DNA from: a virus
Strand: one strand, 5' to 3'
IMG/VR virus record: IMGVR_UViG_3300046002_005654
Span: 31,511 to 95,510 of that record
Length of the DNA stretch: 64,000 nucleotides
Positions within the stretch are counted from its first letter, which is position 1. The number at the start of each line of letters is the position of its first letter. The notes below the pieces were generated by a model that worked only from the letters and a program-made list of their open reading frames with translations, was not told the DNA's origin and did no database searches. The translations under genes were made by a program, and so were the position numbers. Positions 1-64,000 of the stretch are shown here, one piece after another.

Positions 1-3000
1 ATTAGAAAGTCCTTCTAATTGGCCTTTAAATAACATATAAGCTTTATTTATTAAATCAAAGTAATAAATTCCTTTAGATGTGTTTAATACACTCCACTTA
101 TTTACGGTTCCTGAAATTGTAGTTGCATATTTATATCTATCTAATACATTTCCAGTTCCTAACTGTATAGATAAACCATCACTTCCTTGAGTTTGTACTC
201 TAGGATTGATAGATATGTAAGCAATCGCCCTATCTTGTAAAGCATATACTTCGTCATTAAAGCTAATTAAAGAGTTTATACTACCGTGCTTTCCATCTAA
301 GGTCATTACTTCATTTAATTGAACATCAGTCCAATTATCTATTATTTCTCCACCAGACTTTAATTTAGTTGAAACTATATTTGTATCATAATTAACTAGC
401 CTTTTAGTAGTATAATTTAAATTTCTTCTTTTTATTAAAGTTGGTAATTGAGAATATACCTTATTATATTTATGAAATTCAGCATCTGTTGGTGAAAATT
501 TTGTATCCCAAACATTTAAGCTTATATCATTTCTATTTTTTAAATCAATAGAGGTTTCTGTTACAAATTCAACTATTTCTTCTAATTGATACACTCCTAT
601 AGAGTTTATTTCAACATCAGTTTTTACTATTCTAGCAAATTTAAATGGATGAACAAATGTATCTCCTGGAGATTTTATAAATACAGTTGGATATAATTGA
701 TTAATTTCTTTATAATCTCCTATTTCAATATAATTACTTCTAGTTTTATCTTCATAACTATTACCTCCATATATATTTCCTAAATATATTTCATTGTCAG
801 ATTTAATTAATTCTCCTATTAACGCATTATTATCACCTGTTAATCCAGTAGACGTAAATATTGATTCTAATTTTGGTCTATCCCAACTATTTGTTGATAT
901 ATCATTGTTTCCAGTAACTAAAGTAACACATCTATTTCCGTAACTATTTATAGAAATTATTCTTCTATTGAATGGCCCATTTTTGTTATAGGTAGCACTA
1001 TCTCCATCTGAATAAAAACTTTTTAATGAATTTGAATACCTAAATTTATAGTCATTATTATATAAAGTACTATCTTGACCTTTTTCAGTTATTTCTGGAA
1101 GACCATATATGTCGACTAAAGTATTATTTGGAGAAGGAGTATAATAACTTGTTATTGGAACTACAGGAATTCCAATAGTAAATGGATTTGAAGTTGTTTT
1201 TCTTTCTATATATGTTGGAGAAGCTAAAGGGCCTTGAGAAGCCGTTACAGTTATAGTTCCAGTTACCTCAGCTGATGATGTAATTTTTAAAAAATAAACA
1301 TTATTTGGATTTATTAAAAATGAAGTTTCAGTTTTAAATACTGTATTAGTTCCAATAACTCCAGTTAATATTGTTCCTGAAATTGGATTATTTCCTTCTA
1401 CATCATAACATATACTAACATCATATGGTACAGTTGTAAAACCTACAGAAGGAGTTATTAAATAAGAAACTGTGCTTTCATTATAATTAATAGGGTCTAA
1501 AGTTGTATTTATTCCTTTTTGGCCATCACTATAAAATATTAAGTTATCTACATCGACTACGGTTCCTGTATCTACTAAATCATTAACAAATGTAAATGTG
1601 TTTCCATTTACATTACTTGTGTTAGACAATTCTCCATAACCTCTATAAAACATTGAATGAGTTACTCTTTCAGGTATTGAATCAGCTGGATGGCTTATTA
1701 ACCCTCTGTTTAAAGGATGAAAAACATTTCCTATAATTGATTCAACTGAACTTGAATATTGCGGAGATAGTCCATCAATTGCTTTACCTTCATGAACAGC
1801 AACATATGCAGCTTGAGTTAAATCTAATTCTCTAACCCATGAATTGTTTACTGAATTTTTTAAAGCTCCTTTAATTCTTAATTTTAATCCACTTGATAGT
1901 GGAATTGTTCCTCCAAATAAAACTTCAGGAGAATACATTTGCAACATTGAATTATATTGATATAGTGTTCCAGCCCTATCAACTACTTTATTCGCTAAGT
2001 GAACTTCAGTTTCTGGCCCGCTATTGTAGTTATTCATTACATCTAAATGACTTGCCTTTCTTAATGGCTTAACATTTCCATATAATGATGTTTGATTGCA
2101 ATTTCTTTGCAATATGTTTGGCATTTTTAAAATAGAATCTGACTGAGTTTTTATATTGTCATATATTTGAGCTCCTTTTGAAGACTTTTCATCTATCATC
2201 ATTCCATTAAGAATTCCATTAGCTACTATAGTTCTATCATTTAAAGTTCTTTCAGCGACAACTATCTTATATCCAACAGGTTTATCGTAATCACTTAATC
2301 CAGAAGTACTTAACCATATAAAAAAATCTGATTTTAAAGTAACGCTTAATGTATTAAAATTACCTTCTAAATTACCTGAAAGAGATTTAAAATCAGCTAT
2401 CCAGTTTGGAAGAGAAAATTGTCCATAAATATTAAAAAATTCAATACCTATCCTATATATTTCTTCATCTTTAAAATATTTATTGTCTGGATTGGTATCT
2501 GTTGTTTTTGTAAGTTCATATCTTAAATATTTTCCATCCCCTCCAAATGTATATCCATTTTCTTGAAATTTATATGTATTATAATTTAAATTTACAGAAT
2601 CATTTTTTATAAGCGTTAAATTTGAATAATCTGGAACTCCAGACACAGCGCTTAATGTAAATGGATCTCCCGTAGGAACTCCGCCAGACAATCTTAAATT
2701 ATCATATATTGTAGATGATTTTGCACTATTAAAAGAATATGCTCTACAGTCTAAATCAACTGTAAAATTTATTTCTTTATAATTTGACAAAAATAATCTA
2801 TTAAATTTTGAAACTATATGTTTTGGAATTATGATATCAGAGCCTAGAAATAAAAATTCTTCTAGAGATACGGTGCTGATTATGGTTCCATCATCATAAA
2901 TATTAATACTTTTAGTAGAAGGTATTTCTCTATCATCTATTATTGATATAGAAGGAACTTCATTATATGATGTATATTTTATTGCATAAGTTTTTATATT

Positions 3001-3846
3001 TGTGTATGCTGGATCAATATTAGATATTGTTATACTAGTAGTAGCTCCAACAACTTCGTTTAAAGCTCCTCCACCCAAAGCTCCCTTATCTAAAGGAATC
3101 ATTTCACTTAATGGAGATATCTTTGTTTGAGAAGAGTTTACTCTGTATAAATTATAAGCATACTGTATCATTCCAGCAGTATGACTTCCACCAACTGAAA
3201 CTGAATCTATAATTGGTTGCGTAAGTTTGTATTTACCAACCATATCTACCACGTTTACAGGAACATCTATTAAGTTTTCTAAATCTTTATTTAATATAGA
3301 ATGCTCTATATTTAAAAACTTAAGTTGATTATTTCCATCAACCCAATATATTTTATCTATATTTTTATTTTCAAAATTATTGATAGCTTGTATTGGTGTG
3401 TTTTTAGAAAAATTCATATCTCTTAAATACAATAATGTAATATCATAATTATCATATCTCATCTTCCAAACACAATCAAATCCATTATCATCTGTAGTAA
3501 ATAATAATAAATACGTTCTGCTATTTGCATGACCAATTATTACTTGATCTCCACTAGTAGAAGATCCGTAATTTATTTCAGTATTTTTATATACAATATC
3601 ATCACCTCCAACATATCTAATTATTTTTTCAGTAATACCATCTGTAATTCTAGTTGTTATTACTGGAGTTGGTATTTTAAATATTAATGAATTACCTTTT
3701 TCATTTGTAAGAGAACCAGTTGATTGAGAATCAGTAGCTATTACCCTTACGTTTTTACCTTCAAAGTAAAATTGGTTTGGATATTTACTTTTAGATATAT
3801 CCTGCATCATACCGTCGTAAGAATGCGTTATTTGTTTATTTGCCAT
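1..3846 (-). CDS. crAss-like tail stabilisation/muzzle protein (partial, runs off window)
   Basis: ATG at 3846; N-terminus MANKQITHSYDGMMQDISKSKYPNQFYFEGKNVRV...GSLTNEKGN resembles crAss muzzle proteins; follows the tail tubular gene; not in ORF track because it is 3'-truncated. Confidence 0.75.
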   Translation of the reverse strand, partial: MANKQITHSYDGMMQDISKSKYPNQFYFEGKNVRVIATDSQSTGSLTNEKGNSLIFKIPTPVITTRITDGITEKIIRYVGGDDIVYKNTEINYGSSTSGDQVIIGHANSRTYLLLFTTDDNGFDCVWKMRYDNYDITLLYLRDMNFSKNTPIQAINNFENKNIDKIYWVDGNNQLKFLNIEHSILNKDLENLIDVPVNVVDMVGKYKLTQPIIDSVSVGGSHTAGMIQYAYNLYRVNSSQTKISPLSEMIPLDKGALGGGALNEVVGATTSITISNIDPAYTNIKTYAIKYTSYNEVPSISIIDDREIPSTKSINIYDDGTIISTVSLEEFLFLGSDIIIPKHIVSKFNRLFLSNYKEINFTVDLDCRAYSFNSAKSSTIYDNLRLSGGVPTGDPFTLSAVSGVPDYSNLTLIKNDSVNLNYNTYKFQENGYTFGGDGKYLRYELTKTTDTNPDNKYFKDEEIYRIGIEFFNIYGQFSLPNWIADFKSLSGNLEGNFNTLSVTLKSDFFIWLSTSGLSDYDKPVGYKIVVAERTLNDRTIVANGILNGMMIDEKSSKGAQIYDNIKTQSDSILKMPNILQRNCNQTSLYGNVKPLRKASHLDVMNNYNSGPETEVHLANKVVDRAGTLYQYNSMLQMYSPEVLFGGTIPLSSGLKLRIKGALKNSVNNSWVRELDLTQAAYVAVHEGKAIDGLSPQYSSSVESIIGNVFHPLNRGLISHPADSIPERVTHSMFYRGYGELSNTSNVNGNTFTFVNDLVDTGTVVDVDNLIFYSDGQKGINTTLDPINYNESTVSYLITPSVGFTTVPYDVSICYDVEGNNPISGTILTGVIGTNTVFKTETSFLINPNNVYFLKITSSAEVTGTITVTASQGPLASPTYIERKTTSNPFTIGIPVVPITSYYTPSPNNTLVDIYGLPEITEKGQDSTLYNNDYKFRYSNSLKSFYSDGDSATYNKNGPFNRRIISINSYGNRCVTLVTGNNDISTNSWDRPKLESIFTSTGLTGDNNALIGELIKSDNEIYLGNIYGGNSYEDKTRSNYIEIGDYKEINQLYPTVFIKSPGDTFVHPFKFARIVKTDVEINSIGVYQLEEIVEFVTETSIDLKNRNDISLNVWDTKFSPTDAEFHKYNKVYSQLPTLIKRRNLNYTTKRLVNYDTNIVSTKLKSGGEIIDNWTDVQLNEVMTLDGKHGSINSLISFNDEVYALQDRAIAYISINPRVQTQGSDGLSIQLGTGNVLDRYKYATTISGTVNKWSVLNTSKGIYYFDLINKAYMLFKGQLEGLSN

Positions 3847-3869
3847 CTTCAAAATGTCTTTTTAAGTTA

Positions 3870-4628
3870 TTAACGGAATTTTCTCAATCTTTCTTTTTCG
3901 CCAGATTTCTTGAAGAAACTTTCGTGACTTGTATTTGATAGTATCAATCTATTTATAGAATTCATAACAGATTCCATTCCATCTACGCTTGGCATTTGCA
4001 ATGCTGTAAAAGCACTTGGCATATAGAAATATCTTTTTTGTTGAATATATTCAAAAGCTTTATCTGTTATCTTGCCCATTAAATACATAGGCTCTAAATA
4101 ACGACTTAAAATATAATATTCCATACCAAGTAACACTTTTTCATTATCTGGTATTAAAGGATACCCATCGTCATCTGTAGCTATGCCTCTATATGCAACT
4201 TGAACTTCTCCATCTCGTATAGAAGAAAATAAGACTCCTTTTTGTACAGAATATGTATATTCATTTCTTCTGTGATTACCTCTTAATTCAAAATCTGTGT
4301 TTCCTTGATTTTCAAATTCATTTGGATCAAAATGATAAATATTTGTAGACTCTCTCATTGCTACTGGGTGATTTAGAACTCCATCTTCATCAGCATCCAT
4401 ATACCTAACTCCGCTTAATGTCAAAATATCACAAGGCAATTCAGCTTTGTGATTTTGAAGTACTAAATTAGGAGATATTTTATCAATATATATTACTGGA
4501 GCTCCAAGCAATCTTATAAACTCTAAAGCGTATTCAGCTGCTTCTTCATAGTTTAATTCAGAAGCTAATGGATTACGAAGTATTCTCCATAAAACAGTCC
4601 CTAAAGACTTATAATTAATTACTTTCAT
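3870..4628 (-). CDS. tail tubular/ring protein (P22 gp4-like, crAss Ttub)
   Basis: HKAELPCD, YRGIATDDDGYPLIPDNE motifs; position just before muzzle gene. Confidence 0.75.
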   Translation of the reverse strand: MKVINYKSLGTVLWRILRNPLASELNYEEAAEYALEFIRLLGAPVIYIDKISPNLVLQNHKAELPCDILTLSGVRYMDADEDGVLNHPVAMRESTNIYHFDPNEFENQGNTDFELRGNHRRNEYTYSVQKGVLFSSIRDGEVQVAYRGIATDDDGYPLIPDNEKVLLGMEYYILSRYLEPMYLMGKITDKAFEYIQQKRYFYMPSAFTALQMPSVDGMESVMNSINRLILSNTSHESFFKKSGEKERLRKFR

Positions 4629-5178
4629 TGTTTATTGTTGTTTTATTATATAATAAATACGAATCAAATTTTTCTTTATCCTCATCGTTTATTCTTTTTC
4701 CAAGTAATCTACTAAATGTTCTGTTAACTTTAAAAGAAAATAACTTTTTATTCATAAATACTAAGTTATATTTTTTAAAATATATTCTAAACACGTATTT
4801 AGATGTATGATTATTTAAGTATCTTACTAGAAGTTTTTTAGATTTAGACTCTTCGTCTTCTAACCATAGTTTATTAGTGGCTACCCAGTCTACTGGAGCT
4901 GGATTATAAAGCTTTCCATTAACTATTCTAGGAACTCTTTTGTCTTTTCTTATACATAAAGTAGACCCTATATATGGAATAGTATATTCTAAGCCGTCTT
5001 CAATTATTAAATTTATTAATCCTTTATTAAATTCAGATATTATATCTTTATATTGTTTTCCAGTTATACTTATATCTATATTATTTTTAGTAAAATATTT
5101 ATAATAATTATTTATACCATAATCAGTATTTATTTTACCTTCCGTTCTGTTGTTCTTGACCAGCACTGTTTGAGTCAT
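4615..5178 (-). CDS. crAss IHF/HU-like protein (start uncertain)
   Basis: IPYIGSTLCIRK and VDWVATNKLW motifs; conserved position upstream of tail tubular gene. Confidence 0.6.
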   Translation of the reverse strand: MTQTVLVKNNRTEGKINTDYGINNYYKYFTKNNIDISITGKQYKDIISEFNKGLINLIIEDGLEYTIPYIGSTLCIRKDKRVPRIVNGKLYNPAPVDWVATNKLWLEDEESKSKKLLVRYLNNHTSKYVFRIYFKKYNLVFMNKKLFSFKVNRTFSRLLGKRINDEDKEKFDSYLLYNKTTINNESN

Positions 5179-5842
5179 TTTCTTTATCTTCTTTAACATT
5201 CATTTTAATAGCTAGTTCACTAACTATTTCAGCTTTAATTAAATCTACGTAATGAGGTTGTAATGGGTATTCTGTTGTATCTTCATCAAAACAAGATGGA
5301 GCATCCGTACAATCACAACAATTTGTATAATTAAGTAAATCTAATGGATCTTCAAACACTCCTGTTATAGTTATACATTCTAATAAATCTAATGTATTCA
5401 TTTCACTTAACAAGTAAATATGTTTATCATTATCTAGAAACGCAAATATAGCATTATTATATGGAGAATATTTACTATAAATAGCTTTTTCTTTTGTAGT
5501 AAAATTAAATGGTATTGCTATTCTATTTGTAGGTCTTACATTTGTAACAGCTGTTTTAACGTGTAATTCTATTGGTTGAGGAATAGGACGCTTAGTTCTT
5601 AAAATAGTGTCACATTCAAGCGTTAAGCCGCATTGGTTAGCAGATACAATCTCTAAACCTAAACATAATGTCTGAGTTATAGAAATATCTGTAGTATGTT
5701 GAAAATTATTAAGATCTTGTCTTAAATATTTACTTCTTTTTAAACCAAGTAGATATGTTATGTATCTATTTGATATTTCTCCATCGTCTGTATAAAGCTT
5801 TAAGCTTTCACGAACGTCATATATTATCTTATTTAGCTTCAT
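5135..5842 (-). CDS. tail ring protein (crAss-like)
   Basis: ITQTLCLGLE, ITGVFEDP, EYPLQ motifs; context. Confidence 0.6.
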   Translation of the reverse strand: MKLNKIIYDVRESLKLYTDDGEISNRYITYLLGLKRSKYLRQDLNNFQHTTDISITQTLCLGLEIVSANQCGLTLECDTILRTKRPIPQPIELHVKTAVTNVRPTNRIAIPFNFTTKEKAIYSKYSPYNNAIFAFLDNDKHIYLLSEMNTLDLLECITITGVFEDPLDLLNYTNCCDCTDAPSCFDEDTTEYPLQPHYVDLIKAEIVSELAIKMNVKEDKENDSNSAGQEQQNGR

Positions 5843-5855
5843 ATGTTATTAAATA

Positions 5856-5893
5856 AAAACGCCCTCAAACTACTTATTGAGATTGAGGGCGTT
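5856..5893 (-). terminator. intrinsic terminator after exonuclease gene
   Basis: AACGCCCTCAA...TTGAGGGCGTT stem followed by T-rich run on minus strand. Confidence 0.7.
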
Positions 5894-5898
5894 CTGTG

Positions 5899-6834
5899 TT
5901 ATTGTTTAAGTTCTTTAAATTTTAAATAATTTGTATTACTCATTTCAAAGAACCTTCCAGATTCATTGTCTTTCATAATATGTTTAATTGTTCCTCTGTT
6001 AGAGCAAACCTCTTTAATATGTTCTATATCGAAAGAACCATTAATAGGTGATGTTTGTTTAACTTTTCCATTAGCGACACCTGCATGAGTATATGGATTT
6101 TCAAGAAACTTGATTTCGTTGTAAACATTTTCTAATTGTCTTACATCTTCATCGCAATAGTCAAGCATTTTTTGTAATGCATCTCTATCATTTTTGAATA
6201 CGATGTCCATCCATAATCCAATTTCTGTTTTAATCTTTCCTTCAAATCCTAAGAATTTAGATATATAGTCTAATTTATTTGAATTCAAATACAATTTAGA
6301 TCTTGCAATTTTTAATGTATCAAACTGTCTATAACTTGGTAGCATTTTTAATCTGTGATATAATGCTCTAGTTCTTAACCATTTAAGGTCAAAGTTATCT
6401 CCATTATGCGCTACAATTAAATCTGCTTCGTTTAATGTTTCTATAAATTGTTCTACTAAAAAGTAATCTGATTGATCTTTATCCCAATTAAGGTTGTATA
6501 CTTCGTCTTCACCAAGCCATTTATATGATACACATATAATAGCTCTTTCCTTTATAATTTGCTCAGGAGATACATTTTGTTTAAATCCAGCTCTCCAGAA
6601 CCAACCAATATTTGGTGATGTTTCAATATCATATACTAATATTTTAGCTTTTACAGAAGATAATCTACTAATAGATTCTCTATTTTCTTGATTTACTTCT
6701 CTTAAAGCTGTTTTACAATTACCTATAGTTGTTTCAAATCCTTTTAATCTAAGATGATTTCTTAATCTTTTAGAACCTTCTTTTAAATAACCAGTTTTAC
6801 TTCTTAAAAATTCTTTAATTTCAATTAACTCCAT
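5899..6834 (-). CDS. DEDD/RNase H-like 3'-5' exonuclease
   Basis: ILVYDIET, HNGDNFD, YCDEDV exo motifs; start moved to MELIEIK, downstream of the promoter. Confidence 0.8.
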   Translation of the reverse strand: MELIEIKEFLRSKTGYLKEGSKRLRNHLRLKGFETTIGNCKTALREVNQENRESISRLSSVKAKILVYDIETSPNIGWFWRAGFKQNVSPEQIIKERAIICVSYKWLGEDEVYNLNWDKDQSDYFLVEQFIETLNEADLIVAHNGDNFDLKWLRTRALYHRLKMLPSYRQFDTLKIARSKLYLNSNKLDYISKFLGFEGKIKTEIGLWMDIVFKNDRDALQKMLDYCDEDVRQLENVYNEIKFLENPYTHAGVANGKVKQTSPINGSFDIEHIKEVCSNRGTIKHIMKDNESGRFFEMSNTNYLKFKELKQ

Positions 6835-6858
6835 ATGTTGTTTTTTTTTAAACTTATA

Positions 6859-6890
6859 CAAAGTTATAACAAATAAATGACAATTCCTAA
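6859..6890 (-). promoter_or_regulatory. promoter, motif A (TTAGGAATTGTCA-N11-TAACTTTG)
   Basis: Bacteroidota -7 element TAnnTTTG plus conserved upstream box; one of 5 copies with an identical 32-nt span. Confidence 0.75.
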
Positions 6891-6913
6891 TTTTTTAGCA
6901 ATTATTTTATAAT

Positions 6914-7546
6914 TTATTTCTTAATATTAATTAATCTTAACTTATAACCTATAAATATATTCTTATTAGTATCGAATCCAGCAGAATATATATCGCCTCT
7001 TCTATTTTGTATTCCTAAATCAACTTTAACTACAAAATTAGATAATGATGCATTATTATATGTTTCTACTCCTGTATATAAAGCAAATACAGTTTGTTTA
7101 ACAGGTACTGAAACTTCTACTTTTTTTTCTTTTATAGTATAAGTTGGTTTTATATAATTAATAGTTCCAACTGATTCAGCTTCTACGGTTAAATTTATAT
7201 CTTTATTATCAAAGTTTTGACTGTATTTATTTATCTTAACGGCATTCATAAATAAATGTAATTTCTGAATACTATCTTTAGCTTTTAAATAATCAACAAC
7301 TAATTGTTTGTCTAATGGATTTACAATAGTTATTTTCTTATCTTTAAAGACAATACTATCTTTAATGATAGTATCATGTACCTTTATTGGTTTTAATGCA
7401 TTAAACGAGCCGTGTTGAGCTGGTATTATAACCTCAGTATTTTGAACAGAAGGTAAAACTTTATTACTGCAACTTCTTTGTATAAATATAACAAACAATA
7501 ATACTATTATAATTATTTGATATATAAACTTTTTAATATCTATCAT
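6914..7546 (-). CDS. putative spanin-like lysis accessory protein
   Basis: N-terminal TM segment plus Cys, C-terminal amphipathic beta strands; directly after endolysin. Confidence 0.5.
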   Translation of the reverse strand: MIDIKKFIYQIIIIVLLFVIFIQRSCSNKVLPSVQNTEVIIPAQHGSFNALKPIKVHDTIIKDSIVFKDKKITIVNPLDKQLVVDYLKAKDSIQKLHLFMNAVKINKYSQNFDNKDINLTVEAESVGTINYIKPTYTIKEKKVEVSVPVKQTVFALYTGVETYNNASLSNFVVKVDLGIQNRRGDIYSAGFDTNKNIFIGYKLRLINIKK

Positions 7547-8118
7547 TGTAAATATTTTTTAAACAACCAATAATAACCAGCTATTAAATTAGCTTTATCA
7601 GTTCCGTTTATAATTCTTCTAGCTCCAATTGGATCTTCTGTTTTTTCATTAAAATACATTTCTAAGCATTTACCTGTAAAATCACCAACATTAGAACTTC
7701 CTTTCAACATTCCTTCAAACATTACTTTTGTAGCAACGTCTAAAGTTAAACATAGTTCTGGATTACTAAGTAAATTTAACTTTAATAATCTACTTAATAA
7801 CTCATAATTTTCATACCAAGTAAGTTGAACAAATCCTCTTCCGTAATATATTTTATCAGGAGTATTATAAGCCACTCCAGAATGCTTTAATTTCTTTCCG
7901 TAAGGCCTTGTTTTACCCTTACCATATTCTTCTATAGGTCTTATGGTTTTTGCAGTTTCATGGTAAGTGGTGGCTAACATGTAAGCTAGCCACCTAATAT
8001 CATTTAAACCTTTACTATCCCATTCATTAAATATTGCTTCAAATCCACTAACTTGTGATTGTGATAATTTACCAAAATTTAATCTATAGTTATTATAAAA
8101 ATTTAATCTATTTATCAT
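7543..8118 (-). CDS. endolysin, glycoside hydrolase family 19-like
   Basis: AYMLATTYHET, YYGRGFVQLTWYENY, ARRIING motifs. Confidence 0.85.
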   Translation of the reverse strand: MINRLNFYNNYRLNFGKLSQSQVSGFEAIFNEWDSKGLNDIRWLAYMLATTYHETAKTIRPIEEYGKGKTRPYGKKLKHSGVAYNTPDKIYYGRGFVQLTWYENYELLSRLLKLNLLSNPELCLTLDVATKVMFEGMLKGSSNVGDFTGKCLEMYFNEKTEDPIGARRIINGTDKANLIAGYYWLFKKYLQ

Positions 8119-8124
8119 ATTTTT

Positions 8125-8451
8125 TTATTTAGTCATTAACCATAAAAGATAAGAAAATACTATTCCAATTAAACCTCTTTGAAACCATTTCAAAGTATCT
8201 AATTTATCTGCATCTAATATTTGTTTATCTTCTAAAGCTTGAACTCTTTTGTCTAAAGAATCTAGTAACGAAACCATTCCCTTATGACCATTTAACGAAG
8301 AACCTATTAAGGCTGATTCTATATTTCTAACACTATCTTTTACATCTACCATATCAGATTTATAAACCTTAAAATGATTTTCTAAACGATCTATTTTTTC
8401 CTCCATTATGCTTTTTTTTCTATTTCTTACTACTTCTCTTTCTTCGTTCAT
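8125..8451 (-). CDS. membrane protein, holin/antiholin candidate
   Basis: coiled coil plus C-terminal TM; lysis cassette. Confidence 0.45.
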   Translation of the reverse strand: MNEEREVVRNRKKSIMEEKIDRLENHFKVYKSDMVDVKDSVRNIESALIGSSLNGHKGMVSLLDSLDKRVQALEDKQILDADKLDTLKWFQRGLIGIVFSYLLWLMTK

Positions 8452-8464
8452 TTTTTTTTGATAG

Positions 8465-8656
8465 TTACATTTTATCTTTTAGCTTTAATATAGTTTCAGT
8501 TACTTTTGTACTTCCTAAATATACTGTAGCAATTATGATCCATTGAGAACCATTTAATTTTCCAAAGTATAAGTATAATGTAGCTATTATAAATACTGTA
8601 AATGTTTTACTTATAGCCTTACCTATATATTTATCTACAAATTCTTGTCTACTCAT
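8465..8656 (-). CDS. putative holin
   Basis: 63 aa, two TM segments, basic C-terminus, upstream of endolysin. Confidence 0.55.
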   Translation of the reverse strand: MSRQEFVDKYIGKAISKTFTVFIIATLYLYFGKLNGSQWIIIATVYLGSTKVTETILKLKDKM

Positions 8657-8698
8657 TTTTCATATTATTTAATTTACAAATTTATTAAAACTAATTAA

Positions 8699-9001
8699 CT
8701 ATTCTCTTTCAATGCCTAAATATATTAAAACTATATCTTCTATATAAGCATTATCTGCAGCCCATTCAGTATATTGATCGTCATTTATTGGAACATTTCC
8801 TGTAGCTACAATAGTAAAAATAGTATTTGTTGTATCAAATTCTCCTTCTATTAAACTTGGATTAATTACTATTTCTTCAGAAATAACTTCGTAATAAGTA
8901 TTACAAGAAGTATCTGTAGTACTATTTATTATAGGTCTAACTAAAAGTTTATTAGCTATTTTTGCAGGTAATCCTACTAGAATTGGTTTAATGTTTATCA
9001 T
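8699..9001 (-). CDS. tail-fibre-associated small protein (chaperone-like)
   Basis: follows fibre gene; GNVPINDDQYTEW motif. Confidence 0.4.
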   Translation of the reverse strand: MINIKPILVGLPAKIANKLLVRPIINSTTDTSCNTYYEVISEEIVINPSLIEGEFDTTNTIFTIVATGNVPINDDQYTEWAADNAYIEDIVLIYLGIERE

Positions 9002-9008
9002 AATGTTA

Positions 9009-12000
9009 TTAATTATCAGTTTCTACATATATTTTTTTCATACGTATATTTCTAGCTGTTGTTGTTAATGTCGCTAATTGAAAACCAGCTCTCATTTGTG
9101 CTGTTGATAATGGTAATGTTGATGTAGTAGTTCCTTCAGTAGAAGTACTATCTGTTAAATTATCAATTCTCCAATGAATAGTACTTGTAGCCGTATTATA
9201 AAATAAGAAAAAATCATATAATTTATTTACTGCAAAAGCAACTCCTGTACTTACTCTTGTTTCAGTAGTTCCGTTTTTTGTTGTAAGCATAAAGTTAGTG
9301 TCTGACAAAGCTGTACTATAAGCAATTCCAGCTCTATTTCCAGTTGCGTTTTCAGTAGCCACTACCGTTGCCATTGCTTGGTCAGCTACTCCTACAAAAA
9401 ACCTACTACCAGTTGCTCCTGTTCCATAATTTGCATCTGGAAACCATAATCTATACACTGCAAAAAATCCGCCATTAGAAGCAATTCCTGATGATGTGTT
9501 TAAAGGCGATAAAGCTTGGCTTGTTCCACAAGTTGCATTAGCAGTCGCTGCACTAACAATATTAGTACAAACTCCATAAGAAGTGCTACTTGGGTTTGGC
9601 GTTGAAATAGTACCAACTGACGTAACAGCACCTCCTATAGCGCTTATTGAACTTGTTGTATTTGGACTTACTAAAAATATTGAATTTTGATAAATTGCAT
9701 TTTGTAAAGGAGTATCTAATCCAGATGCTCCTTTGGTTTTTAATGCGAATCTTCCAGCCACATATTTTCCATAATAAGAACCGTATCCAGAAGCAGGCGT
9801 AGGTGGCTCTGTAGTAATACCATGAACATTTATTACTGAATCATCTGTAATTGTTAGTTCAGTAAAACCGTTTTTTGTTATTGTAAGTGGAGTACCTGTT
9901 GCTGTTGTTGAATTATTTATAATTAAAGCTCTACCTGTAGAATTGTTATGCACATAGACTCCAGATGAAGTAGATTGATTACTAACAAGTAATCCATATC
10001 CAATACCTGAATTATTTACTGAAACAATACCAGAGCCTGTAGTAGAAAGGTTACTTGAATATATTCCATTGCCACTAGTAGATTGATTATCAGAATATAT
10101 ACCATTTCCAGAAGACGTAGATAAATTATATGAATATATACCATTACCTGCATTACTTGAAGCATTATTTATAGAATACATACCATAGCCAGTAGAATTA
10201 TTAGATACTTTTAATACGTTTGCAGATGATGTGCTTCCGTTGTTAACTAAATTTAATCCAACTGTTTGAGTAGAAGTTGAGTTTGTAAAAGTTTTTAATG
10301 ATGTTACTGTTTGGTCAGTAGCTAATATCATATCTCCACCACCTGCAATTGTTGCCCAAGTATTATCTCCTCTTAAGTACGTAGTAGCGCTTGGAGTTCC
10401 TGTAGCGGTTAAATTGGAAATATCTACTGATGTTAAATAAGTAGAAGAGTCAACTGTACCGTTAGCTTTCAAGAAACCTGTTGCTAATCCACTCGGAACC
10501 CTATAACCTGTAGCTATAGAATATCCTGATATTTGAAGTTGGTTAGCTACATCATCAACACTTGTTCCTAACAATAACCTACCATACCATCTACCAAAGA
10601 CAGTTGACGCGTTTCCTATTACAGTTGTATTACTTCCTAGACCAATAGCGTTTAAACCAATGACTATCTGATTAGTTTGATTATCTACTAAAGACCTAGT
10701 TCCGCTACCTATAAATACAGAATTAGAAAGTAACGTATTTAATGTTATTCCATCCGCGATAAATCTTCCACTATCGTAACCTAAAAGCGTATTTGAACCT
10801 CCTGTAGTTATATTTAATCCTGCATTACCACCTACTATAACGTTTAAATTTCCATCAACTAAAGCTAATCCCGCTCCGTAACCACCAAGAATGGTGTTTC
10901 CTGTACCTTTAGCATAAAATCCCGCACTTACCCCAACATATAAATTATTATTCCCAATAATATTACCATTCCCTGCGTTACTTCCAATGAAAGTATTTGT
11001 AGTTCCAATAGTATTGTTTGCCCCTGCTCCTGACCCTAAAAGCGTAATGTTACTACCTGTTATATTTCTTACACCCGCGCCTTTACCAATAAGAGTATTT
11101 GTAGTTATATTCGATGCTCTAAATTCATTAGATATGTTTCCACCACTATTTAAAAGTGTCGTTGTCGCAGAAGAAGTACCAATAGTTTTAACTGATACTA
11201 AAACAGTACCACTAAACGCGACGTCAGGGGTTACGGTTAAAACAGCAGTAGTAGTGGCTAAAATAGTGTTAGTTCCGGCAAATGAAATTAACGAACCTCC
11301 ACCAAAAGTAGTAGTAAAAGTTCCGCTACCTCCTCCGCTTATAACTATTTGATAATAAGTACCAATTGATGCTGCTAACGTTCCTACTAAAGCACTTGAG
11401 TTTCCGGCTGTGTGTGCGTATCCCAATACAAAACTTGTGCCTGACCATCCCGCTCCTGAGCCTGTTGCTGATATTTCAGCGCCTAATGGAGCAGTATCAC
11501 TAGCTGTTGTACCTTTAAAAGATTTTGTTCCTGTAATAGTTTCAGTACCTGTTATATGTACAGTATTTGTGTCATTTGAAGGAGTATACCCTAATGCAGT
11601 AGCAACTGTTTTAGGTTTCCATAATAATGTTGCTGTATCATAAGCTAAAACCTCGTTATTATTTGGAGCAATAGCTGACACATTATGTAATTCTTCTAAC
11701 TCATATCCATTTTGAACTTTTACAAATATTGTTCCGTTAACACCGTGAGCATATAAAACATACCCAATTGTAACAAGGTGTAATGGTGCAATAGGTTTTA
11801 TATTAGTTATTTGTCCAGCAACTGTTCCGCTTAGATATAAAACATCACCGTCAGCCCAAGTTTCACCTTGTAAACTACCAGTAGTATTAATTCCTCTTAC
11901 TGTTCCACTTGTATTAATATAACCTTCTTGGTTTATTAATATTGTTTCTGTTACAATACCTATAGTTGTTCCACTAGTTATTTCGCTATCAGCTTTTGCT

Positions 12001-12287
12001 AAATCAACTTTAGGTCTTTGTCCTTGTGCTCCAGTGATTATGACAGCTTGATAATTAGCTTCAGATAATGTTATGTTTGTTGCTGTTTTATTAACTATTC
12101 TAAGTACAGTTTCTTGTCCAATTTGTAAAGTTACGTTTCCGCCTTTAAGACCTAAATCTAATGTACCGTCAGTATCATTCCATTTTAATTTGCCAACTGC
12201 ACTTGTTTGGGTTATAGCTGTATTAAATTGTTTGTAATTAGCTGTTACTCCCCCAGTAACAGCTAAATCATCTAGTATTTTAGACAT
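9009..12287 (-). CDS. tail fibre/spike protein
   Basis: 1092 aa G/T/S/N-rich; NTxxG and GNGIYS beta-helix repeats. Confidence 0.75.
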   Translation of the reverse strand: MSKILDDLAVTGGVTANYKQFNTAITQTSAVGKLKWNDTDGTLDLGLKGGNVTLQIGQETVLRIVNKTATNITLSEANYQAVIITGAQGQRPKVDLAKADSEITSGTTIGIVTETILINQEGYINTSGTVRGINTTGSLQGETWADGDVLYLSGTVAGQITNIKPIAPLHLVTIGYVLYAHGVNGTIFVKVQNGYELEELHNVSAIAPNNNEVLAYDTATLLWKPKTVATALGYTPSNDTNTVHITGTETITGTKSFKGTTASDTAPLGAEISATGSGAGWSGTSFVLGYAHTAGNSSALVGTLAASIGTYYQIVISGGGSGTFTTTFGGGSLISFAGTNTILATTTAVLTVTPDVAFSGTVLVSVKTIGTSSATTTLLNSGGNISNEFRASNITTNTLIGKGAGVRNITGSNITLLGSGAGANNTIGTTNTFIGSNAGNGNIIGNNNLYVGVSAGFYAKGTGNTILGGYGAGLALVDGNLNVIVGGNAGLNITTGGSNTLLGYDSGRFIADGITLNTLLSNSVFIGSGTRSLVDNQTNQIVIGLNAIGLGSNTTVIGNASTVFGRWYGRLLLGTSVDDVANQLQISGYSIATGYRVPSGLATGFLKANGTVDSSTYLTSVDISNLTATGTPSATTYLRGDNTWATIAGGGDMILATDQTVTSLKTFTNSTSTQTVGLNLVNNGSTSSANVLKVSNNSTGYGMYSINNASSNAGNGIYSYNLSTSSGNGIYSDNQSTSGNGIYSSNLSTTGSGIVSVNNSGIGYGLLVSNQSTSSGVYVHNNSTGRALIINNSTTATGTPLTITKNGFTELTITDDSVINVHGITTEPPTPASGYGSYYGKYVAGRFALKTKGASGLDTPLQNAIYQNSIFLVSPNTTSSISAIGGAVTSVGTISTPNPSSTSYGVCTNIVSAATANATCGTSQALSPLNTSSGIASNGGFFAVYRLWFPDANYGTGATGSRFFVGVADQAMATVVATENATGNRAGIAYSTALSDTNFMLTTKNGTTETRVSTGVAFAVNKLYDFFLFYNTATSTIHWRIDNLTDSTSTEGTTTSTLPLSTAQMRAGFQLATLTTTARNIRMKKIYVETDN

Positions 12288-12293
12288 AAATTA

Positions 12294-14462
12294 TTATTTT
12301 TTAATTACCACTGTGTATAATCCTGAAGTAGGAGCTACATTGAATGTAAGCGTAACTACTGTAGAACTTGTTACCACGACTTTTGTATTAACTATTTCTT
12401 TTGTTGCTGTGTCAAATATTGTAACTGTTGGATATAATGATCCTCCAACTAATCCATGTGTTAATGGAATATCTGTTAAAACTCCATTTCCAAAAGCAGA
12501 ATTTACATAAACCCAATTAGCTCCAGTAAGTTCTGTTCTTAATTTTAAAGGAGTAACTGCAAATCCATCATTAGTACCTGTAGTAACTTCTGCTTGTGTT
12601 GCTATTTCTACAGTACCAGTAACTGTCTCTGTAGCTACTGTAATATTTTTATTAACTGAAGTCCAGTTTGCGTCTGCTATTGGATTTGTAATTTCAGCTA
12701 TAATCATATCGCCAATTTCCAATGTAGTTCCAAAGAATCCAGCTCCATTTCCAGCCACAGTAACTGTATATGTATATCCTTTTAATATACCAGCGCCAGT
12801 AGGTGGTGCTACAGAGGCGTCATAAGCACCCATATAAGTTAATGCTCCAGTTAATGCAGATGTAATATCTGAAGTTAAAGCAATAGTACCAGTTGCGGCT
12901 GGAAATGTAATTGTATTAGCTCCAGCTGTTGATGGAGCATTTAATGTTATAGTTCCTGAAGCTGAGCCATTAAATTTAATAGCTCCAGTATCAAAAGATT
13001 TAACACCAGCTACTGGTATAGTTGCCGCTATTCCAACTGCTAATAACGTACTTGTTGCAGAAGGAAATGTATAAGTTTGAGCCGCAGTACCTGTAAAAGT
13101 AGATGACCCAGAAGTAAAAGTATGCCCATTAACTGTTGTTGGAGTAATAGCTCCAAGCGTAATGGTTAAGCTAGGCGTAGTGCCTCCTGATGAAGTTCCT
13201 GACACTCCATTAGCTGTAGTAACACCTATTGCAGTTACAGTTCCTGTTCCATATACAGTTGTATCTAAAGAAAATGTTCCAGCGGCAGTCATTTTTACAA
13301 ACGGAGTGCCTGAAACATAAGTAGGATAAGCTAATGCTCCCCAAGTTCCTATATTAGAAGTAAGAGCAAGTGTACCAGTTGTTGCTGGTAGTGTTAAAAT
13401 CGTAGCTGTTCCAGCAACTGCGCTTGGTTGAATAGTAGCATCTCCTGAAGTATTTCCAAAGAATTTAATCTTACCAATAGTTGTTGTATTAACTCCTAAA
13501 TTTATAACAGAAGCTCCGTCAGTTGTTATTCCAGCAACTACTTTAGTATCTGTAGTTCCAGCGCCTAATACCAATGAATTTGCTGTTAAAGCACCTCCAG
13601 TAGCAGTTACTGTTCCACCTCCAGATGTTGCTATAGTAACAATAGCATCAAGTCCAGTTCCAGTTGTTGTTAAGCTTATGTTTGAACCTTCTACTAATTT
13701 AAGACTTCCTCCAGAAGCTGATAATGTAGTTGTATGAGAAGTTGCGTCTGAAGTTCCAGCTAGAGTTTGATTACCAGTATTTGTTCCTGAGTTTGTTCCT
13801 GTAATATCAGATGTTAAAGCCAAAGTTCCAGTAGCAGTTGGTAATGTAACTGTATAATTTGTAGCTGATGCATTAGCTGAGGCTATTGCTGTTGTTCCAG
13901 TACTTGATCCTTTAACAGCTAATTTAATAGTATCAAAAGTTTTTAATCCAGTAACTGATTGAATTCCAGCAAGAACCATATCTCCAGATCCAGCAGGAGT
14001 AGCCCAAGAACCATCTCCTCTTAAAAATGTAGTTGTGCTTCCTCCGCTAGATCCAGGAACAAGTCCTTTTAATGTAGATGTAAATACATCTAACTCAGCT
14101 GTTAATTGAGTTGCTGTTAAATCTAAAGGATCAGCTAAAGAAGCTGTGTTGTTTCCTTTAAATGTATGTGCGGCCATTTTTGCTAATTTAGCATTAGTTA
14201 CCGCATTAGCTGTAATAGTTTGAGTTCCATCACCAAGAGATGTTACTTCTCCTGTATGGTTAGGGTGTGCGTATGTAAGCGACGACCAAGTTGCTCCATT
14301 CCAAGAATATGCTTTTAAATCAGTTGTGTTCCAATAAGTAAATCCTAAATTTATACCAGCCCATGTAGTTGTTACTGGATGAGATGCTAAATTTTGTAAC
14401 TTCATATTCAACATTTGATTTTTACTTAAATCAATGTCTACTAAAAAAGGAATATTTGCCAT
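12294..14462 (-). CDS. tail fibre protein
   Basis: T/G/A-rich with repeated P(T/A)ATGT(L/I)ALTS units and [11 protein letters not shown] motif. Confidence 0.75.
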
Positions 14463-14468
14463 AATTTT

Positions 14469-14786
14469 TTAATTTAATGTTGCTTTGCCAGAAAATGCGG
14501 CGCTAAATGTTAATGTTATATTATTTATATTTTGATAGTTAATTTCACCTATAACAACAGTGCCAGCACTATCCATCACCATTACTGATGGAAATTTATT
14601 CAACATGTGAGAAATTGTCCATACTGTTGAAGGTATGTTCTGAGTATATACAAAATTTTTATCAACATTTAAAATATCTAAAGCCGTTATAAATGGATTT
14701 ATACCATCAGCGCCATCATTAATAAGTTGCGATGTATTTGATACGGATGATGAACTTGATGGTATTGATGTTATTATTTTTGCCAT
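14469..14786 (-). CDS. virion fibre-associated protein
   Basis: WTISHMLNKFPSV...FSAAFSGKATLN motif; context. Confidence 0.5.
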   Translation of the reverse strand: MAKIITSIPSSSSSVSNTSQLINDGADGINPFITALDILNVDKNFVYTQNIPSTVWTISHMLNKFPSVMVMDSAGTVVIGEINYQNINNITLTFSAAFSGKATLN

Positions 14787-15172
14787 TATACTGTTTCTAT
14801 TAAATATTCTACTGATACCTTACTTCCTGCCTTAACAGTAAATGTAATAGGCGTTTGATTAAGCGTTGTTACTTCTATATTCTGAGTTGTTCCAGCTGGG
14901 AATGTAAAAGTGTTATATAATATACTTCCACTTAAAACTATTATAGTTATTGAATGAAATGTATTAATTGGATATAACACAACTTCGTCTGTTATTGGTT
15001 CAAATGAATCCGTAATTAACGTATTATAATTTGGACCGCCATTAGCACAAGTGTTTACCGCTGAAACTAAATTAACTAATTTCCTTAAGTCTGAATTTAA
15101 TATTTTCTTACAGTCTTGAAAAGATATTAGTAGTTCGTTTATTGTTTGATTTATTTCATTGCACTCTATCAT
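14786..15172 (-). CDS. hypothetical virion protein
   Basis: ORF coupled to neighbours in structural module. Confidence 0.5.
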   Translation of the reverse strand: MIECNEINQTINELLISFQDCKKILNSDLRKLVNLVSAVNTCANGGPNYNTLITDSFEPITDEVVLYPINTFHSITIIVLSGSILYNTFTFPAGTTQNIEVTTLNQTPITFTVKAGSKVSVEYLIETV

Positions 15173-15187
15173 AATTATATTTTATTT

Positions 15188-15742
15188 TTAAACACATGTG
15201 TTTATTTCTGCTATTTTTCCGTCATTATCTATTCTAAATGAATTTCCATCTATTCCTTCTTTATACCATAAATTTCCAGAACCAACAGGAGTTGATAAAC
15301 TAGGAGATAGATACATTTGAACTCCAATATCAAGTACACTTACTGATGTATATAAAGTTAAATCAAAAGAAGTCATTGGACATGTTAATGAAAACGACTC
15401 TCTTCCTGGATTTGTAAAGAACCAAGAATATGAAACTGCACAATTTTGTATTTCAGCAATTTGTCCTGATGAATTAATTCTATATGAAAATCCATCATAT
15501 TCATATTTATACCATAAATTACCATAAGATACTATATTTGTTAATAATGTATCAGTATATAGTTGAGTACCTACGGTTAGCGGACTTGTGCTTGAATAAA
15601 AAGTTATATCATAAAGAGTTGCTAAACAAGAAGTTGTGTAGACAGAAGCTCCTGGACTTGAAAAGTTATATGAATAATAAGATGGAGGAGCAATTACTAT
15701 TCCATCTGATTGTCTATATATATTTTTTTTAAATTCATTCAT
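15188..15742 (-). CDS. virion protein with two ~80-aa internal repeats
   Basis: two copies of SPG...C...GNLWYK...RI...G.IAEI..C. Confidence 0.55.
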   Translation of the reverse strand: MNEFKKNIYRQSDGIVIAPPSYYSYNFSSPGASVYTTSCLATLYDITFYSSTSPLTVGTQLYTDTLLTNIVSYGNLWYKYEYDGFSYRINSSGQIAEIQNCAVSYSWFFTNPGRESFSLTCPMTSFDLTLYTSVSVLDIGVQMYLSPSLSTPVGSGNLWYKEGIDGNSFRIDNDGKIAEINTCV

Positions 15743-16992
15743 TATACTTTTGTATTACCTAGTAAATAAAATGTATTAGTAGTTCCTTCTTGATCTATTG
15801 AAGTATTATAATATTGTCCTTTAGATTTTAATCCGGTAGGATTATATATAGTTGTTCCAGAAGCCACAAATGTAACATCAGCAGTTCCCTTTTGAATAAA
15901 TCCAACAAATATATTTACCAATAATCCAGTAGGTATTGTTATATTTATTGGAGTAGTTCCATTATTAATTATTATAGTATAGTTATTGTCAGCACTTGTT
16001 AACACATAAGATGCTGTTATAATTTTTTGTAAATTTGTTGGAATTTTAGATTCCAAATATTCTCTAGTCACAACAGCCTTACCTGTTGATTCAGATGTTA
16101 TTAAAGCATTTGTTACAGAAGGTAAAGTTGCTACTCCATTCATTCTTACAATAAGCGCATCGCTTCTTGAAAATACTGGATATGTGTCATCATTATCTGT
16201 TATAACCCCATTACCAACTACAAATATTGCTTTTGTTGATTCGTTATTTGTTAATAATGAGCCTACTATTGTATTAGCCGCTTGCCCAACTACAGTTACT
16301 ATTTGACCTGTAACATTATGGCCAACACCTAGTAGGCTAACTATTTGACCAGCTGACGTTAAATTTACACCAGTTGCAAATCCATATTCGCTAGAATTAT
16401 TAATTAAACTTCCTATAGTTCCGCTAGCAAATCCAGATGTTATTACGTCATCTCCTATAGATATTGAATTAGTTCCTGTAGTTCCTCTTATAGTTGATAT
16501 GCCTGTAGATGTACTAAAATCAACAGAGTCTAATCCTATTGGTCCAAAATTTAATGGATTTCTTCCTCTTATTATAAAACCTACTCCGCTTCCTTCGTCA
16601 ATAGCTTGAAAAGGAGGTAATATAATTGTAGGCTTATTTAATATTTCAGAAACTCCTGAAGTAGCATTCCAATCAGATTTAACCTGACTAGTTACAGTTG
16701 TTGGAAAAAAGTTATAAACCTTGTTTGAATATGTTATTCCAAAAGCAACTATTCCATTTGGATATGTGTAGTTTGTAGTTCTTAATCCAATCTCGCCTCC
16801 AACTACCTCTCTCCATTCGTATCTAGTACCTTCTTGTATACAATAAAACGTACATCCTTGAACATACGTAAACGCTAGATTGTCACTTAATCCAAGATCC
16901 TTTAATGCAGCTTCGTTCTGAATATATGTCTTAACGTCTAAAGGAATTTGTGTTGTTATTTTTAACCCTAAAGGTATATTTGAATAATCCAT
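15742..16992 (-). CDS. tail fibre/spike-like protein
   Basis: mosaic beta-rich protein; QVKSDWNATSGVSEILNKP and FVVGNG motifs. Confidence 0.6.
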   Translation of the reverse strand: MDYSNIPLGLKITTQIPLDVKTYIQNEAALKDLGLSDNLAFTYVQGCTFYCIQEGTRYEWREVVGGEIGLRTTNYTYPNGIVAFGITYSNKVYNFFPTTVTSQVKSDWNATSGVSEILNKPTIILPPFQAIDEGSGVGFIIRGRNPLNFGPIGLDSVDFSTSTGISTIRGTTGTNSISIGDDVITSGFASGTIGSLINNSSEYGFATGVNLTSAGQIVSLLGVGHNVTGQIVTVVGQAANTIVGSLLTNNESTKAIFVVGNGVITDNDDTYPVFSRSDALIVRMNGVATLPSVTNALITSESTGKAVVTREYLESKIPTNLQKIITASYVLTSADNNYTIIINNGTTPINITIPTGLLVNIFVGFIQKGTADVTFVASGTTIYNPTGLKSKGQYYNTSIDQEGTTNTFYLLGNTKV

Positions 16993-17645
16993 TACGTAAG
17001 TTTTTGTATTATGAATTTAATATCTCCATACGAATAAACATTAGTAGATACAAATAAAGTTGTGTTTATACTATCTATAAAAGTTTTTGTAAACCCAGAA
17101 GTAACATCAATATTTAAAGCATTTAATATTTTAAATGTTGATGTTGTTTTTGTATCTGTTATTGCAAAACATATTCTACCTATTGTTGTATATGGTATTG
17201 TTTTTCCAGAAGCAAATACAGTTAATGTATCACTTTGTTTTGATTGTAAAAATCCTTTGTCATCTACTTTTAAAACAACATCAGCATTTGTTACATAATA
17301 ATCAGCCTCTTGCCAATAAAATATTTCTTGAAATGATTGGTATGTATTACAATCTAAAAATTCAGCTTGAATAAATACTGGTTTTGGGCTTCTTTTATCT
17401 TGAGGCAAAACCATTGGCATACATGTATTTTTAGATGTAGTAAGTATTCTATTATAAAGATTTGTTAATGTTCTTCTATTAGGTTGTGATAAAGACGTAT
17501 AACACGCTCCTAACAGCTTATATATAGCTTCTAGTATATATGGATCACTTGAGTTTAGTTTGCCTGTTAAACGAGCTTTTCTATATGTTTTTTCAAGAGA
17601 GCCTATTATAACTGAAACATGTCCTTTTTCATTTATTTCTGCCAT
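16992..17645 (-). CDS. virion protein (tail hub-like by position)
   Basis: position after auxiliary capsid gene in crAss gene order. Confidence 0.4.
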   Translation of the reverse strand: MAEINEKGHVSVIIGSLEKTYRKARLTGKLNSSDPYILEAIYKLLGACYTSLSQPNRRTLTNLYNRILTTSKNTCMPMVLPQDKRSPKPVFIQAEFLDCNTYQSFQEIFYWQEADYYVTNADVVLKVDDKGFLQSKQSDTLTVFASGKTIPYTTIGRICFAITDTKTTSTFKILNALNIDVTSGFTKTFIDSINTTLFVSTNVYSYGDIKFIIQKLT

Positions 17646-17650
17646 TTGTA

Positions 17651-18229
17651 TTAAGCTTGTATATATCCACTACAAGTAGTGCAATCTATAGGTATGCAAT
17701 CAGTACATGGAGTAAGAGTACAAAGTTTTTGCAACTTAGTTACCATTTGAGATGCTTGAGTATAGTATCCTATTTGTAGTGCTTTAATAACACTATCAAT
17801 TAACATATTAATAGTTATTACCATTTGATTAGATTTATTTTTATCGCAATCCACACAATTAGTTATCTCTAATTCTAAAAGAAAACTAAGTAAGCAGTAG
17901 TAGTATGGTGTTAGATTATATGTAACCCCAGTTACTGGAGATTGACAATCTTGACATCCAGGAGTATCAATATATGTGCTTTCTACTTCCATATAAACAA
18001 TATCTTTAAATATTGTTAATCCAACATCAGTAGCGTTTATAATCAAAACTTCTCTTTCATTAACTTTTAATAAGTTAGATGTTAAATCTATAGCTAAAGA
18101 ATAATCTTTATAGTCTAACATAGTCCATACCAAAAGCGTAGAAATATTATAAGTTAAGTTTGTTTGAACATCAATAGCTAGTTGCGTACCATTAGTTATT
18201 ATTTCAAAATTATTGATGGTTATAGCCAT
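17651..18229 (-). CDS. Cys-rich virion protein (tail hub-like)
   Basis: several CxxC motifs; crAss-like gene order. Confidence 0.45.
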   Translation of the reverse strand: MAITINNFEIITNGTQLAIDVQTNLTYNISTLLVWTMLDYKDYSLAIDLTSNLLKVNEREVLIINATDVGLTIFKDIVYMEVESTYIDTPGCQDCQSPVTGVTYNLTPYYYCLLSFLLELEITNCVDCDKNKSNQMVITINMLIDSVIKALQIGYYTQASQMVTKLQKLCTLTPCTDCIPIDCTTCSGYIQA

Positions 18230-18272
18230 ATCATTATATTTAAATTATTATTTAAGTATTTCATGTTTATGC

Positions 18273-18311
18273 AAAAAAAAAGGAAAGAAGATTTGTTCTT
18301 CTTCCCTTTTT
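18273..18311 (-). terminator. intrinsic terminator
   Basis: GGGAAGAAGA...TCTTCTTTCC + T9 on minus strand. Confidence 0.75.
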
Positions 18312-18331
18312 AGGTATTATTTAATTAATTA

Positions 18332-19339
18332 CTATACTACAGCTAAGTCAGCTGGAACGGCTACTCTAGAACCTACAGATGTACGTAGATTTGCAAGAAC
18401 TGTATTTGTAGCAGCATTGTTTGCTGGCAAATTAGTTACTTTGTCTACAAGTATTGTAAGTACTTTATATTGACGTTCAACAGATGTTTCTTTTCTTGTT
18501 GAATAATGTTTAATTTGAATTGTATTATAGAATCCTGTTGGAGATGCGTAGTATGGAGTTCCAAAGTCAGCAGGATAACCTGTTTGACGATAAACTTCAT
18601 ACTTCATACCTTTAACAAACCATTCAAAGTTAACTGCAAATTTTCCAGTTCCTGAACCAGGAGAGGCTTGATTAGTTACTACAGGAACAACAAGACCACT
18701 ATTAGTAGCTGGTTGAGTAGTGTCATATGCATTTAAGAATGATTTACCAAGAACATCAAATTCAATTTGTTTTCCGATAAGTTTACCAGCAGAGAATTTT
18801 TGTACTTTACTAGTAATAGTAAATGTAGCAGCTCCAGTAGAAACAACAGCTAATTCAAAGTTACCTCTTTTAATAAGATTTTTTTGAAGAGACAAAAGTA
18901 ATCCGTCTTTAATAGCAGTAGTTGTTTCAGCAGAAACACCAGTTACATAGAACCCTTGAACTATTGCAAAATTTTCAGGAGATAAAGATCCACCATCATT
19001 GTAAATTCTACATTCAATTTCATATGTAGTAGCAGCAGTAGCTGTACCAACTGTAACAGTAACTAATTTTTGAACTTCAGCAGCGTATTCTTTAAGTGTA
19101 ATTTTTTCAATTAAAGAAGGATCAACAACATCTGAAAACTCATAATCTAATCCTTTAGAAGCATCTCCACTAGTTTTTTGTAAATAGCTAAATGGAAGTC
19201 CATCAGCAATAATAACTCCTTGACTAGATACTGCTTTGATTTCTTTATCAGAGGCTGAAGCAATAAATGTTTTTGTAGTAGTTTCTGTGGCGACAGCATT
19301 TCCTATAATTAATTCACCAACTTGATTTGGTCCGTACAT
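18332..19339 (-). CDS. auxiliary capsid protein (crAss-like)
   Basis: NQVGELII start, GSGTGK..VNFEWF..G...YR..GYP motif; highly expressed codon usage. Confidence 0.65.
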   Translation of the reverse strand: MYGPNQVGELIIGNAVATETTTKTFIASASDKEIKAVSSQGVIIADGLPFSYLQKTSGDASKGLDYEFSDVVDPSLIEKITLKEYAAEVQKLVTVTVGTATAATTYEIECRIYNDGGSLSPENFAIVQGFYVTGVSAETTTAIKDGLLLSLQKNLIKRGNFELAVVSTGAATFTITSKVQKFSAGKLIGKQIEFDVLGKSFLNAYDTTQPATNSGLVVPVVTNQASPGSGTGKFAVNFEWFVKGMKYEVYRQTGYPADFGTPYYASPTGFYNTIQIKHYSTRKETSVERQYKVLTILVDKVTNLPANNAATNTVLANLRTSVGSRVAVPADLAVV

Positions 19340-19359
19340 ATTTTATGTTTTATTTATTA

Positions 19360-20097
19360 TTATTCATTTCTTTGATCTATCTGAACTTTACTTTCTAGTC
19401 CAGATGGTTTGTAATCTCTTAATGCTAATTCAACAGCTCTATCAATTATTTCTCTTTGAAATTCATCAGATAATATGCAAGTTTGCATAGCGGTAACTCC
19501 ATCAATACTTAATCCTTCACCAGGAAAAGTAGTTGCTAGATTGGATAATACTATTGGAGGAGGAAACATTATATATCTTAAATGATACTCAGATATAGTA
19601 TATGGGCTTATGAGCTCAACAACTTTATCATTTCCTATTTTTGACATATCCATTCTCCACACAGCAGAACTATCTGGTTTTTTAAAAGGATTACTTATTT
19701 GTATTGTAAACTCGTCATGCGTCTTTACTATTACATTTAAGGTGTTACCATTGTAACAATCTGTAGTAGATATTTTAGCATCTTCATATACAATAAGAAA
19801 AACGTCATTTGGTATTTTGAAAAATTTTGAATCAGAATGTAGATGCGACGTTGAAGTTACAATTTGTGTAGACTTATAATCTTTAATAAGTTCCTTTAAA
19901 TCAACTCTTCTTTTTTCTGAATTCTCAAATCCTTCTCTATACTTATTGCCGTTTGGATTATAATTATTTTTAACTAATTCTAATTGTGCTTTTGTAAGAT
20001 AAACAGATAATTCATAATCATCAATGTTCGGAGCAGACATAGTCGCAATTGCATTATAATGAATTTGAAATTCGTTTTTTATCTCGGTTGTAGTCAT
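19360..20097 (-). CDS. crAss-like ring/head-tail protein
   Basis: EFQIHYNAI...DDYELSVYLTKAQ...FENSEKRRVDL motif. Confidence 0.7.
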   Translation of the reverse strand: MTTTEIKNEFQIHYNAIATMSAPNIDDYELSVYLTKAQLELVKNNYNPNGNKYREGFENSEKRRVDLKELIKDYKSTQIVTSTSHLHSDSKFFKIPNDVFLIVYEDAKISTTDCYNGNTLNVIVKTHDEFTIQISNPFKKPDSSAVWRMDMSKIGNDKVVELISPYTISEYHLRYIMFPPPIVLSNLATTFPGEGLSIDGVTAMQTCILSDEFQREIIDRAVELALRDYKPSGLESKVQIDQRNE

Positions 20098-20099
20098 AA

Positions 20100-20951
20100 T
20101 TATTTTTTATTACCAAGTAACTTAGCTTCTATAAAAGATCTAACGTCTTGATGTTTTGGATTATCTATATAGGCAATTGTATTTTCAAATGTTGGTATTT
20201 GACTGTTTTCACATAAATCTAATCCATCATTAGTAGAATATTTATTACCTGTTTTAATTATAATTCCTTTTTCAATTGCATCGTTAATTAAGAACTTAGT
20301 ATCTAAAGTTTTATCTTTCATTAGCAAAACAAATGATTCTGGTTTTTCATCAATAAATTGTTCTACCTTAGCTTGAACCCATTTCAATGTAGTTTCTTTT
20401 GAAATTGGTTTATTAGTAAGTATTGCTAGAATTTTTATTAATTTATCTTTGTCGTCTTCGATTTTTCCATAAAGCTTGAAAGCTTCTTTTTTATTATCGA
20501 ATCCAATTTTCTTTTCAGTTAACTCTTCATCAGCAGAAGTAATAACAAACTGATATGTTTGTTTTAAGTTTCTTTCTGCCCAAGTAGGAGCTATATCATT
20601 TTTTAAATATGTAAGAATCTTATATGATATATAATCAATAGGATTGCTTAGCTGTAATAAATTATCATCTTTATATAATGAAACTTGGTGATCATACCAA
20701 AAATCTCCATATACTGATAAATCTAATCCAGTTAAAGCTTCTAAATATTCTTTTTCTTCTTTAGTCAATACATTGGCTATAGAATTATTTTTTAGTAATG
20801 GAGCTTGAAATTTCTTCACTGAACCATTAAGCATCCCTCCAGATATAACGTGATCTTCACCAACGTTAGATGCCATACCTTTTTTTCTTTTAATATACTT
20901 TACCGTGATAGTTGTATCAGGTAATGTAAACGTACTTTCTTTTACTTCCAT
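20100..20951 (-). CDS. conserved crAss-like protein downstream of MCP
   Basis: start MEVKEST lies after the MCP terminator; LQLSNPIDYISYKIL motif. Confidence 0.6.
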   Translation of the reverse strand: MEVKESTFTLPDTTITVKYIKRKKGMASNVGEDHVISGGMLNGSVKKFQAPLLKNNSIANVLTKEEKEYLEALTGLDLSVYGDFWYDHQVSLYKDDNLLQLSNPIDYISYKILTYLKNDIAPTWAERNLKQTYQFVITSADEELTEKKIGFDNKKEAFKLYGKIEDDKDKLIKILAILTNKPISKETTLKWVQAKVEQFIDEKPESFVLLMKDKTLDTKFLINDAIEKGIIIKTGNKYSTNDGLDLCENSQIPTFENTIAYIDNPKHQDVRSFIEAKLLGNKK

Positions 20952-20972
20952 TATAATTCTCCCTTTTAGTTT

Positions 20973-21007
20973 AAAAAAAAGGGGATGTATTTGTAGCACA
21001 TCCCCAA
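20973..21007 (-). terminator. intrinsic terminator after MCP
   Basis: GGGGATGT...ACATCCCC + T8 on minus strand. Confidence 0.8.
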
Positions 21008-21024
21008 TAAGCTATTATTTAATA

Positions 21025-22530
21025 TTATCCTAGTAATGCAGGAATTAATGAAGCTGTACGAGAAGGATCTTTTACCATCGCTCCTGTTCCGCACATAGCA
21101 GTCATTGTAGCTGAATCTTCCATCAACTGCATGATACCACCTCTACGCCCAGAGAATGGATCACGAATACCTGCCATATAACCTCTTAACTCATCATCAC
21201 CACGAACTTTGATTTTTTGGATGTTTGGTTCTTCCATAGATCCGATATATAAGATATCATATCTGTAAGACTCAGCAACCCCACCATCTGGGTGAAGAAT
21301 TTTGTTACGAACTTTATCATCATACATTGGATCAACTTCCAACATAATATGAATGTTATTAGGCGCTCTCCATTCTGTGAATTGGAAACCTCCTTGAAAT
21401 GAATTATCATGGAATTTAGAAGAAACTCCTTTAATTGCATTTTGGTTGGTGTTATCAAACATTGATTTCCATCCTGATGCAGCAGCAGTTGCAGCTCTGT
21501 TAAATTGAGCAGCTCCTCTTTCTCCTGTACGTAACATGAATTTTCTTTCGTCAAAATCCAATTTACCTTCTGATAATTCAGAAAGAACATCTTCTAAAAG
21601 ACGCATTGAGAAACGGTTATAAGAAATAGTATTAGACACTTCCATTTGCTCACGAATACCAGAACCAGCTTTAATTTCAATATTAGAAGCTCCTTTATTC
21701 AAGAAACGACCATTTTCATCACGGTTAGTTTTTCCGAACATGATGGTACGAGATTTAATACGTGACAATGCTTTTTCAAACTGCCAGTAAACCTCTTGCA
21801 TCCAAGTTGTTGATTTATGTACTTTTCCTGTATTAGGATCACGAGTTTCGATACCTGCAAAATATACTGGCTCTACTTTAACATCAATCATAGCTCCAGA
21901 AACTTTATGTTCCATACGAAGTGTAGAGATTGAATTTCTCATTAAATAAGGAGAAGTAAATTGAATACCAGCACCTCTTGTAGAAAGCTCGTCTTCTGTG
22001 TAAGCAGACTCAATACTGAATCTGTTTCCAGGTAAAAGTTCATCTCCAGGAATACCAGCTAGTGATTCTTGACCACCCCAAGCTTCGCAAGGATAAACAT
22101 AATTTGAACCTTCTTCAAACGGCTCATCAGTAATTCTAATTTGATATACGTCTGGACGTGGTCCAGCAATAACATGCATTGCGGTAAACCATTTTTCAGC
22201 AAATACCAATTCAAATTTACTACGAGCAATACCAACACCTACTGTATTAGTATCTACAACTCCACCAAAAGCACGTGCTTCAACAAGAGGAATATTTCTC
22301 TCGTCAGAACCAACAACTTTCCATACGAAGTCATCTGCTGTATTTAATACTTTCTCAGGGAATAAAGACAAAGTTGTATCTAAGTTTTTCATTCCTGAAC
22401 TTTGAAGTAACACAGTAGTTAACGGTGATACTAATTGTGGTTGAGATCCGAAGATAGCACCGATGTGATTTTTTAGCGTCAAGCCAGACCAAGCTTTACC
22501 TTTGGTCATTACAAACTTCCCTAAAGACAT
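21025..22530 (-). CDS. major capsid protein (crAss-type HK97 fold)
   Basis: GLTLKNHIGAIF, GSGIREQ, TGERGAAQF, PMYDD...HPDGGVAESYRYDI motifs; strong codon bias. Confidence 0.9.
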   Translation of the reverse strand: MSLGKFVMTKGKAWSGLTLKNHIGAIFGSQPQLVSPLTTVLLQSSGMKNLDTTLSLFPEKVLNTADDFVWKVVGSDERNIPLVEARAFGGVVDTNTVGVGIARSKFELVFAEKWFTAMHVIAGPRPDVYQIRITDEPFEEGSNYVYPCEAWGGQESLAGIPGDELLPGNRFSIESAYTEDELSTRGAGIQFTSPYLMRNSISTLRMEHKVSGAMIDVKVEPVYFAGIETRDPNTGKVHKSTTWMQEVYWQFEKALSRIKSRTIMFGKTNRDENGRFLNKGASNIEIKAGSGIREQMEVSNTISYNRFSMRLLEDVLSELSEGKLDFDERKFMLRTGERGAAQFNRAATAAASGWKSMFDNTNQNAIKGVSSKFHDNSFQGGFQFTEWRAPNNIHIMLEVDPMYDDKVRNKILHPDGGVAESYRYDILYIGSMEEPNIQKIKVRGDDELRGYMAGIRDPFSGRRGGIMQLMEDSATMTAMCGTGAMVKDPSRTASLIPALLG

Positions 22531-22565
22531 AGTTTTTTTGTTTTAATTATTAATATTGTTTTTGT

Positions 22566-23642
22566 TTAGAAGACAAGTTCTGATCCAATTCCGCCATAGC
22601 TTGGTGGATCTTGAAGATAATCAGGAGTTCCGTTATCCTCGAATCTAGTTCTTCTAAGCACTTTTTCTAAATTTTTTACAGCTTTAGAAGTTACTGTTTT
22701 TGATATGCTAGATAAATCTGAAAAACCATTTGTTAATTCATAAAGGTAATACATTTTTGTGTCAAACTCAATAGGATTAACGGCTCTGTTTTGCATAAAC
22801 TTATTTTGCATTTCGCCAGTAGTTGGATTTTTTGAAACAACTTCTGTCATACTTTTAAATACTCTATCCTGTAGAGCTTTAGTATTTGGTAAACCAGTGA
22901 TGACTTCTTTAGAACTATATATAGTATTTTTAATTGCGTTATTAATACTTTCTTGTTCTGCAGCTTGCTCGGCTAGTTGTTGTGTATATCTGACTCTTTC
23001 TTGTTGTTCTGATCTAGCTTCAAATTCTTTTAAACTTTGAGCTGACTCAAGAGCATCTTCAATAACCATATCTTCGCCTAAGTCAATTGTCTTCCTTAGT
23101 AATTTTGTAGCTCTTTCTTCTGAAAGACCTTGATTGATATAATCTCTAAAAATAATATCCTTAGCTACATCAAGATTATCTTTTAAATAATCTTCATCTA
23201 TATTAGATAACTCTAATTGAGTTTTTCTAGATACAGCAATCTTATTAAGGTCTAAGTTTTGTAGATACTCTTCAAGTCGTTGTTCTGCCTGCAGATCAAT
23301 TTCTTTTTTAAGTGCTCCTACAAAATCTTCAGAAGTCTTAATATTTTCAGAAGACTCTAACGAAGGGATGATTCCTTGTTCAAATAGAACGTTTGAGATG
23401 GAAGAATACAGGTTGGGAGAAGAATCTACATCGGATTCATCCTCTTCGTTGTTTTCGTCTTCTTCCCCACCTACGCTCTCTGGATTTTCTTCCTCGACAG
23501 GGTTATTATTTATTTCGTCTTCTTCACTTTCGATACTACTATCTGAAGGCTCGTCATCGAAATTTTCTTCATAGTTATTATAGTCTAAATTCAGTTCCAT
23601 TCCAGAACCGAAGATATCCATTGATTCATTTTCTACTTCCAT
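22566..23642 (-). CDS. putative capsid scaffolding protein
   Basis: very acidic N-terminus, coiled coil, located between portal and MCP. Confidence 0.65.
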   Translation of the reverse strand: MEVENESMDIFGSGMELNLDYNNYEENFDDEPSDSSIESEEDEINNNPVEEENPESVGGEEDENNEEDESDVDSSPNLYSSISNVLFEQGIIPSLESSENIKTSEDFVGALKKEIDLQAEQRLEEYLQNLDLNKIAVSRKTQLELSNIDEDYLKDNLDVAKDIIFRDYINQGLSEERATKLLRKTIDLGEDMVIEDALESAQSLKEFEARSEQQERVRYTQQLAEQAAEQESINNAIKNTIYSSKEVITGLPNTKALQDRVFKSMTEVVSKNPTTGEMQNKFMQNRAVNPIEFDTKMYYLYELTNGFSDLSSISKTVTSKAVKNLEKVLRRTRFEDNGTPDYLQDPPSYGGIGSELVF

Positions 23643-23669
23643 TATTCTCCCATTTTAATTTATAAAGTG

Positions 23670-23745
23670 CAAATATAATCTTTTTATATATTAAATACAA
23701 TAAAAAGTTAATTTATTTTTAATTATTTCATATTACGTAATAGCA
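23670..23745 (-). promoter_or_regulatory. late promoter with motif B upstream of scaffold/MCP
   Basis: TATATTTG at 23670-23677; TGCTATTACGTAATA at 23731-23745. Confidence 0.65.
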
Positions 23746-23757
23746 TTTTATTGCTTT

Positions 23758-26163
23758 TTACACTGATTTCTTTTTAATTCTAGCTATAGATTGATCTACT
23801 GTTTTTGCTTTCATTTGATCATTGTGTTTAATCATATCTTGATCTAATGACTTCATTTTAGCTATTTGATCAGCTTTTGCTTTCTCTATGTCTAAATTAA
23901 ACTTATCTCTTTCTAATGGACTTTCTATTCCGTCTTCAGAATCAATAGTATCAGTTTCTCCTACAGCTTTAGTTAATTCTGCAATATATCGTTTAGTGGC
24001 ATCTTCTCTTTGAGAGATAGTATCTTCTAATTGAAGTTTTTGCATTTCTAATTGTTGCGCTGCTTGATTAGCTGCTTGTTGAGTTTCATTAGCTTGTTGA
24101 GATGATTCTTGTTGACGTTGATGCATTTGCTCTTCTCCGTCTTCTAATCTTCTTCTCATATCAGATAATGAAGGACTAAAGTAAATATCCATTATAGTTG
24201 ATAATGAACCACCATTTTGAATAAATGCTTGAGCATTAGATTTAATCATCTGTTCTAACTCAGCTGTTTTAGAACTAGAAGTTATAACTAATCCGTAATC
24301 ATTTTCAGAAAAAGTTTCACCATCTACGTTAAGTATTTCTATTGATTGGTCATCAAGTATATTTTGTACTTTAAGGTTTTTACCTTTTAAAGCAACTTTA
24401 GCAGTTTCTAAGAAGCATTCAAGAACTCGTATCTTACATTGCTCATGTTGCATAAACCAATACTCAGTTATATGAGATGATTGATTGACAGATCTTTCAA
24501 CACCACCAACAGTTTCTCTATTTTCTATTTGACCTTGACGCTGAGCAGATACTCCTGCTATTTCGCCCATTTCCATTTTAATAAATTCAAGTAATTGTAT
24601 GTGTTGTTGAATATAAGAGCCAGTCTCCATATCCATAACACGTCCGCCTTGAGTATTCATTGAGCCAGCTAGCTTACCAGTAGAAGCTCCTTGATTACCT
24701 TCTTTAAACGAATCTATTACAGCTATCTTATTAACAACAGCAAAGTGCATCCATTTCTCAACTTCCCAGTTTTCAGGTATCTTAGCTATGTCTAATTCAA
24801 ATATTTTACCGTAATTAGTTGCAATAGCTTTATTTAATCTATCCCAAATAACATCATACATATATTGATAGTTTTTACATCTATCAACTAATGATACTGC
24901 TTTAGATTGATTAGTATTATATATTTGACCTATAATACCAGCGTGACAATAAGATGGATTGTATATTTTATTATATTGAATTTTGCGTGGACGTATATTA
25001 AGATAAATATCTTTACCTATTTTAACTCCTTCCCAAAATTCATTAACCCACATACTTTTAATCTCTTCTCCTCTATCTTTATCCGCTATGTATTCTTCAG
25101 AAGCAATTTTATATTGTTCCTCACCCATTTCATCATAATACTTAACTTGTTTTATTAATTTAATAGATTTCCAAAATAATTTAAATACTCTAATATTACC
25201 AGTATCGTCTGTATAATTAGAACCAAAGAAATGTCCATTCAACTCAGCTAAGTTGAAGATTGTATCATACATGCCTTCAACACCTGTATTCAGCGCGTCC
25301 CTAAGTAATACGTGGTTATTTTGATCATCTGAATAAGAACCTTTTGAAGACGTTGTACTATATTCCATTATATAGTCTATATCTTCTGGTTTTAATTCAT
25401 CGTGATATACATCAATAATTTTGTTTGGAGACCAGTGATCTTGTATAATTATAATAGATGAATCTTCTATTCTATCTGAATTACCAGATTTTACAGAATG
25501 AACCTTCAATGAGTTTAATTTAAACATCACTGGTTCATCATTTACAATATCGCATTGATATATTTCTTCTCCAAAGATTAAAGCGTCTTTAAATCCTTCA
25601 GAGAATGTTTTGTCAAATCTTTGTTCTTGAGTATAATGTTTAAGTATTTGATTAGCCATCTTTTCTCTAAGATCTTGCCAATTGTATTTCATATACTTTT
25701 CAAGATCTTTAAGTTTTTGCTCAAGTTCTTTGTCAGCATAATTTCCACTATACATTTCGCTAAGTTTTTCAAATAAGAATTTCTTCTTATCTTCTTCCTT
25801 CATTGTTATTGCATCTGGATTAGTAACTATACACGACCAATCAAATCTACGTTTAATTTCTTCACCAACTAATAGATCTATTTTAGGAACCATTATTGGG
25901 TGATGAGGTAGATTGTCAGGAACAAAACTTGCATCTATTTGATTTGGGTTAACAACATTAGTTAAATCTCTAATATCTACAACTCCATTGTATAGGTTTA
26001 AGTTTATAATCTTATTCTGTAGACTTTTTCTAACTCTTTCGTTATTATAAAAAGAGTGTCTATCTCCATAGTTTACATTATCCTCTCTCCATTGTTTATC
26101 CTTTTTATTGTAAGGTAATCTTTGTCTTGGCAGTACTAGATTATTAATTCTTGGACCTTCCAT
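23758..26163 (-). CDS. portal protein
   Basis: LPRQRLP, PKIDLLVGEE, WVNEFWEGVKIG, GVSAQRQGQI...ETVGGVERSV crAss portal motifs. Confidence 0.9.
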   Translation of the reverse strand: MEGPRINNLVLPRQRLPYNKKDKQWREDNVNYGDRHSFYNNERVRKSLQNKIINLNLYNGVVDIRDLTNVVNPNQIDASFVPDNLPHHPIMVPKIDLLVGEEIKRRFDWSCIVTNPDAITMKEEDKKKFLFEKLSEMYSGNYADKELEQKLKDLEKYMKYNWQDLREKMANQILKHYTQEQRFDKTFSEGFKDALIFGEEIYQCDIVNDEPVMFKLNSLKVHSVKSGNSDRIEDSSIIIIQDHWSPNKIIDVYHDELKPEDIDYIMEYSTTSSKGSYSDDQNNHVLLRDALNTGVEGMYDTIFNLAELNGHFFGSNYTDDTGNIRVFKLFWKSIKLIKQVKYYDEMGEEQYKIASEEYIADKDRGEEIKSMWVNEFWEGVKIGKDIYLNIRPRKIQYNKIYNPSYCHAGIIGQIYNTNQSKAVSLVDRCKNYQYMYDVIWDRLNKAIATNYGKIFELDIAKIPENWEVEKWMHFAVVNKIAVIDSFKEGNQGASTGKLAGSMNTQGGRVMDMETGSYIQQHIQLLEFIKMEMGEIAGVSAQRQGQIENRETVGGVERSVNQSSHITEYWFMQHEQCKIRVLECFLETAKVALKGKNLKVQNILDDQSIEILNVDGETFSENDYGLVITSSSKTAELEQMIKSNAQAFIQNGGSLSTIMDIYFSPSLSDMRRRLEDGEEQMHQRQQESSQQANETQQAANQAAQQLEMQKLQLEDTISQREDATKRYIAELTKAVGETDTIDSEDGIESPLERDKFNLDIEKAKADQIAKMKSLDQDMIKHNDQMKAKTVDQSIARIKKKSV

Positions 26164-26200
26164 ATTTTGTATATTAAATTATATTTACATTGCTAACTAG

Positions 26201-26276
26201 CAAATATACGAATTATAAAACTGTAATCAATATAAATATCTAATTATTTTACTTTTTTCTATATTAAGTAATAGCA
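26201..26276 (-). promoter_or_regulatory. late promoter with motif B upstream of portal
   Basis: TATATTTG at 26201-26208; TGCTATTACTTAATA at 26262-26276. Confidence 0.6.
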
Positions 26277-28540
26277 TTTTGTTGCCAATTATTGTTTTGT
26301 ATTGGTTTATAATTTTTATTAAAGAAGTTATCTGCAGACGCATTAGTTATCTTCTTATCTTGATTTCCTTTTGCCACAGCAGTTCTTTTAACTCTATCTT
26401 CTCTTAATATAAATAACATACCAGCGGCTGAAACTCTATCAAAGTTACCATCACTATTCCAAGCTATACATTCTTCTACATATGGAATACTTCTAAGTCT
26501 ATGCATATTAAGTCTTTCATCTTCGTCATCTCCGTGAGCTTTTGTTTTCATCCACTCAGCTTGTAACATTCTTCCCCAGCTATTTATTTTTGCATTAGCA
26601 TGAGTCCCTTTAGCTTTATTACCATATAGATTAGTTGCTTTAACCATATCCATATCTTTTAATATTTGAGGTACATCAGCAAGGTAGTGTAAACAATTTT
26701 TACTATCAAAATAACTAAATAATCCTTTTAAATTTGATTCATAATTAGCTTCTGCATTGTAAAATCTTAAACATCTTAATGCTATTTCATAAGCTTCATT
26801 TGCTAATCTAGGTCTTCCTGAATATTCAGCAACTATCCTATCTGTAAATAAATCCATTATATGAATACTAAATAATGATCCACCTGTATCTGAATCAATA
26901 GGGTCAATCCCTGCTATATATCTACCTCGTTGAATATCTCCTTGAGCATTCTTTCTTGGCATTTCAAATATTTCAAGACATCCAGTTCTATTGTTATCAG
27001 ACGAATCATAAGCCCTTAATGGACTTAAGTCAGAATTAGGTTTCCATTCAACTTCTCCTAAGTTATTTAAAAGTAATTCACCAACATAGTGTTCAGCTAA
27101 AAACGATTCTTGTTTAGGCGCAATACTTTCAAGATACTCTTTTAAATCAGCCACAGGAAACATAGTTCCTTCAGTTCTCATTACAGCTTCTTGAGGAGTA
27201 ATAGGTTCTTCAGCTTTTTTCTGAGTAATAGCTGTAGATTCAGATGAACTATACTTAACATCAAATCTATCTATTAATATCTCAACAAGTGCTTTAATTA
27301 CATCTGGTTCTCCATTTGTATCATCATAACATCCATTACGATTTAAATATGCTCCCCAAAAGAAAGAACAAAGACTTTCTCCATTTGTATTTTTATCAAA
27401 TACATTTTTTAAAGCATATATATTATAAGCACCTGGTTTATAAAATAGTTTTTCAGAACCTGCAAATGAAGCTCCCATTGTACCTCCAGTCCCACCAGCT
27501 AGCATAAATCCAAACGCCACATCACCATCCTCAACAGCTTTTCTATTTACATTCCAAGCTTTTTCAAGATTATTAAATAGACCGTCTTCTTCATAATGAA
27601 TTAAAGGGCCCCTAATACCCCTGGCTTTATCTGGATTATCCTTTAATGATATACCAAATATAGAGGCTAAGTTTCCTTTACGAGAACCATATTCGTCTAA
27701 GTATCCAAGCTGTAATTCCATAGCTTTTTTACCATCGACAATTCTATTCTTAGCTAAAGGAGTGTGTTCTCCAATCCAGTCTAACGTATCGAGAATCTTA
27801 CCCCAGATTCCTTTATCACCTGATAGAAACGTTTTATCTGATGCCAAGTGAAAGTTTGGATTACCAGAACCTGGATATACGTACATATTACGAGGAGACT
27901 CAGAAGCATTTTTAAAACTAAAACCGATTCCCCTAGTTTTGAGAACCTTACCATGTTGACCATTGTCTTTTGCTTGTTGTGTATAGTGAAAATATAGATA
28001 ATCTCCAAGCCAAGCTTTAGCAAACTTCTTTACACGCTCTCCTTTTGACTTCTTATTTTCTGATTTTAAACCTACAGTTTCTACTAACCATATTGGGCTG
28101 TAGTTCCAGTAGAAGTACAATGTTCCAGGAATCCATTCTCCGTCGGATTCCCTGACAACACCGTGCTTCCATTTATATAATTCATCTTTCCAAAACTGAG
28201 CATACTCAGATTTAGGATTTGAATTTCTTGGTATATTAGTATACCTTCCATTTTTTTCAAAGAATATGGCTGCTTGCCTAAAGTAGTCCATATCCTCTAG
28301 TATATGTGGATTAGTTAAATCTACTTCAACCCTTCCGTCTTTATAAAATTTATCTTCTCGTGGTTTATCTTTACAGAAACCTCTTTCATCTTCTGATGAT
28401 ATAAGGTTTTGTATAAACTTAACACTTGATATATATTCTAACAGTTGGTCATATACTTCTTTTGGAATCTCTTTATTATCAAGCATTTTTCTATAATACG
28501 ATATAGGTGTTTGATAATCATTAAGTCTATTTAAGTCCAT
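26264..28540 (-). CDS. terminase large subunit
   Basis: LKTRGIGFS Walker A, YEEDG Walker B, GGTGG, YIAGIDP nuclease motif, GNFDRVSA. Confidence 0.9.
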   Translation of the reverse strand: MDLNRLNDYQTPISYYRKMLDNKEIPKEVYDQLLEYISSVKFIQNLISSEDERGFCKDKPREDKFYKDGRVEVDLTNPHILEDMDYFRQAAIFFEKNGRYTNIPRNSNPKSEYAQFWKDELYKWKHGVVRESDGEWIPGTLYFYWNYSPIWLVETVGLKSENKKSKGERVKKFAKAWLGDYLYFHYTQQAKDNGQHGKVLKTRGIGFSFKNASESPRNMYVYPGSGNPNFHLASDKTFLSGDKGIWGKILDTLDWIGEHTPLAKNRIVDGKKAMELQLGYLDEYGSRKGNLASIFGISLKDNPDKARGIRGPLIHYEEDGLFNNLEKAWNVNRKAVEDGDVAFGFMLAGGTGGTMGASFAGSEKLFYKPGAYNIYALKNVFDKNTNGESLCSFFWGAYLNRNGCYDDTNGEPDVIKALVEILIDRFDVKYSSSESTAITQKKAEEPITPQEAVMRTEGTMFPVADLKEYLESIAPKQESFLAEHYVGELLLNNLGEVEWKPNSDLSPLRAYDSSDNNRTGCLEIFEMPRKNAQGDIQRGRYIAGIDPIDSDTGGSLFSIHIMDLFTDRIVAEYSGRPRLANEAYEIALRCLRFYNAEANYESNLKGLFSYFDSKNCLHYLADVPQILKDMDMVKATNLYGNKAKGTHANAKINSWGRMLQAEWMKTKAHGDDEDERLNMHRLRSIPYVEECIAWNSDGNFDRVSAAGMLFILREDRVKRTAVAKGNQDKKITNASADNFFNKNYKPIQNNNWQQNAIT

Positions 28541-29991
28541 TGGCGTTCGTTCAATACAACAGTATCTGTTGATAGTATTGTTCTAGCTACAGATACTGCA
28601 TTTTCTAATGCACATCTAGTTACTTTAAGTGGGTCAATTATATTTTTTTCAAACATATCTGTCAACGCAGGAACCCCTATTATATCTATAGGTTTATTTA
28701 AACTAACAAGTATTCCTAATTCTACTGAATTATGAGATAAATCTTTTATTGTTTTAGCTACTATTTGATTTGCATTATATAAAGCTATTCCTCCTCCTTG
28801 AACAATTCCCTCTTCTAATGCACAAGATGTTGCCAGAACTGCATCATCATATCTATCTTTACGTTCTTTCATTTCTATTTCAGAAACTCCACCAACTTTG
28901 ATTATGGATATTTTTCCAGTAAGATTAGTTATTCTTTGTTCTATTAATTCCTTGTCTTGTTTAGTTAATTCTTTAAGTTTAGATAAAGCTTTTAAATCTT
29001 CTATGTATTCTTTAATGTCTACATCAGGATGTTTAACTAATATACTATTACTTTTAGTTACTTTTAAAGACTTTAATTTACCAAATGATGTTAGACTATA
29101 TTGTTTAGTAAAATTGTTAATTAAATCAGCTCCTGTGAAGTCAGAGATATCACTAAGTAAGTCTTTTCTATATTGAGAAAATCCTGGAGACTTAATAACA
29201 CATAATTTTAATGATCCACTAAGGACGTTTGACTCTAACAATCTAAGTAGATTTTCAGAAAGACCTTCTGTAATAATTAATAATGATTCGTTATTTTCTG
29301 CTATTTGTTTAATAGGAGTTTCAAATGATTTAAGATTTTCTAACTTACCATCTATTAATAAAACATATGGGTCTTCAAAGTTACATTCAGCTTTCTTATT
29401 TGTATTTATAAAGTGTTTTGAAAAATATGATACTTGTAATGACATACCATCTATTAACTCTAATGAGTCTTCATTATCATTACTTTCTTCTACTTTAATT
29501 ATACTTGCGTGATTATAAGCTTGTTGTATAATATCACCTATGTGAGTATCATTATTAGCCGATATGCTTGCAAGATATTTAATATCTTTATGTTCTAATT
29601 TTCTTGAGTTTAGTTTTAGTTGTTCTAATACTTTTGGTATAATCTCGTCAAACGCTTTATTTATTTCATTAGAATCAAAGTCTTTTAGATTCTGTATAAA
29701 TGAATTAGCTAATACTATAGCCGTTGTAGTTCCATCACCTGCTAAATCAACTTGTAATTCAGCAACTTCTTTTACTATTTTAGCACCAATATTCTCTATA
29801 GCATTTCTAAAGTAAATCTCTCTAGCTACTTTAACTCCGTCTTTAGTTATTTCAGGATCTCCATATTGATTAGATATAATTACAGTCTTTCCATCAGGTC
29901 CCATTGTAGAAGCTACAGCTTGCGATAACTTTTCTACGCCACTAAATAATAGGCTTCTAGCTTCGTCTTTAAAATATATTTCTTTATTCAT
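28531..29991 (-). CDS. groEL: phage chaperonin GroEL
   Basis: TMGPDG, ITKDGVKVA, AGDGTTTA, IKVGG, EEGIVQGGG, IIDPLKVTRCALENA. Confidence 0.95.
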   Translation of the reverse strand: MNKEIYFKDEARSLLFSGVEKLSQAVASTMGPDGKTVIISNQYGDPEITKDGVKVAREIYFRNAIENIGAKIVKEVAELQVDLAGDGTTTAIVLANSFIQNLKDFDSNEINKAFDEIIPKVLEQLKLNSRKLEHKDIKYLASISANNDTHIGDIIQQAYNHASIIKVEESNDNEDSLELIDGMSLQVSYFSKHFINTNKKAECNFEDPYVLLIDGKLENLKSFETPIKQIAENNESLLIITEGLSENLLRLLESNVLSGSLKLCVIKSPGFSQYRKDLLSDISDFTGADLINNFTKQYSLTSFGKLKSLKVTKSNSILVKHPDVDIKEYIEDLKALSKLKELTKQDKELIEQRITNLTGKISIIKVGGVSEIEMKERKDRYDDAVLATSCALEEGIVQGGGIALYNANQIVAKTIKDLSHNSVELGILVSLNKPIDIIGVPALTDMFEKNIIDPLKVTRCALENAVSVARTILSTDTVVLNERQWT

Positions 29992-30239
29992 AATTTATAA
30001 TGTTCTTGATAATAATTATCAACATTAACTTCTTCAATTTCATCAATTCTTAATGATACTATATCATTATTATCTTGAATAAATTTAAAATTTTTTGGAA
30101 AAGAACTATTATTTTCTAACATAAATATAAAATCATTTATATTTTGATCTATAATCTTATATGTATTATCTATCCATAATATTCTTCCACCTGGATATTT
30201 TAATCTTCCTCTGCATTTTATAAATTCTATTTTATTCAT
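29988..30239 (-). CDS. hypothetical protein
   Basis: overlapping ORF in operon. Confidence 0.4.
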   Translation of the reverse strand: MNKIEFIKCRGRLKYPGGRILWIDNTYKIIDQNINDFIFMLENNSSFPKNFKFIQDNNDIVSLRIDEIEEVNVDNYYQEHYKL

Positions 30240-30798
30240 AACTTAATCCGTCTTCAAATGCGTTAAGCGTTCTACTCCCTTTATTCCTTCCATCCATTTC
30301 TTTTTGCTCTGTTAAAACTTCCTTATAAGCAGCTTTAAGATTACGCATAATATCTGGTATTCCTTTATTAGCAGCTACAATCATTGGAAGTGTAGTTACA
30401 GTTCCGCCACTGCTAGTTCTTTCATCAAGTAATTCATTTGTTTTTAGAAGGTAATCTGATATATCATCAGCCGACTTTAATGAACTCTTATATAGTTTAG
30501 CGATTGGACTTATAGACATCTTTTCGTAAAACTTAATAGCTTCACTAATAACAGTATCTATTTTCCAATCAGAATCTAAACCAATATCTTTTATTATTTC
30601 ATTACGTCTAATTTCATTATTAGTCATATCTACATAGTCAGATCTAATATCTGAGTAATAATATATAAATAACATCTCTTTAAATGCAGTTTCTTTTTGT
30701 CTAGATTTATCTCTTTTAAGTATTGCCTTAAATGGCAAAACGCCCCAAGCTTCTTCTGAAACCTGGAGCGAGAAATCTACCATTGTAAATAATTTCAT
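30232..30798 (-). CDS. conserved crAss-like protein, small terminase candidate
   Basis: RDKSRQKETAFKEMLFIYY motif; helical; upstream of TerL. Confidence 0.45.
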   Translation of the reverse strand: MKLFTMVDFSLQVSEEAWGVLPFKAILKRDKSRQKETAFKEMLFIYYYSDIRSDYVDMTNNEIRRNEIIKDIGLDSDWKIDTVISEAIKFYEKMSISPIAKLYKSSLKSADDISDYLLKTNELLDERTSSGGTVTTLPMIVAANKGIPDIMRNLKAAYKEVLTEQKEMDGRNKGSRTLNAFEDGLSYE

Positions 30799-30986
30799 TA
30801 TTTTTTGAGCATAATAGGCTCCGCCTCTACAACTTCTGGTTCTTTTACTGGTTCAAAATGAGCCTTTAAAAGATCTAATGCCTGACTAACTACGGCTGAG
30901 TCTTTCAGTCCAAACGCACCTTTTGTTGATGCCATATTTAATGCTTGTTCTATTACGCTTACTACTTGTGTCATGTTTGTTTCCAT
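30798..30986 (-). CDS. hypothetical protein
   Basis: TAATG-coupled ORF. Confidence 0.5.
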   Translation of the reverse strand: METNMTQVVSVIEQALNMASTKGAFGLKDSAVVSQALDLLKAHFEPVKEPEVVEAEPIMLKK

Positions 30987-31345
30987 TACTTTAAAAATTT
31001 TGCTTTAATAAATCTATCTTCAATTATTGCGAAAGTATTTAGACCTACTTGAATAGGGTCTATCTTAACTTGTTCTCTTACTTCGTAAGCATTATTTGAT
31101 TCTGTTTTAACAGGAACCATCATTTTTTCTATATCTATAAGTACTTCATCTCCAGCGGAAACGGTTATGTCTCTAAAATTTATTGTTCCGGCAACTATAA
31201 ACTGCCTGTCTGATAGTACATTTTCTGATAATACTAATTCACCATCTTCCTCTAAGTTATTTAAAGTAATAATTACTTTATTAAATAACGGTTGTAACGG
31301 AAAATCAATTATAACCTCTCCAACCTCTTCTTTACTCAATCTCAT
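30986..31345 (-). CDS. GroES-like co-chaperonin
   Basis: LQPLFNKVII, VSAGDEVLI, FAIIEDRFIKA mirror the GroES beta-barrel pattern; near groEL. Confidence 0.65.
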   Translation of the reverse strand: MRLSKEEVGEVIIDFPLQPLFNKVIITLNNLEEDGELVLSENVLSDRQFIVAGTINFRDITVSAGDEVLIDIEKMMVPVKTESNNAYEVREQVKIDPIQVGLNTFAIIEDRFIKAKFLK

Positions 31346-31640
31346 TCTTGTTTTGTTTTAAATTATGGTATTCTTTTAATTTATCTTTTTGTTTTAAAAG
31401 CTTTTTATATACATTGTATGTTGTATATAGTTTTCCTAGATGTGCAAATATAAAATTAGTTTTTAATTTATTAAATTCAACTTCATTTTCTATTCCATCT
31501 AACTCAATACTCACTATAGTTTCTCTTGCAAATCTATATGGTGAGTTTACTATTTTATTTATAACACTGTCTTGTAGATGATGTTTTAAACCAATTTTAT
31601 GCATTAATAGTTTAACCTTATCACTATCTACTTTATTCAT
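31332..31640 (-). CDS. HU/IHF-like DNA-binding protein
   Basis: N-terminal helices followed by FIFAHLGKLY. Confidence 0.45.
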   Translation of the reverse strand: MNKVDSDKVKLLMHKIGLKHHLQDSVINKIVNSPYRFARETIVSIELDGIENEVEFNKLKTNFIFAHLGKLYTTYNVYKKLLKQKDKLKEYHNLKQNKNEIE

Positions 31641-32031
31641 TATCTACTATATTAAAATTAAATATAATTTTAAAGCTCTTACAATTATTTGTTAATTCAG
31701 GAATAAACTTACTAGCTATCTCGCCTTCAATAATAATATTCTTTTTTCTAAGAGTTGTTAGTATGTTGTGAAGACCATTGCTATTCATTTTCTTTCCTTC
31801 AAATAAAGGATCGTCCATTATTTTTATCTTAGTATCATAATCAAATACAACCTTCCATAATATTTTATTATTAGTTATTTCTTTTTTGTATTTATAATGA
31901 TAATATAAAAGTAATGACAATACTTGTTGCTGTTGATTATTAAGTCCGTGAAAGCTGCTTGTGACATCTAACCATTTAAGAAATAAATCTTTTAACTTAA
32001 CATTTAAATTAGCTTCTTTAACATTAATCAT
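31633..32031 (-). CDS. putative winged-helix DNA-binding protein
   Basis: LNNQQQQVLSLLL...LHNILTTLRKKNII pattern. Confidence 0.45.
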   Translation of the reverse strand: MINVKEANLNVKLKDLFLKWLDVTSSFHGLNNQQQQVLSLLLYYHYKYKKEITNNKILWKVVFDYDTKIKIMDDPLFEGKKMNSNGLHNILTTLRKKNIIIEGEIASKFIPELTNNCKSFKIIFNFNIVDNE

Positions 32032-32344
32032 TTTTTCTTTTTTGTACGTAATCATTGTATTCATATATGTTTTTAAAATCTCGTAAATCATTTACTGATC
32101 CACATCTAAAACATACATTATTGTCAATATCATCTACTACAATATGTAAACTATTACAGTGCCTACAAGCCACTACAGGCTCACTATCGTAGTCTCTTAA
32201 TTTATTCTCCTTAATCTCCCTAATTTTGTTGTCTAAGTCTTTAATATATTCTGTATCAAATACCGGAAAGGGAGATAATACATTATAGTAGTGAAGGTGT
32301 TTAGATAGCGCTATCAGGTATTCTGTTACCTTCTTGCTTTCCAT
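32024..32344 (-). CDS. zinc-ribbon protein
   Basis: CRHCNSL...CFRCGS. Confidence 0.55.
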   Translation of the reverse strand: MESKKVTEYLIALSKHLHYYNVLSPFPVFDTEYIKDLDNKIREIKENKLRDYDSEPVVACRHCNSLHIVVDDIDNNVCFRCGSVNDLRDFKNIYEYNDYVQKRKND

Positions 32345-32552
32345 TTGTTATTTTAATTTTAGCTGACCATAAGTCATTGTTATTATTATCTAATATTATT
32401 TTATAAGAGTAGTTTGAATATGATCTTCTAAACGTTTCCATATTTATTATAAACCTATCTACCTTATCCAATATTTCTTTTATTCCAGTTGCTGGTATTT
32501 CGTATGTGTTATTCAATTCTATTATCTTTTTTATATTGTTCCCATTTATCAT
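32301..32552 (-). CDS. hypothetical protein
   Basis: ORF in operon. Confidence 0.4.
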   Translation of the reverse strand: MINGNNIKKIIELNNTYEIPATGIKEILDKVDRFIINMETFRRSYSNYSYKIILDNNNNDLWSAKIKITNGKQEGNRIPDSAI

Positions 32553-32802
32553 CTTCCATTAAATCAGGAAATCTTTCTCCTTTATTACAACTCTTTGTTG
32601 TAAAGAATCTTCCTGGAAGACTACACCCGCAATGCCTGCACGCACCAGCTTTAACACAATCATCTTTACATTTAAAATGCCTAAATGCTATTTGTTCTTT
32701 AAATGATTCTGAAACAAGTCCTGCCTTATCTAGTATCATATTAGCATTACCTGATATATAATTATATATATTACTTAATGTTATCTCGTGCTTCATTTTC
32801 AT
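32509..32802 (-). CDS. Cys-rich zinc-binding protein
   Basis: CKDDC...CRHCGC...SC. Confidence 0.55.
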   Translation of the reverse strand: MKMKHEITLSNIYNYISGNANMILDKAGLVSESFKEQIAFRHFKCKDDCVKAGACRHCGCSLPGRFFTTKSCNKGERFPDLMEDDKWEQYKKDNRIE

Positions 32803-33010
32803 CTGTATATATTTCTTTTAACATATTTTTTATAATCTTAGGAGACGAATCAAAAGTAATATACTCAAACACATCTTCTCCTAAATCTTTTCTTTCTTTA
32901 AAACATCCTGAATATATATGATACACTTCAGTTCCTTCTGTATTTAAATGAACGCATGAACTTATATCCATCATTCCTAATTCACTATTCAGCTTTACTA
33001 ACATTTCCAA
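32771..33010 (-). CDS. hypothetical protein
   Basis: ORF in operon. Confidence 0.4.
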   Translation of the reverse strand: MEMLVKLNSELGMMDISSCVHLNTEGTEVYHIYSGCFKERKDLGEDVFEYITFDSSPKIIKNMLKEIYTDENEARDNIK

Positions 33011-33254
33011 GTTCTTCTTTATAATTTAATTTTCCTAGCAATACAAACTTCTCCATATTGTCAAGATCTCTACCCAACAGAGGAGTTACATATTCTTGTA
33101 GATTATCCTCTGTAAAAATAACATCTAGTTTTCTTAATTCAGATGCTATTAATTCCATATTATCAAGTCCTTTATAAAACTCTTTTAGATGTTGTTTAAC
33201 TTTCTTCTTCTCTTGAAGTTTAAACTTTCTTTGTGAACTTTTGTATGATTCCAT
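32985..33254 (-). CDS. hypothetical protein
   Basis: coupled ORF. Confidence 0.45.
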   Translation of the reverse strand: MESYKSSQRKFKLQEKKKVKQHLKEFYKGLDNMELIASELRKLDVIFTEDNLQEYVTPLLGRDLDNMEKFVLLGKLNYKEELGNVSKAE

Positions 33255-33526
33255 TATACTTTAAAAGTTTTATATTTAGACTCTCCAGACATTGCTAAAA
33301 GCTCCATATATCTATCAATACTTAATATCATGAAATCAGTTTTAAATTCAACGCTAGACGCTTCATTTAATGGATAGTCTTGTCTATATTTAACTAAATC
33401 TTTATGCCCTCTTAACGCATCGAACAATACTGTTCTTTGCACAAAACTAACATTCTCTTCATTTAATACACCATTCTTTGTAGGCATATCTAATACTGTT
33501 TCTTCCTGTATTCTTAAGTCCTTCAT
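33254..33526 (-). CDS. hypothetical protein
   Basis: coupled ORF. Confidence 0.45.
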   Translation of the reverse strand: MKDLRIQEETVLDMPTKNGVLNEENVSFVQRTVLFDALRGHKDLVKYRQDYPLNEASSVEFKTDFMILSIDRYMELLAMSGESKYKTFKV

Positions 33527-33527
33527 A

Positions 33528-33794
33528 TTAATTATATCTTTTTATTATTACATCAGTATCTATTAAAACACTATTATCTGTAAGTACTAATCTTTCTCTT
33601 ACTTTAAAATTCTTATCTGCTACATATATCTGAACTATATTAGTATCTCTAGTATCTTTAAATATAGCTACATTAATATCTAATAATCTACTTCCGCTTC
33701 TATGCTTGTGAGTATAGTAGTGTTGCATATTTAGCAAATCTTTTTGATTTGAAATCAAATCTTGTCTTATTCTATTATAAATTATTTCTCCCAT
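33528..33794 (-). CDS. hypothetical protein
   Basis: first ORF after a motif-A promoter. Confidence 0.45.
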   Translation of the reverse strand: MGEIIYNRIRQDLISNQKDLLNMQHYYTHKHRSGSRLLDINVAIFKDTRDTNIVQIYVADKNFKVRERLVLTDNSVLIDTDVIIKRYN

Positions 33795-33810
33795 TATCTA
33801 TTTATTTATA

Positions 33811-33842
33811 CAAAGATACAAAATGTTTTTGACATATCCTAA
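33811..33842 (-). promoter_or_regulatory. promoter, motif A
   Basis: TTAGGATATGTCA-N11-TATCTTTG. Confidence 0.8.
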
Positions 33843-34004
33843 TAAAATCGTATTTATTTTTGAATAAATTTAGTTTTATTTAATTCTTCATCTTTTATCT
33901 TTCTTATTTGTTCTTCTAAATCCTGAACATAAGCATAGTTTTGAAGTCTAAATTGCTTTGCTTTTTCTATTGTTAATTTCTTTATCATAGATTCAGCTTC
34001 ATTA

Positions 34005-34229
34005 TTATAACTCATTTTTTTTTGTTTTAGGAATGTATGTTCCTGTTTCGTCTAATATATATTTAGAGTATTCATCTGTATCAATCTTACCATCTGCAAA
34101 AAGAGTACTGATTATTGGTTGAAGAGATTCTGATAAATCAACTCTATTCTTATAGAGCATAGTTCTAAATTCATTCTCCTGTCTCCATCTATCAAAATCA
34201 ATCCAAGGATCTTTTCCGTTATAACTCAT
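34005..34229 (-). CDS. hypothetical protein
   Basis: ORF in operon. Confidence 0.45.
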   Translation of the reverse strand: MSYNGKDPWIDFDRWRQENEFRTMLYKNRVDLSESLQPIISTLFADGKIDTDEYSKYILDETGTYIPKTKKNEL

Positions 34230-34455
34230 TATATCTATTTAGAAGGAAATTTGTGTACGACCCATTATCAAAAACATCATTCATATCTATAAACATTTGT
34301 ACATCTATATGTGTACCATCTGCAAGATAAGCTATATACTTACATTGTTCCATCTTAGCAGCCCAGTCTTGAAAACCTACTGGATCTGTATCTCTTACTA
34401 TTGGTTCAGCTTTAAAGTAAGGTGCTGATTCGTTACATATTACTAATTGTGCCAT
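34219..34455 (-). CDS. hypothetical protein
   Basis: ORF in operon. Confidence 0.45.
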   Translation of the reverse strand: MAQLVICNESAPYFKAEPIVRDTDPVGFQDWAAKMEQCKYIAYLADGTHIDVQMFIDMNDVFDNGSYTNFLLNRYNEL

Positions 34456-34456
34456 A

Positions 34457-34639
34457 TTATTTTTCTTTTATACTAACGTGATTTAAGAATTGACATAAGG
34501 TCATTTTCTCGAAACGTTCTTTTAGTTTATATTCTAATGTTCCAGGTGTTGTAACTTTTTTTAAATACTCTTCTGCAGCGATATGCTGTTCTATATCTAA
34601 TACATTTTCATAAGGATTCATTCCTTTATATTCTTCCAT
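34457..34639 (-). CDS. hypothetical protein
   Basis: ORF in operon. Confidence 0.45.
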   Translation of the reverse strand: MEEYKGMNPYENVLDIEQHIAAEEYLKKVTTPGTLEYKLKERFEKMTLCQFLNHVSIKEK

Positions 34640-34640
34640 G

Positions 34641-34847
34641 TTATTTATATTTTTTTATCCTATTAATAGAACTCATTGGATACCAATGGTCTTCTTTATA
34701 TTTATTATCTTCATCAAAACAAATAAATCTTACCATTTGACTTTCAAATATCATTTTAGCATTACCAACTAAAAAATAATCTGGACTATCATGAAATGTT
34801 ATTTCATAATCAAACTTCTTCATCATATTATCTACTGCTTTTCCCAT
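34641..34847 (-). CDS. hypothetical protein
   Basis: first ORF after a motif-A promoter. Confidence 0.45.
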   Translation of the reverse strand: MGKAVDNMMKKFDYEITFHDSPDYFLVGNAKMIFESQMVRFICFDEDNKYKEDHWYPMSSINRIKKYK

Positions 34848-34864
34848 AACTTAATTTATTTATA

Positions 34865-34896
34865 CAAAGATAATAATAATATTTGACAATTCCTAA
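34865..34896 (-). promoter_or_regulatory. promoter, motif A
   Basis: TTAGGAATTGTCA-N11-TATCTTTG. Confidence 0.8.
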
Positions 34897-34925
34897 TAAA
34901 AAGTGATTTATTTTCAATAAAAAGC

Positions 34926-34964
34926 AAAAAAAAACTCCATACATAGTTTTACTACATAGGAGTT
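34926..34964 (-). terminator. intrinsic terminator
   Basis: CTCCTATGTAG-TAAAA-CTATGTATGGAG + T9. Confidence 0.75.
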
Positions 34965-35180
34965 AGCTAATAACTATATATTCTATAGTTATAATAATTT
35001 ATCATTACTTATTAAGCGTAGCGAGGTTTCCCAAAGAATCGTAATTCCTTAGAAAATCTTGGCTTACCAGTGTTATTGAAGTCGTCATACCTCGTAAAAC
35101 CCGTGATCTCCACATCTAATTGCCCATTAGTGTTATAGTGGAGCAACAATATCCTAAATAAGTTGCCTTTTATTTTACTG
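34926..35180 (-). ncRNA. candidate ~255-nt stand-alone structured RNA
   Basis: own promoter and terminator, several helices, no convincing ORF. Confidence 0.55.
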
Positions 35181-35185
35181 AGCTA

Positions 35186-35260
35186 CAAAGATACAACTAA
35201 TATTTGACATATCCTAATTTTTTAGTGATTATTTTCAAATATTTGTATTACGTAATAGCA
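35186..35260 (-). promoter_or_regulatory. promoter carrying both motif A and motif B
   Basis: TTAGGATATGTCA-N11-TATCTTTG at 35186-35217; TGCTATTACGTAATA at 35246-35260. Confidence 0.8.
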
Positions 35261-35261
35261 C

Positions 35262-35837
35262 TTATATGATTTTATTGCTTTTTAATATGTTATCATTAGC
35301 CCATAAAGGTTGAAGATTTTTATAATTAAATAATTTTATTATATCTTCTTTAGTTTTTGCTGAACCTAATGGTATTATATGATCTATATGCCATTCTCCT
35401 TGATTATTCCAATTCATTCCATTAACAAATAGAGACTCTATATAATCGAATACTTCACTATAGGTTCCTTGTAACAATAATTCTGTTCCTCCGCTTTTTT
35501 GCCATCCCTTAGCCTTAAAAGCCTTTAACGTTCTTCTACGAAGATTTTCTTTCATTTTAAATATAGGATCAACAGCTTTTTTATTACTTTTCCACCTTCT
35601 TTTAGATTCTCTAACTTTTTCTCTGTTATTTTCTTTCCATATTTTTTTTGTTAAAGCTATAGATTCCTTATTATTTTCTATATATTTTTTTATTTTTTCT
35701 TTATTATTACAACTATATTCTTTAGACATTAAGGATTGACATTCTTTACAGTGAGGTTTTATTCCTAATTTTGTGTTCTTATCTTTATTAAATAAATCTA
35801 ATGATTTAATTTCATTACACTTAGTACATTTTTTCAT
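35262..35837 (-). CDS. free-standing HNH endonuclease with N-terminal Zn ribbon
   Basis: CTKC...CKEC; WHIDHIIPL...NLQPLWANDNILKS. Confidence 0.85.
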   Translation of the reverse strand: MKKCTKCNEIKSLDLFNKDKNTKLGIKPHCKECQSLMSKEYSCNNKEKIKKYIENNKESIALTKKIWKENNREKVRESKRRWKSNKKAVDPIFKMKENLRRRTLKAFKAKGWQKSGGTELLLQGTYSEVFDYIESLFVNGMNWNNQGEWHIDHIIPLGSAKTKEDIIKLFNYKNLQPLWANDNILKSNKII

Positions 35838-35854
35838 GTTAAACATATTTAATA

Positions 35855-35886
35855 CAAATATACGAAATATATTTAACATATCCTAA
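35855..35886 (-). promoter_or_regulatory. promoter, motif A
   Basis: TTAGGATATGTTA-N11-TATATTTG. Confidence 0.75.
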
Positions 35887-36080
35887 TTTTTTTTAATATT
35901 TTTTTTTAAAAATTTTTAACTTTTATTAATGTATGCGTGGACTAAGGCCAACTCATACCCCGACTTCTTCAAAATTTTGGGATATACCCGTACCGCTTGG
36001 TATGGAGTTGTCTCAATAGATGTCTAATCAGATGATACGTAGCTATGAATCAGCACTATCATCACAATACTCTAAACGTT

Positions 36081-36545
36081 ATGAACGCTAAAAGATTTTC
36101 AAAAGACGACCAAACTGTATGGTCAAAAGACGCTATCGTTAATGGTGAACCAAGAACAGTAGTTTCTGCTTGCGTTGAGGTTATTGATGAAGTCTTGAAC
36201 CCTGTTACATTATTTGTTACAGAGGAAAAGTCTATGGTATGGATTAAAGGTAACTCTGAAGAGTTGGTTGATAAAACTATTAACTCTGTTATTAAACAGA
36301 TTAATAGTGGTGCAATCAAACCTTACAGAGCTTTCTCTGAAACTCCATTCTATGACGGACAAGACGAAGATATCAATCCTACTACTGAAGTGGCTTTAGG
36401 TCGTTTTAGCCAAGTAAGATTGTGTCCTGCGGATAAACACGCAAGTCTTCATCGTCAATTCATTGTATTGCCATCAATCTCTACAGGAAGTGGTCAACCA
36501 CAACCTGAACTAAAGATTGTTGAAAATGCAGGTACTGAAAAGTAA
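36081..36545 (+). CDS. first rightward (early) gene, unknown function
   Basis: strong high-expression codon bias; PFYDGQDEDINPTT motif; followed by terminator. Confidence 0.6.
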   Translation: MNAKRFSKDDQTVWSKDAIVNGEPRTVVSACVEVIDEVLNPVTLFVTEEKSMVWIKGNSEELVDKTINSVIKQINSGAIKPYRAFSETPFYDGQDEDINPTTEVALGRFSQVRLCPADKHASLHRQFIVLPSISTGSGQPQPELKIVENAGTEK

Positions 36546-36618
36546 TTAGACACATAGTGGTATCTTAAGATACACATTTCGGACATACTGCGTTAAATCG
36601 CGCTTGTACTATGTGAAC

Positions 36619-36651
36619 AAACCCTTATAGAAATATAGGGGTTTTCTTTTT
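36619..36651 (+). terminator. intrinsic terminator
   Basis: AAACCCTTATA-GAAA-TATAGGGGTTT + T-run. Confidence 0.8.
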
Positions 36652-36665
36652 AACTTCACCCAACA

Positions 36666-36791
36666 AATAGAGCTCGCTTATTGCACAACAGAAGTAATTC
36701 GTGTCTTTAGCAACTTATAGAACTCGTGTCCTGCTTATTGTAGTAGAGCTCGTTAACTGCCAGCGTTGTAGCTCTCGATAAGTTAGCAACA
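36666..36791. repeat. degenerate 25-nt-period tandem array (5 units)
   Basis: TAGA(G/A)CTCG-like core; TCG at 36674, 36699, 36724, 36750, 36775. Confidence 0.6.
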
Positions 36792-37096
36792 TAGGTCTTT
36801 TTTTTACAACAGATAAGCCATCTATCTACATTAGCCAGAGGATATTATCTTTTTATCTGTAGTCAATGTGTGTTTGATGATGATTGATTGACTATACCCT
36901 TACACACATATCCAACAATTCAACAACTAATATCACAACAACAACTATAATTATACTATAGCATTTTATGAAAGAATTTATACTCAAACTATTAATATCA
37001 TTAGCTATAATTACATTGCTAATATATACATTTTCAAGCATATTTTAATCAATAATAAACAAATAACTATCAATTTAACTAACTAAATAACAAATT

Positions 37097-37294
37097 ATGA
37101 AAACATTAAAATACATTTTAGGTGTAATATTAGGACTATTAGTTTTAATATTCTTTGAAGGAATATTCATATTAGGTCAAGCATTTAGCTTTGAACAATA
37201 CAATTGGTTTGGATATTTTATTCAAGCATTATTAGTATGTGCCGTAATTATAACATCTATATTTATTACTGAAGAAGAATTAAGTAGGAAATAA
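37097..37294 (+). CDS. small 2-TM membrane protein
   Basis: two hydrophobic segments; AACTAAA...ATTATG initiation region. Confidence 0.55.
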   Translation: MKTLKYILGVILGLLVLIFFEGIFILGQAFSFEQYNWFGYFIQALLVCAVIITSIFITEEELSRK

Positions 37295-37386
37295 CAACAC
37301 ATATAATCATATCGTCACAACTGCACTATTTACTTAGGGTATATTGTTGGGCGATATGTATTGTATAATTTAAATAACTAAATATT

Positions 37387-37902
37387 ATGAATAAACAATT
37401 AATACATAGATATAGCGCATTAGAATTAAATACCATATATCAATTACGTTCTGAAGGTTATACATTTAAAGAAATAACTTTGAAAATAAATAAACAATTT
37501 AATACTAATAGAACTGAGCATAAAATAGAATGTAAATTATCTCATTCAACTAAAAAAGCAAGAACTGTTAAAAAGAAAAAATTAACTATCGAAGATAAAA
37601 CTATTATTAATAATATTAAGAAATATCCAACAAATATAAAATATGCTTTAACATTATCTGCAGAAGAATTACGTACAACATTTGAAAAATTGAATAACAG
37701 ATATTACAAGCATTTAAAATATTCTCACACAATATTAACCGTTGGTACTGAGATTGGGTTTAGTAATAACGTTAAAAATACATTAAGGGATATTGATGGT
37801 AATTTAAAATTACCAGATATGAATGATGTGCAATGGCTAATGAAACAAATATTGAATTTATCAGAACAAGAAAGAAATACGATTAAATTATTATTAACTT
37901 AA
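37387..37902 (+). CDS. putative HTH DNA-binding protein
   Basis: LRSEGYTFKEITLKINKQFNTNRT HTH-like; basic. Confidence 0.5.
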   Translation: MNKQLIHRYSALELNTIYQLRSEGYTFKEITLKINKQFNTNRTEHKIECKLSHSTKKARTVKKKKLTIEDKTIINNIKKYPTNIKYALTLSAEELRTTFEKLNNRYYKHLKYSHTILTVGTEIGFSNNVKNTLRDIDGNLKLPDMNDVQWLMKQILNLSEQERNTIKLLLT

Positions 37903-37904
37903 AG

Positions 37905-38700
37905 AGTTTAATACAAGCCATCCTTAAACAAAACAAGATTATAAAAAGGCTAATTAAGCTAGTTTATGAACAGCAACACAATAGGAACACTTTAAATAAT
38001 CAAATATACGTATATTTGATTATGTATAGAATAGTACAAGTGAAAGAGGTGTGATTCCTTAATTTTAATGGTATCGTATCCATTTAAAACTTGCGATCTA
38101 TGGTCTCTGTGGATAGGGAACACTTGTGAGTTGCAATGATATAAACTCTCAGACAAAAAGGCTAAACATTGAACCTTTGTAAATTATAAAGAAGACTAGG
38201 ACTACAAGTATATAAAGTCTTATTAGTATTGCTAGAGGTAGTGCTCGCAACTTTATGCGATAATTTACATAAAGATACTATCAGTAATGGTAGATGTGTT
38301 GTTCCCTTGAGAAAGGAATAGAGGAAGACAGATATTAAAACTCAGAAGCTATAAACTGTACAACACAAATGAGTTCTCGGCAAGACTACGTGAAAGTATC
38401 AACACAGATAAGTTCAACACGTTAAATAGTCGTGACCCTACTATTAGGCATTAAAGTAGATGTAAATCGAAAAAGTACTGTTTGGTATGTGATAAGAAAG
38501 AGGGTGCTAAACTGTTATGTTCAGCGCTGGAGAAATTCAGTACTAAAATAAAAAACTTAATAACTTCACAAGTCATTGAGTGCACCAGTTTCTTTAGTTA
38601 CAATACAATCTGTACAAATAGTACAGGACTAACAAGTAGTTATAATTCCGTCTGAGCACGGTCAGGAACAACATCTTGTATTGGTATTAAAGTTTTAGGT
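37905..38700 (+). ncRNA. candidate large multi-domain structured RNA (strand inferred from context)
   Basis: ~800 nt with no ORF in the track; four multi-branch domains and pseudoknots by eye. Confidence 0.55.
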
Positions 38701-38731
38701 GTAAAATGCAATTAACTAAAAACAAATAATT

Positions 38732-38944
38732 ATGGATAAGATTAAAATAATTGGAAATCAATTAACACATAAAGAAATCATAAATAACATTAAAAAAAGA
38801 GGCATTGTATTTGTACCTAGTATGCACGAAATTAAAAACGACATGAGAGAACAATATTTATTAAATGAAGATAATATTAACACACTTGTTACTATTTCAG
38901 GACACGCTACATATGATAGATCAAAATCTAAATATCACAAATAA
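38732..38944 (+). CDS. hypothetical protein
   Basis: ORF with typical initiation region. Confidence 0.5.
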   Translation: MDKIKIIGNQLTHKEIINNIKKRGIVFVPSMHEIKNDMREQYLLNEDNINTLVTISGHATYDRSKSKYHK

Positions 38945-39321
38945 CTAAAAATAAATATTATGAAAACAATTAAAAACTTATTATTTTATTGGTGGATAAA
39001 TAGATATGAAATATCGGGATTATTTATAATAATAGCTATGATAATATGTGTATTAGGTTTGTTAGAGCAACTAATACAATTGATATAATACCATAACCTC
39101 AGTAAAGTTAGAAAACTACTGAATAACAACATATCTCGTATAATCACATACTTTTAGTGATAATTGGCAATAAGCTTATACGAGATGTGATTGAATTTTA
39201 AATAATTATAAACTAAACAATCAAATATTATGAATAATTTAAGAAATAAAATAGAAAACTTTATTATATGGTTAGTAAAGGAATTAAAAGAAACATCTAG
39301 GAATTGTCCTAGAGAAACAAG

Positions 39322-40131
39322 ATGGTAATGAAAAACATATATGTATTACCAACAGATAAACCAAGTAGGTTAATTATTCAAAACAGTAATAAATTAATAC
39401 TTGGTCAAGAGGAGTATTCTGTAATAGAAAATCGTAAACACATCTACATCACTTCTGATGAAGAAATTAAAGAAGGAGATTGGTATTTTGACGGTACAGA
39501 TTTAGTACATAAAAAAACTAAGTACAATGATTCTTTAGTTGATGGAAATAAACAAGCTAAAAAAATCATCCTAACAACAGACCAAGACTTAATCAAAGAT
39601 AGGATACAAGCTATTGATGATGAGTTCTTAGAATGGTTTGTTAAGAATCCAAGTTGTGAGGAGGTTGAGGTAATAAAAGAAAGTGAGTTTTATAGAAGTG
39701 GGCCATTAGACTTATTAGGTTATAATATTGTTTCATATAAAATAATTATCCCTAAAAAAACTGCAAGATGTTGTGGTAAATGTAATGGTGTTGATGACTT
39801 ATGCTATACGGATATGACTTGTGATAACCATAGTGAAAGAGGTTGTGAAGAATGTTATGGTAAAAGAATAGAATATAAAATCATCATTCCAAAAGAAGAA
39901 CATAAACAAGAAACACTTGAAGAAGCCGCAAGAAATTATTCTTCTAAAACTACAGAAGCTTGGGAAATAGGTTTTAAAGGATTTATTGAAGGTGCTAAAT
40001 GGCATGAAGAAATAAGTTATAGTGAGCAAGAAGTATTGGATATATTAAAAAGTTTTGAAATTGATTTTGAACACGAAACTGTTATTAGAAAAAATAGAAT
40101 AGAATTATGGTTTAATCTTTATAAAAAATAG
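39322..40131 (+). CDS. mosaic hypothetical protein typical of Bacteroidota phages
   Basis: KIILTTDQDLIKD..QAIDDEFLEWFVKNPSCE, ETLEEAA, FIEGAKW modules with a Cys-rich insert. Confidence 0.6.
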   Translation: MVMKNIYVLPTDKPSRLIIQNSNKLILGQEEYSVIENRKHIYITSDEEIKEGDWYFDGTDLVHKKTKYNDSLVDGNKQAKKIILTTDQDLIKDRIQAIDDEFLEWFVKNPSCEEVEVIKESEFYRSGPLDLLGYNIVSYKIIIPKKTARCCGKCNGVDDLCYTDMTCDNHSERGCEECYGKRIEYKIIIPKEEHKQETLEEAARNYSSKTTEAWEIGFKGFIEGAKWHEEISYSEQEVLDILKSFEIDFEHETVIRKNRIELWFNLYKK

Positions 40132-40510
40132 AAATTATGGGTAAAATAAAAGTTTGTACAAAATGTAAAACATTAAAAGGAAGTTGTTCTAAGGAATCAA
40201 GATATTGTAAATGTGAAAAACAATTTAAAAAGAAATAAAATTGTGGATAAAGAACTAGAATGGTGGAATACACTTGATATGAAATGTGTATATTTAAGTA
40301 AATTGTGGTTTGGAATTTTTGGAACTTGTGAACAAAGAATATCTCAATTATACATAATTAGAAATAATCAACAATTTAAAAAGAAATAAGTTATGAATAT
40401 AATAGATTTAATAATTATAATAACTCCATTATGGATAATAGCATATATTTTAGCCAAAATAAATGAAGACATGAAAAAGAAATAAACAATAACAATTAAA
40501 TAAATAAATT

Positions 40511-40798
40511 ATGAATACACAATTATTAGCATTTGCAATAGGAATTATATTTCTTATAGCCTTAGTTTTAGCTTTAAGTCATAAAGAGCCTAAGATAGAA
40601 TTTAAAGTAAAAGCTTTAACAGAACCTGAAATTAATTACAAATCAGGATTAGATCCTTTTGTTCCTGAAGATTTTATTAAAGCTAAAGCTAAAAGAAAAT
40701 ACAAACCAAGAAAGGTTAAAGTAAAAGCTTTAGAAGAGAATCACATTGATAAAAATACAATTATCACTGTTAAGAAAATTAAAAATAATAAAGTATAA
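40511..40798 (+). CDS. membrane-anchored basic protein
   Basis: N-terminal TM, Lys-rich tail. Confidence 0.5.
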   Translation: MNTQLLAFAIGIIFLIALVLALSHKEPKIEFKVKALTEPEINYKSGLDPFVPEDFIKAKAKRKYKPRKVKVKALEENHIDKNTIITVKKIKNNKV

Positions 40799-41251
40799 TA
40801 TATTTATGAGTCGCAATGTCAGAGATTAGTTGACATTCCGTGAAACTTTGAAAGCTTCAATGCAAGTAAATCTTATAAATTAGTGAAAATCAAAACTTAA
40901 TGTAGATAATATCTTATTAAGCCGTTATAGTCGGTTATTTATCTCATAATTGGTAATTAAGCTTTAAGTCCCAATGAAGGATATTATTTATATTATTAGT
41001 GTTATGGCAATAACTTAAATAAAATGCAGATGCCTTTTAGCTAATAATATAAATATTTAAATTAAACAACTAAATGATATGAATGAAAAAATGAAATTAT
41101 TCTACAAATTAGTAAAAAAAGCTAAAAAGATACAAGAATTATCTAAATTAAGACCTATTGATTTCTCTTGGAATGACACATATTCTATTGTAGTTCCAGA
41201 ATATCACAATAGTCAAATCATATATATGAGAGAATAACTAAAGTAAAAATT

Positions 41252-41497
41252 ATGGAAAAAGAAAAAATATTACAAAAAGCAAAAGATATTTTAGCAAAAA
41301 AAAATAAAGATAAAGAACATATAGAAATTTGTGTAAAAGCTGGTATATGTCCAGAATGTGGAGAAAATTTAATAGAAAGAAACGTAACTGCACAAGAAAG
41401 AGAACGACAAAATATATGGACTGTTACTGAATGTTCTAAAAATAATAAACATTATCAAGAAAAAGAATATTTTGATGATAACGATGATTATAATTAA
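41252..41497 (+). CDS. zinc-ribbon protein
   Basis: CPECG...CS....H. Confidence 0.5.
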   Translation: MEKEKILQKAKDILAKKNKDKEHIEICVKAGICPECGENLIERNVTAQERERQNIWTVTECSKNNKHYQEKEYFDDNDDYN

Positions 41498-41517
41498 AAA
41501 CAACTAAAACAAAAATT

Positions 41518-41841
41518 ATGAAAACAGCAACAGTATTACAACAACAAGGATACACAGGTATTAAAGTAACATCAATGTTAAACGCCTGTTTATGTGTAGA
41601 AATGAAGAAGCATCTTCGTTTAGTACAATTAGACAATTTATCTTCTATTAAGAATAAATACTTCAAATTAGGTTATATTTCAAAAACAGAAATGACTCTT
41701 CTATGGAATATCTATTGGAACTTTGTTCTTAATGATTATAGATTTAATGATAAATCAAAACAATATACTGTAGTTACAGGAATAACTAAAGCAGAACCAA
41801 AGCATATAGGAATGCAAATGTTAAATGAATTAAATTCATAA
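41518..41841 (+). CDS. hypothetical protein
   Basis: ORF with typical initiation region. Confidence 0.5.
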   Translation: MKTATVLQQQGYTGIKVTSMLNACLCVEMKKHLRLVQLDNLSSIKNKYFKLGYISKTEMTLLWNIYWNFVLNDYRFNDKSKQYTVVTGITKAEPKHIGMQMLNELNS

Positions 41842-41843
41842 TT

Positions 41844-42275
41844 ATGAAAAAAATATTATTATTAATATTGCTTATAGGAATATTAACAAGTTGTCAAGAA
41901 ACTAATGGAACAGCTTCAACAACTAAAATGGAATTAAGGCAATTAGTAAGTAAAGAAATTACTACTAAGAATAGTAGTGGTTCTTTCTTTTTAATAACGG
42001 GAGGATATTCTTCTAACGAAAGGCAACAAGATATTATAAAAATGTTTGTAAAAGTAGATAATAATTATTATAAACTATTAAAATTAAATCTTGAAGATGT
42101 AAATGTTGTTATAGATAATAAAATATCTAAACCATATTTAATAGTTACAGAAGAAAGTAATTATAAAGAAAGTGATGCTAGAATATTAAGGTATATTGGA
42201 TATGGAGATATGATATATTTGTACTGTCCTGAAAAATATTTACCTGAAAAGTTATTAAATATAGAATTAAATTAA
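41844..42275 (+). CDS. lipoprotein
   Basis: MKKILLLILLIGILTSC: SPII signal with LTSC lipobox. Confidence 0.7.
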   Translation: MKKILLLILLIGILTSCQETNGTASTTKMELRQLVSKEITTKNSSGSFFLITGGYSSNERQQDIIKMFVKVDNNYYKLLKLNLEDVNVVIDNKISKPYLIVTEESNYKESDARILRYIGYGDMIYLYCPEKYLPEKLLNIELN

Positions 42276-42409
42276 AATAATAAAATATCTCGGACAAAAG
42301 CAAAAGCTTGGGAAGAAAGTGGGATAAGAAGTTTTCGTACCACATATTTTATAGAAGAAAAGGGAATGTTTTAACGAATATTCCCTATCTTTACAAACTA
42401 AAAACAATT

Positions 42410-42583
42410 ATGAAAATTCAAAAAGAAAATTTAAATTTAGCTAATTTCATATCTACATTATGTATAGATCTTGGATTAAATTTAGCTCACGATTATGACG
42501 GAATTGAAACTGAAGAAGATATTGATATATATACCAAAGCAGTTAGAAGAAAAATAATAGAATTTAAAAAAACAACTAAATAA
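42410..42583 (+). CDS. hypothetical protein
   Basis: start MKIQKENL after AACTAAAAACAATT. Confidence 0.45.
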   Translation: MKIQKENLNLANFISTLCIDLGLNLAHDYDGIETEEDIDIYTKAVRRKIIEFKKTTK

Positions 42584-42594
42584 ATAAAAAGATT

Positions 42595-42741
42595 ATGAAA
42601 ATTCAAAAACAAAATGAAGTGTTGAGTGCATATGAAACTCCATTCAAAGATCAACAAGAATTGAGAAATAATATTGTTGACAAATTTGTAAAGTTTGGAA
42701 ATAAAGTTCGTTATCAAGTTAAATTAACTGTAAAAGGATAA
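42595..42741 (+). CDS. hypothetical protein (48 aa, below ORF-track cutoff)
   Basis: MKIQKQNEVLSAYETPF...; TAATG-coupled to next gene. Confidence 0.45.
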   Translation: MKIQKQNEVLSAYETPFKDQQELRNNIVDKFVKFGNKVRYQVKLTVKG

Positions 42742-43013
42742 TGAAAAAAAGGGTTAAATCTTGGCTTAACCATCTAACTATTAGATATATACCAAGTATA
42801 CAACAGATCGCTCAATTAGAAGCTAAAAGATTAGTAGCTTATATTACTGAAAACTATAGCAGAGATGATCAAAAGTATTTAATTGATGAAATGGCTAAGA
42901 ATTTAATTGAATTCAGAAAACAGGAAATCGAAGACAAAATAATTGAATTAGAACAAAACGAGGCTGAATTAGTCTCACTTAACAAAAACTTAGAAGAACT
43001 ATTAGTGAAGTAA
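42741..43013 (+). CDS. hypothetical coiled-coil protein
   Basis: coupled ORF. Confidence 0.5.
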   Translation: MKKRVKSWLNHLTIRYIPSIQQIAQLEAKRLVAYITENYSRDDQKYLIDEMAKNLIEFRKQEIEDKIIELEQNEAELVSLNKNLEELLVK

Positions 43014-43264
43014 AATGGTTGCAAATTTGAAACAGATATCGCTAAAGTCATAATCGGGAGGGTATTTATACTTAAAACGTACATGCAATTTTAGGTTAAT
43101 GTTTTAGATTTACCAGCACTAGCCACTGGATAATTAATAGGAAAATAGTAATAAAGCAATTAAAGTAAAGTAACGTTTGTAACCTGAACTACTTTTACAG
43201 TATAAAATCTATTTTCTTCTTCTTAAAAGGCTTTCAAAGAGTGTGCCTTAAACACTCTTTAATT

Positions 43265-43600
43265 GGGGCTGACTGGTTTTGAGGTTGTGTCAGTAATTAT
43301 ATAATTCATCCAGAGAGATAACTGTAAACTAAGGTGAATATTTTTAAACGGCAAAAATCAACAAGAAGCCAATATGGCTAAAGTTTTTTCTCTAATCAAC
43401 AGCGACATAGTCGAATTTGAATTAGCAGCATAGTTTAAACGATTGTAGTAATACAATCAACTCAAGCTATAGAGTAATTTAGTGACTAGTCCACATTTAG
43501 TAGTTTTTAAGGGACTTTAAAGATTAAATTCTACAAAAAGCTGTATAAAATTATATAACAAAAGCATTGATCGACGGGAGTTCGACTCTCCCCAGCTCCA
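43265..43600 (+). ncRNA. ssrA: tmRNA
   Basis: 5' GGGGCTGACTGGTTTTGA; 3' GACGGGAGTTCGACTCTCCCCAGCTCCA with G3:U acceptor pair; tag ORF 43350-43433 ending LAA*. Confidence 0.9.
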
Positions 43601-43738
43601 CAGCAGTTACTTGATGTCAAATATGTACAGTAACAGACATTGGAAAAATTTGGCTTTTCACGAATGTTAAGTCCTATCGGGCAGAATAGGGGATGAGTAC
43701 TTATGGTAAAACTTTCAAAACCTACAACCTCATCAAAT

Positions 43739-43824
43739 AGTCAGGTGGCGGAATTGGTAGACGCTATCCTTAGGGAGAGTCCGAGTTAAAAACGGCGTTC
43801 AAGGTTCAAATCCTTGTCTGACTA
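43739..43824 (+). tRNA. tRNA-Leu-like RNA with aberrant anticodon arm
   Basis: acceptor AGTCAGG/TCTGACT, D arm GCGGAATTGGTAGACGC, T arm CAAGG-TTCAAAT-CCTTG, long variable arm; anticodon hairpin has only a TTAG loop. Confidence 0.6.
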
Positions 43825-44178
43825 CAAATACACGTGTATGTGTAAAAATAATAGTTCGTTTAAGTGAAAGACCCCGAAAGGAATATAATTGGTTGTTCAG
43901 CCAGTTACTATTATTTTAAAGAAAAGAGTGGTTCGAATCCACAGATTTATTCGTAGGAAGCAGTCGATAAGCTTCGTTAGGTGAAACAGGTAGTGTAGCT
44001 TCCATTGGGGGACTGCGAATAAATTATTTTATTATTAACTAAAATAAATAAATTATGATTACAGTTTTTATTATATTAATATTATTTATAATATTTAATA
44101 TGTATGATGATAATGACTATTCTGGTTATTAAGAAATAAATTATACATAAGTGTATAATGTCGATACTTTGGTGAAAA

Positions 44179-44255
44179 GTGATGAGATGTCAATGAGAAG
44201 ACAGGGCTAGATCATTATATATCGGTGTGTAGAGGTTCGATTCCTCTTCATCTCA
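44179..44255 (+). tRNA. tRNA-like RNA with aberrant anticodon arm
   Basis: T arm AGAGG-TTCGATT-CCTCT, D stem TGTC/GACA, acceptor GTGATGA/TCATCTC; no canonical 7-nt anticodon loop. Confidence 0.45.
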
Positions 44256-44291
44256 CAAGCAATTTTCATAATATTGTTTAGTTAGTTGATA

Positions 44292-44346
44292 AATGTGGGT
44301 GAAATAACAGGGTAGTCATACTATGCTGAAGTAACCCACATTTTTT
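44292..44346 (+). terminator. hairpin with T-run, terminator-like
   Basis: AATGTGGGT...ACCCACATT + T-run. Confidence 0.5.
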
Positions 44347-44578
44347 AATATAAACAATATATGATAAACAAACAATTAACTAATTAAAACTAAATAAATA
44401 TGAAAAAGATTATAGTATTATTTTATTGCAGAATATGTGTAGATGTGTTAGGATTTCCTATCTATCTAAAACATACAAAAACTAAATTTAGAGTAAGTAA
44501 AAGCGTTGTTCTTATGAATAACTTTAACTTAGATAGCAATGTGTTATATGAAAGTGAATTAATTAAACAACATTGATT

Positions 44579-45358
44579 ATGAAACGATATAGATTAATTA
44601 AAGAATATCCTGGTAGTCCTGGATTAGGAGATATTGCAATACAATCAAATAGTCTTCATTTACAAAATACTTATTATATAAATAATAAGGCTATAATGAA
44701 TTTTCCTGAAAAATATCCTGAAAACTGGGAAGAAATTATTGAAAAAGATTATGAAATATTGTCTTTAAAAGATAATTTTTCACACCTTATTTATCAGTTA
44801 AAAGAAAATGGTAAATATTCTGCATTTACTTTTGGATCACTAACTTTAGATAATTGTTTAAATTATGGAAATACAATTTATTCAATTAATAGATTATCAG
44901 ATGGTGAAATATTTACTATTGGTGATGAAATATATTCTACTAATTGGACTTGTGATAATATTGATAAAAAATCAGATATTTTAACAGAAATTTCATTAAA
45001 TAATGAATTCATGTTTAAAACTAAAATTACTTGGCAGTGTAATTTAAAAGATATTCAACACTATAAAGAACCATTATTCACAACTGAAGATGGTGTTGAT
45101 ATTTTTAAAAGTGATAAGTTTTTTACTACACCTAAGTCTTTAAGAAGTAATAATATTCAAAGTTTCACAGGAGCTTATATTTCAATACCTGATAATAACA
45201 TATTAAGTTTTTCAACAAAAGAAAAAGCTGAAGAATATATATTATTAAACAAACCTTGTATATCTATAAATGATTTGTATGCTATGGGTAATTGGTCTTT
45301 TGGAGGGAAAATAATGAATGATATGAAAGCATTAGTAAAACAAAAATTAAATCAATAA
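44579..45358 (+). CDS. hypothetical protein (Bacteroidota-phage modules)
   Basis: RLIKEYPGSP, RLSDGEIFTIGD, PLFTTEDGVDI. Confidence 0.6.
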   Translation: MKRYRLIKEYPGSPGLGDIAIQSNSLHLQNTYYINNKAIMNFPEKYPENWEEIIEKDYEILSLKDNFSHLIYQLKENGKYSAFTFGSLTLDNCLNYGNTIYSINRLSDGEIFTIGDEIYSTNWTCDNIDKKSDILTEISLNNEFMFKTKITWQCNLKDIQHYKEPLFTTEDGVDIFKSDKFFTTPKSLRSNNIQSFTGAYISIPDNNILSFSTKEKAEEYILLNKPCISINDLYAMGNWSFGGKIMNDMKALVKQKLNQ

Positions 45359-45361
45359 ATT

Positions 45362-45658
45362 ATGAAAATACCAAATGCTGATAATTTAGCAAAAGTTCCA
45401 AGCTCTAATGTAGTTATACCTACTATAGAAAGCGAAACAAATAGTACAGAAATTGTAATTGTTATGAAAGACGGAACTACTGGCAGATATGTTAATGAAG
45501 GTTGTATTGAATTTGGAGATAAATATAATAATATAGATGAATATTTCGATCATGTAGGGCTTATGGAAAGCGATATGCCAGAAATAGATAAATTAATAAC
45601 AAATGATATTAAAAAATCATATCCAAATGTAGAAAAAGTTTACGTTTTAAATCTTTAA
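45362..45658 (+). CDS. hypothetical protein
   Basis: ORF in operon. Confidence 0.5.
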   Translation: MKIPNADNLAKVPSSNVVIPTIESETNSTEIVIVMKDGTTGRYVNEGCIEFGDKYNNIDEYFDHVGLMESDMPEIDKLITNDIKKSYPNVEKVYVLNL

Positions 45659-45669
45659 ATAAATAAATT

Positions 45670-45891
45670 ATGCCACAAACTAAACAAGAATTATTAGAAA
45701 AGCTGAATTCAGCTAAATTTGAAGGAGGAGGTCACGTTACTTATATCTATGAAAATGGAGTAAAACAACGTCAACCTATTAATAAATCTACTTTTTATAA
45801 CGACAAAAAACGTGATAAAAATTTAGATGATGTGTTAGAAGTATTTGAAGACACTGCTCACGATTTAGGAGCTGTAAGTTTTGAGCTCTAA
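45670..45891 (+). CDS. hypothetical protein
   Basis: ORF in operon. Confidence 0.5.
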   Translation: MPQTKQELLEKLNSAKFEGGGHVTYIYENGVKQRQPINKSTFYNDKKRDKNLDDVLEVFEDTAHDLGAVSFEL

Positions 45892-46117
45892 TAAATTAAG
45901 ATGTGGAGAAGGGTACTATGAAATTAACAATGTTAAATACATAGTACCTTACACTGCACATATATTCTCATCTAAAAGTGGTAAACTATGTTATTTATCA
46001 GGTCTTAAAAATACAACAATGAGAGGATTTAATGATAAATATATAGCAACAGTTAAATTTATAGAAGAAAATAGATTTGAAGAAGTTGATTATGAATTAA
46101 TAAAAAAATTTTTATGA
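45881..46117 (+). CDS. hypothetical protein
   Basis: overlapping ORF. Confidence 0.4.
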   Translation: MSSNKLRCGEGYYEINNVKYIVPYTAHIFSSKSGKLCYLSGLKNTTMRGFNDKYIATVKFIEENRFEEVDYELIKKFL

Positions 46118-46326
46118 GTAAAGCAAAACCTTATTCAGAACTGTCTATGGCTGTTGATTTAGTTATGGAAGAATACAAAGTGTCTAATCCTATTGAAATT
46201 TCTGAATTTATTTGGGAATCACTAGGATTATGTATTAGTATTCACGCTATAGCTGATTATTTAGATATAAATAGAACAGATTATGAAGTAGAATCAATGA
46301 AACAATATTATAATTTAATTTATTAA
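46114..46326 (+). CDS. hypothetical protein
   Basis: ATGA-coupled ORF. Confidence 0.45.
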   Translation: MSKAKPYSELSMAVDLVMEEYKVSNPIEISEFIWESLGLCISIHAIADYLDINRTDYEVESMKQYYNLIY

Positions 46327-46328
46327 TT

Positions 46329-46514
46329 ATGAGAAAAGGATTAGAAATATGCCCTAAATGTGTTGGGGCTAAAGAAATTATGGTAGCTAAAGAAGCTAGA
46401 GGATTTGAATACAAGCAATGTGACTTATGTAATGGAGATGGCTATGTAACACAAGAGCTTGAAGAAGACTATGTTTTAAGTCTTAATGAAGATATAATTG
46501 ACTTTGATGAATAA
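46329..46514 (+). CDS. DnaJ-type zinc-finger small protein
   Basis: CPKCVGAK...CDLCNGDG. Confidence 0.55.
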   Translation: MRKGLEICPKCVGAKEIMVAKEARGFEYKQCDLCNGDGYVTQELEEDYVLSLNEDIIDFDE

Positions 46515-46680
46515 AATTGAAAAAACTAAAGTTATTGAACCCAAATGGTTAGTAATGATGTATAATTACCCAGAAGCCTTTGTTGTCAATAAAAAAGATT
46601 TTTCAACAAAAGGATTTAATTGGGAGGAAAAAGAATCTGTAAAATTTATTAAAATAAAAACAGGACAAATTAGTGAATAA
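46507..46680 (+). CDS. hypothetical protein
   Basis: coupled ORF. Confidence 0.4.
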   Translation: MNKIEKTKVIEPKWLVMMYNYPEAFVVNKKDFSTKGFNWEEKESVKFIKIKTGQISE

Positions 46681-47254
46681 AGCTTATATATTAGACTTAG
46701 GTTTATTAAACGAGCAAAATATCACAGTTAAAGAATTTATTTGTTTACTATCCATCTATAATAAAGAAGATGATTTAAATAGTAAGCATCTATTAAGTTT
46801 ACAAGACAAAAATTATATAAAAATATTACAAGATGAAAAAATAATAAGAGAAAAAGGTAAATTATTAATAGAGTTCTTAACAATAGAAGGTATTGGCTCA
46901 ATAAATAATAAAAAAACAATTAAGAAATCATCAAGAGCAATCAATGCTGATTTAGAAAATTTTGTAGAGAAATACAGATTGCTATGGAAGGGATTAAAAC
47001 CTGGCTCTATGGGATCTACAAATGGATGTAGAGAGAAACTACAAAGATGGATGTCTGTTAATACTCAATATACTACTGAAAACATATATAATGCAGCAAA
47101 AGCATATATAGGCTCAGTTGATAATTATCAATATTTACAACAAGCAGATTTCTTTATCTATAAAAAAGATGCATTTGGAGAACAAAGTAGATTATCTAGC
47201 TTTATAGACGAAGATGCAGGAGTTGAAAATGATTGGACTAAAACTTTAAAATAA
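46673..47254 (+). CDS. putative replication initiator/helicase loader
   Basis: wHTH-like N-terminus; YLQQADFFIYK..SRLSSF; upstream of helicase. Confidence 0.45.
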   Translation: MNKAYILDLGLLNEQNITVKEFICLLSIYNKEDDLNSKHLLSLQDKNYIKILQDEKIIREKGKLLIEFLTIEGIGSINNKKTIKKSSRAINADLENFVEKYRLLWKGLKPGSMGSTNGCREKLQRWMSVNTQYTTENIYNAAKAYIGSVDNYQYLQQADFFIYKKDAFGEQSRLSSFIDEDAGVENDWTKTLK

Positions 47255-47259
47255 TAACT

Positions 47260-47733
47260 ATGGTAGTTGAGTATATAATAACCATTTTTAAAAAAATAAT
47301 AAAAAAAATGAAAATTACTGAAAAAATATACGTAAAAGAAACAGATATTGAAATTACAAAAACTAGAAAAGCGTTTATCAAAAGATTAATAACACAAAAA
47401 GGAGTTGTAACTTATAGTGATTCAAATTTTAAAACTATTCAATGCGATAATAAATCAGCATATAGAAGTATTAGCGAATTACATATAATAGTTAAAACAA
47501 GATTTAAACTAACTTCTTTAAAGTCTTTAATAAAAATTATTAAAGAAATAATCAATGAAGAAAAATGTATCGCTTTGGTGTGGTGTACACAAATCAATAA
47601 AGTTGTAGTTAAGTATATGGAAAACAGTAATGGTTATTACATTACAGACTACAGCAAAAGTAATTATTACGAAAGTATTGGAGTTGATGGATATTCTTTA
47701 AAGATGTATGATGACATTTATAATGAATTATGA
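47260..47733 (+). CDS. hypothetical protein
   Basis: coupled to helicase gene. Confidence 0.5.
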   Translation: MVVEYIITIFKKIIKKMKITEKIYVKETDIEITKTRKAFIKRLITQKGVVTYSDSNFKTIQCDNKSAYRSISELHIIVKTRFKLTSLKSLIKIIKEIINEEKCIALVWCTQINKVVVKYMENSNGYYITDYSKSNYYESIGVDGYSLKMYDDIYNEL

Positions 47734-48842
47734 CACAAAAAGGAGAATTATTCTTAAGAACATTTAAGAGTATTCAAAACAAACGTCAAAGAATACTTGA
47801 CGGAAAAATAAATTGTATTCCATGGGGATTTCCAAGATTTGAAGAGGAATCACCAGGTATTGAACAAGGAAAAATGTATATGGTTACTGCTCACCCTAAA
47901 GCAGGAAAAACACAATTAACCGATTGGTTATTCTTATACAATGTTATACAGCAGGTAATAGACTTTAAGCTAGATATACGTCTTAAAATATTCTATTTTA
48001 CATTAGAAATGAGTAAGGAAGAAAAAATGCTTTCTTGTTTTGCTAATATATTATATATGAAAGAAGGATTAGTTATATCTCCTAAAGACTTAAAATCAAC
48101 ACAAGCTTCAAAAGTATTAAGTAAAGAGAATCTTGATATAATAGAAAAATATCAACCTTATTTTAATAAAATAGAAGAAGTTGTAGAGTTTGTAGATTCA
48201 GTAAGACACCCATTTGGTATTTATGATTTTGTTAGAAAGTATGCGTTGGCTAATGGTACTATACATTACAAAGAAGTAAATACTGATGGTGTTATTACAA
48301 AAATAGTAGATTACTATGAAGCTAATGACCCTGATGAATATGTTATAACTATAATAGATCACATAGGATTAATATCTTCTGAAAAAAGAAATGGAGTTCA
48401 ATTAACTCTTCATGAAAGCATGTCTGTATTATCATCTGATTATTTAATTAAACTTAGAAATAGATTTAATTATATACCAGTAATAGTGCAACAACAGGCT
48501 TTAGCTGGAGAAAACTTAGAACATAAAAAAGCAGGAGCTTTAAGACCTTCATTAGCTAATTTAGGAGATAATAAGTTAACAAGTAGAGATATTAATGTTG
48601 CATTTGGTATTTTTAGTCCTTATAAGAATGAAATACCTGAATATATGGGATATGATATTACAAAATTTAAAGATAATATCAGATTTCTTGAAATAATTAC
48701 ATCTAGAGATGGAGGTGCTGGGACAATATGCCCTCTATATTTTAATGGAGCAGTAAATTATTTTAAAGAATTACCAAAACCAGAAAATAAGGCTGGTATA
48801 GAAAAAGTTTATAGCTTTATGCAAAATATAAAAAAGAATTAA
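47730..48842 (+). CDS. DnaB-like replicative helicase
   Basis: AHPKAGKT Walker A, YFTLEM, IIDHIGL Walker B, VQQQ, SRDGG. Confidence 0.85.
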   Translation: MTQKGELFLRTFKSIQNKRQRILDGKINCIPWGFPRFEEESPGIEQGKMYMVTAHPKAGKTQLTDWLFLYNVIQQVIDFKLDIRLKIFYFTLEMSKEEKMLSCFANILYMKEGLVISPKDLKSTQASKVLSKENLDIIEKYQPYFNKIEEVVEFVDSVRHPFGIYDFVRKYALANGTIHYKEVNTDGVITKIVDYYEANDPDEYVITIIDHIGLISSEKRNGVQLTLHESMSVLSSDYLIKLRNRFNYIPVIVQQQALAGENLEHKKAGALRPSLANLGDNKLTSRDINVAFGIFSPYKNEIPEYMGYDITKFKDNIRFLEIITSRDGGAGTICPLYFNGAVNYFKELPKPENKAGIEKVYSFMQNIKKN

Positions 48843-49430
48843 ATGAGAAAATTATCATCATCATATAGTGTTACATATGAAGTACGTAATGCTGATAATA
48901 AAATTATAAAAAACAAAAGAAATAACGCTTGCTATTCTTCATTATACTCAGATGGATTAGATATAACTGATAAGTTAATATTAACAGATTTTTACACAGA
49001 AGAAACTGGAAAATATTCTAGAATATATATTAAAAGATTGGCTAAAATATGTAATTTAAAATTAGATTATGTAAATGAAGATGAAATAGAATTAATTGGA
49101 TTTAATAGCGATTTTAAAGTTAAATTATTTACTAGTTTATTTAGAATATTATTTGAACATTATCCAGGATATGGAGGTGTAAATAGTTGGAAACAAAGAA
49201 ATATTAATTTTCTTGAATCCTATGTTAATAAAAAAAATAATAGTAATTACAAAGATATGTTAGAAAGGCTAATATATTACTACCAAAAAAATGAAGTGTT
49301 TCAAGGGGCTGGTCACGGAATAACAACACATGAAAAACAAGTAATATTAATAAAAAATATTCAAAACGTTAAGGATTGGGATGTTTATGCTTACTCTGAT
49401 ATGCAAAAATTTTTTAGTGTAGAAAATTAA
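48843..49430 (+). CDS. hypothetical protein
   Basis: ORF in operon. Confidence 0.5.
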   Translation: MRKLSSSYSVTYEVRNADNKIIKNKRNNACYSSLYSDGLDITDKLILTDFYTEETGKYSRIYIKRLAKICNLKLDYVNEDEIELIGFNSDFKVKLFTSLFRILFEHYPGYGGVNSWKQRNINFLESYVNKKNNSNYKDMLERLIYYYQKNEVFQGAGHGITTHEKQVILIKNIQNVKDWDVYAYSDMQKFFSVEN

Positions 49431-49444
49431 AAAACAAACAAATA

Positions 49445-50212
49445 ATGATAGAATTGCCAACCGAGATGGTCAAAGCAAGCAAAGTAAATCCAAGAAGTAT
49501 AATTCTTTTTGGTAAGCCTAAAATAGGCAAAACAACCGCAATATCTCAATTAGAGAATTGTTTAATTATAGACCTAGAAGGAGGAACTGATTATTTAGAC
49601 GCTCTTAAAATAGATGTAATTAAAATAGCTGAAGAACAAAAATTATCCCCAATAAAGGTGCTTAAAAACGTTATAGACTCTCTTAAAAAAGCTAATGAAG
49701 CTAAAGGAGGATTTGTGTATAAATTTGGAGCAATAGATACTATTAGTGTCTTAGAAGATATGGTAATGCCAGTAGCTTTAAGCCTTTATAAAAATACAGT
49801 TCAGGGAAGAAATTTCCAAGGAGATAATGTTTTAGATTTAGCAAATGGTGGTGGTTATCAGTACACAAGAAAAGCATTATGGATGGTTTTAGATGAATTA
49901 AAGCAATGTTTTGAAACATTGATTATAATCTCTCACTTGAAAGATAAATTGCTTGAAAAAGACGGAAAAGAGATGAATGAACGTGGTATAGACCTTATTG
50001 GTAAATCAGCTACTATATTGTCAGCACATGTTGACGCATTAGGCTATATGTATCGCGAAGATAACGAAACATTAGTTAACTTTATGCCATCTGAATCAAT
50101 AACTTGTGGCTCAAGATGTGAGCATTTAAAAGACAGGAAAATAGCGTTAATTACTTCTGATGAATCTGGAAAAATTACGGTAGACTGGTCTAAAATATTT
50201 TTAAAAGAGTAA
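49445..50212 (+). CDS. AAA-family ATPase (Sak4/AAA_24-like)
   Basis: FGKPKIGKTT, IIDLEGG, AIDTIS, ISHLKDK. Confidence 0.8.
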   Translation: MIELPTEMVKASKVNPRSIILFGKPKIGKTTAISQLENCLIIDLEGGTDYLDALKIDVIKIAEEQKLSPIKVLKNVIDSLKKANEAKGGFVYKFGAIDTISVLEDMVMPVALSLYKNTVQGRNFQGDNVLDLANGGGYQYTRKALWMVLDELKQCFETLIIISHLKDKLLEKDGKEMNERGIDLIGKSATILSAHVDALGYMYREDNETLVNFMPSESITCGSRCEHLKDRKIALITSDESGKITVDWSKIFLKE

Positions 50213-50286
50213 AATAAATACTGAACAGTTAGAGTTCTGTAATAAAAACTCGTTTTAAAAACAATAATAAAAAATAATAAAAGAAT

Positions 50287-50865
50287 ATGGGTGATTTCAA
50301 TCTGAATGGAGAAGATTTTAAATCGAAAAGTTTTTCGATTTTTAACAATGGAGTAGCAGGAAAAGTAGAAAACGTATCTATTAGTATAGATAAAAAACAA
50401 CCAACAGATGCAGATAATGCACCTGATTATAAAGTCAATTTTACTGATGAAAACGGTTCTGTTAATATGGGTATTTATTACCCAAGTTCTGATGCAACAG
50501 AGCAACAAATTAAAACGCAAATTAGTAAAGCTTTATCTATCACTAGAGCTATTATGGGAAATGATTATGTATTTGACGCAGTTAGCAATGCTAAAGAAGC
50601 TATTGATTTATGTATGAAAGTTTCTAAGAAAAATAGTGAAAATGCTAAAGTAAATGTTTTTGTAACCTACGGTACATTAGGTACTCCAAAGAAATATCTT
50701 GGAGTTTATAAAATATTTGACTTTGTTGAACAAGGAGGAGCTTCGCCATCTAAATTACGAAGAACAAGCAATCCAGCTAAACCTCAATATAACGACCTTA
50801 TGGAAGCTATTGAGCAAGATGAAGCGCCAGTAGTAGCTACAGGTAATTCTGATGACTGGATCTAA
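50287..50865 (+). CDS. putative single-stranded DNA-binding protein
   Basis: follows Sak4-like ATPase; acidic/aromatic C-terminus SDDWI. Confidence 0.55.
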   Translation: MGDFNLNGEDFKSKSFSIFNNGVAGKVENVSISIDKKQPTDADNAPDYKVNFTDENGSVNMGIYYPSSDATEQQIKTQISKALSITRAIMGNDYVFDAVSNAKEAIDLCMKVSKKNSENAKVNVFVTYGTLGTPKKYLGVYKIFDFVEQGGASPSKLRRTSNPAKPQYNDLMEAIEQDEAPVVATGNSDDWI

Positions 50866-50911
50866 TAATAAATAATTAACAAGCAGCGATAAAGCGTAGG
50901 AATTGTTAATG

Positions 50912-50982
50912 GCAGGAGTTGTAGCCCGATTGGTAAAGGCAGCACGTAATGGTGGGAAGCAGTTCAATTCTGCACACTCCGC
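50912..50982 (+). tRNA. tRNA-like RNA with shrunken anticodon arm
   Basis: acceptor GGAGT(T)G/CACTCC, D arm GCC-CGATTGGTAAA-GGC, T arm GCAG-TTCAATT-CTGC; anticodon arm only CAC-GTAATG-GTG. Confidence 0.5.
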
Positions 50983-51006
50983 AAATAATTAATTAAAATA
51001 AATAAA

Positions 51007-51276
51007 ATGGAAAATGAATTTGTAACATTTAAGTTTCAGAATGAAGATCGACTTAAATATGATGAAACATATATGAAGATGGAAGGACGTCCTGCTATTG
51101 TACAAAATTTACATAGTACATGTCCAGAATATGCTAATTGTAGAGTTACATTTGAAGATGGTAGAACAGAACTGTGGCATTATCCAACAGAACTTATTAA
51201 AAAACAAATTGAAGAAAATGAAATACCAGTAGATTTAGATGCAATATTATTACAAATCAAAAACTTAACTCCTTAA
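51007..51276 (+). CDS. hypothetical protein
   Basis: ORF. Confidence 0.5.
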   Translation: MENEFVTFKFQNEDRLKYDETYMKMEGRPAIVQNLHSTCPEYANCRVTFEDGRTELWHYPTELIKKQIEENEIPVDLDAILLQIKNLTP

Positions 51277-51278
51277 TT

Positions 51279-51578
51279 ATGTGGTATAAACTAGATGAAA
51301 ATAACAAACCTGTTCAAGCAAGTGATATTCATGACTATTTAGAATTGTCAGAGAATAGTCCTTTATCAAAACCTATAGCTCAAGAACATGTAGGTTCAAT
51401 ATTTATATCTACTGTATTCCTAGGTCTTGATCATTCTTGGAATAGTGAAATACCAATATTATGGGAAACTATGATATTTGGAGGAGAACACGATCAATAT
51501 CAAGAGAGATATACATCTTATGAAGATGCTCTTGAAGGACATAAAGTAGCGTTAAACCTTGTAAATATAAAAAAATAA
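51279..51578 (+). CDS. conserved phage hypothetical protein
   Basis: ISTVFLGLDHSW...WETMIFGG...ERY...A..GH motif. Confidence 0.65.
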   Translation: MWYKLDENNKPVQASDIHDYLELSENSPLSKPIAQEHVGSIFISTVFLGLDHSWNSEIPILWETMIFGGEHDQYQERYTSYEDALEGHKVALNLVNIKK

Positions 51579-51582
51579 GATT

Positions 51583-51819
51583 ATGCCAGTATTTGAACAT
51601 TTTATAGTAGACAAAACCACCAAGCAAGTTGAGGAAGCTTATAGTTGTAACAGTAGAGAATACTGGATAAAAGGTGGAGATTATGAAGGAACCATTGATA
51701 TGGAAATAGAAGTATTTGCTTCTTATAATCATGAAGAACATGCTAATAAGCTTTATGAAAGTTTAAAAGCCGCAGGGTTAGAGAATAAATATTTCAGTGT
51801 AAAAATAAGTATTAAATAA
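51583..51819 (+). CDS. hypothetical protein
   Basis: ORF in operon. Confidence 0.45.
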   Translation: MPVFEHFIVDKTTKQVEEAYSCNSREYWIKGGDYEGTIDMEIEVFASYNHEEHANKLYESLKAAGLENKYFSVKISIK

Positions 51820-51946
51820 ATATGAATAAATATGAATAAATTTGAATGTATTGAGTGTGGTACTAAATACAGCTCACCAGAAACAACACCTCCTCCAGGA
51901 ATTAAATGGAGCGATGGACATGTGTGTAATCCTAAACCTGTAAACA

Positions 51947-52321
51947 ATGGATAAAGAATTTATAATTTATGAACAAGCATTAGCTTTAAAGGAATTAGGA
52001 TTTGATGAACCTTGTTTTGGGTTTTACTATAAAGCAGTTATTATGTTAGGTTGTAGCAGAGATTATCCAAATCCTAATAAAGGAGACTTTTTAGAAACAC
52101 CACTTTACCAACAAGCTTTTAGATGGTTTAGAGAAAAATATAAACTTCATCATTGTATAAACACAATGTTTGAATCAAAAGGAAAAGTTTGGGATTGTTG
52201 TATAGGAAAAATATCAGGAGAAAGTTCTATTTGGAATGATGATGTAAAAGGTAAATACGAAAAAGCAGAATTTGAATGTCTTAAAAAATTAATAGAAATT
52301 GTAAAAAATAATGGTGATTAA
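51947..52321 (+). CDS. conserved Bacteroidota-phage hypothetical protein
   Basis: YEQALALKELGFDEPC...PLYQQAFRWFREK. Confidence 0.65.
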   Translation: MDKEFIIYEQALALKELGFDEPCFGFYYKAVIMLGCSRDYPNPNKGDFLETPLYQQAFRWFREKYKLHHCINTMFESKGKVWDCCIGKISGESSIWNDDVKGKYEKAEFECLKKLIEIVKNNGD

Positions 52322-53333
52322 TTTAAATAAAAAATTCGTAACAAAAGAAGCTTTATTAGAAGAGCTTACTGATATAGAAATATATCAAATGTATTTACCA
52401 GAAGCTTTTGTATTTAATAAAACAATTAAATCTCCTTTAAGAGATGAAGAAAACGCTTCATTTGGTTTTTTTATAGGAGAAAATGGAGAAGTTTGTTTTA
52501 AAGATTTCTTATTAGGTGCTGGAGATTGTATTAAATTTGTACAATTAAAATTTGGATTAGATTTCTTTGAAGCTATGAGTAAAATAGTATTAGATGCAAA
52601 TTTAGATGGTCAATTCATAATAAAAAATACATTTAAAACTAATATAAATGCATCGGCTCAAGGAACGTCTAGAGAAAAAATGATAGCAAGTGTTAATTCT
52701 TTTAAACTTGGGAAAAAAGCAAGAGAATTTCATTTATATGATTTTGCATTTTGGTCACTATTTGGAATAACACATAAAACTTTATTAAGATATAGAGTTC
52801 AGCCAGTTAGTCATTTATTTTATGGAGATAAAATAGTAGTTGCTGAAAGATTATCTTACGCGTTTGAAGAGCGTAAAGATGGTAAAGTAACGTATAAAAT
52901 TTATCAACCTGAAAGCGATCATTATAAATGGATTAATAATCATAATGAGTCTGTGTGGCAAGGATGGGAGCAATTACCTGAAAAAGGAGAAATATTAATA
53001 ATAACTAAATCATTGAAAGATGTTATGGCTATTAATGATGTTTGTGGAATACCAGCTGTATCACTACAAGCAGAAGGAGTTATGCCTAAACAGCAAGTTA
53101 TTGATGAATTAAAATCAAGATTTGAGATTATATTTTTATTGTATGACAATGATTATGATAAAGAAGTTAATTGGGGTCAAGAATTTGGAGCTAAAATAGC
53201 TTTAAAATATAACATAGCTCAAATAGAAATACATAAGTCATATAGATCAAAAGATTTTAGTGATTTAGTAGCTGCTAAAGGAAAGAAAATAGCAAAAGAA
53301 GTTTTAGCTGAATTAATAGAAATACCTTTTTAA
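52311..53333 (+). CDS. DNA primase (TOPRIM)
   Basis: SPLRDEENASF, IITKSLKDVM, LYDND, KDFSD. Confidence 0.85.
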   Translation: MVINLNKKFVTKEALLEELTDIEIYQMYLPEAFVFNKTIKSPLRDEENASFGFFIGENGEVCFKDFLLGAGDCIKFVQLKFGLDFFEAMSKIVLDANLDGQFIIKNTFKTNINASAQGTSREKMIASVNSFKLGKKAREFHLYDFAFWSLFGITHKTLLRYRVQPVSHLFYGDKIVVAERLSYAFEERKDGKVTYKIYQPESDHYKWINNHNESVWQGWEQLPEKGEILIITKSLKDVMAINDVCGIPAVSLQAEGVMPKQQVIDELKSRFEIIFLLYDNDYDKEVNWGQEFGAKIALKYNIAQIEIHKSYRSKDFSDLVAAKGKKIAKEVLAELIEIPF

Positions 53334-53334
53334 A

Positions 53335-53712
53335 ATGAATGAAAACGAAGAATTAGAAAAAAAAATATTAAAATATTTTAATCCAAAAGAATTAGTAATA
53401 TTAGACGACGGATACAATAGTCGTGGGCATTATAATTCAGTTACAGTAACGTATATATATAAATATGTATTGAATAAAGAATACGAAATGTCTGATATTA
53501 TAGATAAATTACTAGAAATGCATACTGATGAAAAAATTTATGCATTATTTTGCGGAACAGTTGAAAATGTTGTTTTTCACAATCGTGTTATAAATTATTG
53601 GAATTATCAATTAAATAACGGATACGAAAGATATAGCAATAAATATGCTTATGATTATTTTATAAATTATTTAAAACAATTAAAAATAGAAAACCAATTA
53701 GAAATAGTATAA
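53335..53712 (+). CDS. hypothetical protein
   Basis: ORF leading the ligase cluster. Confidence 0.5.
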   Translation: MNENEELEKKILKYFNPKELVILDDGYNSRGHYNSVTVTYIYKYVLNKEYEMSDIIDKLLEMHTDEKIYALFCGTVENVVFHNRVINYWNYQLNNGYERYSNKYAYDYFINYLKQLKIENQLEIV

Positions 53713-53714
53713 AA

Positions 53715-54149
53715 ATGGAAAAAGATGAAAAATTAGTAGCAGTTTATGGCTCGTTAAGAGAAGGAATGCATAATAATGGAATGTTAGGAAAATCTGAATA
53801 TATAGGAAGTTTTAATTCAGAACCATCATATACCATGTTTAGTGTAAATGATCAATATCCTGCTGTAATAAATGAAGGCTCTACTTCAATATTATTAGAA
53901 GTATATAAAACAAATCCAGAAGTTCAAAAGAAATTAAACTTTTTAGAAGGGTATCATGATTCAAAAGATACAAAACATAATTATTATAATAGAGAAACTA
54001 TAGAAACTCCATATGGAGATGCTTATATATATTATTTTAATAACGATACTTCAAACTGTAAAATGGTTGAATCAGGAGATTGGTCTTCTTGGATGGCTGA
54101 AAAAGAAAAAATTAAATCAGAAAAAATATACAACGAATGGGGTTATTAA
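53715..54149 (+). CDS. gamma-glutamylcyclotransferase (AIG2/BtrG-like)
   Basis: VAVYGSLR, LNFLEGY, SGDW. Confidence 0.85.
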   Translation: MEKDEKLVAVYGSLREGMHNNGMLGKSEYIGSFNSEPSYTMFSVNDQYPAVINEGSTSILLEVYKTNPEVQKKLNFLEGYHDSKDTKHNYYNRETIETPYGDAYIYYFNNDTSNCKMVESGDWSSWMAEKEKIKSEKIYNEWGY

Positions 54150-55072
54150 TAAAAAGAGTAGCTAAAAAAGAAACAGGAACAGTAGGTGTTGGAAAATATA
54201 GACCTATGATACGAAGTCGCCATCCATCTCATAATAAATTAAGATATGAAATAGCTAAATTGCCTTTCAGATCAGTTATTAGATTTGGATCATTAACAGA
54301 ATTAGTAGATAAATCATCATTAGATGGAAAAAGAATTGAATTAAATTCTAAAGAAGCTATTAGAAATAGTTCTTCTAAATTTAGAATGAAACAGTGTTTT
54401 ACTAAAGCAAAAGTTAAAACTGCTGAATGGTTTGTTTATAATTCAAAAGGAAATGGAAATAACTTTAGAAAACAATTTGCAGGGAGTAAAGACGATACTG
54501 ATTTAGAGGGATGGGAAGATTTTTCAGAAAAAATATTAGAATATCCAATAGTATCTAAACATCACTTTGGCTCAAGAGGTACTGGGAATAAACTTCATAA
54601 ATCTCAAGCTGAATTACAAGATTGGATGAAAGATAAGCAATTAGATAATTATATTTTTGAAAAATTTGTTAATTATAATAAAGAATATAGACTTCATTGT
54701 ACAAAAAATGGATGTTTTTACGCTTGTAGAAAAATGTTAAAAACAGAATTTAAAGATCATCCTAATGCTTGGCAAAGACACGATGATAATTCAGTATGGA
54801 TTTTAGAAGAAAATGAAAATTTCGATAAGCCTTCAAATTGGGATGAGATAATTGAAAATTGTGTTAATGCAGTAACGTCTTGCGGATTAGATTTTGGAGC
54901 TTGCGATTTAAGAGTACAAAATAATATTGATGAAGATGGTGTAAAAAGATCTCATTGTGACTTTATAGTTATTGAAGTTAATTCAGCTCCTTCATTTGGA
55001 GATGTAACTTTAAAAAAATACAAAGAAGAATTACCAAAACTTTTAATAGAAAAACATAATGCTAAAAGTTAA
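54137..55072 (+). CDS. ATP-grasp ligase
   Basis: YPIVSK..GSRGTG, EYRLH, GLDFGACD, IEVNSAP. Confidence 0.85.
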   Translation: MGLLIKRVAKKETGTVGVGKYRPMIRSRHPSHNKLRYEIAKLPFRSVIRFGSLTELVDKSSLDGKRIELNSKEAIRNSSSKFRMKQCFTKAKVKTAEWFVYNSKGNGNNFRKQFAGSKDDTDLEGWEDFSEKILEYPIVSKHHFGSRGTGNKLHKSQAELQDWMKDKQLDNYIFEKFVNYNKEYRLHCTKNGCFYACRKMLKTEFKDHPNAWQRHDDNSVWILEENENFDKPSNWDEIIENCVNAVTSCGLDFGACDLRVQNNIDEDGVKRSHCDFIVIEVNSAPSFGDVTLKKYKEELPKLLIEKHNAKS

Positions 55073-55463
55073 AGACCCAAGAGAAGTAGAAGATTTTGCT
55101 ATGAATTACGAAGGTAATGGCATAAAAGTATTTATAAAAGGTGGTTATATGACTCAATTTAGATATATAGAAGCTCCAACTGGTAATTGTCAATTAGCAA
55201 GCGCATATAACTTTTGTAATGTAATGCCTTATTTGAATAAATATAAAATTAGAGACTTGTTTATAAAAATGAGAAAAGGACAATTTATATTAAAAAGAAT
55301 ATTATTATTAGATTTAAACAGAAAATACGCAAATAATGTTGTTGAATGGCTTGCTCCGGGATCTATAATTGGAAATATGCCTTATAAATCAACAAATGGA
55401 AGTCAAATGAATATATTACTAATAAATTTAAGCTTAGTAAGGCAATTGCAATTACCAAAATAA
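55059..55463 (+). CDS. hypothetical protein in ligase cluster
   Basis: PTGNCQL and YKSTNGS motifs; overlapping ORF. Confidence 0.5.
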   Translation: MLKVKDPREVEDFAMNYEGNGIKVFIKGGYMTQFRYIEAPTGNCQLASAYNFCNVMPYLNKYKIRDLFIKMRKGQFILKRILLLDLNRKYANNVVEWLAPGSIIGNMPYKSTNGSQMNILLINLSLVRQLQLPK

Positions 55464-55481
55464 AAATAAAAAAATAGAAAA

Positions 55482-56192
55482 ATGAAAAAAATAATAGGAA
55501 TATACGCAGATGCCTTTAACGGAAAAGTTGGACAAACAGTACCTTATATGCAATTCTTTAGTCAATTTGGATATATTAGATTAATTTCTACATTAGACAA
55601 TCTTGATAATATTGAAAATGAAATAGATGTATTAGTTTCTCCAGGAGGCGCTGATGTTAATTCAGCTTTATATGGTAAAGTTCCTGGCGCTATGGACGGT
55701 AGAGCTAATCAGCATTATGAATATTTAGATAGTGTATTGTTACCTAAATTTATTCAAGCAAATAAACCTATTATAGGTATTTGTAGAGGAATGCAAGCTA
55801 TTAATTGCTTTTTAGGAGGTAATTTAAATCAACATATAGTAGGTCATCATCAAGGAGATGATAGACAGTCAACAAGACAAAAAGTTCAATTTACAAATAA
55901 TGATGGTGAATATTACATAAATACAATGCATCATCAATCTGTAGAAAAATTAGGTATTGGATTGGAATTATTGGCATATTCTCAACAATTTAGAGGATGT
56001 TATTCAGCTCAAGAAACAAGAATGACTTGGAGATATTTCAATAAAGAAGGAGTTATTGATAATAGAGTAGAAATGCCTATTACAATAGAGGCTTTTAAAC
56101 ATATTGAATTACCAATACTTGGAGTTCAATGGCATCCTGAAGAATTTAATTGTGAGTTTACAGTAAGTGAAATTAATAAATTATTAAAATAA
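55482..56192 (+). CDS. class I glutamine amidotransferase-like (peptidase C26/PuuD-like)
   Basis: PGGADV, GICRGMQ, NTMHHQ, QWHPE. Confidence 0.9.
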   Translation: MKKIIGIYADAFNGKVGQTVPYMQFFSQFGYIRLISTLDNLDNIENEIDVLVSPGGADVNSALYGKVPGAMDGRANQHYEYLDSVLLPKFIQANKPIIGICRGMQAINCFLGGNLNQHIVGHHQGDDRQSTRQKVQFTNNDGEYYINTMHHQSVEKLGIGLELLAYSQQFRGCYSAQETRMTWRYFNKEGVIDNRVEMPITIEAFKHIELPILGVQWHPEEFNCEFTVSEINKLLK

Positions 56193-56196
56193 AAAA

Positions 56197-56880
56197 ATGG
56201 AAAAGAAAAAAATAACAGTATTGGTAAATAAATCTGCAGGACATGAATCTTGTGTTGAATTTTTAAATGAAAGATTTGATGTTAATGTAATTGACTGTAA
56301 AGAAGACTTAGATCGTGTAAAAATAGATTTAATGTTATTTACAGGTGGTGAAGACGTAACTCCTTCTTACTATGGAGAAAGCAAAGGAAAATTTACTGGT
56401 AATAGCGAAAAAAGAGATGATATTGAAACTACGTATATGTATCAAAGAAGTAGAATGCATGGCATTCCTAAATTAGGTATATGTAGAGGAGCTCAATTTT
56501 TAACAGTAATGAGCGGAGGAAAGTTAATTCAACATGTTAATGGACATGGAATGAGTGGATCTCACCCATTAAATATGAAACATCTTGGAATTGATGGTGA
56601 ATTTAAAATAACATCTACGCATCATCAAATGATGTTTCCTTATAATCTTGAAAAAAAAGATTACGAAATAATAGCTACTTCTAGTTATTTTCTTTCTAAT
56701 ACTTATTTAGACGGAATTAATCAAGAAAAAGAATTGCCAAAAGATTTTGAGGAATGTGAAATTGTATTTTATCCAAATTCAAATTCATTATGCATTCAAG
56801 GTCATCCTGAATATAGTAATTGTCCTAAAGATACTATTCAAGAATGTTTAAACTTAATTGAACAATATTTAAAATTATAA
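56197..56880 (+). CDS. second class I glutamine amidotransferase-like (C26)
   Basis: TGGEDV, GICRGAQ, TSTHHQ, QGHPE. Confidence 0.9.
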   Translation: MEKKKITVLVNKSAGHESCVEFLNERFDVNVIDCKEDLDRVKIDLMLFTGGEDVTPSYYGESKGKFTGNSEKRDDIETTYMYQRSRMHGIPKLGICRGAQFLTVMSGGKLIQHVNGHGMSGSHPLNMKHLGIDGEFKITSTHHQMMFPYNLEKKDYEIIATSSYFLSNTYLDGINQEKELPKDFEECEIVFYPNSNSLCIQGHPEYSNCPKDTIQECLNLIEQYLKL

Positions 56881-56882
56881 AA

Positions 56883-57689
56883 ATGAATAAATTTAATATA
56901 ACATTAGGGGCAGACCCAGAAACTTTTATTTGTGATGACAAAGAAATAGTTTCAGCTGAAGGATTAACTGAAGGAGGGACTAAAAAAGAACCAAAAATGA
57001 TTAGCGAAGAAGGCCATGCTATTCAAGAAGATGGAATTATGTTTGAATACAATATTCCCCCCTGTAAAACAGAAGAAGAATGGGTTAACGCTCATAAATT
57101 TTGTATTGATTATTTAGAAATATTAGCTAATGTTAATGGATTTAAATTAAGTGGTGAGGTTAGTGGTGTTGTAAATAAAAAATATTTAAAATCATTACAA
57201 GCAACAACCTTTGGTTGTGAGCCAGATTTCAATGTTTATGCAAAATCAATTAACGAAGCTCCTGATAACAATACAAACTTAAGATGCGCAGGTGGACATG
57301 TAGCTTTTGGTTATGATAATCCAGAATTTCCAACATCTGAAAAAATTGTAAAAGCTTTTGATATGTTTGTTACTTTACCAGCCCTCTTTAAAGACAATGA
57401 TACGCGTCGAAGAGAGTTATACGGAAAAGCAGGCTCATTTAGAGTAAAAGATTTTGGTGTAGAATGTAGAGCATTATCAAATTTTTGGATTAAATCCGAA
57501 GAAAACATGAGATGGGTATATAGACAATCAATTAAAGCAATTGAATGCGTTTTAAACAACGAAATTGACGAATTGATAGAATTATACTCTGAACAAGTTA
57601 GAGAGGCTATAGATACAGCTAATTTAGAATTAGCCACTAAATTATTAATTAATATTAATAGTGAAAAAAGAGAACTAGTAAAAATATAA
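56883..57689 (+). CDS. phiEco32-like COOH-NH2 ligase type 2
   Basis: LGADPETF, EYNIPP, FGCEPDFN, AGGHV, RRELYGKAGSFR..GVECRALSNFW. Confidence 0.9.
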   Translation: MNKFNITLGADPETFICDDKEIVSAEGLTEGGTKKEPKMISEEGHAIQEDGIMFEYNIPPCKTEEEWVNAHKFCIDYLEILANVNGFKLSGEVSGVVNKKYLKSLQATTFGCEPDFNVYAKSINEAPDNNTNLRCAGGHVAFGYDNPEFPTSEKIVKAFDMFVTLPALFKDNDTRRRELYGKAGSFRVKDFGVECRALSNFWIKSEENMRWVYRQSIKAIECVLNNEIDELIELYSEQVREAIDTANLELATKLLININSEKRELVKI

Positions 57690-57699
57690 CAAAAATAAA

Positions 57700-59628
57700 A
57701 TGGAAGTAAAAATAATATTAATATTATTAATAATACACTTATTAGGAATAATAATTTTTAAACCAAAGATGAATATTTTATCTTGTGGAATATTCGGATG
57801 GGCTGGTAAGAGTTATAAAACTTTCAACAAAGCTAAATTTGATATTCAAGGACTATATAATGATTCTAGGGGTGGTGACTCTTGTGGAGTTACTACTGAT
57901 GGGGAAATTTATTATGGATTAACTGGATCTAAACATTATAGTGATTTTTTACATAAAAATGGATATGAATCACCTTTAATGATTCCTACAGTAATAGGTC
58001 ATACAAGAAAATCTAGTAGCGGAACTGTTAATACTGACAATGCACATCCTTTTGGATTTGGAGATTATGAAAAATCTTTTGAATTTGTAGGCGTTCACAA
58101 TGGAACTTTGCATAATCAAGCAGTAATAGCAAAACAATTTGACTTAAATACATCTGTAGAAGAAAAAAACAATTTTGGAATTAGTACTTGGAAAAGAAAT
58201 AAAATAGATTCTGAAATTTTATTAGAAATTATTTATTTAAATAAAAATTTTAAAGTTTTATCTGACTACATAGGAGGAGCTGCTTTATTGTTTACCAATA
58301 CTTTAGAGCCTAATGTATTATATGCATTTAAAGGAGCTTCAAGGCTTGATGAGTATGATAAAGGAGTTGATCTTGAAGAAAGACCTTTATATTATTATAA
58401 AGAATCTAAAAATAGTTTATACATTTCATCTTTACAAGAAAGTTTAGAAGCTATTGGAGGAGTTGCAAATGAAAATCTATTTAGTCTTAATCCAAATACT
58501 GTATATAAAATAACAGATGGTAATATAGATTCTGCAGAAAAATTTGAAATTTCAAGAAGAAATGCCCACCAAAGACCAGCTACTTATAAAACAACTAAAT
58601 ACTCTGCTTGTGGATATGAATGGAAATCTAAAAGAGAAACTGAGTGGGAGGACTTAAGAGATTCGTCAAAAAAGGAAAGCGGAGTAGAAAAAATTCAAGA
58701 AGAAAAAGAAATTAGAATTTTTAAATCTCCTATTACGTTTAATAAATTAAGGTATCATAGAAATGGCCATCTAATAAACGGAATATGCGTTTGGATTAAG
58801 GATTATGGTTTTCATTTAATATCTCAAAAATTAGAAGTTGCTGATAAAGAAGCTTCGGAAATGATAGGTCAAGCATACGATATGGAGTATGGATTTTTTG
58901 CATTTGAAAAAAATATGAGTGTTATTGATGAAAACGTTATATATCCATTTACAGTTGAAAATAAAAAAGTTCCTGGATTATTCTATTTTTACGATGGAAT
59001 TATGTTAGAAACCAGATTAGATTATTCAGCTGTTAATCAAAAAGTAAAAAACTATAATGTATGGGATTTGTCAGAAATGTCAAAACATCCAATTATAGAA
59101 ATAAATAAATCTGATACGTATCACAGATTATATAATCAAATTATATTTAAAAGAGTTGCTTTTACTGGAAATATTTCTCCACTAAGTAGTAGTAAAATTT
59201 ATTATATTAATCAAGGTGATTTAACAAAAACTGATTTAATAGACAAAAAACAAATTGAAGATTCATATGTTTCTGCAATAACTTTATATAATAAAGAACA
59301 TGAAGGTCAATTAATTTTAGATGTATTAAATAAAGATAATGACGAAGAGCTTATTAAAAAGAAATTTACTGAATTTTGTAAATTAAACGAATTAGAAGTT
59401 ACAAGTTGTGATGAGAGTGAAGATAAAAAAATAGAAATAGATAAGGAAGAAGATCTTGTAATTAGACAATCTGTAGATGTTATAATATCTCCTGTTTATT
59501 TAAAAGTTCAAGAAAGTATATCTATATTATCTGAATTTGAAGAAAAAGATTTTATTAAAGAAATAATTGAAATAAATGAAGATTATTTAAACTTAATGGA
59601 CGAAATAATTGTTAAAAATTATAAATAA
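57700..59628 (+). CDS. class II (Ntn) glutamine amidotransferase with N-terminal hydrophobic extension and C-terminal domain
   Basis: CGIFG, SRGGDSCG, GHTRK, NAHPF, HNGT, DSE. Confidence 0.85.
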   Translation: MEVKIILILLIIHLLGIIIFKPKMNILSCGIFGWAGKSYKTFNKAKFDIQGLYNDSRGGDSCGVTTDGEIYYGLTGSKHYSDFLHKNGYESPLMIPTVIGHTRKSSSGTVNTDNAHPFGFGDYEKSFEFVGVHNGTLHNQAVIAKQFDLNTSVEEKNNFGISTWKRNKIDSEILLEIIYLNKNFKVLSDYIGGAALLFTNTLEPNVLYAFKGASRLDEYDKGVDLEERPLYYYKESKNSLYISSLQESLEAIGGVANENLFSLNPNTVYKITDGNIDSAEKFEISRRNAHQRPATYKTTKYSACGYEWKSKRETEWEDLRDSSKKESGVEKIQEEKEIRIFKSPITFNKLRYHRNGHLINGICVWIKDYGFHLISQKLEVADKEASEMIGQAYDMEYGFFAFEKNMSVIDENVIYPFTVENKKVPGLFYFYDGIMLETRLDYSAVNQKVKNYNVWDLSEMSKHPIIEINKSDTYHRLYNQIIFKRVAFTGNISPLSSSKIYYINQGDLTKTDLIDKKQIEDSYVSAITLYNKEHEGQLILDVLNKDNDEELIKKKFTEFCKLNELEVTSCDESEDKKIEIDKEEDLVIRQSVDVIISPVYLKVQESISILSEFEEKDFIKEIIEINEDYLNLMDEIIVKNYK

Positions 59629-61817
59629 TGGAAGAGCTTATAACAACAATAAGTGGAAAACAATGTAAAAAATCTGAATGTAGATTAATTGAAAAACAAT
59701 ATTATTTAATTGGAAAAAATAATGTTGAAAATTCAGGAGATGTATATTTATTAGATAATAGATATATAAGAGAAAATACAGGAAGAGTTGTTTTTAATAA
59801 TAGTTCTAAATCTTATCAATTAAAAAATGATAGTTTAGATTATGGAATAGTTTCTATGGATCAAGAATCTAATTTTATTTTTGGATATTTTAATCAAGAT
59901 GTAAATTGTCAATTATTAATAGATAAAAATCAAGGAACTCATAAATGTATTAATGAAGAAATAATTAATAGAAATTTTAGAGAAGAATTATCTACTGGAT
60001 ATTTTTATCATATTTCTTTAATGAAGGCTTGCAGATTTAATTTAATTAAAAACGTTAAAAAAGAGCTTAAAGAATCTTTACCTTACGATTCAAAAGGAAT
60101 AATGGGAAAATATATTGAAAGATATAATAATAATTACAAACCCGTTATAAATCATACAATTGAAAAATTTAGTAAAGCAATAGGTGGTTTAACGTTTGGT
60201 TTTGAATTTGAAACTGTAAAAGGAGTTATACCAAATAATAAATTATCATTACTTCCGTTAATTCCATTAAGAGATGGAAGTATTGGAGGATTAGAGTATG
60301 TTACAATACCATTAAGTGGTGCAAAAGGAATAAAAGCACTTATTGATTGTGTAAAAGAACTTGAAAAAAGAACTGAATATAACAATGATTGTTCTCTTCA
60401 CCTCCATCTTGGAAACATACCAAGAACTCCTGAATTTATATTAGCTTTTTACAAACTAATATCTTCTCATCAAGAAGAGATGTTTTCTTTATTTCCATTA
60501 TATAAAAAATATAATTTTGGAGTTAAAAGAAAAAACTATTCAGAACCGTTTCCATTTAATGATATTAATTGTAGATTAGATGCTAAAATAAATCCAAAAG
60601 ACAAACCTCAAGTAAATCAAAATTTTGATGTTTTATTTTCTCATTTGACTGGTCAGCATACTTTTTACGATTATGGATGTGATTTAATTAATGTTGATCA
60701 TCACCCAGCAGATCCTCAAGGTAATCAAAAATGGAATATAAAAAAGAGATATTACGCATATAATTTAATTCCATTAATATTTGGTAATAAAGAAACTATT
60801 GAATTTAGAATTCATACTCCTACTTATGATATTGATAAAATATTAAATTTCTTGTTTATTAATTCTTATTTAATAAATTATACAATTGCAAATCAAGATA
60901 AAATATTATCTGATCCTAGTTATTTGTGTGTAAAAAACAATAAGGGTATTGGTAAATTAATTAGTAATCATTTTGCAAATTCAAATTTTTTAACAGGAAA
61001 TGACAAAGATGCTTTAGCTAATTATCATCATAATTATATTGAAGAAAGAAGAAGAGTAACTTATGAAGATAATTGTAAAGGAAATATTATTGGTAATGAA
61101 GATAGTATAAATTGCTACAGATCTATAAACTGGAAAGAAGAAGAATCTTTTAATAAATATAATGTAAATAATCTTAAATATAATTATATAGGAGAAGAAG
61201 ATGGAGAATTAAAAGCTTCATTAAGTTATAGAGATTGGGATTCTTTAAGGAAAAAAACTCAAGGACAAATAAAAATGGAGTCTACAATTGGAGTTTCTAA
61301 AAGAAGAGGCACAAGAGTTCTTACTAGTTATGGAGATTCTGAATTTCCAAGAAAAATGTTTGGAGAAGGAGAAAGGCATTTTAATAATAGAGTTTCTGAA
61401 TGGAATCAATTAAGCAAATCAGCTGAAAAAATTAGCGGTAATGAAATAGCAGAAGGTATTTACATTGATAATCCTAATAGAGAACTTGAAGTTGAATTAA
61501 ATACTAAATATTTAGAAGCAATTAAAGTTATGGAAAATTCTATTCGTAGCACAATTGCATCGCCTAGTGTTCAATCTGGATACGCTTCTTATAGAGATTC
61601 AAGAAAAATGGTTACTGGAGATGGAACTATAAATAATACTGTAAATTCTATAAGTGAACTTGATAAAGCTGTCAAGTATTCTTTAGATAAAAATGACTGG
61701 GGTTGGAGTGATTTAATTCCAGAATATCATACTGTTAATTTAGGAATTGAGCCAATAGAAGATTTAAAACCAGAATCAGAGCCTAAATTAGTTAAAGTTA
61801 AATCTAAATTTTGGTAA
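59628..61817 (+). CDS. putative amidoligase (COOH-NH2 ligase, Amidoligase_2-like)
   Basis: FGFEFET, DGSI..LEYVT, CSLHLHLG, RYYAYN, TIEFRIH. Confidence 0.85.
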   Translation: MEELITTISGKQCKKSECRLIEKQYYLIGKNNVENSGDVYLLDNRYIRENTGRVVFNNSSKSYQLKNDSLDYGIVSMDQESNFIFGYFNQDVNCQLLIDKNQGTHKCINEEIINRNFREELSTGYFYHISLMKACRFNLIKNVKKELKESLPYDSKGIMGKYIERYNNNYKPVINHTIEKFSKAIGGLTFGFEFETVKGVIPNNKLSLLPLIPLRDGSIGGLEYVTIPLSGAKGIKALIDCVKELEKRTEYNNDCSLHLHLGNIPRTPEFILAFYKLISSHQEEMFSLFPLYKKYNFGVKRKNYSEPFPFNDINCRLDAKINPKDKPQVNQNFDVLFSHLTGQHTFYDYGCDLINVDHHPADPQGNQKWNIKKRYYAYNLIPLIFGNKETIEFRIHTPTYDIDKILNFLFINSYLINYTIANQDKILSDPSYLCVKNNKGIGKLISNHFANSNFLTGNDKDALANYHHNYIEERRRVTYEDNCKGNIIGNEDSINCYRSINWKEEESFNKYNVNNLKYNYIGEEDGELKASLSYRDWDSLRKKTQGQIKMESTIGVSKRRGTRVLTSYGDSEFPRKMFGEGERHFNNRVSEWNQLSKSAEKISGNEIAEGIYIDNPNRELEVELNTKYLEAIKVMENSIRSTIASPSVQSGYASYRDSRKMVTGDGTINNTVNSISELDKAVKYSLDKNDWGWSDLIPEYHTVNLGIEPIEDLKPESEPKLVKVKSKFW

Positions 61818-61820
61818 TAA

Positions 61821-62282
61821 ATGATATTTATACCGAATAATACACCATCTCTTAAAAATAGTAAGGTTAAAACGTCTAAAGGAATATTCTCTTCAAAAAC
61901 AGTTAAAAAATATTTAGGATTACTTGGAATACAATCATATTCATCTTCTAAGAGAGTTGTTGTTGGTTACAAAACTAGACCAAATAAATTTGAATTATTA
62001 TTACCTGAATTTAAAGAGTTATTAAAAGATAAAGAATTTCCTGTTTTAATAAGCTTTCACTTTGTAAGAGAATCAAAAAGAAAATTTGACTTCGGTAATG
62101 CTACCGAGGTCATTTTTGACTTAATGACAGCTCACGGAGTGATTCCAGACGACAACATAGAGTTTGTTTTTCCTTCTGTAATGAATATAGATGGTATATT
62201 ACCAACAAAAGAGAATATGAATAATTATGAATGGTACTCTGTAAATAAGGAAAGTCCTGGAGTTTACATTGACATTCATTAA
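61821..62282 (+). CDS. RusA-like Holliday junction resolvase
   Basis: PSLKNS, RKFDFGN...FDLM...IPDDN. Confidence 0.7.
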   Translation: MIFIPNNTPSLKNSKVKTSKGIFSSKTVKKYLGLLGIQSYSSSKRVVVGYKTRPNKFELLLPEFKELLKDKEFPVLISFHFVRESKRKFDFGNATEVIFDLMTAHGVIPDDNIEFVFPSVMNIDGILPTKENMNNYEWYSVNKESPGVYIDIH

Positions 62283-62292
62283 AAAAAACACA

Positions 62293-62574
62293 ATGAAGAA
62301 AACAATTATAGAAATCGAACAATTAGCGGCATTTGTATTTGAAGATGAAAAGTATCAAAAATTTTTGATATTTATTCAAAATAAAATGTATAATGACGCT
62401 AGATTAATGCTTGACAAAGAAATACTAGATCAAAATCAATGGTCATTTTTCATGGAAATTAGTTTTGAAACAGCAATGTCAAACAGAATTGTTGATTTAT
62501 TAATTGATTTAATTGAGATTGATGTAGATGCAGATGAAAGAAGAATCGTTAAATCAATTGCTAGAGAGCAATGA
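62293..62574 (+). CDS. hypothetical protein
   Basis: ORF in operon. Confidence 0.45.
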   Translation: MKKTIIEIEQLAAFVFEDEKYQKFLIFIQNKMYNDARLMLDKEILDQNQWSFFMEISFETAMSNRIVDLLIDLIEIDVDADERRIVKSIAREQ

Positions 62575-63559
62575 TAATAAAGATCTGACATTATCATATA
62601 GTAAGTTATCAGATTTTGACCGTAATGGAGCAATGTCTTTAATTAGGCATAAATCAGCAGAAGGCGCTGGATTAAAACACGGCGCTTTAGTTGATGACTT
62701 ACTTGTTGATAATATGACAGGTAGTAATTTCTGTGAAGAAAGATACTATAAATTTGATGGAGAAAAACCATCAGCAACGCTTGGATTATTATGTGATGTA
62801 ATTTTAAAAAATTACTTAACAGTTCCTACAAATTTAGATGATATAATTGACATAATTAAATTAAATAAATTTTGGGCAAATATTAAAAATGAAGCAGTAT
62901 TAATTGAAAAATTTGATATTCCTGAATTTTGGAATTACATAGATGCTATGTATGAAGTTGGAGATAAAATACTAACAACTACAGAAGAATATATGGATGC
63001 CGTTGAGCTTGTAAGTATATTAAAAACTCACAAGTATTCAAAAAACATAATAATAAATGATTATGAGAATATTTATCAACATAGATTTGAAATCGAATAT
63101 AAAGGCTTTTTAGTAAGAGGTATTTTAGATTTGATATCAATAGACCATAAAAATAAATCAGTACGGTTTACAGACCTTAAAACGGGTAAAAATCCAGCTA
63201 TAGAGTTTGAAGATAGCTTTATAAAATGGAGATATTACTTTCAAGGAGCTATATATTTATTAGCAGCTGAGCAAGTACTTAAAGATTTAAATTTAACTGG
63301 ATACTCTATTGAAAAATTTCAATTTCTATATATTTCAAAATCAGATAAAACTCCACTATTATACACAATGACTGATAAATGGGTAAAAGCCGCTATAAAC
63401 GGATTCAAAATAGGTAAATATGTATATAAAGGAATAAACGAACTGATTGAAGAAATAGATTGGTGTTGGAGTAATAAAGAATATTTAGTGCCAAAATACA
63501 TTGTAGAGAACAATGGGGCTGTAGATATTAGAGATAACTTTATTGAAATAAATGAGTAA
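62528..63559 (+). CDS. PD-(D/E)XK exonuclease (RecE/DUF3799-like)
   Basis: LSYSKL, RGILDLI, TDLKT, YYFQGAIY. Confidence 0.8.
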   Translation: MQMKEESLNQLLESNDNKDLTLSYSKLSDFDRNGAMSLIRHKSAEGAGLKHGALVDDLLVDNMTGSNFCEERYYKFDGEKPSATLGLLCDVILKNYLTVPTNLDDIIDIIKLNKFWANIKNEAVLIEKFDIPEFWNYIDAMYEVGDKILTTTEEYMDAVELVSILKTHKYSKNIIINDYENIYQHRFEIEYKGFLVRGILDLISIDHKNKSVRFTDLKTGKNPAIEFEDSFIKWRYYFQGAIYLLAAEQVLKDLNLTGYSIEKFQFLYISKSDKTPLLYTMTDKWVKAAINGFKIGKYVYKGINELIEEIDWCWSNKEYLVPKYIVENNGAVDIRDNFIEINE

Positions 63560-64000
63560 AATTAAGTATAATGCATCAAAAACATACTTATTACCATTAT
63601 TATCAGAATTAGTAAACATAGATAACGAATTTGTTAATTATTTAGAAAACACTTATATGTTTGATGAAAATAATGAATTCTTTGAATGTTTCTTTTTATT
63701 ATTTGAGTTCAGTTTTAAAAATCCTGAATTTACAAAATACGAACATAGACTTATAGATAGTGATTTGTTTGTTAAAATAATAGATGTGGATAATAGTGAT
63801 ATGGTAATTTATGTTTTTAAGTTTCCAGAAGATTATTTAAAAGAATATTATTATTTACAAGATGGTAAATATTCTAAATTTGGAGATGATGCAAAAAAAT
63901 TAATATTAAAATTCTGGACAGTAATGTACGGAAAAGTTTATGGAGGTATTAATGTTATCTTAACTATTAAACAAAAATTATACAAAGATAAAATACTTAA
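63552..64000 (+). CDS. conserved crAss-like hypothetical protein (partial)
   Basis: SKTYLLPLL...YVFKFP...GKYSKF; runs off window. Confidence 0.5.
   Translation, partial: MSKIKYNASKTYLLPLLSELVNIDNEFVNYLENTYMFDENNEFFECFFLLFEFSFKNPEFTKYEHRLIDSDLFVKIIDVDNSDMVIYVFKFPEDYLKEYYYLQDGKYSKFGDDAKKLILKFWTVMYGKVYGGINVILTIKQKLYKDKIL

What the first reader, a model, noticed from the sequence alone, without database searches (positions are those of the whole stretch)
37905..38700. ~800-nt ORF-free region folding into four multi-branch domains: candidate new large phage ncRNA
Domain 1: ACAAGTG (38036) / CACTTGT (38121) closes a three-way junction, with possible pseudoknot ACACTTT/GAGGTGT. Domain 2: TGTAAATTAT (38178) / ATAATTTACA (38260) closes a four-way junction of AAGACT/AGTCTT, AGTATTGC/GTAGTGCT and CGCA/TGCG. 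Domain 3: pseudoknotted module at 38278-38510. Domain 4: AAAACTTAATA (38552) / TATTAAAGTTTT (38685) encloses CAATACAA/TTGTATTG with three inner hairpins. Size and complexity recall GOLLD/ROOL-class phage RNAs, but I do not recognise it as either.
Basis: partly seen in the sequence, partly recalled or inferred. Interest (0 to 1): 0.82.

Follow-up and report, generated by a model that had tools for sequence, protein, structure and literature searches.

The report
Three phage RNA genes in tandem
The 800-base gene-free stretch of this freshwater crAss-like phage is not one giant RNA but three separate folded non-coding RNA genes in a row; none is in the RNA family catalogue, one matches an abundant unexplained transcript of the lab phage phi14:2, and what they do is unknown.

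Summary

The interpretation, one ~800-nt four-domain GOLLD/ROOL-class RNA, is not supported. Comparative data split the gap into three modules that occur separately in other phages.

It is found in 9 other viral contigs. In three of them it stands alone and ends in its own terminator.
- **X (38157-38512, Domains 2-3).** It has 106 covariance-model hits in 95 phage loci. 96% of cells are paired, and 37 of 51 pairs show changes on both sides. It has an invariant pseudoknot. It often directly abuts tmRNA or tRNA genes. Its phi14:2 copy lies in the g004-g005 junction, which Drobysheva et al. reported as an abundant, early and persistent "long non-coding RNA".
- **Y (38546-38710, Domain 4).** It has two almost invariant ends and a swappable hairpin of about 20-140 nt. 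It is present in more than 116 crAss-like contigs, including human-gut Suoliviridae that lack X.

No module matches Rfam 15. Function is unknown. My best guess is trans-acting stable RNAs cut out of an RNA-gene operon.

Earlier agents of this scan found family X on other genomes. I found no earlier follow-up of Y or W.

The parts
37903..38066 (+). Spacer or leader before the RNA array. It holds a perfect 24-nt palindrome (37998-38021) that contains a Bacteroidota-type -7 box look-alike, TATATTTG (38011-38018).
   Evidence: Sequence read. The palindrome shows up as spurious symmetric miRNA-model hits. The TAnnTTTG match is at offset -139 from X. No consistent promoter sits upstream of X in other loci, so promoter function is inference only.
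38067..38154 (+). It has helix S2 (ATCGTA/TGCGAT here), a possible crossing pairing ATGG/CCAT, and a conserved 3' hairpin (TTGTGAGTT...AACTCTCAG).
   Evidence: Homologues lie in L141, L192, L204, L205 and L215-L219. In S2, 4 of 6 pairs show changes on both sides among 8 sequences. W is followed by a hairpin plus T-run terminator in L215, L217 and L219, and directly by X in L204, L205, L216, L218 and here.
38157..38512 (+). It contains: 5' hairpin H1 with loop CTAAACATTGAA; stem P2 (38178-38187 / 38260-38269) with a lineage-specific insert; hairpin H3; a three-way junction; pseudoknot TGAGAA (38308-38313) x TTCTCG (38374-38379); variable hairpin H7; and terminal helix P8 ending in TAAGAAAGAGGGTGCTAA (38493-38510).
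   Evidence: Covariance model R1 hits 38150-38516 at 160.4 bits, E 1e-37, the only hit in the window and in the whole 95.5-kb phage record. It is homologous to L094:11246-11616 and to phi14:2 2903-3365.
38527..38540 (+). Small GNRA-capped hairpin (CTGGA-GAAA-TTCAG) between X and Y.
   Evidence: Sequence. The same element follows X in L157 as TTGGA-GAAA-TTCAA, one change on both sides (output). This rests on only two sequences.
38546..38710 (+). Its parts are: an A-rich 5' tract plus CTTAATAACTT; hairpin H_a (CAC 38567-38569 / GTG 38580-38582); CACC (38583-38586) ... GGTG (38698-38701) around an invariant internal loop; and a variable three-hairpin insert P_var closed by CTT (38592-38594) / AAG (38689-38691). 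It ends in the invariant TAAAATGC.
   Evidence: The 5' block is at 38574-38594 and the 3' block at 38691-38709, each present once in the window. More than 116 copies occur in IMG/VR and GenBank crAss-like phages. H_a and the P_var base covary. MFE z = -4.27, with 0 of 200 shuffles folding as well.
38732..38944 (+). First ORF after the array (70 aa, no family match). It is not part of the RNAs and marks the downstream boundary.

Best explanation
The gap is a tandem array of three independent genes for structured non-coding RNAs (W, X, Y), read rightward on the + strand in the region just past the phage's strand switch. Each is a separately conserved, separately mobile module, in the way tRNA genes are. 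Shown: modularity, conserved secondary structure and phage specificity. Shown for X only, through its phi14:2 orthologue: high, early and persistent expression. Inferred: the modules are made as part of a longer transcript and trimmed out. In other phages X abuts tRNA 3' ends and tmRNA 5' ends, so RNase P and RNase Z type cuts would release it. Also inferred: the modules act in trans as stable RNAs that bind or decoy a conserved host or phage factor through their invariant unpaired segments. Those segments include a similar 5' hairpin loop (ACATTGA in X and gut Y, TCATTGA in this window's Y), the X pseudoknot and the Y internal loop. X keeps company with tmRNA and tRNA genes, so a role tied to translation or tRNA/tmRNA metabolism is my leading guess, and it is only a guess.
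For: Modularity:
- X and Y lie about 10 kb apart in L094.
- Y occurs without X in 100 loci and in 5 whole gut crAss-like genomes.
- W has its own terminator in 3 contigs.

Structure of X:
- 86 distinct sequences; 96.2% of cells paired, against 85.0% shuffled and 39-49% slid.
- 37 of 51 pairs have changes on both sides.
- 268 such cells against 47 expected; 0 of 500 shuffles reach the observed value.

Structure of Y:
- The H_a stem appears as CC/GG, CA/TG, TC/GA and TT/AA.
- The P_var base is paired in 159 of 246 cells, against 106 +/- 8 shuffled.

Structure of W: 4 pairs with changes on both sides.

Strand: G-U pairs are frequent in the + sense.

Expression:
- The phi14:2 copy of X (2903-3365) lies between g004 (2194-2904) and g006 (4602-4901) in the RefSeq record. 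That places it in the g004-g005 junction.
- Drobysheva et al. (bioRxiv 10.1101/2020.03.07.982082) report that junction as transcribed rightward above most protein genes, early and without later decline.
- The second such region holds a tmRNA.

Context:
- A tmRNA lies less than 150 nt downstream of X in L094, L121, L171, L179, L187, L207 and L209.
- tRNAs abut X in L155, L162, L203 and L127.

Phage specificity: among 185,579 bacterial and archaeal genomes, only three MAG contigs carry a true X.

No conserved neighbouring protein was found.
Against: - No transcript data exist for this phage. The only RNA run that held any of it is a metatranscriptome kept as contigs, which cannot show ends, strand or level.
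- Co-transcription and processing are inferred.
- The covariation alignment for X was fitted to the model, which inflates the percentage paired.
- The X pseudoknot and most of Y's scaffold are invariant, so covariation cannot test them.
- The tmRNA link is modest. ARAGORN calls a tmRNA in 13 of 94 X loci and in 8 of 119 Y loci.
- Nothing here identifies a binding partner or an activity.
Confidence: 0.7

Rival explanations
1. One large (~800-nt) multi-domain RNA of the GOLLD/ROOL class. The three modules would be domains that only function together.
For: The modules are contiguous here, with no terminator-like site between them on the + strand. W sits directly against X in five loci. GOLLD and ROOL are also phage-associated and lie near tRNA genes (established knowledge).
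Against: X, Y and W each occur without the others. No long-range pairing between modules is conserved. The Domain 1 closing helix is not conserved. The GOLLD and ROOL models give no hit even at E <= 10.
Confidence: 0.07
2. Cis-acting leader elements. Y above all would be a 5' UTR device controlling the downstream early genes. Its invariant 3' end AGGTGTAAAATG looks like a Shine-Dalgarno box plus start codon, and two mutually exclusive folds of its 5' half could act as a switch.
For: The ATG is kept in most of the 72 distinct downstream contexts. In this window the 7-codon mini-ORF stops 2 nt before the next ORF's ATG. About a third of the contexts have an ORF of at least 40 aa starting 14-52 nt after Y. 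No terminator follows Y here. The MFE fold uses CTTAAT/ATTGAG, while covariation supports the competing stem H_a.
Against: The mini-ORF is 2-45 codons long and not conserved. The start triplet is not ATG in 4 of the 72 contexts (ACA in L215 and L065, ATA in L176, GTG in L040). About 30 of the 72 contexts have no ORF within 200 nt. Downstream gene identity is not conserved. X and W are followed by RNA genes or terminators, not by ORFs.
Confidence: 0.15
3. Catalytic RNA. X, or less probably Y or W, would be a ribozyme: for example a processing enzyme for the phage's tRNA/tmRNA transcripts (RNase P-like), or a self-cleaving unit that frees itself from the operon.
For: X has an invariant pseudoknot core and conserved purine-rich joining strands, is at least 220 nt long, and is physically embedded in tRNA/tmRNA operons. 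The smallest known RNase P RNAs are of similar size (established knowledge).
Against: No RNase P, group I, group II or small self-cleaving ribozyme model matches, even at E <= 10. The conserved blocks do not follow the order of RNase P conserved regions or of group I P/Q/R/S elements (my comparison from memory, so weak). X interrupts no gene.
Confidence: 0.08
4. A DNA-level element rather than RNA: a replication origin, operator cluster or recombination site. The gap sits about 2 kb from the strand switch and the cumulative GC-skew minimum. Y's imperfect inverted ends around a swappable middle recall sites that fold as single-stranded DNA.
For: The GC-skew minimum and gene-orientation switch are near 35900-37000. 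There is a 24-nt perfect palindrome at 37998-38021. The flanks on both sides of Y are mosaic.
Against: In X, compensatory changes preserve pairing in eight of the ten helices counted, G-U pairs occur in one sense only, and its orthologue is an abundant transcript. Y's spacing varies by more than 100 nt, which protein-DNA sites with fixed geometry rarely tolerate. No recombinase or initiator gene is a conserved neighbour.
Confidence: 0.05

Closest known systems
The 'long non-coding RNA' of the g004-g005 junction of Cellulophaga crAss-like phage phi14:2 (Drobysheva et al., bioRxiv 10.1101/2020.03.07.982082; later in Nature)
   Same: Module X is the same RNA family. Model R1 hits phi14:2 2903-3365 at 137.6 bits, inside that junction. 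The window phage is phi14:2's relative, with 64% identity in the major capsid protein. In both phages the RNA lies in the rightward region after the strand switch, with a tmRNA downstream.
   Different: The paper reports only transcript abundance for an intergenic region. It gives no sequence family, structure, boundaries or homologues. Here X is flanked by W and Y. No Y was found in the first 9 kb of phi14:2, and W was not sought there. Expression of the window's copy is untested.
GOLLD (Rfam RF01998) and ROOL (RF03087) large phage-associated RNAs
   Same: These are elaborate structured RNAs of unknown function, phage- or prophage-borne, often next to tRNA genes, and abundant during infection (established knowledge).
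   Different: There is no sequence or structure match. X is about 220-480 nt, against roughly 580-800 nt. The hosts differ (Bacteroidota-type phages against mainly Firmicutes and others). The 800-nt size that prompted the comparison comes from three adjacent genes.
Stable RNAs C and D (species 1 and 2) in the phage T4 tRNA gene cluster
   Same: These are small stable RNAs of unknown function, co-transcribed with phage tRNAs and released by tRNA-processing enzymes (established knowledge). That is the arrangement inferred for X, which abuts tRNA 3' ends and tmRNA 5' ends.
   Different: No sequence relation is known. The T4 RNAs are smaller (about 120-140 nt), and processing of X has not been shown.
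Candidate structured RNAs of the IMG/VR-wide screen (Fremin et al. 2023, PMC10690425)
   Same: That screen drew on the same data source (IMG/VR) and predicted 10,006 unnamed covarying phage RNA motifs, some of them gut-specific and highly expressed. W, X or Y may be among them.
   Different: This could not be checked, because no supplementary file is held. That catalogue assigns no function and is not in Rfam.

Membership tests
X family (phi14:2 g004-g005 lncRNA type) | Full-length match to a covariance model built from other members | tested here: met
   R1 (seeded from 7 other phages, window not included) hits 38150-38516, model positions 1-310 of 310, 160.4 bits, E 1e-37.
X family (phi14:2 g004-g005 lncRNA type) | Conserved blocks in order: H1 loop TAAACATTGA; AAAGATACTATCAG; CTTGAGAAAG; AATGAGTTCTC; GACCCTACTNTTA; TAAGAAAGAGGGTGCTAA | tested here: met
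   All six are present at the expected spacing (last row). There is one substitution in the fifth block.
X family (phi14:2 g004-g005 lncRNA type) | Abundant stable transcript during infection | not testable with these tools
   Shown only for phi14:2. The runs available for this phage are contigs.
GOLLD / ROOL | Match to the Rfam covariance model | tested here: not met
   No hit at the gathering threshold on the window, nor at E <= 10 on 37700-38900.
GOLLD / ROOL | A single conserved unit of about 600-800 nt | tested here: not met
   The stretch resolves into three units that occur apart.
Bacterial RNase P RNA | Match to RNaseP models, including the conserved P4 core | tested here: not met
   No RNaseP family appears among hits at E <= 10.
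Group I intron | Match to Intron_gpI and interruption of a host gene | tested here: not met
   No hit in the gap, although the same scan finds a real group I intron in L137. X interrupts no ORF or RNA gene.
tmRNA | tRNA-like domain plus tag reading frame | tested here: not met
   The window's tmRNA is elsewhere (43265-43603). Nothing in the gap matches.

The most novel reading that the evidence does not exclude
X and Y are two members of one functional system. Their similar 5' hairpin (stem, 3' bulge, YAA/TTG, and a small loop ending in CA) would dock the same conserved host or phage factor. X would be a dedicated partner of phage tmRNA and tRNA metabolism, for instance an RNA cofactor or ribozyme that matures, protects or redirects phage tmRNA. 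Y, whose roughly 65-nt scaffold is almost unchanged between lake-water and human-gut crAss-like phages, would be a scaffold RNA whose swappable hairpin sets specificity.
Probability: 0.1. Interest if true: 0.85.

Novelty: new member of a known kind. Interest (0 to 1): 0.6.

Why it matters
crAss-like phages are among the most abundant viruses of the human gut and are common in water, yet their early regions are largely unannotated. This stretch shows that part of that unannotated sequence is a set of RNA genes, not spacer.

- **X.** It now has a defined family, structure and boundaries, and it has an experimentally tractable orthologue in phi14:2. That turns a 2020 remark ("function remains to be determined") into a testable object.
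- **Y.** Its scaffold is nearly identical in lake-water and human-gut Suoliviridae phages while everything around it is shuffled. Conservation at that level usually signals contact with a very conserved partner.
- **Annotation.** Adding these families to Rfam would stop spurious small ORFs being called over them, as happened in the original phi14:2 record.

Tried and rejected
- **Alternative genetic codes** (table 4, TAG=Q, TAA=Q) to open a hidden ORF: none opened.
- **Rfam** at gathering and at E <= 10: only chance miRNA-model hits on the palindrome.
- **blastn of the whole gap against GenBank phages.** Only the 50-nt Y block matched. X alone gave one marginal 26-nt hit, to phi14:2.
- **A conserved partner protein next to X or Y.** The upstream proteins are unrelated, with weak HTH, SPFH or no domains.
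- **A shared promoter upstream of X.** There is no consistent TAnnTTTG box.
- **Enrichment of the ACATTGA hairpin elsewhere in the window.** 13 sites were found against about 12 in shuffles, so it is specific to X and Y.
- **A host-encoded counterpart of X.** The 18-mer occurs in about ten Pelagibacter chromosomes and elsewhere, but the model rejects all except three MAG contigs, so those are chance or coding matches.
- **Sequencing runs.** One lake-water DNA run holds 99% of the stretch and is probably its source. The single RNA run (an aquatic metatranscriptome kept as contigs) holds only conserved pieces of W, X and Y from relatives. X-core contigs there reach depth 552-1759, but DNA runs show the same excess over the conserved core, so this says nothing firm about expression.
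- **tmRNA co-occurrence.** Two larger X-bearing records have a tmRNA over the Rfam cut-off, and none of five gut Y-only genomes does. The ARAGORN tallies (13 of 94 against 8 of 119 loci) are too close to claim a statistical link.
- **The Fremin et al. catalogue** could not be searched, because no supplements are held.
- **Pairings I could not resolve.** In Y, P1 (AAAACT/AGTTTT) competes with the CTT/AAG base of P_var. In W, the fold of the central GGTCTCTG segment is unclear.

Full report
**What is at the coordinates.**
- Window 37903-38731 lies between a 171-aa ORF (37387-37902) and a 70-aa ORF (38732-38944).
- It stays closed in all six frames: the longest open stretch is 66 codons. It stays closed under table 4, TAG=Q and TAA=Q as well.
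- G+C rises to 0.32-0.35 against 0.21-0.26 in the neighbouring genes. In an AT-rich genome that is typical of structured RNA.
- Thermodynamic folding by itself is unimpressive: z = -1.8 for the + strand and -1.45 for the - strand of the whole stretch. The case therefore has to rest on comparison with other sequences.

**What the phage is.**
- The window is part of a 95.5-kb, 98% complete virus record, probably assembled from a lake-water metagenome.
- Its major capsid protein is 64% identical to g091 of Cellulophaga phage phi14:2 and 47% identical to Bacteroides crAss-like phages.
- Portal and large terminase are also recognisable.
- It is therefore a freshwater crAss-like phage near the Steigviridae. 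The gap lies about 2 kb to the right of the switch from leftward to rightward genes.

**The gap is three modules, not one RNA.** blastn of the whole gap against GenBank phages found only a 50-nt piece (38542-38596). It matched at 84-91% identity in 15 records (11 distinct human-gut crAss-like phages of the family Suoliviridae, some held under two accessions), always in an unannotated gap after the first rightward gene. I call the three modules W, X and Y.

**Module Y (38546-38710).**
- A scan of IMG/VR with 20 specified bases of the 5' block returned more than 117 contigs. In nearly all of them a second invariant block, AGTTTTAGGTGTAAAATGC, follows 42-158 nt later.
- Between the two blocks sit at least 41 unrelated kinds of insert. 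Outside them the flanks are mosaic.
- The insert always begins and ends as a helix continuing from CTT/AAG. The first three positions inward are paired in 40, 36 and 33 of 41 types, with AT, TA, CG and GC all used. Paired cells number 159 of 246, against 106 +/- 8 when partners are shuffled.
- Just upstream, a 3-bp stem (H_a) appears as CC/GG, CA/TG, TC/GA and TT/AA in different lineages (sequences). That is direct compensatory evidence.
- G-T pairs outnumber A-C mismatches in the first four positions (9 to 3), which favours the + strand.
- The window's copy folds far better than shuffles: z = -4.27, 0 of 200.
- The MFE fold uses a different pairing of the 5' half (CTTAAT/ATTGAG). That pairing is consistent across lineages only through wobble changes and excludes H_a. 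Y may therefore have two conformations, which I could not resolve.

**Module X (38157-38512).**
- One Y-bearing contig, L094, also matched the window at three collinear places inside Domains 2-3. Those matches lie about 10 kb from its Y and directly upstream of a tmRNA.
- The 18-mer at the 3' end of that region, TAAGAAAGAGGGTGCTAA, occurs in 94 IMG/VR contigs from many environments. Nearly all of them share five further blocks in the same order.
- I built a covariance model from seven short members, without the window. It finds 106 copies in 95 loci, and the window's copy scores 160 bits.
- On that alignment (86 distinct sequences), 96.2% of cells form pairs, against 85.0% after shuffling and 39-49% when partners are slid. 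37 of 51 pairs show changes on both sides. 268 such cells were seen against 47 expected, and no shuffle of 500 reaches the observed values.
- Caveat: the alignment was fitted to the model, which favours the percentage paired. The many pair types per column in H1, P2, H3, P4, H5 and H7 are not explained by that.
- The loop-to-strand pseudoknot (TGAGAA with TTCTCA) and the 5-bp ACCCT/AGGGT segment of the terminal helix are essentially invariant. They are compatible with the data but not tested by it.
His "pseudoknotted module" is the X core.

**Module W (~38067-38154).**
- The 3' two-thirds of Domain 1 match L141, L192, L204 and L205 immediately upstream of their X copies.
- A scan with its core found five more contigs. 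In three of them (L215, L217, L219) W is followed by a hairpin and T-run, and X does not follow it. In the others X follows directly.
- One helix has four of six pairs with changes on both sides among eight sequences. The proposed three-way-junction closure of Domain 1 is therefore not supported.

**Independence of the modules.**
- X is absent from 100 Y-bearing loci and from five complete gut crAss-like genomes. A positive control on the window's own genome worked.
- Phi14:2 has X, and no Y was found in its first 9 kb.
- No homologous protein accompanies X or Y.
- None of the three modules matches any of the 4,227 Rfam 15 families.
- Among one genome per 185,579 prokaryotic species, only three MAG contigs, which I suspect are binned phage fragments, carry a true X. 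The Pelagibacter matches to the 18-mer fail the model.

**Link to published data.**
- A note from an earlier agent of this scan pointed to phi14:2, and I checked it.
- The model hits phi14:2 at 2903-3365.
- The RefSeq record, re-annotated in June 2020 with the numbering used in the paper, places g004 at 2194-2904 and g006 at 4602-4901. It removed the small ORFs formerly called across this region.
[quoted passage not shown] - The first junction therefore contains X. The second contains a tmRNA (46 bits, E 2e-16).
- g005 itself is not a feature of the current record, so I infer its position from the two neighbours.

**Context and likely mode of action.**
- In other phages X sits in RNA-gene clusters.
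- A tmRNA begins 7-150 nt after X in L094, L121, L171, L179, L187, L207 and L209.
- tRNAs end a few bases before X in L155, L162 and L203 (and in L133 and L168, judged from sequence only), and a tRNA follows X in L127.
- Such spacing implies co-transcription and release by the enzymes that trim tRNA and tmRNA ends. This is inferred, not shown.
- X and Y start with a similar hairpin. Its loop reads TAAACATTGAA in X, AAGACATTGA in gut Y, and AAGTCATTGA in the window's Y. The window as a whole is not enriched for this hairpin.
- Together with the near-invariance of about 65 nt of Y between lake and gut phages, this suggests contact with a conserved factor. I cannot name it.
- I rank the explanations as follows: trans-acting stable RNAs first; a cis-leader role for Y second (its 3' end resembles an SD-ATG, but); a ribozyme third; a DNA-level element last.

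**Verdict.** The single-giant-RNA reading is wrong in its central claim. X is a new member of a family whose transcript is already published and which this scan has met before. I found no earlier follow-up of Y or W, and Y in particular deserves attention because of its reach into human-gut crAss-like phages.

Noticed in passing
window 43265-43603: Phage-encoded tmRNA (Rfam 52.9 bits; ARAGORN tag GKNQQEANMAKVFSLINSDIVEFELAA). Several X-bearing phages carry tmRNAs whose long tags share an ANM(N/A)KVFSL core (L121, L159, L171). That points to a phage-specific tmRNA lineage.
   Followed up: partly
window 43739-43825: ARAGORN calls an 87-nt tRNA-Pro with the unusual anticodon AGG just after the tmRNA. 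A similar call follows X in L127 (7736-7822). It may be a non-canonical tRNA or a tRNA-like element.
   Followed up: no
window 37998-38021: Perfect 24-nt palindrome (AATCAAATATAC|GTATATTTGATT). It contains TATATTTG, a Bacteroidota -7 box look-alike, on both strands, about 45 nt before W. The upstream 171-aa ORF has a weak helix-turn-helix hit (PF13936, E 0.002). This may be an operator-promoter pair.
   Followed up: partly
window 38159-38176 versus tmRNA tag regions in L121, L159, L171: The X H1 loop (GCTAAACATTGAAC) resembles the tag-coding segment GCTAACATGAAC (Ala-Asn-Met-Asn) of the neighbouring phage tmRNAs: 12 of 14 bases with two 1-nt indels. This could be chance.
   Followed up: no
L141 8790-8835, and upstream of X in L150, L181, L212: Another recurring small element (ATAGCTAAGCTGTGTAAAGC...GAAGCTAAAGG) lies between W and X or just before X. 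A further one (…GAAAAAGGGTTA.TAGTAGT…GACACAGGTTGGTAATAGG) precedes X in L127 and L156. The phage RNA arrays contain more uncatalogued modules.
   Followed up: no
Loci with Y: L012, L092, L104, L118 and others, directly after the ATGC end: In many gut crAss-like contigs Y is followed by further conserved hairpin-forming sequence (for example TTCTATCTCTT...AAGAGAATAGA) rather than by an ORF. Gut phages may also carry RNA arrays here.
   Followed up: no
KC821624.1 3106-3431 and 4213-4519 (L214): The original phi14:2 GenBank record calls five small minus-strand ORFs (gp007-009, gp013-014) across X and the tmRNA. RefSeq removed them in 2020. This shows how these RNA genes become mis-annotated as proteins.
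   Followed up: yes
L137 5769-6047: A clear group I intron (Rfam 90.9 bits) lies in an X-bearing phage contig, about 5 kb from its X copy.
   Followed up: no
window 36619-36644: A strong terminator-like hairpin (11 pairs, then a T-run) on the + strand follows the first rightward ORF (36045-36545). The G+C-rich stretch 36000-36900 was not examined further.
   Followed up: no
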